From positions 1-11,377 of the forward strand of contig CAXTTL010000157.1 of assembly GCA_964247135.1 (NCBI GenBank): 11,377 nt of DNA. Reading direction: 5' to 3'. Below, in pieces: positions 1 to 11,377 of the stretch. The DNA is from an uncultured Deinococcales bacterium (lineage in GTDB: Bacteria > Deinococcota > Deinococci > Deinococcales > JAAFIG01). How positions within the stretch are numbered: position 1 is the stretch's first letter; each line of letters begins with the position of its first letter. The notes beneath the pieces were generated by a model that saw only the letters and a list, made by a program, of their open reading frames with translations, was not told where the DNA came from and did not search any database. Made by a program: the position numbers and the translations under genes.

Positions 1-2
1 TT

Positions 3-326
3 CGCGCCGATGGTCTGATTGACCTGCTAATTCCCAACCGTTTTGGCGACGGCGATTCGCGCTCATGGGCAGGGGAGACGCGACGTTTCCCCGAGCCTGA
101 TTCGGGTTGGTGGTTTGTCGCACCCGAACCCATTGGTAAACATCAACTGATCGCCCTGTTCGCGCCTGAAGGCATCAAACTCGACGGGCTGGCAAGGTTC
201 GAGCCTGGAAATCCGTTTGCTGTGGTGCGCGTTCACGGTTTGGCGAACCTCGAGAACGCCTTCAAAACCCGCATTCCAAACTGTGCAACTCGAGTCAATT
301 TTGTGTATTCGGTGGTGAAAAAATAA
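3..326 (+). CDS. DUF4384 domain-containing protein, 3' part (5'-truncated by window edge)
   Basis: Frame 3 is open from the window start: RADGLIDLLIPNRFG...AGETRRFPEPDSGWWFVAPEPIGKHQLIALF...VVKK*. This fits the DUF4384 pattern G-x-I-x-LL-x-PN...AGE-x-R-x-FP...P-x-G. Its TAA overlaps the allB ATG (TAATG). Confidence 0.7.
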   Translation, partial: RADGLIDLLIPNRFGDGDSRSWAGETRRFPEPDSGWWFVAPEPIGKHQLIALFAPEGIKLDGLARFEPGNPFAVVRVHGLANLENAFKTRIPNCATRVNFVYSVVKK

Positions 327-1705
327 TGTTTGAACTGGTGATCGAAAATGGTTTGGTGGTGCAGCCTGACGGCTCGAGCCTTGCCAATATTGGCATTTCA
401 GATGGTGTCATCCGTGCCATCTCGAGCAATTCACTCGAGGGTCAAGAGGTGATTGACGCGACTGGTTTGGTGGTCATGCCTGGGGCGGTGGATTTGCACG
501 TGCATTTCTCCGAGCCTGGTCGCACGCACTGGGAGGGCTGGTGGCATGGCTCGAGGGCGGCAGCGGCAGGTGGTGTAACAACGGTGGTTGAAATGCCTTT
601 AAACGCCATTCCAGCCACCACCAGCGTATCGGCATTACAACTCAAACTCGAGGCGGCAAAAGACCAAGCGTTTGTCGATTATGCGCTGTGGGGCGGCTTG
701 GTGGACGATAACCTTTCAGATTTGCCAGCACTCGCAAAGTCTGGTGTCATTGGTTTCAAAGCCTTCATGGTGGACATCCAAGACAAAACCTTTACATTCA
801 ACGAACGCGAAATTTTAGAACAGGGAATGCTCGAGATTGGCTCACACGGGCATTTTCTGGCGGTTCATGCCGAAGACAGCCGCATGGTTTGGGAAAATAC
901 TCGAGCCTTGCAAAATCAGGGTCGCATTGACCGCGCCGCCTGGAACGAAGCCCGCTCGCCAGAAGCCGAACTCGAGGCGATCCGCAGCGCATTGCGCCTT
1001 GCCAAAGCCGCCAATTGCCCATTGCACGTGGTTCACACCAGCATCCCCGAAGGCATTGACGAGATCACCAAAGCTCGGGCTTTGGGGCAAGCCGTGACCG
1101 TCGAAACCTGTGCGCATTACCTGGTGTTCACCGACGCCGACCTCGAGCGACTTGGACCGATTGCCAAATGTGCGCCGCCATTGCGCGACGCCGCGCGTCA
1201 AGATGGACTTTGGGAGCGTGTTTTGGATGGCAGCATCGATTGCATTACCAGTGACCATTCGCCCTGCCCAACCGAAGACAAAACCCGAGGAGATAACAAC
1301 ATTTGGTTGGCTTGGGGCGGCATTACGGGCATTCAAAGCCTCGTCGTTGCCGTGCTCAGCGAAGGTCAAAAGCGTGGGCTGAGCCTCGAGCAAGCCGCAA
1401 AATTACTTTCCACCAATCCCGCCAAAATCGCTGGACTCTATCCGCAAAAAGGCGCAATCCAACTGGGCGCAGACGCTGACCTGATGATTGTCAACCTCGA
1501 GAAACCTTGGACGCTCGAGAAAGAAATGTTGTATTCAAAACACCAGCATTCGCCTTACGTTAGATTCGAGATGCAAGCCTTCGTCGAACTGGTGTTGCTG
1601 CGTGGGCAAGTTGTGGCTCGAGGTGGCAGCATTGAAGGTGCGCCACATGGAACTTGGTTGCCCCGTTCAAACGTCAACGCTCGAGCATCCAAAATATTGA
1701 TCTGA
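326..1705 (+). CDS. allB: Allantoinase (cyclic amidohydrolase family)
   Basis: 459 aa with motifs DLHVHFSEPGRTHWEG, GGVTT, MPLN, GFKAF, VHAE, HVVH, ETCAHYL, KCAPPLR, SDHSP and WGGI, typical of metal-dependent allantoinase. Confidence 0.9.
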   Translation: MFELVIENGLVVQPDGSSLANIGISDGVIRAISSNSLEGQEVIDATGLVVMPGAVDLHVHFSEPGRTHWEGWWHGSRAAAAGGVTTVVEMPLNAIPATTSVSALQLKLEAAKDQAFVDYALWGGLVDDNLSDLPALAKSGVIGFKAFMVDIQDKTFTFNEREILEQGMLEIGSHGHFLAVHAEDSRMVWENTRALQNQGRIDRAAWNEARSPEAELEAIRSALRLAKAANCPLHVVHTSIPEGIDEITKARALGQAVTVETCAHYLVFTDADLERLGPIAKCAPPLRDAARQDGLWERVLDGSIDCITSDHSPCPTEDKTRGDNNIWLAWGGITGIQSLVVAVLSEGQKRGLSLEQAAKLLSTNPAKIAGLYPQKGAIQLGADADLMIVNLEKPWTLEKEMLYSKHQHSPYVRFEMQAFVELVLLRGQVVARGGSIEGAPHGTWLPRSNVNARASKILI

Positions 1706-1711
1706 CAAAGC

Positions 1712-1739
1712 AAAAAAAATCCCGCCTCGTGGCGGTGAT
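1712..1739 (-). terminator. Intrinsic terminator ending the tRNA array transcript
   Basis: Minus strand reads ATCACCGCC-ACGA-GGCGGGAT then a T8 run. It lies downstream of the last tRNA and converges on the allB stop. Confidence 0.8.
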
Positions 1740-1826
1740 GGTCAAAGGACACACCCGTATTCGGTATTCGTCAAGATTATGCGTTCGAGTGCCAAAAAGG
1801 GAGAGCAGAACAACTGTTTTTCAAAA

Positions 1827-1916
1827 TGGCGGAATCGGCAGGATTTGAACCTGCGAAACATTGAAGTTCTCCTCGTTAGCAGTGAGGTGCAATAAACCAG
1901 ACTATGCGACGATTCC
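1827..1916 (-). tRNA. tRNA-Ser(GCT)
   Basis: Acceptor GGAATCG/CGATTCC, G73, CCA; anticodon arm CCTCA-CTGCTAA-CGAGG; long variable arm; T-loop TTCAAAT. Confidence 0.9.
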
Positions 1917-1951
1917 ACGATGCTCGAGATATACCCCTCGAGCTTGGGTTT

Positions 1952-2029
1952 TGGCGAGCCTGGAGGGATTTGAACCCCCAGCAATACGTTTTGGAGACGT
2001 ACTCCCTTAGCCAGTCGGGATTCAGACTC
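1952..2029 (-). tRNA. tRNA-Trp(CCA)
   Basis: Acceptor GAGTCTG/CAGGCTC, G73, CCA; TACGT-CTCCAAA-ACGTA; A at position 8. Confidence 0.88.
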
Positions 2030-2056
2030 GTAAAGCTCGAGGTTTGCTCGAGCGTG

Positions 2057-2143
2057 TGGCGGAAAATGAGGGAATCGAACCCCCGAGCCTTTGACAGCCA
2101 GCCGTTTTCAAGACGATTTCCTCGACCTAACCGGACACTTCCC
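2057..2143 (-). tRNA. tRNA-Ser(TGA)
   Basis: Acceptor GGGAAGT/ATTTTCC, G73, CCA; anticodon loop CTTGAAA; long variable arm; T-loop TTCGATT. Confidence 0.85.
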
Positions 2144-2148
2144 TTAAA

Positions 2149-2218
2149 AGACCTCGCTCGGAATTGAACCGAGAACCGATGGGTTGCAGCCATCGTTCAT
2201 GCCGTCTGAAACAAGGTC
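2149..2218 (-). tRNA. tRNA-Cys(GCA), CCA not encoded
   Basis: Acceptor GACCTTG/CGAGGTC, U73 (Cys identity element); GATGG-CTGCAAC-CCATC; T-arm CTCGG-TTCAATT-CCGAG. Confidence 0.85.
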
Positions 2219-2275
2219 AAGTGGAGTTTGTGTAATTTGATCCACAAACCCTTTTTGCTTTTACAAAATCAGTTT

Positions 2276-3031
2276 TTAGTCAAGTATTGGGAACTCTAGA
2301 GTAGGGAGTTGTTTTACATTTCGCTTAAGTAGCTCAATAAAACGCTGAGTAACCTCCCAGGCTTGTTTTGCAAATTTATCTTGATGAATACCTAAAATAT
2401 CTTCGTGACCACCATGACGCTGTTCTAGTGCAAGTTCACACATTTCTTTAGTCCAATCCTTAGAGGTGTTCAGCGCCTCATTCATTTTTTCCCAAGATTT
2501 AGGCTTGTCTAAGTTATATTGGTTTTTAAAGTAGTGCCTGATAGCTTCAACTGCTTGAAAAGTAAAGAAAGCTAAATTGTCAGGATATTTTTGTGATAAA
2601 CGCAAACTATCAAGTGCTCGACGCAACTCTGGCGTCTTAAAAGATATTTCAAAAACATCATCAAAAACAAACTTTTTAGTGAATATTTTGAGCTTTTCAT
2701 TTCCCTCAAAAGAAATTTCTTGACTTTGACCATTCCAATGAATTGTTTCAAGCTGAAAATCATAAAATATAGATTCGAGAAAGCACCAAATGTCAAGGAT
2801 TGCACGAATATTATAGCGTGCAAAATTCAAAATTTCGTTTGTTTTTTCAAAATTACCTTCTGCAATTGTAAAAATAACTTTGACATTTTGCCCTGAAAAT
2901 ACTACTTCGACATCACCTGTAAAGCCTATAAATTCTCGAGCCTCATCTCCACATTTTAGTTTTGTGGTCTTGACCAATAAGATTGGTTTGTGATCTGGAT
3001 AGATTCGACCACGTATTTCAAGTTGATTCAT
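2276..3031 (-). CDS. AT-rich hypothetical protein inside the tRNA array; C-terminal helical domain possibly HEPN-like
   Basis: 251-aa ORF with SD AGAGAGG 5 nt upstream of ATG. Much more AT-rich than the flanks. The C-terminus has FFTFQAVEAIRHYF...W...QRHGGH. The family assignment is inference. Confidence 0.8.
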   Translation of the reverse strand: MNQLEIRGRIYPDHKPILLVKTTKLKCGDEAREFIGFTGDVEVVFSGQNVKVIFTIAEGNFEKTNEILNFARYNIRAILDIWCFLESIFYDFQLETIHWNGQSQEISFEGNEKLKIFTKKFVFDDVFEISFKTPELRRALDSLRLSQKYPDNLAFFTFQAVEAIRHYFKNQYNLDKPKSWEKMNEALNTSKDWTKEMCELALEQRHGGHEDILGIHQDKFAKQAWEVTQRFIELLKRNVKQLPTLEFPILD

Positions 3032-3101
3032 TAAAACCTCTCTTTCATATTTTCTGATACTTCGTAATCATATTTGGACAGAATTACACGTGCTTGAGGT
3101 T

Positions 3102-3178
3102 TGGTGCTTTCCGAGGGACTCGAACCCTCACAAAACCGTGTTTGAAACGATTACCTCTACCAATTGGGTTAGGAAAGC
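3102..3178 (-). tRNA. tRNA-Leu(CAA), short variable loop
   Basis: GCTTTCC/GGAAAGC, A73, CCA; ATCGT-TTCAAAC-ACGGT; variable region only TTTGT. Confidence 0.88.
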
Positions 3179-3203
3179 AAGACCTCGAGAAACCCCGAGG
3201 TTG

Positions 3204-3280
3204 TGGTGCGCCGAGCGGGAGTCGAACCCGCAAACCCCTGGTTCTAAGCCAGGTGAGACTGCCAATTCCTCTATCAGCGC
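3204..3280 (-). tRNA. tRNA-Leu(TAG), short variable loop
   Basis: GCGCTGA/TCGGCGC, A73, CCA; CCTGG-CTTAGAA-CCAGG. Confidence 0.9.
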
Positions 3281-3281
3281 A

Positions 3282-3357
3282 TGGTACTCGAGACGGGACT
3301 CGAACCCGTAAGCTCTGGCTTCTCGAGCCAGTGAGTGTACCGTTTCTCTACCCGAGC
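3282..3357 (-). tRNA. tRNA-Leu(GAG), short variable loop, C33
   Basis: GCTCGGG/CTCGAGT, A73, CCA; CTGGC-TCGAGAA-GCCAG, with C in place of the invariant U33. Confidence 0.8.
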
Positions 3358-3360
3358 ATA

Positions 3361-3435
3361 AGGTTTGGGTGGGAATCGAACTCACGTTTTCTTGTTTACA
3401 AGATAAGCGCTCTAGCCATCTCGAGCTTCCAAACC
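3361..3435 (-). tRNA. tRNA-Thr(TGT), CCA not encoded
   Basis: GGTTTGG/CCAAACC; CTTAT-CTTGTAA-ACAAG; T-loop TTCGATT; A8. Confidence 0.82.
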
Positions 3436-3438
3436 ATT

Positions 3439-3514
3439 TGGTGCAATCGGAAGGAATCGAACCTTCGTCTCCTGCATGGCAAGCAGGTGTCGTAAACCAC
3501 TGGACAACGAATGC
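3439..3514 (-). tRNA. tRNA-Gly(GCC)
   Basis: GCATTCG/CGATTGC (one T-T mismatch), A73, CCA; CCTGC-TTGCCAT-GCAGG. Confidence 0.87.
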
Positions 3515-3539
3515 AATCAATCTCGAGTTTTGAGATTTT

Positions 3540-3614
3540 TGGTGCGGTAGGAGGGACTTGCACCCTCGTTCTCTGCTTGGAAGGCAGGCATCCTGGCTGC
3601 TGAATGACTTCCGC
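3540..3614 (-). tRNA. tRNA-Gly(TCC), non-canonical elbow (A18/G55)
   Basis: GCGGAAG/CTACCGC, CCA; CCTGC-CTTCCAA-GCAGA; T-loop TGCAAGT; D-loop AGCAGCCA lacks GG. Confidence 0.8.
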
Positions 3615-3618
3615 ATTG

Positions 3619-3693
3619 TGGAGCGCACGGTAGGATTTTCACCCACATTTCCTGCTGGAAGGCAGGCGTCCTAAATGTTGGACGACGAAACGC
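3619..3693 (-). tRNA. Atypical tRNA-Gly(TCC)-like RNA (6-nt anticodon loop); possibly pseudo or non-proteinogenic
   Basis: Ends GCGC-T-CCA; D-stem GTCC/GGAC; CCTGC-CTTCCA-GCAGG; T-loop TGAAAAT; acceptor stem has an internal mismatch/bulge. Confidence 0.6.
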
Positions 3694-3777
3694 ACGTCGG
3701 GAGCAGAACCAAGGGTTTACCTCAAGCCTGATCCCGTTTTGAAACCTTTTGTGCTCTAAGGTTTCAAGGGGTGGTAC

Positions 3778-3853
3778 TGGTGGGTTTCCTCGGACTCGAA
3801 CCGAGACTTCGCAGCTTAAAAGGCTGCTGCTCTACCTATTGAGCTAAAAACCC
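3778..3853 (-). tRNA. tRNA-Lys(TTT)
   Basis: GGGTTTT/GAAACCC, A73, CCA; GCAGC-CTTTTAA-GCTGC; canonical D and T arms. Confidence 0.93.
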
Positions 3854-3862
3854 GTGTTGGAT

Positions 3863-3938
3863 TGGTGATCTCGAGGGGAATTGAACCCCTATTCTCAGAT
3901 TGAAAGCCTGGAGTCCTAAACCATTGGACGACGAGACC
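3863..3938 (-). tRNA. tRNA-Glu(TTC)
   Basis: GGTCTCG/CGAGATC, CCA; CCAGG-CTTTCAA-TCTGA; D-stem GTCC/GGAC. Confidence 0.88.
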
Positions 3939-3941
3939 ACT

Positions 3942-4017
3942 TGGCAGGGGAAGACGGACTCGAACCGCCATTGAACAGCTTCAAAGACTGTTGACTTGCC
4001 AATTAGTCCATTCCCCT
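3942..4017 (-). tRNA. tRNA-Gln(TTG)
   Basis: AGGGGAA/TTCCCCT, G73, CCA; ACAGT-CTTTGAA-GCTGT. Confidence 0.9.
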
Positions 4018-4021
4018 ATGC

Positions 4022-4118
4022 CTCGAGCAAGTTTGTGCATCACAGTAAATGCTTCTTGCAGGGTTTGAACCCGCTCTCCTTTTGGGATTGACCGATAACT
4101 GTGATGCTTCGGCTCGAG
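4022..4118 (-). ncRNA. Y RNA-like ncRNA (copy 3) with an internal tRNA T-arm
   Basis: Bulged-C helix CTCGAGC(C)GA / TT-GCTCGAG; 10-bp upper stem GCATCACAGT/ACTGTGATGC; GTTATC motif; internal T-arm GCGGG-TTCAAAC-CCTGC. Confidence 0.7.
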
Positions 4119-4129
4119 AATTGTATTTC

Positions 4130-4206
4130 TGGTCGAGAGACTTGGAATCGAACCAAGACCTTCTGTGCTTCAAACAGACGCGCAACACCTTGTACGCTAT
4201 CTCTCG
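4130..4206 (-). tRNA. tRNA-Phe(GAA)
   Basis: CGAGAGA/TCTCTCG, A73, CCA; TCTGT-TTGAAGC-ACAGA; C1:G72 and G37. Confidence 0.87.
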
Positions 4207-4209
4207 AGG

Positions 4210-4283
4210 TGGATGCGGAACCGAGAGTCGAACTCGGCATGTCGAGCTTATGAGGCTCGATGTGTCACCAGACACGTTCCGCA
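4210..4283 (-). tRNA. tRNA with CAT anticodon (Met; initiator-like acceptor stem)
   Basis: TGCGGAA/TTCCGCA, CCA; CGAGC-CTCATAA-GCTCG; short D-arm; lacks the three consecutive G:C pairs of a true fMet anticodon stem. Confidence 0.8.
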
Positions 4284-4326
4284 ATGTGTACCCTCGAGGC
4301 TTTGGAGGCTTTTTTCTCGAGGGTTG

Positions 4327-4401
4327 TGGTAGGCACGGAGGGATTTGAACCCCCAACGTTCTCTATGTAAAAGAGGCACTCTTCCATTGAGTTACGCGCC
4401 T
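4327..4401 (-). tRNA. tRNA-Val(TAC)
   Basis: AGGCGCG/CGTGCCT, A73, CCA; anticodon loop TTTACAT. Confidence 0.9.
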
Positions 4402-4404
4402 GTG

Positions 4405-4480
4405 TGGTGGAAATGACAGGAATCGAACCTGCATTGTTCTTCAGTGCAAATGAAGTGCCATCCCGTTAGGCGACATTCCC
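4405..4480 (-). tRNA. tRNA-Ala(TGC)
   Basis: GGGAATG/CATTTCC with the G3:U70 identity pair, A73, CCA; CTTCA-TTTGCAC-TGAAG. Confidence 0.92.
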
Positions 4481-4518
4481 AAAGTGGGCGAATTTGTCCT
4501 GCGCCCGCCTTGGCGCTT

Positions 4519-4595
4519 TGGTAAGGGATGTAAGAATTGAACTTACTTGATGTCCAGTTTCCAAAACTGGCGACTCGCCTTGAGTCCGATCCCTT
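4519..4595 (-). tRNA. tRNA-Pro(TGG), atypical A1:U72 and A37
   Basis: AAGGGAT/ATCCCTT, A73, CCA; CCAGT-TTTGGAA-ACTGG; T-arm GTAAG-TTCAATT-CTTAC. Confidence 0.83.
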
Positions 4596-4793
4596 GATCG
4601 CGCTTCTTGCTCATAAAACAGCACCTTACGGGCTATTCGCGCTTCAGTTACTCGAGTTGAAGCCACTCGGTCACGCGGTATACCTATGTTCTAAAACCCT
4701 TACACAATTCTTGAAATCCTAGTACGCAACAGCCTGGTTTCACCCTCGCAGTTGGGTTTTGGAACACGCTCGAGGTTTGAATTCTCGAGTTAA

Positions 4794-4867
4794 AGCCCTC
4801 GGCAGGATTTAAACCCGCACCGTTCTTGTTAGAAGCAAGACACTCTGTTCATTTGAGCTACGAGGGC
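4794..4867 (-). tRNA. tRNA-Arg(TCT), CCA not encoded, A19:U56 elbow
   Basis: GCCCTCG/CGAGGGC; TCTTG-CTTCTAA-CAAGA; T-loop TTTAAAT; D-loop AATGAACA. Confidence 0.83.
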
Positions 4868-4870
4868 ATT

Positions 4871-4945
4871 TGGAGCACCTGAAGGGACTCGAACCCCCAC
4901 TCTTGACGTTCGAAGCGTCGCGCCTTTCCATTAGGCTACAGGTGC
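4871..4945 (-). tRNA. tRNA-Arg(TCG)
   Basis: GCACCTG/CAGGTGC, CCA; CGACG-CTTCGAA-CGTCA; A20 in the D-loop. Confidence 0.88.
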
Positions 4946-4975
4946 AAAATCTCGAGTGATGCTCGAGGGTCATTT

Positions 4976-5064
4976 GCGAGGACAAGTTGGCGTGCAAGGG
5001 AAGCCCCTCTCGAGGCGTAAAGATTGGATTTATCTCAGATAACCTTGCACAATCGGTCCTGCGC
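4976..5064 (-). ncRNA. Y RNA-like ncRNA (copy 2)
   Basis: Bulged-C helix GCGCAGGAC(C)GA / TT-GTCCTCGC; upper stem GTGCAAGG/CCTTGCAC; GGTTATCT, GCTTC and ACTTG motifs. Confidence 0.72.
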
Positions 5065-5111
5065 GGTACTTGATGGCGAATAAGACAGTTTTACATCGTG
5101 TCTTAGGATAT

Positions 5112-5188
5112 TGGCTGACCTTCCAGGGATCGAACCTGGGACATCTCCGTTAACAGTGGAGCGCTCTGACCGCCTGAGCTAAAGGTCA
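5112..5188 (-). tRNA. tRNA-Asn(GTT)
   Basis: TGACCTT/AAGGTCA (U1:A72), G73, CCA; CTCCA-CTGTTAA-CGGAG. Confidence 0.93.
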
Positions 5189-5231
5189 ATATGCTCGAGC
5201 AGCGACCATGCCCGCCAGGTGCGTTTTATGG

Positions 5232-5296
5232 TCAAGACAAGTGATTAACGAACGGAAGCAATCTTTTGTAGAGATAACCGTTTGTCTTCGGCTCAA
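5232..5296 (-). ncRNA. Minimal Y RNA-like ncRNA (copy 1)
   Basis: TTGAGC(C)GA-AGACAAACG-GTTATCT...GCTTC-CGTTCGTT-AATC-ACTTGTCTTGA. Same motifs and spacing as the other two copies, with a weaker lower stem. Confidence 0.6.
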
Positions 5297-5301
5297 AGCG
5301 G

Positions 5302-5386
5302 TGGTGGGTGCGGAAGGATTTGAACCTCCAATGTCGCAAGGACGCCTGATCTACAGTCAGGTGCAATACCGTTCTGCCACACACCC
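5302..5386 (-). tRNA. tRNA-Tyr(GTA)
   Basis: GGGTGTG/CGCACCC, A73, CCA; CCTGA-CTGTAGA-TCAGG (G37); long variable arm. Confidence 0.92.
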
Positions 5387-5486
5387 AATCTCGAGGTTCA
5401 AGGTCACACTTGAACCTCAGATTTTTATTTTGGCACTCGAGTTGTCAATGTTCTCAGAACCGTTCCCAGTGTTTGAGAGCGCTCTT

Positions 5487-5563
5487 TGGGGTCCACCGTC
5501 GGGAATCGCACCCGAGTTTCCAGGGTCACAACCTGGCGTCCTGTCTGTTGGACGACGACGAAC
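5487..5563 (-). tRNA. tRNA-His(GTG), first gene of the array
   Basis: G-1:C73; acceptor TTCGTCG/CGGTGGA (three G:U pairs); CCAGG-TTGTGAC-CCTGG; T-loop TGCGATT; 3' end reads C73-CCCA. Confidence 0.8.
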
Positions 5564-5574
5564 AAAATGAAATG

Positions 5575-5605
5575 AAAAAGGGCTTCTACCGATTCGGTGA
5601 AGCCC
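5575..5605 (-). terminator. Intrinsic terminator/attenuator immediately upstream of the first tRNA
   Basis: Minus strand reads GGGCTTC-ACCG-AAT-CGGT-A-GAAGCCC followed by TTTTTCATTT. Confidence 0.8.
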
Positions 5606-5629
5606 AAAATGCAAAATGGGTACACCAAG

Positions 5630-5800
5630 TTAACTTGTGAAGACCTCGAGACGGAATTCGTTACGACCTTGCCAACTGCGAACGCTTTGATGCTTCGGGC
5701 TACAACGCAATGCACTCCCGCAATAACCCGACAATAGATTCGCGCCGAAATTCGTGGCGGGATTCTCGAGTCTTAAATTTTGGAGTTGCATAAATGTCAT
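5630..5800 (-). CDS. Putative 56-aa leader peptide of the tRNA array
   Basis: MTFMQLQNLRLENPATNFGANLLSGYCGSALRCSPKHQSVRSWQGRNEFRLEVFTS*. SD-like GAAAGGT just upstream of ATG; stop 24 nt before the terminator hairpin; lies downstream of the predicted promoter. Confidence 0.55.
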   Translation of the reverse strand: MTFMQLQNLRLENPATNFGANLLSGYCGSALRCSPKHQSVRSWQGRNEFRLEVFTS

Positions 5801-5848
5801 GGCGACCTTTCAAACCTCGAGTGTCACTCGGGGTCAATCTCGAGGTTG

Positions 5849-5877
5849 AGTGTACGGTGTACGTAAATTTGTGTCAT
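5849..5877 (-). promoter_or_regulatory. sigma70-type promoter for the leader and tRNA array
   Basis: ATGACA (5877-5872) - 17 nt - TACACT (5854-5849) on the minus strand. Confidence 0.6.
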
Positions 5878-5931
5878 TCGTACAATTGCTTAGACGCCAC
5901 TAAGCCATTTGGTCAGAAGTTACGGTTTGAG

Positions 5932-5940
5932 TGTTACGCT
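5932..5940 (+). promoter_or_regulatory. Extended -10 element for leaderless moeA
   Basis: TGT-TACGCT ending 6 nt before ATG 5947. Confidence 0.55.
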
Positions 5941-5946
5941 CGAGGC

Positions 5947-7149
5947 ATGAAAACAGATGTGACGCTCGAGGAAGCCATATCAATCTTGGCGGGTATTTTG
6001 CCAGCACCACAACGCGAATCGGTTGGTTTGCTCGAGGGATTGCACCGCGTGCTGGCAGAGGATTTGAAAAGTCTGGTGGATCACCCAAGCGTCGATGACA
6101 GTTCCTTGGACGGTTACGCCGTGCGGCTCGAGGACACCCTTCAAGCCACGCCAGACCTTCCAGTGCGGTTCGAGGTGATGGGCGCGGTTGCGGCAGGCTC
6201 TGTGCCGTTTGTCGGGCGGCTCGAGAAAGATCAGGCGGTCAAGGTTTTTACGGGTGCGCCAGTGCCCGATGGCACAACTGGCATTGTCATGGTCGAAAAC
6301 ACGGTTCGAGACGAGGACAGCGTTTTTGTTTACCAGCCAGCCACGCCCGACGTTCGCAAGCGTGGGCAAGACCTCGAGGTTGGGAAATCGTACCTGCAAA
6401 AAGGTCAGATTTTGCGTGGCTCACAAATTGCACTCGCGGCGGCGATGGGTCACTCGAGTTTACCCGTCCTCAAGGTTCCTCGAATTGCCATTCTCAGCAC
6501 GGGCGATGAGATTCTCGAGCCTGGACAACCCTTACCGCCTGGTGGGGCGTACAACGCCAACAGTTACGGACTGGCGGCAATGCTGCGCGAAATGGGCGCT
6601 GAACCCGTGATTTTGCCTCGAGTCAAAGATGACTTGGATTCGATTCGCCAAAGTTTTGAAGCCGCCAAAGATTGCGATTTGCTCCTCACCATCGGTGGGG
6701 TCAGCATGGGTGAACGCGATTTTGTGCGGATGTTGCTCGAGCGTGAGGCGAATATGCACTACTGGAAAATCAAAGTCAAACCCGGTGGTCCACCCGTCTG
6801 CGCGACTTGGCAAAACCTGCCCGTGTTCGGGCTTCCAGGCAATCCAGTCTCGAGTCTGGTGATTTTCTTGCTGGTGGTGAAGCCTGCACTGTACAAACGT
6901 TACGGCGTCTTCGAGCCAGCGTATGAAACCGTAACTGCTACCGCACTAACGCCGTTTAAAAGCGCAGGCGCGAAAACAGGAATGTGGCGTTGCACCCTCG
7001 AGAAATTTGAGAATGGTTTTGGTGCAAGGGCTTTCGGTAATCAAAGCTCTGGAGTCTTGCGCAGCATGGTGCAAGCCAATGCGCTGGCGGTCGTGCCACC
7101 ACAAACGGAAGTCAAAACAGGCGAGAGGCTCGAGGTGATTCGACTCTAA
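5947..7149 (+). CDS. moeA: Molybdopterin molybdotransferase MoeA (gephyrin-like)
   Basis: Motifs HRVLAEDL, P-x-x-D-x-S-x-LDGYA, VFTGAPVPDG, STGDEI, GGVSMGERD, KPGGP, FGLPGNPVS and QSSG. The true start is probably ATG 5947 (MKTDVTLEEA). Confidence 0.95.
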   Translation: MKTDVTLEEAISILAGILPAPQRESVGLLEGLHRVLAEDLKSLVDHPSVDDSSLDGYAVRLEDTLQATPDLPVRFEVMGAVAAGSVPFVGRLEKDQAVKVFTGAPVPDGTTGIVMVENTVRDEDSVFVYQPATPDVRKRGQDLEVGKSYLQKGQILRGSQIALAAAMGHSSLPVLKVPRIAILSTGDEILEPGQPLPPGGAYNANSYGLAAMLREMGAEPVILPRVKDDLDSIRQSFEAAKDCDLLLTIGGVSMGERDFVRMLLEREANMHYWKIKVKPGGPPVCATWQNLPVFGLPGNPVSSLVIFLLVVKPALYKRYGVFEPAYETVTATALTPFKSAGAKTGMWRCTLEKFENGFGARAFGNQSSGVLRSMVQANALAVVPPQTEVKTGERLEVIRL

Positions 7150-7225
7150 AATTTCAAGCTTTGTATAGCCTTGAGTCTGCACAGTGATGCTCGAGTTTCT
7201 GAGGGATTTTTCATGCACATCAGGT

Positions 7226-7231
7226 TATGAT
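7226..7231 (+). promoter_or_regulatory. -10 element for the leaderless alpha-2-macroglobulin gene
   Basis: TATGAT ending 6 nt before ATG 7238; no clear SD. Confidence 0.55.
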
Positions 7232-7237
7232 TCGGAC

Positions 7238-10200
7238 ATGAAAAATGTTTTCAGGTTGTTGTTCATCGCGGCGTTGCTGATGTCATTTTTGACGGTCAGC
7301 GCCCAACAAAAAAGCATTTACTTGTATTCCAGAACTTACCTGCCCAATCAGGATGCGTTCGTCGAGTTCAACGCGCCGCCAGGAAACCTGGTCTTGTCGC
7401 TCGAGCGCGTCCTCGAGCCTGAACAGGTTTTGTTGGGGCAGAAAAACATTCGCAAGCCAGTCCTGCCGAGCGACGCCAAAACCAAAGTGATTCGCCGTGT
7501 CACGCGGCGTTTGACCACGGACGGTTACGACCGTTACAGCTTCGGCAAACTGCCCGTTGGCGTGTACGCGGTTCGTGCCAGCAAAGGGCAGACCAAAACC
7601 AGTATTTTGATGCTGGTTTCCGACTTGGGTTTGGTGGTCAAACGAGCGCCGACCAAAGCCTTGACCTACAGCGTCAATCGTTTTTCTGGCGCTCCAAAAG
7701 TTGCCAGCGTCTGGCTTTGGGATGCGGGCATCAAAGACCAAACGCTCTCGAGCAAAGATGGTGTGGCAGAACTCGAGGTGGGCAAGAAATCCGACCCCGT
7801 GTTCTTGGCTCGAGCTGGGAATGCCTGGGCGTTGTCTGGTGGGTCTTGGAATTCGTATGACGATGCCAAATTGAAGGGTTACATTTACACGGATCGTCCA
7901 GTTTACCGCCCTGGGCATCATGTGGAATTCAAGGGAACGTTGCGCGATGCCAAGACGCTCAAAGCCGCCGCTGGCAAAGAGGTCACGGTCTCGGTGCGGT
8001 CTTCGCAGGACGATACTGAAATCTTCAAAACCGATCTCAAAACCAACGATTACGGCTCGTTCAATGCAGGTTTTGATTTGACGCTCGAGGCGGTGACGGG
8101 TTCGTATTATGTCAGTGCCAATCTGAAAGGTGATACCAGCGAAAGTTATTCGGGATCATTTATCGTCGAGGCGTATCAAAAACCCGAGTACAGCGTGACC
8201 GTCACGCCAAGCCGTGAACGCGCCGTACAGGGTGATCGGGTCACATTTAAAATTTCTGCCGATTACTTGTTCGGCGGCAAGGTTTCGGGTGCGAAAGTCA
8301 CGTATTTCGTCACCAAAGCGCCGTATTACGCCTACACTTATGACGGCGAAACCTATGACGGCTCGGGTGACAGCACCGATTACGGCTCGGATTTGGTGAT
8401 CCGCGAGGAGGCGCGACTGGACAAAAACGGTTCACTCGAGGTCAGTTTGCCGCTCGAGAAAAACCCAAACGCCCAAGCGCTGTCCTACCGCATTCAAGCC
8501 GAGGTCGAAGACGAATCGCGTCGGACTGTGGCGGGCAACGCTCGGGTGATCGCCTATCCGTCGGCGGTCAATGTCAGTTCAAGAACCAGCGATTACATTT
8601 ACCAACCTGGCGATACGATCACCAGCACGGTCAACACCAGCGATCTGAACGACAAACCAATCTCGAGTATCGTCTCGCTCGAGGTGGTACGTGAAAGTTG
8701 GGTCAAGGTCAAGAATAATTACAAACAGGTGATGACCACGCTTTTCACGCGTTCGATCAAAACGGGCGCGGATGGCGTTGGGATGCTGAATTTCAAAGCG
8801 CCCAAAGGTGGGGGTTACAACATCATCGCCAGGGCGAAAGATTCCGCTGGGCGGGTTTCCAAGAGCGAATCTTTTGTTTGGGTGCTCGAGGACGGCGAGG
8901 ACTGGTACTGGAATTACCGCGAACTCGAGATCAAACTCGATCAGAAAAATTATAAAATCGGTGATACCGCCACAGCGCTGATCGGTTCGCCCAAACCTGG
9001 GGTTCCCGTGCTGGTCACGCTCGAGCAAGATGGGATCAAACGTTTTGAGCTTGTTCGCAGCCAAGGTGCGGCGATTCGTTACCGTTTCAAGATCACCAAA
9101 GACATGCAACCCAATGTTTATATCTCGGCGGTTTTGGCATCTGAGGGCAACTTCTTCTCGAGCAGCGCCACCGTGCGGGTTCCTGTGACCGACGCGTTCC
9201 TGAAAGTTGCGATCACGCCAGACAAAGCCAAATACCTTCCAGGCGAAAAAGGTAAACTCGAGATTAGCGTGACCGACAATGCTGGCAAGGGTGTTCCCGC
9301 CGAATTGGGCGTGGGTGTGATCGACGAGGCGATTTATTTGGTGCGCTCGGATGACACACCTGACATTCGGGCTTTTTACTATGGCACAAGGGGCAATTTG
9401 GTTGGTTACAACACCTCCGATGGCTTTAGCTTCGAGGTTGAAGCCCAAATCTTGGCTGGTTTAAAACCTGAAACCACCAGCGCCAGATTTGCCCAAAACA
9501 AAGAAGATTCCGCCGCCAAAGCCGCCGCGCCAGGAGACAACCCGAACACGCCGCGCAAGGACTTCCGTGACACCGCGTTATGGGTTCCAAACGTTGTGAC
9601 CGACGCGAACGGACGTGCCACGCTCGAGATTACCTATCCCGACAACTTGACCACCTACCGCACGACGGCTCGAGGGATCACGACGGACGCCAAAGTGGGG
9701 CAGGGGACAGGTAAATCCTTGGTGACAAAAGACGTGTTGACGCGTTTGATTACGCCGTCTTTCTTGGTGCGCGGCGACAGTTCTGTACTCTCGAGCATTA
9801 CCAACAACACCACCGATGCCGCCATCACCGCCCAGCAAAAACTCGAGTTGCAAAACCTCGAGACGACGGGTTCAACCGACCGTCAATACCCACTGGCAGC
9901 CAAAGCGCGTGAACGCACGGATTACACCGTTACCGCCAGCCAATCGGGCATTGCCACCGCCACCGCCAGCGTCAGCTCGGAGGGCGGCACAGACGCGGTA
10001 CAACTGAATGTTCCAGTTTTGCCGCGCGGTTCAAAAGAGCGTAAAGGCTTTGCCGCCAACGTTTCTGAAGGTGTCAAAACCCTCAACATTCCAACCGATG
10101 CCAACCTCGAGACTGCCAAACTGATGGTCTACATCACACCAAACCTGACGGGCGCGGTTGCCCCAGCCCTCGAGTATCTGGTTGGATACCCGTATGGTTG

Positions 10201-11377
10201 CACCGAACAAACCATGAGCCGATTCTTGCCAGCGCTGCTCGCCCAAAAAACCATCGGTTTGAACGGGCTGCCGCAAGCCACCATCGACGAAATTCCTGCC
10301 ATCACCAAAGCCAGCGTCAAACGACTGCTCGACTTCCAACACTCTGACGGCGGTTGGGGATTCTGGCAAACCGACACCAGCACCCTCGAGATGAGCGCCT
10401 ACGTGCTGCATGGTCTGGTCAAAGCCAAACAGGCGGGCGCGAAAGTGCCGAACGCCGCGCTCGAGAATGCGATTACCTACATTTCCAAAACCGTTCAAGA
10501 TGCCAAACTCGAGCAGGGGGAGCGTTCTTACGCCTACCGTTCGCTCGCCGAGGCTGGACGGGTCAACGTGGACGCCATGCAGCGCTTCTCGAGGCGCACT
10601 GAACTCGAGCCTTACGGGTTGGCAAATGTTGCCATCGGTTTGGCTAAAGTTGGTAAAACCACGGACGCCAAAGACGTGCTGGATCGCCTCAAAGCCAAAC
10701 GCATTGACCGTGATCGCGGGATTCACTGGGAAAAACCAAAAAAGCCTTACGACTGGTATTACTACTGGGACGATAACAACATTCAAACCACCGCCGTCGC
10801 GCTCGAAGCCATCGCCAAGATCGAGCCGAGCAGCCCGCTGTTGCCCAAAATCTCAAATTGGATTCTCAAAAATCGCTCAGGTTCGCGCTGGGTCAGCACC
10901 CAAGACACCGCCAGCGTGATCGAAGCCGCACTCGCCTTGCCAAAATCTCAAGCAGCTAACACTTCAAACTCCAGCATTCTGCTGAACGGCGCTAGCGTCG
11001 AAGCCAAAGCACTGCCGAGCAGTGTTGGCACGCAAACACTCGAGCTTCCAGCGGCATCTCTCAAAGCTGGCAAGAACACGCTGGAGCTTCAAAATTCTGA
11101 TCCAAACACCCTTTACAGCACCGAACTCCAATATGTGCGCGAACCGACCGAACTGAAATCCAGCGACGCGAGCGGCTTAAAGGTCAACCGCAAGTACGAA
11201 AAGCTCGAGGCAAAATGGGACGCGAAACAAAACCGTTACGTTTACGGGCGTAAACCCTTGCTCAGCGCCGGAAAACTCCAACCGCTGACCGTTGGTGACA
11301 TGGTGCTCGTGACCCTGTATGTCAAATCGCTCGAGGGTCGAATGCAGTACGTGCTCGTCTCCGACCCGATTCCTGCG
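7238..11377 (+). CDS. Bacterial alpha-2-macroglobulin (MG2/thioester-domain protein), 3'-truncated by window edge
   Basis: Starts MKNVFRLLFIAALLMSFLTVSA (signal peptide). Contains YTDRPVYRPG, EAYQKPEY, RKDFRDTALW, PDNLTTYR, the in-frame thioester motif YPYGCTEQT (Cys codon 10199), DGGWGFW and WVSTQDT. It is missing from the ORF track because it has no stop within the window. Confidence 0.95.
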   Translation, partial: MKNVFRLLFIAALLMSFLTVSAQQKSIYLYSRTYLPNQDAFVEFNAPPGNLVLSLERVLEPEQVLLGQKNIRKPVLPSDAKTKVIRRVTRRLTTDGYDRYSFGKLPVGVYAVRASKGQTKTSILMLVSDLGLVVKRAPTKALTYSVNRFSGAPKVASVWLWDAGIKDQTLSSKDGVAELEVGKKSDPVFLARAGNAWALSGGSWNSYDDAKLKGYIYTDRPVYRPGHHVEFKGTLRDAKTLKAAAGKEVTVSVRSSQDDTEIFKTDLKTNDYGSFNAGFDLTLEAVTGSYYVSANLKGDTSESYSGSFIVEAYQKPEYSVTVTPSRERAVQGDRVTFKISADYLFGGKVSGAKVTYFVTKAPYYAYTYDGETYDGSGDSTDYGSDLVIREEARLDKNGSLEVSLPLEKNPNAQALSYRIQAEVEDESRRTVAGNARVIAYPSAVNVSSRTSDYIYQPGDTITSTVNTSDLNDKPISSIVSLEVVRESWVKVKNNYKQVMTTLFTRSIKTGADGVGMLNFKAPKGGGYNIIARAKDSAGRVSKSESFVWVLEDGEDWYWNYRELEIKLDQKNYKIGDTATALIGSPKPGVPVLVTLEQDGIKRFELVRSQGAAIRYRFKITKDMQPNVYISAVLASEGNFFSSSATVRVPVTDAFLKVAITPDKAKYLPGEKGKLEISVTDNAGKGVPAELGVGVIDEAIYLVRSDDTPDIRAFYYGTRGNLVGYNTSDGFSFEVEAQILAGLKPETTSARFAQNKEDSAAKAAAPGDNPNTPRKDFRDTALWVPNVVTDANGRATLEITYPDNLTTYRTTARGITTDAKVGQGTGKSLVTKDVLTRLITPSFLVRGDSSVLSSITNNTTDAAITAQQKLELQNLETTGSTDRQYPLAAKARERTDYTVTASQSGIATATASVSSEGGTDAVQLNVPVLPRGSKERKGFAANVSEGVKTLNIPTDANLETAKLMVYITPNLTGAVAPALEYLVGYPYGCTEQTMSRFLPALLAQKTIGLNGLPQATIDEIPAITKASVKRLLDFQHSDGGWGFWQTDTSTLEMSAYVLHGLVKAKQAGAKVPNAALENAITYISKTVQDAKLEQGERSYAYRSLAEAGRVNVDAMQRFSRRTELEPYGLANVAIGLAKVGKTTDAKDVLDRLKAKRIDRDRGIHWEKPKKPYDWYYYWDDNNIQTTAVALEAIAKIEPSSPLLPKISNWILKNRSGSRWVSTQDTASVIEAALALPKSQAANTSNSSILLNGASVEAKALPSSVGTQTLELPAASLKAGKNTLELQNSDPNTLYSTELQYVREPTELKSSDASGLKVNRKYEKLEAKWDAKQNRYVYGRKPLLSAGKLQPLTVGDMVLVTLYVKSLEGRMQYVLVSDPIPA

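What the first reader, a model, noticed from the sequence alone, without database searches (positions are those of the whole stretch)
1712..5877. Self-contained tRNA + Y RNA operon: 24 tRNAs, three Y-RNA-like RNAs and a leader attenuator, set between housekeeping genes
Seen: one co-oriented minus-strand unit with promoter, leader ORF, terminator, 24 tRNA genes (mostly U34 or G34 broad decoders, 18 amino acids), three ncRNAs and a final terminator. There is no integrase, HNH nuclease or phage gene in the window. Known: large tRNA arrays occur in phages and some bacteria, and the Anabaena trn operon is silent until translational stress. Inference: this is a domesticated emergency translation or RNA-repair module. 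I do not recognise the combination of tRNA array, Y RNAs and leader-peptide attenuation as described.
Basis: partly seen in the sequence, partly recalled or inferred. Interest (0 to 1): 0.85.

Follow-up and report, generated by a model that had tools for sequence, protein, structure and literature searches.

The report
tRNA array with embedded Y RNAs
This stretch is a spare set of about two dozen tRNA genes with three small Y RNA genes tucked between them; in sister bacteria the same block is joined to the gene for Ro60, the protein that binds Y RNAs, but this genome seems to have lost that gene.

Summary
On the minus strand, 1712-5877 carries 23 tRNA genes plus one marginal tRNA-like copy, covering 18 amino acids. 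It also carries three Y-RNA-like elements, a conserved 56-codon leader ORF that runs into an intrinsic terminator abutting tRNA-His, and a final terminator.

New here:
- The array, with the same isotype order, is present in all 14 genomes of this uncultured Deinococcales family whose array I fetched.
- In 8 of 8 family genomes where Ro60 (rsr) was found, rsr lies directly 3' of the array and co-oriented.
- A covariance model built from the spacer elements hits only these three places in the whole 5.09-Mb genome. It also finds the Y RNAs beside Ro60 in a Deinococcus-like genome and in two actinophages.
- This genus shows no Ro60 (0 of 6 genomes) and its Y RNA genes are eroding, yet its array tRNAs are under purifying selection.
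- All array tRNA-Leu genes lack the long variable arm.

Verdict: a new variant of known kinds (L-type tRNA array plus Ro60/Y RNA operon). Expression, attenuation and function are inferred, not shown. Earlier notes of this scan describe multi-Y-RNA rows beside rsr in other genomes, none with a tRNA array.

The parts
5849..5877 (-). promoter-like site upstream of the leader ORF
   Evidence: Consensus scan, 9 of 12 matches. This is weak: 5 sites were found in the region against 3.4 expected.
5630..5800 (-). leader ORF, 56 codons plus stop
   Evidence: The ORF is kept open in 5 of 5 genomes of the genus, and both indels inside it are in frame (36 nt and 3 nt). ORFs of comparable size in the same position occur in genera g5, g3 and g2.
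5564..5605 (-). intrinsic-terminator-like hairpin (5605-5580) and T-run (5579-5564) ending at the first base of tRNA-His
   Evidence: Fold z-score -3.88, with 0 of 200 shuffles folding as well. A hairpin plus T-run is present upstream of tRNA-His in 8 of 8 loci from four genera, with different arm sequences that still pair.
5487..5563 (-). tRNA-His(GUG)
5421..5448 (-). internal promoter-like site between tRNA-His and tRNA-Tyr
   Evidence: Consensus scan, 10 of 12 matches. The stretch is conserved in 5 of 5 genomes of the genus.
5302..5386 (-). tRNA-Tyr(GUA)
5231..5298 (-). Y RNA a, with the Ro60-binding-type stem; its 3' strand is interrupted by a REP element (core 5201-5237)
   Evidence: R1 hit of 32.8 bits, E 3e-5, and not part of the model's seed. 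The REP core matches 75 places on 54 contigs. The fold with the REP included is weak: z -1.43.
5112..5188 (-). tRNA-Asn(GUU)
4977..5063 (-). Y RNA b
   Evidence: R1 hit of 51.9 bits (a seed member). Fold z -2.38. Its stem motif deviates from the published GNCGAAN0-1G motif.
4794..4945 (-). tRNA-Arg(UCG) and tRNA-Arg(UCU)
4596..4793 (-). 198-nt spacer of unknown content; 4596-4650 is a small dispersed repeat
   Evidence: The repeat has 9 hits on 8 contigs. There is no R1 hit in the spacer.
4130..4595 (-). tRNA-Pro(UGG), Ala(UGC), Val(UAC), Met(CAU), Phe(GAA)
   Evidence: Pro and Met are not found by Rfam, but both are conserved in position across the family.
4022..4119 (-). Y RNA c, with a T-arm-like hairpin; it almost fills the Phe-to-Gln spacer
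   Evidence: R1 hit of 71.4 bits (a seed member). Fold z -4.17, with 0 of 200 shuffles as good. It aligns end to end to Rfam RF01053, but at only 21.8 bits. The element in the same spacer of G006 scores 36.8 bits and the one in the adjacent Gln-to-Gln spacer 55.4 bits, E 3e-7. It differs at 3 of 98 positions from the G003 copy.
3778..4017 (-). tRNA-Gln(UUG), Glu(UUC), Lys(UUU)
3628..3687 (-). marginal tRNA-like copy (Gly-UCC-like, deviant T-loop)
   Evidence: Rfam 28.8 bits against a cut-off of 29. Not called by ARAGORN even with relaxed settings.
3102..3614 (-). tRNA-Gly(UCC), Gly(GCC), Thr(UGU), Leu(GAG), Leu(UAG), Leu(CAA); the three Leu genes are 76-77 nt, with no long variable arm
   Evidence: For 41 array Leu tRNAs of the family, a cloverleaf is recovered with compensatory changes at 18 of 20 pairs.
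2276..3031 (-). embedded 251-aa ORF, DUF8168 family, foreign in composition
   Evidence: GC about 0.35 against 0.53 for the genome, and only one CTCGAG site. One homologue at 45% identity, with precomputed PF26504/PF26505. Atlas score 0.96 to DUF8168 clusters.
1827..2218 (-). tRNA-Cys(GCA), Ser(UGA), Trp(CCA), Ser(GCU)
   Evidence: Cys and Ser(UGA) are below Rfam's tRNA cut-off.
1712..1735 (-). final intrinsic terminator
   Evidence: Five G-C pairs followed by a run of eight T.

Best explanation
The region is a long, supernumerary tRNA gene array (the L-array or 'tRNA array unit' kind). In this uncultured Deinococcales family the array is fused with the Ro60/Y RNA locus.

Ancestral layout: promoter, a roughly 50-70-codon leader ORF, an intrinsic terminator, tRNA-His, then a fixed-order set of about 22-29 tRNAs with about 3-7 Y RNA genes in particular spacers, then rsr (Ro60).

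Proposed working (inferred):
1. Transcription starts upstream of the leader.
2. It mostly stops at the terminator unless translation of the leader is disturbed.
3. Read-through gives one long precursor.
4. RNase P and 3' trimming release the tRNAs. The Y RNAs, which almost fill their spacers, are released as by-products.
5. The output is a second tRNA pool together with Ro60-Y RNA particles that help clear damaged structured RNA.

In the window's genus the rsr end of the unit is gone and the array sits next to moeA. The tRNAs are still maintained by selection. The Y RNA genes are being lost species by species: three remain here, one of them split by a REP.
For: Shown:
- Gene content. There are 23 tRNA genes plus 1 tRNA-like copy, a density of 6.2 per kb.
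- Conservation. The same isotype order occurs in all 15 loci fetched from 14 family genomes, and the array DNA matches in 18 of 18 family genomes.
- Ro60 linkage. Rsr (TROVE plus vWA_Ro60 domains) lies directly 3' of the array in 5 of 6 loci tested by Pfam. It lies on the array contig in 8 of 8 family genomes that have the domain.
- Y stem structure. On 27 elements, 90.6% of cells are paired against 26-52% when the partners are slid; 12 of 18 pairs show double changes; 0 of 500 shuffles reach the covariation score.
- Model R1. It hits only the three window sites in the whole genome. It also hits next to Ro60 in a Deinococcus-like genome (46.4 bits), in Streptomyces phage Wofford (40.6 bits, E 2.7e-7) and in Bxz1 (25.3 bits). 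In a phylum sample it hits 18 of 82 genomes of family f3 and none of 68 genomes of families f2, f4 and f5.
- Published motif. Elements a and c carry the GNCGAAN0-1G motif of Chen et al. 2014 (passage read).
- Supernumerary status. The complete relative has 48 dispersed and 23 arrayed tRNAs. Array tRNAs are 56-75% identical to same-anticodon dispersed copies.
- Selection. Array tRNAs are 89-94% identical between species of the genus, against 65-70% at moeA third codon positions.
- Leader. The ORF is open in 5 of 5 genomes of the genus with in-frame indels. The terminator hairpin is present in 8 of 8 loci of four genera.
Against: - No Ro60 or TROVE gene is found in this genome, which is 84% complete, nor in 5 other genomes of the genus. 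The Y RNAs here have no known partner.
- Rfam's own Y RNA models do not reach their thresholds in the window (21.8 bits against 80; YrlA 19.5 against 69).
- Y RNA a is interrupted by a REP and folds no better than many shuffles (z -1.43).
- Of the four other species of the genus, one keeps a single R1 hit and three have none.
- An antiterminator pairing is only weakly indicated: 5 pairs, -0.98 kcal/mol.
- The leader shows no significant codon or amino-acid signature.
- A strong promoter-like site lies between His and Tyr. It could drive most of the array independently of the leader.
- Two of the 27 elements in the model's seed come from the window, and I chose the 3' ends of the seed elements by eye.
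- There are no expression data.
Confidence: 0.6

Rival explanations
1. Decaying relic: a formerly mobile or phage-derived tRNA/Ro60 island that is now eroding and has no function in this genome.
For: - The genus has lost rsr, and most species of the genus have lost their Y RNAs.
- A REP sits inside Y RNA a.
- A REP is inserted in the anticodon loop of tRNA-Gln, and tRNA-His carries an insertion, in sister species.
- There is a pseudo-tRNA at 3628-3687 and a foreign ORF inside the array.
- Actinophages carry Ro-like genes among their tRNA genes.
Against: - The order is conserved family-wide.
- The tRNAs are 89-94% identical within the genus, against 65-70% at neutral-like sites.
- Compensatory changes keep the cloverleaves intact.
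- No integrase or phage genes are present, and there is no specific similarity to phage tRNAs.
- Rsr of the family is closer to the Deinococcus-like copy (56%) than to phage copies (37-42%).
Confidence: 0.15
2. Reserve tRNA set against tRNA-targeting attack. The divergent array tRNAs, including tRNA-Leu without a long arm, would replace housekeeping tRNAs cut or modified by anticodon nucleases, acetyltransferase toxins or phage.
For: - Array tRNAs differ strongly from the housekeeping copies.
- Cargo in the same Leu-to-Cys gap of a relative matches the defence candidate PD-T4-7, E 8e-31.
- GNAT acetyltransferases recur in or beside arrays.
- A 2026 paper's abstract calls mycobacterial tRNA arrays a putative anti-defence system (PMC12803027, search listing only).
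Against: There is no nuclease or toxin in the window and no experimental link. This reading is compatible with the best explanation and is not exclusive of it.
Confidence: 0.12
3. Ordinary housekeeping tRNA operon that is constitutively expressed and supplies needed tRNAs.
For: - Five anticodons (CCA, GCC, GCU, UCG, UGA) are found only in the array in this assembly.
- CCA ends are encoded, as in the host's other tRNAs.
- The tRNAs are under purifying selection.
Against: - The assembly is only 84% complete, and the complete relative has 48 dispersed tRNAs besides the array.
- A conserved terminator precedes the array.
- The published survey found only short accretive arrays in Deinococcus-Thermus (PMC8421152, section read).
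Confidence: 0.08
4. The spacer elements are not Y RNAs but palindrome-driven hairpins built from the genome's hyper-abundant CTCGAG.
For: Most basal stems begin and end with CTCGAG. That hexamer occurs 33,925 times in the genome.
Against: - Despite 33,925 CTCGAG sites, R1 finds only 3 places in the genome.
- The invariant internal pairs and bulge, and the variable upper helix with double changes, lie outside the hexamer.
- R1 finds Ro60-adjacent RNAs in GC-rich Deinococcus-like genomes and in phages.
Confidence: 0.03

Closest known systems
L-arrays / tRNA array units (for example the Anabaena sp. PCC 7120 trn operon; Santamaria-Gomez et al. 2021, PMC8421152; Tran et al. 2016, PMC4758250)
   Same: It has at least 20 co-oriented tRNA genes at high density, one per isotype in a non-periodic order. 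They are supernumerary to a dispersed housekeeping set, mostly U34/G34 decoders, and interrupted by a few cargo ORFs.
   Different: - It is inherited across a whole family rather than scattered among species.
- It occurs in a phylum that the 2021 survey listed as having only short accretive arrays (section 18 read).
- It contains Y RNA genes and is joined to rsr in sister genera.
- It is preceded by a leader ORF plus terminator, whereas an abstract reports the repressor TrcR for Anabaena.
- Its tRNA-Leu genes lack the long variable arm.
Bacterial Ro60 (Rsr) with Y RNAs: D. radiodurans Y RNA (Rfam RF01053) and Salmonella YrlA/YrlB (RF02553); Chen et al. 2014, PMC4201824
   Same: The stem is closed by the 5' and 3' ends and carries the GNCGAAN0-1G-type motif and a bulge. 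Several paralogous Y RNAs lie in a row on the rsr strand. One element has a T-arm-like hairpin.
   Different: - The Y RNAs are interleaved with about two dozen genuine tRNA genes instead of standing alone next to rsr.
- Chen et al. discarded hits overlapping tandem tRNA genes (passage read), so such loci would have been filtered out.
- In this genome no rsr is found.
- RtcB is present but unlinked, on contig C91.
Archaeal tRNA gene clusters with a TROVE-domain gene (Morgado and Vicente 2019, PMC6333295)
   Same: A Ro60-type (TROVE) gene accompanies large tRNA clusters: 20 of 29 clusters (passage read).
   Different: Those are archaeal and associated with mobile-element genes, and many of their tRNAs are pseudogenes. 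No Y RNAs were reported in the passage I read.
tRNA regions of large actinophages that carry a Ro-like gene (Streptomyces phage Wofford, Mycobacterium phage Bxz1)
   Same: The Ro-like gene lies among many tRNA genes, with a Y RNA just upstream (R1 hits). Wofford's annotated tRNA-Leu(UAG) genes are also 76 nt.
   Different: The phage tRNAs are interspersed with many small ORFs and an HNH gene. There is no fixed shared order and no specific sequence relationship (51-71% identity). Only one or two Y RNAs are found, and they are next to Ro, not between the tRNAs.
Leader-peptide transcription attenuators (the trp and his operon type; recalled textbook knowledge)
   Same: A short translated ORF is followed within about 25 nt by an intrinsic terminator that precedes the structural genes.
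   Different: There is no run of regulatory codons and no clear alternative antiterminator helix, and the controlled genes are tRNAs and Y RNAs.

Membership tests
tRNA array unit (Tran et al. 2016) | at least 20 tRNA genes | tested here: met
   22 by ARAGORN plus 1 by Rfam and relaxed ARAGORN.
tRNA array unit (Tran et al. 2016) | density of at least 2 tRNA genes per kb | tested here: met
   23 genes in 3,737 bp (1827-5563), which is 6.2 per kb.
L-array (Santamaria-Gomez et al. 2021) | contributes supernumerary tRNA genes beside a housekeeping set | tested here: met
   G011 (complete genome) has 48 dispersed and 23 arrayed tRNAs. In G000, 17 of 22 array anticodons also occur among the 44 dispersed tRNAs.
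L-array (Santamaria-Gomez et al. 2021) | patchy distribution and spread by horizontal transfer | tested here: not met
   The array is present with the same order in all 14 family genomes fetched, and it matches in 18 of 18. Its ultimate origin remains open.
L-array (Santamaria-Gomez et al. 2021) | silent in normal growth, induced by translational stress | not testable with these tools
   No RNA-holding run was listed.
Bacterial Y RNA | long stem formed by the 5' and 3' ends, with the conserved Ro60-binding motif (GNCGAAN0-1G) | tested here: met
   Structure count on 27 elements. The motif is exact in elements a and c and deviant in element b.
Bacterial Y RNA | encoded next to an Ro60/rsr gene | tested here: not met
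   No rsr or TROVE gene in G000. The feature is met in sister genera, in 8 of 8 cases.
Bacterial Y RNA | reaches Rfam's gathering score for RF01053 or RF02553 | tested here: not met
   21.8 bits against 80, and 19.5 against 69. Two G006 spacer elements reach 55.4 and 36.8 bits, also below 80.
Bacterial Y RNA | bound by Ro60 | not testable with these tools
   Needs pull-down or gel-shift experiments.
YrlA subtype | tRNA-like domain (T and D arms) | tested here: inconclusive
   Only element c has a T-arm-like hairpin. No D-arm was identified.
Leader-peptide attenuator | short conserved ORF directly upstream of an intrinsic terminator that precedes the controlled genes | tested here: met
Leader-peptide attenuator | mutually exclusive antiterminator helix | tested here: inconclusive
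   Only a 5-pair consensus helix at -0.98 kcal/mol.
Leader-peptide attenuator | regulatory codon bias in the leader | tested here: not met
   Amino-acid diversity is 17-19 of 20 in 7 of 8 leaders, with background P of 0.06-0.48. The eighth gave 13, because my rule picked another frame there.
rsr-yrlBA-rtcBA RNA repair operon | RtcB/RtcA adjacent | tested here: not met
   RtcB lies on contig C91, not in the window. The genes 3' of rsr in relatives vary: DinB, a transposase, an SDR.

The most novel reading that the evidence does not exclude
In this Deinococcales family a complete second tRNA set, several Y RNAs and Ro60 form one attenuator-gated operon. It would be a 'replace and clear' module: when translation falters, it would at once supply fresh, sequence-divergent tRNAs (including tRNA-Leu of an unusual short-arm shape) and Ro60-Y RNA particles that remove damaged ones. 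The Y RNAs would be matured by the tRNA-processing enzymes that cut out their neighbours. The window's genus would then be a natural experiment in which the tRNA half survives without Ro60.
Probability: 0.3. Interest if true: 0.85.

Novelty: new variant of a known kind. Interest (0 to 1): 0.7.

Why it matters
Neither the role of bacterial Ro60/Y RNA particles nor the purpose of long supernumerary tRNA arrays is settled. A lineage in which the two are physically one conserved unit, behind a shared leader and terminator, points to a common purpose and makes it testable. The family also offers natural variants: with Ro60, without Ro60, and with 0 to 7 Y RNA genes.

Two further points matter:
- Standard pipelines (Rfam thresholds, and filters that drop hits among tandem tRNAs) miss Y RNAs of this kind.
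- The conserved tRNA-Leu genes without a long variable arm raise the question of how they are charged.

Tried and rejected
- Rfam at gathering thresholds gave tRNAs only. At permissive E-values the YrlA hits overlapped tRNAs and were treated as noise.
- RNA evidence: no RNA holder was listed among 19 runs, all with small word shares. I laid no reads.
- Pan-amino-acid leader idea: leaders hold 17-19 different amino acids in their last 50 residues in 7 of 8 loci. This is not significant against random 50-residue windows of this genome's long ORFs (mean 16.3; P 0.06-0.48). In L011 my rule picked a different frame, which gave 13.
- RNAalifold on the leader alignment did not recover the terminator, because the hairpin is shifted by two columns between genera. 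I rely on the single-sequence folds instead.
- Phage origin: blastn of the array against 50,697 phage records gave only short generic tRNA matches in 65 records. Phage Wofford tRNAs are 51-71% identical to same-anticodon array tRNAs.
- The 251-aa ORF had no Pfam hit in the local copy at E up to 0.01, no PHROGs hit and no PADLOC hit. One weak Pfam hit (E 0.1) was disregarded.
- Empty site: the amidohydrolase was not found beside moeA in the other genera's loci, which have only 1.5-kb flanks, nor in the other loci of the genus. The insertion history is therefore open.
- The apparent match in this genome between the amino acids missing from the leader (Asp, Ile) and those missing from the array does not hold in the four sister species.
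The question it addressed was answered.

Full report
**What is in the window**

The window is a whole 11,377-bp contig of a 386-contig, 5.09-Mb genome assembled from a metagenome (GC 52.6%, 84% complete). Its nearest relatives carry the record title 'Deinococcales bacterium'.

ARAGORN finds 22 tRNA genes, all on the minus strand, between 1827 and 5563. Of these, 18 also pass Rfam's tRNA cut-off. Rfam adds tRNA-Gly(UCC) at 3543-3614 and a marginal tRNA-like copy at 3628-3687 (28.8 bits against 29). That gives 23 + 1 genes for 18 amino acids, and 20 of the 23 anticodons start with U or G.

The flanks are an amidohydrolase (326-1705, +), MoeA (probably starting at 5947, +) and an alpha-2-macroglobulin (7184 onwards, +). 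A co-oriented 251-aa ORF (2276-3031) lies inside the array. Its GC is about 0.35 and it has a single CTCGAG site. It belongs to DUF8168 and has one homologue at 45% identity.

**The array is a family trait**

The array DNA matches in 18 of 18 genomes of the same family, and only as single tRNA-sized pieces in other families of the order. In 15 loci fetched from 14 family genomes, ARAGORN gives the same isotype order:

His, Tyr, Asn, (Asp), Arg, (Lys), Pro, Ala, Val, (Ile), Met, Phe, Gln, Glu, Lys, (Thr), Gly, Leu x1-4 (Gly genes interleaved in some loci), Cys, Ser, Trp, Ser.

The complete relative G011 has 71 tRNA matches, 23 in the array and 48 dispersed. In this genome, array tRNAs are only 56-75% identical to dispersed tRNAs with the same anticodon. 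The array is therefore an extra set, not a recent duplication.

Between species of the window's genus, array tRNAs are 89-94% identical on average. The neighbouring moeA is 65-70% identical at third codon positions. The tRNAs are thus under purifying selection.

The two isotypes missing here, Asp and Ile, together with a Glu(CUC), sit as a trio on contig C14. That trio is 77-86% identical to relatives' array tRNAs, against 61-72% for the other genomic copies.

**Ro60 linkage**

In five of six other-genus loci tested, the gene directly 3' of the array and co-oriented with it has TROVE and vWA_Ro60 domains (E 1e-61 to 1e-65).

The vWA_Ro60 family was found in 8 of 18 family genomes. In all 8 it lies on the contig that carries the 3' end of the array. 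It was found in none of the 6 genomes of the window's genus (79-92% complete). TROVE and tblastn searches of this genome were also negative, and no remnant was seen in the genus's array loci.

Only in this genus is the array next to moeA.

**The Y RNAs**

Particular spacers (Tyr to Asn, Asn/Asp to Arg, Phe to Gln, and the stretch after the last Ser before rsr) hold elements with a shared closing stem.

On an alignment of 27 such elements:
- 90.6% of cells pair, against 26-52% when the partners are slid by 1-3 columns.
- 12 of 18 pairs show changes on both sides.
- No shuffle of 500 reaches the covariation score.

I chose the 3' ends by eye and derived the structure from these sequences, which favours it somewhat.

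Model R1, built from this alignment, hits three places in the whole genome, all in the window:
- 4022-4119 (71.4 bits) and 4977-5063 (51.9 bits), both of which were seed members.
- 5231-5298 (32.8 bits, E 3e-5), which was not in the seed.

Only 150 of about 2,800 first-look candidates were scored.

Independent checks of the model:
- It finds RNAs just upstream of Ro60 in a Deinococcus-like genome, in another family of the order, in Streptomyces phage Wofford (40.6 bits) and in phage Bxz1 (25.3 bits).
- In a 151-genome phylum sample it hits 18 of 82 genomes of the Deinococcus-like family, in clusters of 1-3, and none of 68 genomes of three other families.
- Rfam's Deinococcus Y RNA model scores 55.4 and 36.8 bits on two spacer elements of G006, but only 21.8 bits on the window's best element. 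All are below its cut-off of 80.

Elements a and c carry the GNCGAAN0-1G motif named by Chen et al. 2014. That paper also states that hits overlapping tandem tRNA genes were discarded (passages read).

Element c folds well (z -4.17). Element b is moderate (z -2.38). Element a carries a dispersed REP in its 3' strand (75 matches on 54 contigs) and does not fold well (z -1.43).

**Erosion in the Ro60-less genera**

At E up to 1e-3, R1 finds 3-7 elements in loci of genomes that have rsr. It finds three in this genome and one in G003. It finds none in G001, G002 and G005 (same genus) or in G008 (another genus without rsr).

Element c differs at 3 of 98 positions between this genome and G003. Where it is kept, it is conserved well above the neutral-like level. 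Whether these RNAs still act without Ro60 is open.

**The leader**

Upstream of tRNA-His lie a weak promoter-like site (5877-5849) and a 56-codon ORF (5800-5630). Next comes a hairpin (5605-5580) and a T-run that ends at the base before tRNA-His.

The ORF is open in 5 of 5 genomes of the genus, and both indels inside it are multiples of three. ORFs of 48-72 codons ending 66-108 nt before tRNA-His also exist in three other genera. Their sequences are diverged.

A hairpin plus T-run is present in 8 of 8 loci. Its arms differ between genera but still pair.

This architecture fits leader-peptide attenuation, but several things weaken that reading:
- An alternative antiterminator helix is only faintly indicated.
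- No codon signature was found.
- A better promoter-like site, conserved in the genus, lies between His and Tyr (5448-5421).

Earlier notes of this scan propose leader-peptide control of Ro60/Y RNA loci in other bacteria. Those notes are unchecked and serve only as leads.

**Unusual tRNA-Leu**

All 41 array tRNAs with Leu anticodons in the family are 73-79 nt, so they lack the long variable arm. The dispersed tRNA-Leu genes here are 82-87 nt. All 41 have A at the discriminator position and 37 of 41 encode CCA. RNAalifold recovers a cloverleaf with compensatory changes at 18 of 20 pairs.

A 78-nt tRNA-Leu(CAG) next to rsr in a Deinococcus-like genome is 77-82% identical to several array tRNA-Leu genes. 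Phage Wofford's annotated tRNA-Leu(UAG) genes are 76 nt. Whether LeuRS charges these tRNAs is untested. That A73 is the main LeuRS identity element is recalled knowledge, not a result of any call.

**Comparison with what is known**

- By the definition of Tran et al. (abstract and passages read), this is a tRNA array unit.
- It matches the L-arrays of Santamaria-Gomez et al. in being long, non-periodic and supernumerary. That survey lists Deinococcus-Thermus among the phyla with only short accretive arrays (section 18 read), and here inheritance looks vertical within a family.
- A TROVE gene in 20 of 29 archaeal tRNA clusters was reported in one sentence by Morgado and Vicente.
- Full-text searches for tRNA array terms together with Ro60, Rsr, Y RNA, YrlA, TROVE or Ro-like found no paper describing Y RNA genes interleaved in a tRNA array, or a bacterial array joined to rsr.

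**Verdict**

I class this as a new variant of known kinds.

Shown: the genes, their conservation, the linkage to rsr in sister genera, the structure of the Y stems, and selection on the tRNAs.

Inferred: co-transcription, release of the Y RNAs by tRNA processing, attenuation, and the stress role.

Noticed in passing
whole window and genome: CTCGAG occurs 89 times in the window (2.7 expected) and 33,925 times in the genome (6.7 per kb). It forms the base of most Y RNA stems and lies inside the anticodon arm of tRNA-Leu(GAG). The scan has already noted this palindrome (e1-2315110).
   Followed up: partly
window 2276-3031 (-): A 251-aa DUF8168 ORF of foreign composition sits in the Leu-to-Cys gap. 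The same gap holds other cargo in relatives: a PD-T4-7-like defence candidate in G014 (L016 4302-5192, E 8e-31) and a GNAT acetyltransferase in G005 (L013 1839-2324).
   Followed up: partly
G000:C14:11510-11740: A trio of array-type tRNAs (Asp-GUC, Glu-CUC, Ile-GAU) lies away from the array. These include exactly the two isotypes missing from the window's array.
   Followed up: partly
L013 (G005) and L021 (G002), Phe-to-Glu spacer; L013, L020, L022 tRNA-His: In sister species a REP element is inserted in the anticodon loop of array tRNA-Gln(UUG). Array tRNA-His carries an insertion in its T-arm region, including a REP in G005. ARAGORN misses both genes for this reason.
   Followed up: no
L037 (G020) 7200-8580: Upstream of rsr in a Deinococcus-like genome, tRNA halves flank Y-type stems. 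A 78-nt tRNA-Leu(CAG) without a long arm resembles the family's array tRNA-Leu genes (77-82% identity).
   Followed up: partly
L036 (G019) 6690-8800: Another family of the order has a mini-version: three tRNAs (Glu, Gln, Lys) interleaved with three R1 hits directly upstream of rsr.
   Followed up: no
window 4596-4650 (-): A second small dispersed repeat (9 hits on 8 contigs) lies in the 198-nt Arg-to-Pro spacer. A similar stretch appears downstream of rsr in G007 (L015). The rest of that spacer forms a long stem of unknown meaning.
   Followed up: no
window 5794-7149 (+): The longest MoeA ORF (451 aa) is probably over-extended. Homologues are 400-403 aa and the Pfam match starts at residue 57, so the start is likely at 5947. 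The intergenic region to the array is then about 380 bp.
   Followed up: partly
L011 5008-5505, L024 5064-5570; L012 7268-7741 and 11337-11819: HEAT-repeat proteins and GNAT acetyltransferases recur inside or beside the arrays of several genera.
   Followed up: no
G000:C305:4183-4386: A short contig carries a 74-nt tRNA-Pro(UGG) and a 75-nt tRNA-Thr(UGU) side by side. This may be another array-type fragment.
   Followed up: no

Follow-up and report, generated by a model that had tools for sequence, protein, structure and literature searches.

A ribosome-mediated transcription attenuator probably gates the supernumerary tRNA array found in the genome of an uncultured Deinococcales bacterium. 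In the model that we favor, transcription from a conserved promoter (5877-5849, minus strand) would proceed through a 56-codon leader ORF, and a segment lying just behind the ORF (5628-5617) would act as an antiterminator by pairing with part of an intrinsic terminator, namely its 5' arm and the edge of its loop (5606-5594). A ribosome keeping pace with the polymerase, either positioned at the stop codon or reaching it, would cover the 5' strand of the antiterminator, the terminator would form, and transcription would then end about 11 nt upstream of tRNA-His, the first gene of the array. Late initiation, slow movement, or a stall anywhere in the ORF would allow the antiterminator to hold, and the polymerase would enter tRNA-His and the rest of the array. 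The structural components of such an attenuator (an ORF with an SD-like motif, a terminator, and a predicted, mutually exclusive antiterminator) were found in all 15 genomes compared.

The window, by which we mean the whole 11.4-kb stretch of DNA that was analyzed, is contig C157 of a 5.09-Mb Deinococcales MAG that is 84% complete. Among the sequencing runs listed for the stretch, none is recorded as RNA. Besides the array it carries an amidohydrolase gene, a gene for a bacterial alpha-2-macroglobulin, and moeA, which is divergent from the tRNA genes and for which ATG 5947, instead of 5794, is the conserved start, as judged from the alignment and from a Pfam match beginning at residue 57. The array runs on the minus strand from 5563 to 1827 and comprises 22 tRNA genes according to ARAGORN, or 23 if tRNA-Gly(UCC) at 3543-3614, found by Rfam only, is included. 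Its first gene, tRNA-His (GUG) at 5487-5564, was called by ARAGORN, scored 45.6 bits with Rfam, and was also read in the sequence itself; it begins at 5563, with an encoded G-1 at 5564, and possesses C73 and CCA. The 21 further genes called by ARAGORN are located at 1827-5386, and the array ends in a terminator at 1714-1735 (minus strand), consisting of CCGCCACGAGGCGG followed by T8. A sequence scan also displayed a hairpin directly 5' of tRNA-Tyr (5393-5418, minus strand), the stem of which varies on both arms among congeners (GGTTCAAG/CTTGAACC, CGTTTTG/CAAAACG, and ATTCTGG/CCAGAAT). Genome-wide, 66 tRNA genes were counted in this 84% complete MAG, 44 of them dispersed outside the array. As a dispersed second copy of the anticodon exists for 17 of the 22 array genes called by ARAGORN, tRNA-His included, the array is a supernumerary long array like those described in PMC8421152, and it has the at least about 20 tandem, non-periodic tRNA genes by which that work delimits an L-array. 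Among 12 relatives, the nine whose arrays could be parsed all the way through have 15-29 array genes, whereas parsing of G003, G009, and G007 returned just 3-4. At Rfam gathering scores, tRNA was the sole RNA family matched in the window. A phage origin of the window was considered and rejected, as no megablast match was obtained in the phage collection; a cyanobacterial origin was likewise rejected, there being no Photo_RC match in the genome and only two GCGATCGC sites.

The family to which this genome belongs comprises 19 species genomes in five genera, the window's genus being referred to here as g1 and the others as g2 to g5. Of the 18 other family genomes, 15 possess an array-type tRNA-His, which was not detected in any of 22 genomes representing four further families of the Deinococcales; a scan of species genomes for the exact pattern of the tRNA-His core returned 13 records, all titled "MAG: Deinococcales bacterium". 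Inside the family, inheritance of the array looks vertical from these sequences. The comparative set used below consists of 15 genomes with an array-type tRNA-His (five from g1, one from g2, two from g3, one from g4, and six from g5). The order of parts is the same in all 15: a promoter-like site is followed by an SD-like motif and then by an ORF that starts with ATG and is 47-72 codons long; after a further 21-25 nt comes a GC-rich hairpin with its T-run (T5-7), and a spacer leads from there to tRNA-His. The spacer from hairpin to tRNA-His is 12-61 nt in 14 of the genomes and about 20 nt, as estimated by eye, in G008. The distance from the stop codon to the hairpin is thus held at 21-25 nt in the 15 genomes, whereas the adjoining spacers and the length of the ORF vary.

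Upstream of the leader ORF, a consensus scan identified a sigma-70-like site (5849-5877, minus strand) with 9 of 12 matches to the consensus, in which a -35 element ATGACA (5877-5872) and a -10 element TACACT (5854-5849) are separated by a 17-nt spacer. Alignment of this region across genera yielded a common succession of an inverted repeat, CG(A/C)ATGACA, 17-18 nt, TAnnnT, and then CTCGAGG, a pattern which points to a promoter and a transcription start site at this location. The inverted repeat, GCTTAG-N6-CTAAGC at 5888-5905, lies a short way upstream of the -35 element and is a candidate regulator site. It occurs once in the 5.09-Mb genome, and variants of it (GGCTTAGT-N5-6-ACTAAGC and others) precede the same promoter in g1, g3, and g5. 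At the predicted start of the transcript, both the sequence and an MFE fold display a 5' hairpin with CCTCGAG/CTCGAGG arms (5815-5845, minus strand); its 5' arm is changed in one congener (L005).

The leader ORF (5630-5800, minus strand) extends from ATG 5800 to TAA 5632-5630, and an SD-like GAAAGG (5806-5811) was read in the sequence 5 nt upstream of the start codon; at the matching position g5 and g3 display GGAGAA or AGGAGA. The leader is single-copy in the genome. Its frame contains no internal stop in any of the 15 genomes, as opposed to 4 of 70 alternative frames over an equal span. Both of the indels observed within the window's genus (+36 nt and +3 nt) are in frame, the ATG column is constant there, and so is the stop column despite an exchange of TAA and TAG. 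Variable columns at the three codon positions number 19, 23, and 24 of 56 in g1, 13, 19, and 25 of 48 in g5, and 14, 16, and 11 of 55 in g3; in the first 50 codons of moeA, which served as a control in the same alignment, they number 12, 7, and 28. These counts suggest that the leader peptide drifts almost neutrally while its frame remains open. Peptide identity between genera is 24-33%, and a few motifs persist (HSDL, WQGR). An open frame combined with a free sequence is the pattern expected if the act of translating matters and its product does not, and we infer, from indirect evidence that we regard as good, that the leader ORF is translated. When 5.8 billion proteins were searched with a profile, 22 relatives of the leader were retrieved, 48-83 aa in length, all unnamed or listed as "hypothetical protein" and carrying no Pfam domain; Pfam, NCBIfam, and PHROGs contained no family for either the leader peptide or a 251-aa ORF.

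The composition of the leader provides no hint of a dedicated amino acid. No run of a single codon was found, and each leader encodes 18-20 distinct amino acids, so that the regulatory codons typical of attenuators are absent from it. The opposite notion, of a leader designed to sample all amino acids, was discarded: the 18-20 residues exceed what is found in windows of real proteins (the fraction reaching the count being 0.008-0.33), yet they are close to the random-codon expectation, which by our own arithmetic is about 18 distinct residues for 56 codons. A match between the leader and the amino acids served by the array was also dismissed. Both lack Asp and Ile in the window, and this was judged a coincidence because Ile or Asp does occur in the leaders of congeners, whose arrays are also without those tRNAs.

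The intrinsic terminator that separates the ORF from the array (5575-5605, minus strand) consists of the hairpin GGGCUUCACCGAAUCGGUAGAAGCCC at 5605-5580 followed by a T-run at 5579-5575 (UUUUUC, 5579-5574). The hairpin has a folding energy of -17.4 kcal/mol (z -4.10), equalled by 1 of 200 dinucleotide shuffles, and the T-run ends about 11 nt 5' of tRNA-His. A simple consensus scan missed this terminator, since the scan permits loops of 3-8 without bulges and the stem has a bulged A. A hairpin with T5-7 is present at the equivalent place in 15/15 genomes, with energies ranging from -11.9 to -23 kcal/mol. By genus, its stems are GGGCTTC/GAAGCCC, TGAGCCTA/TAGGCTCA, GAGCCTC/GAGGCTC, CTTGGGTCTGGC/GCCAGACCCAAG, and TCGAGCCTGA/TTCAGGCTCGA; as the stems differ among the genera, it is the hairpin structure that has been kept and not its sequence. 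In the window's genus the T-run is separated from tRNA-His by 12-18 nt, which is too short for a promoter, yet the window's tRNA-His is 83-99% identical to that of 14 other family genomes, indicating that read-through of the terminator is needed. The original prediction, made from the sequence of the window, had placed a strong terminator between the promoter and the first tRNA and a 56-codon ORF stopping 24 nt before it. Both features proved to be present as described, and the spacing between ORF and terminator, when followed through the homologous arrays, was 21-25 nt in each of the 15 genomes.

The proposed antiterminator differs from the one originally put forward. Its predicted 5' strand (5617-5628, minus strand) begins 4 nt after the stop codon and is composed of UUGGUG (5628-5623) and CCCA (5620-5617); its predicted 3' strand (5594-5606, minus strand), composed of UGGG (5606-5603) and CACCGA (5599-5594), is the terminator 5' arm together with the edge of the loop. 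UUGGUG is predicted to pair with CACCGA, and CCCA with UGGG, in a hairpin of -11.9 kcal/mol (z -2.57) that was matched by 3 of 200 shuffles. As its 5' strand is made first, this hairpin would form ahead of the terminator 3' arm. Ensembles of the nascent transcript were computed with transcripts ended at the terminator loop, before the 3' arm emerges, the full ORF being kept as a competitor. In these, 10 of the 13 positions of 5606-5594 paired with 5629-5614 at probabilities of 0.69-0.97, and the other three at 0.00-0.29. Similarly, in all 15 genomes the terminator 5' arm paired with the segment following the stop codon, most probabilities being 0.8-1.0; the 5' strand starts at +3 to +9 when counted from where the stop codon begins, the hairpin energies range from -8.8 to -15.5 kcal/mol, and the fraction of shuffled gaps that matched the observed energy was 0-0.09. 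By comparison, the antiterminator strand of the original prediction, AGCCCGAAGCA at 5701-5691 within the ORF (minus strand), is indeed complementary to 5613-5601, with a duplex energy of -12.8 kcal/mol that only 2 of 161 11-mers of the ORF equal or exceed. This complementarity does not translate into a predicted structure, the pair probability in the nascent ensemble being at most 0.003 and the corresponding energies in four congeners only -6.3 to -11.9 kcal/mol. Folding of the leader, the check that accompanied that proposal, thus brought out the pairing of 5628-5617 with 5606-5594 in place of the one that had been named.

To what extent this pairing is specific was addressed by two controls. 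In the same genome, 5.0% of 303 terminator-like hairpins are preceded by a 27-nt segment that pairs equally strongly and extensively, so that a single genome constitutes weak evidence. When gaps and arms were exchanged between genera, cognate combinations had a mean energy of -12.2 kcal/mol (n=15), compared with -7.6 kcal/mol for the non-cognate ones (n=158), 9.5% of which attained the cognate mean. Of the 5 arms, 4 paired best with their cognate gap, and of the 5 gaps, 3 paired best with their cognate arm; the arms of g3, g4, and g5 share GAGCCU, and these genera are therefore not independent in this comparison. The specificity of the pairing is moderate. The helix registers differ slightly across genera (MAFFT alignment of 14 sequences), and identity of the region within a genus is 88-94%. 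One change within the window's genus is informative: the gap of G001 and G005 has gained an AU, this insertion accompanies a U-to-A change beside the 5' arm, and together the two lengthen the inner helix.

The terminator is more stable than the antiterminator in 14 of the 15 genomes, and a switch between them must consequently be kinetic. For the antiterminator to refold into the terminator, a barrier estimated at 7.3-12.8 kcal/mol across the 15 genomes has to be crossed, a height which would suffice to trap the RNA kinetically for as long as transcription takes. When its A site is occupied by the stop codon, a ribosome shields roughly 12 nt on the downstream side, a span that would cover the outer strand of the antiterminator helix in every genus. 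The terminator, starting 21-25 nt after the stop codon, would be left free by the same ribosome. From stop codon to terminator end the distance is about 60 nt, which fits a ribosome that closely trails the polymerase. The ensembles predicted no upstream segment that sequesters the antiterminator strand, that is, no 1:2 anti-antiterminator pairing, and for this reason an untranslated leader should read through. As the leader has no codon run, the sensor would report the general speed of translation and not the supply of one amino acid. Both the kinetic competition between ribosome and polymerase and the direction of the response are model-based conclusions, and the logic already present in the original prediction, according to which timely translation leads to termination and lagging translation to read-through, agrees with the comparative anatomy of the 15 genomes in five genera.

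One different explanation for this arrangement is that the ORF simply encodes an ordinary small protein and is followed by a terminator of its own, in which case transcription of the tRNAs would result from constitutive, leaky read-through or from another promoter and the pairing would be incidental. Gene callers do annotate the ORF as encoding a hypothetical protein, with the 22 relatives of 48-83 aa mentioned above; the HSDL and WQGR motifs persist; and comparable upstream pairing accompanies the stated 5.0% of terminator-like hairpins in the genome. A candidate for the other promoter is also at hand: a conserved 19-nt element, TTGACAACTCGAGTGCCAA (5430-5448, minus strand), located between tRNA-His and tRNA-Tyr and single-copy in the genome, scores promoter-like in the window (TTGACA-16-AAAAAT). 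TTGACAAC is present in all 14 genomes checked and the full TTGACAACTCGARTGCCAA in 13 of them, G006 diverging after TTGACAACT. If this element is a promoter, dependence on the attenuator would be confined to tRNA-His. By eye, however, no -10 element is conserved after TTGACA in g2, g3, or g5, and tRNA-His itself is left without a promoter of its own. A small-protein gene also fits poorly with a peptide that displays no third-position bias and only 24-33% identity between genera, with a stop-to-hairpin distance that is fixed while the neighboring spacers vary, and with a pairing that recurs in 15/15 genomes in differing sequences. We consider this explanation unlikely.

An additional scenario places the main switch at the promoter, where a regulator comparable to TrcR would act on the inverted repeat, the terminator merely damping or insulating the array at a fixed level. 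According to PMC10272220, the tRNA array of Anabaena is controlled by such a promoter-bound protein, the ribbon-helix-helix repressor TrcR, which acts on direct repeats over the -10 element and the start site. The repeat beside the -35 element described above, kept across genera and unique in the genome, could bind a regulator, and the "repressor-independent" character that the original prediction had attributed to the sensor is to this extent not borne out. On the other hand, the TrcR-type patterns, which as published are tandem 9-nt direct repeats, had no match in 5840-5910 even when up to 2 mismatches were allowed. Elsewhere in the window, matches to both patterns were near chance level (2 versus 2.08 expected for one; 5 versus 1.89 expected for the other, a number reached by 7 of 200 shuffles), none of them being at this promoter. 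A fixed damper would, moreover, leave the conserved ORF, the constant stop-to-hairpin spacing, and the alternative hairpin unexplained. As the main switch, a promoter-bound regulator therefore appears quite unlikely to us; regulator control and attenuation could nevertheless coexist. It is more improbable still that the same two hairpins form an RNA switch that responds not to the ribosome but to some tRNA, small molecule, or protein, the ORF being left untranslated. In its favor, the two hairpins are predicted to be mutually exclusive, and some ORF segments are conserved at the nucleotide level, for instance TTGGCAAGGTCGTA in g1 and g5; for g5 and for the window, predictions pair this segment with the region of the start codon. 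Yet searches at E values up to 10 detected neither a T-box nor any other known leader or riboswitch, only tRNA and three weak, unrelated matches; the frame is open in 15/15 genomes, with in-frame indels and SD-like motifs; and the short distance separating the stop codon from the antiterminator strand is fixed.

The ribosome-mediated attenuator that we favor resembles the trpL, hisL, leuL, thrL, and pheL leaders in having a short leader ORF, a terminator before the first gene, and an antiterminator that shares the terminator 5' arm, and in that a ribosome reaching the stop codon would favor termination. It differs from them in that there is no run of cognate codons, with 18-20 amino acids encoded, and in that the regulated genes are tRNAs; in addition, the leaders of amino-acid attenuators are 14-30 codons long, compared with the 47-72 codons observed here. 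The relation of energies is similar to that of the trp leader, where 2:3 pairing is much weaker than 3:4; unlike in the trp leader, no 1:2 pairing is predicted, and an untranslated leader should lead to read-through rather than to termination. In logic, the closest systems are the antibiotic-responsive leader-ORF attenuators, known from Term-seq and earlier work, such as those of Bacillus subtilis bmrB-bmrCD and vmlR, of Listeria lmo0919, and of ermK. In these, impaired ribosomes shift the choice between terminator and antiterminator toward read-through; they control resistance genes, often by means of drug-specific arrest peptides. Both they and the proposed attenuator would sense trouble in translation and not one amino acid; here, however, there is hardly any conservation of the peptide, and what would be controlled is a tRNA array. 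With T-boxes the system shares a terminator/antiterminator leader tied to tRNA biology, the differences being that no T-box model matched at E values up to 10, that neither a specifier nor a bulged antiterminator was found in it, and that an ORF is present.

In output, the closest relative is the trn L-array of Anabaena sp. PCC 7120, which is likewise long, non-periodic, and supernumerary to dispersed housekeeping tRNA genes. PMC8421152 describes that array as silent and as induced by antibiotics that target the ribosome. The present array differs from it in the absence of the TrcR repeat patterns from its promoter and in its host, a member of the Deinococcales and not a cyanobacterium; in PMC8421152, Deinococcus-Thermus is placed among the phyla with mostly stand-alone tRNA genes. 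The words terminator, attenuat-, and leader are absent from the main text of that paper, and among the literature matches listed no leader-peptide attenuator of tRNA genes or arrays was found. Tentatively, we suggest that the whole uncultured Deinococcales family may keep about 20 reserve tRNAs behind a coupling sensor, in which the arrival of the first ribosome at the leader stop codon would compete with the completion of the terminator by the polymerase, and which would be convergent with the cyanobacterial repressor route. If so, a general slowdown of translation, whether due to antibiotics, starvation, cold, or tRNA damage, would turn on the reserve tRNAs, and a need that is met in Anabaena by a repressor would be served by a second, self-contained mechanism without a protein sensor. 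The regulation of individual bacterial tRNA genes is poorly known, and with an attenuator of this kind, ribosome-mediated attenuation, familiar from amino-acid and resistance genes, would also act on parts of the translation machinery itself. The simplicity of the design, with the antiterminator strand directly behind the stop codon, leads to clear predictions for short reporter constructs.

A helix that would sequester the start codon, in which AUGAC or AUGAACUUU pairs with AAGGUCGU, is not predicted in the other four g1 genomes, in g2, or in g3, and is predicted in all six g5 genomes and in the window. In three of the five genomes of the window's genus, tRNA-His carries an insertion of 47-100 nt and was left uncalled by ARAGORN.

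In the 56-codon leader ORF that precedes the array (5800-5630, minus strand), the region of the start codon was predicted to pair with AAGGUCGU, a segment inside the same ORF which is conserved at the nucleotide level. The helix joins 5798-5800 with 5666-5662 in the window, and the same helix is predicted in the loci of g5, another genus of the family; the start-codon strand reads AUGAC in the former and UAUGAACUUU in the latter. The predicted probability of this helix was 0.9 in the window and 0.5-1.0 in all six g5 genomes, whereas the folds of the four remaining congeners and of the genera g2 and g3 showed no such helix. This pairing could restrict initiation to a co-transcriptional window.

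The gene content of the array was also examined. A tRNA-Gly(UCC) gene was detected at 3543-3614 (minus strand; Rfam score of 47.7 bits), which ARAGORN reports at a relaxed threshold only, and the array therefore comprises 23 genes. The order His Tyr Asn Asp Arg Arg Arg Pro Ala Val Ile Met Phe Gln Glu Lys, with further genes following, is common to the genera. The Asp and Ile genes are absent from the arrays of three genomes of the window's genus, those in which the array is readable throughout (G000, the source of the window, G001 and G005).

Between tRNA-His and tRNA-Tyr lies the element TTGACAACTCGAGTGCCAA (5430-5448, minus strand), which occurs once in the genome and is conserved in 13 of the 14 genomes examined, the remaining one (G006) retaining TTGACAACT only. 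A hairpin of varying sequence is located 3' of this element in every genus.

In three congeners (G001, G002 and G005; array loci L004, L005 and L006), the tRNA-His gene of the array carries an insertion of 47-100 nt in the T-arm region, flanked on both sides by a repeated GCGAT, and ARAGORN made no call for these interrupted genes. The insertion may be an intervening sequence, or else the gene may be dead. A short GC hairpin element, GGGCGAGGC..GCC.CGCCCC, was found at different insertion places in two genomes, at about 1360-1400 of array locus L003 and in the spacer upstream of tRNA-His in G017; this may be a small mobile repeat.

The window contains 89 CTCGAG sites, versus 2.7 expected, and the 5.09 Mb genome contains 33,925 (approximately one per 150 bp), which makes CTCGAG its top-ranking hexamer by count. 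The sites are spread over coding regions, spacers and tRNA genes without distinction. GGATCC, with 7 copies, and GCGATCGC, with 2, are almost missing. CTCGAG looks like a hyper-abundant palindrome, comparable in this respect to the cyanobacterial HIP1. For a 251-aa ORF inside the array (2276-3031, minus strand), Pfam, NCBIfam and PHROGs gave no hit; the island around it has a GC content of 33% and a single CTCGAG site. The ORF looks like foreign DNA, inserted recently.
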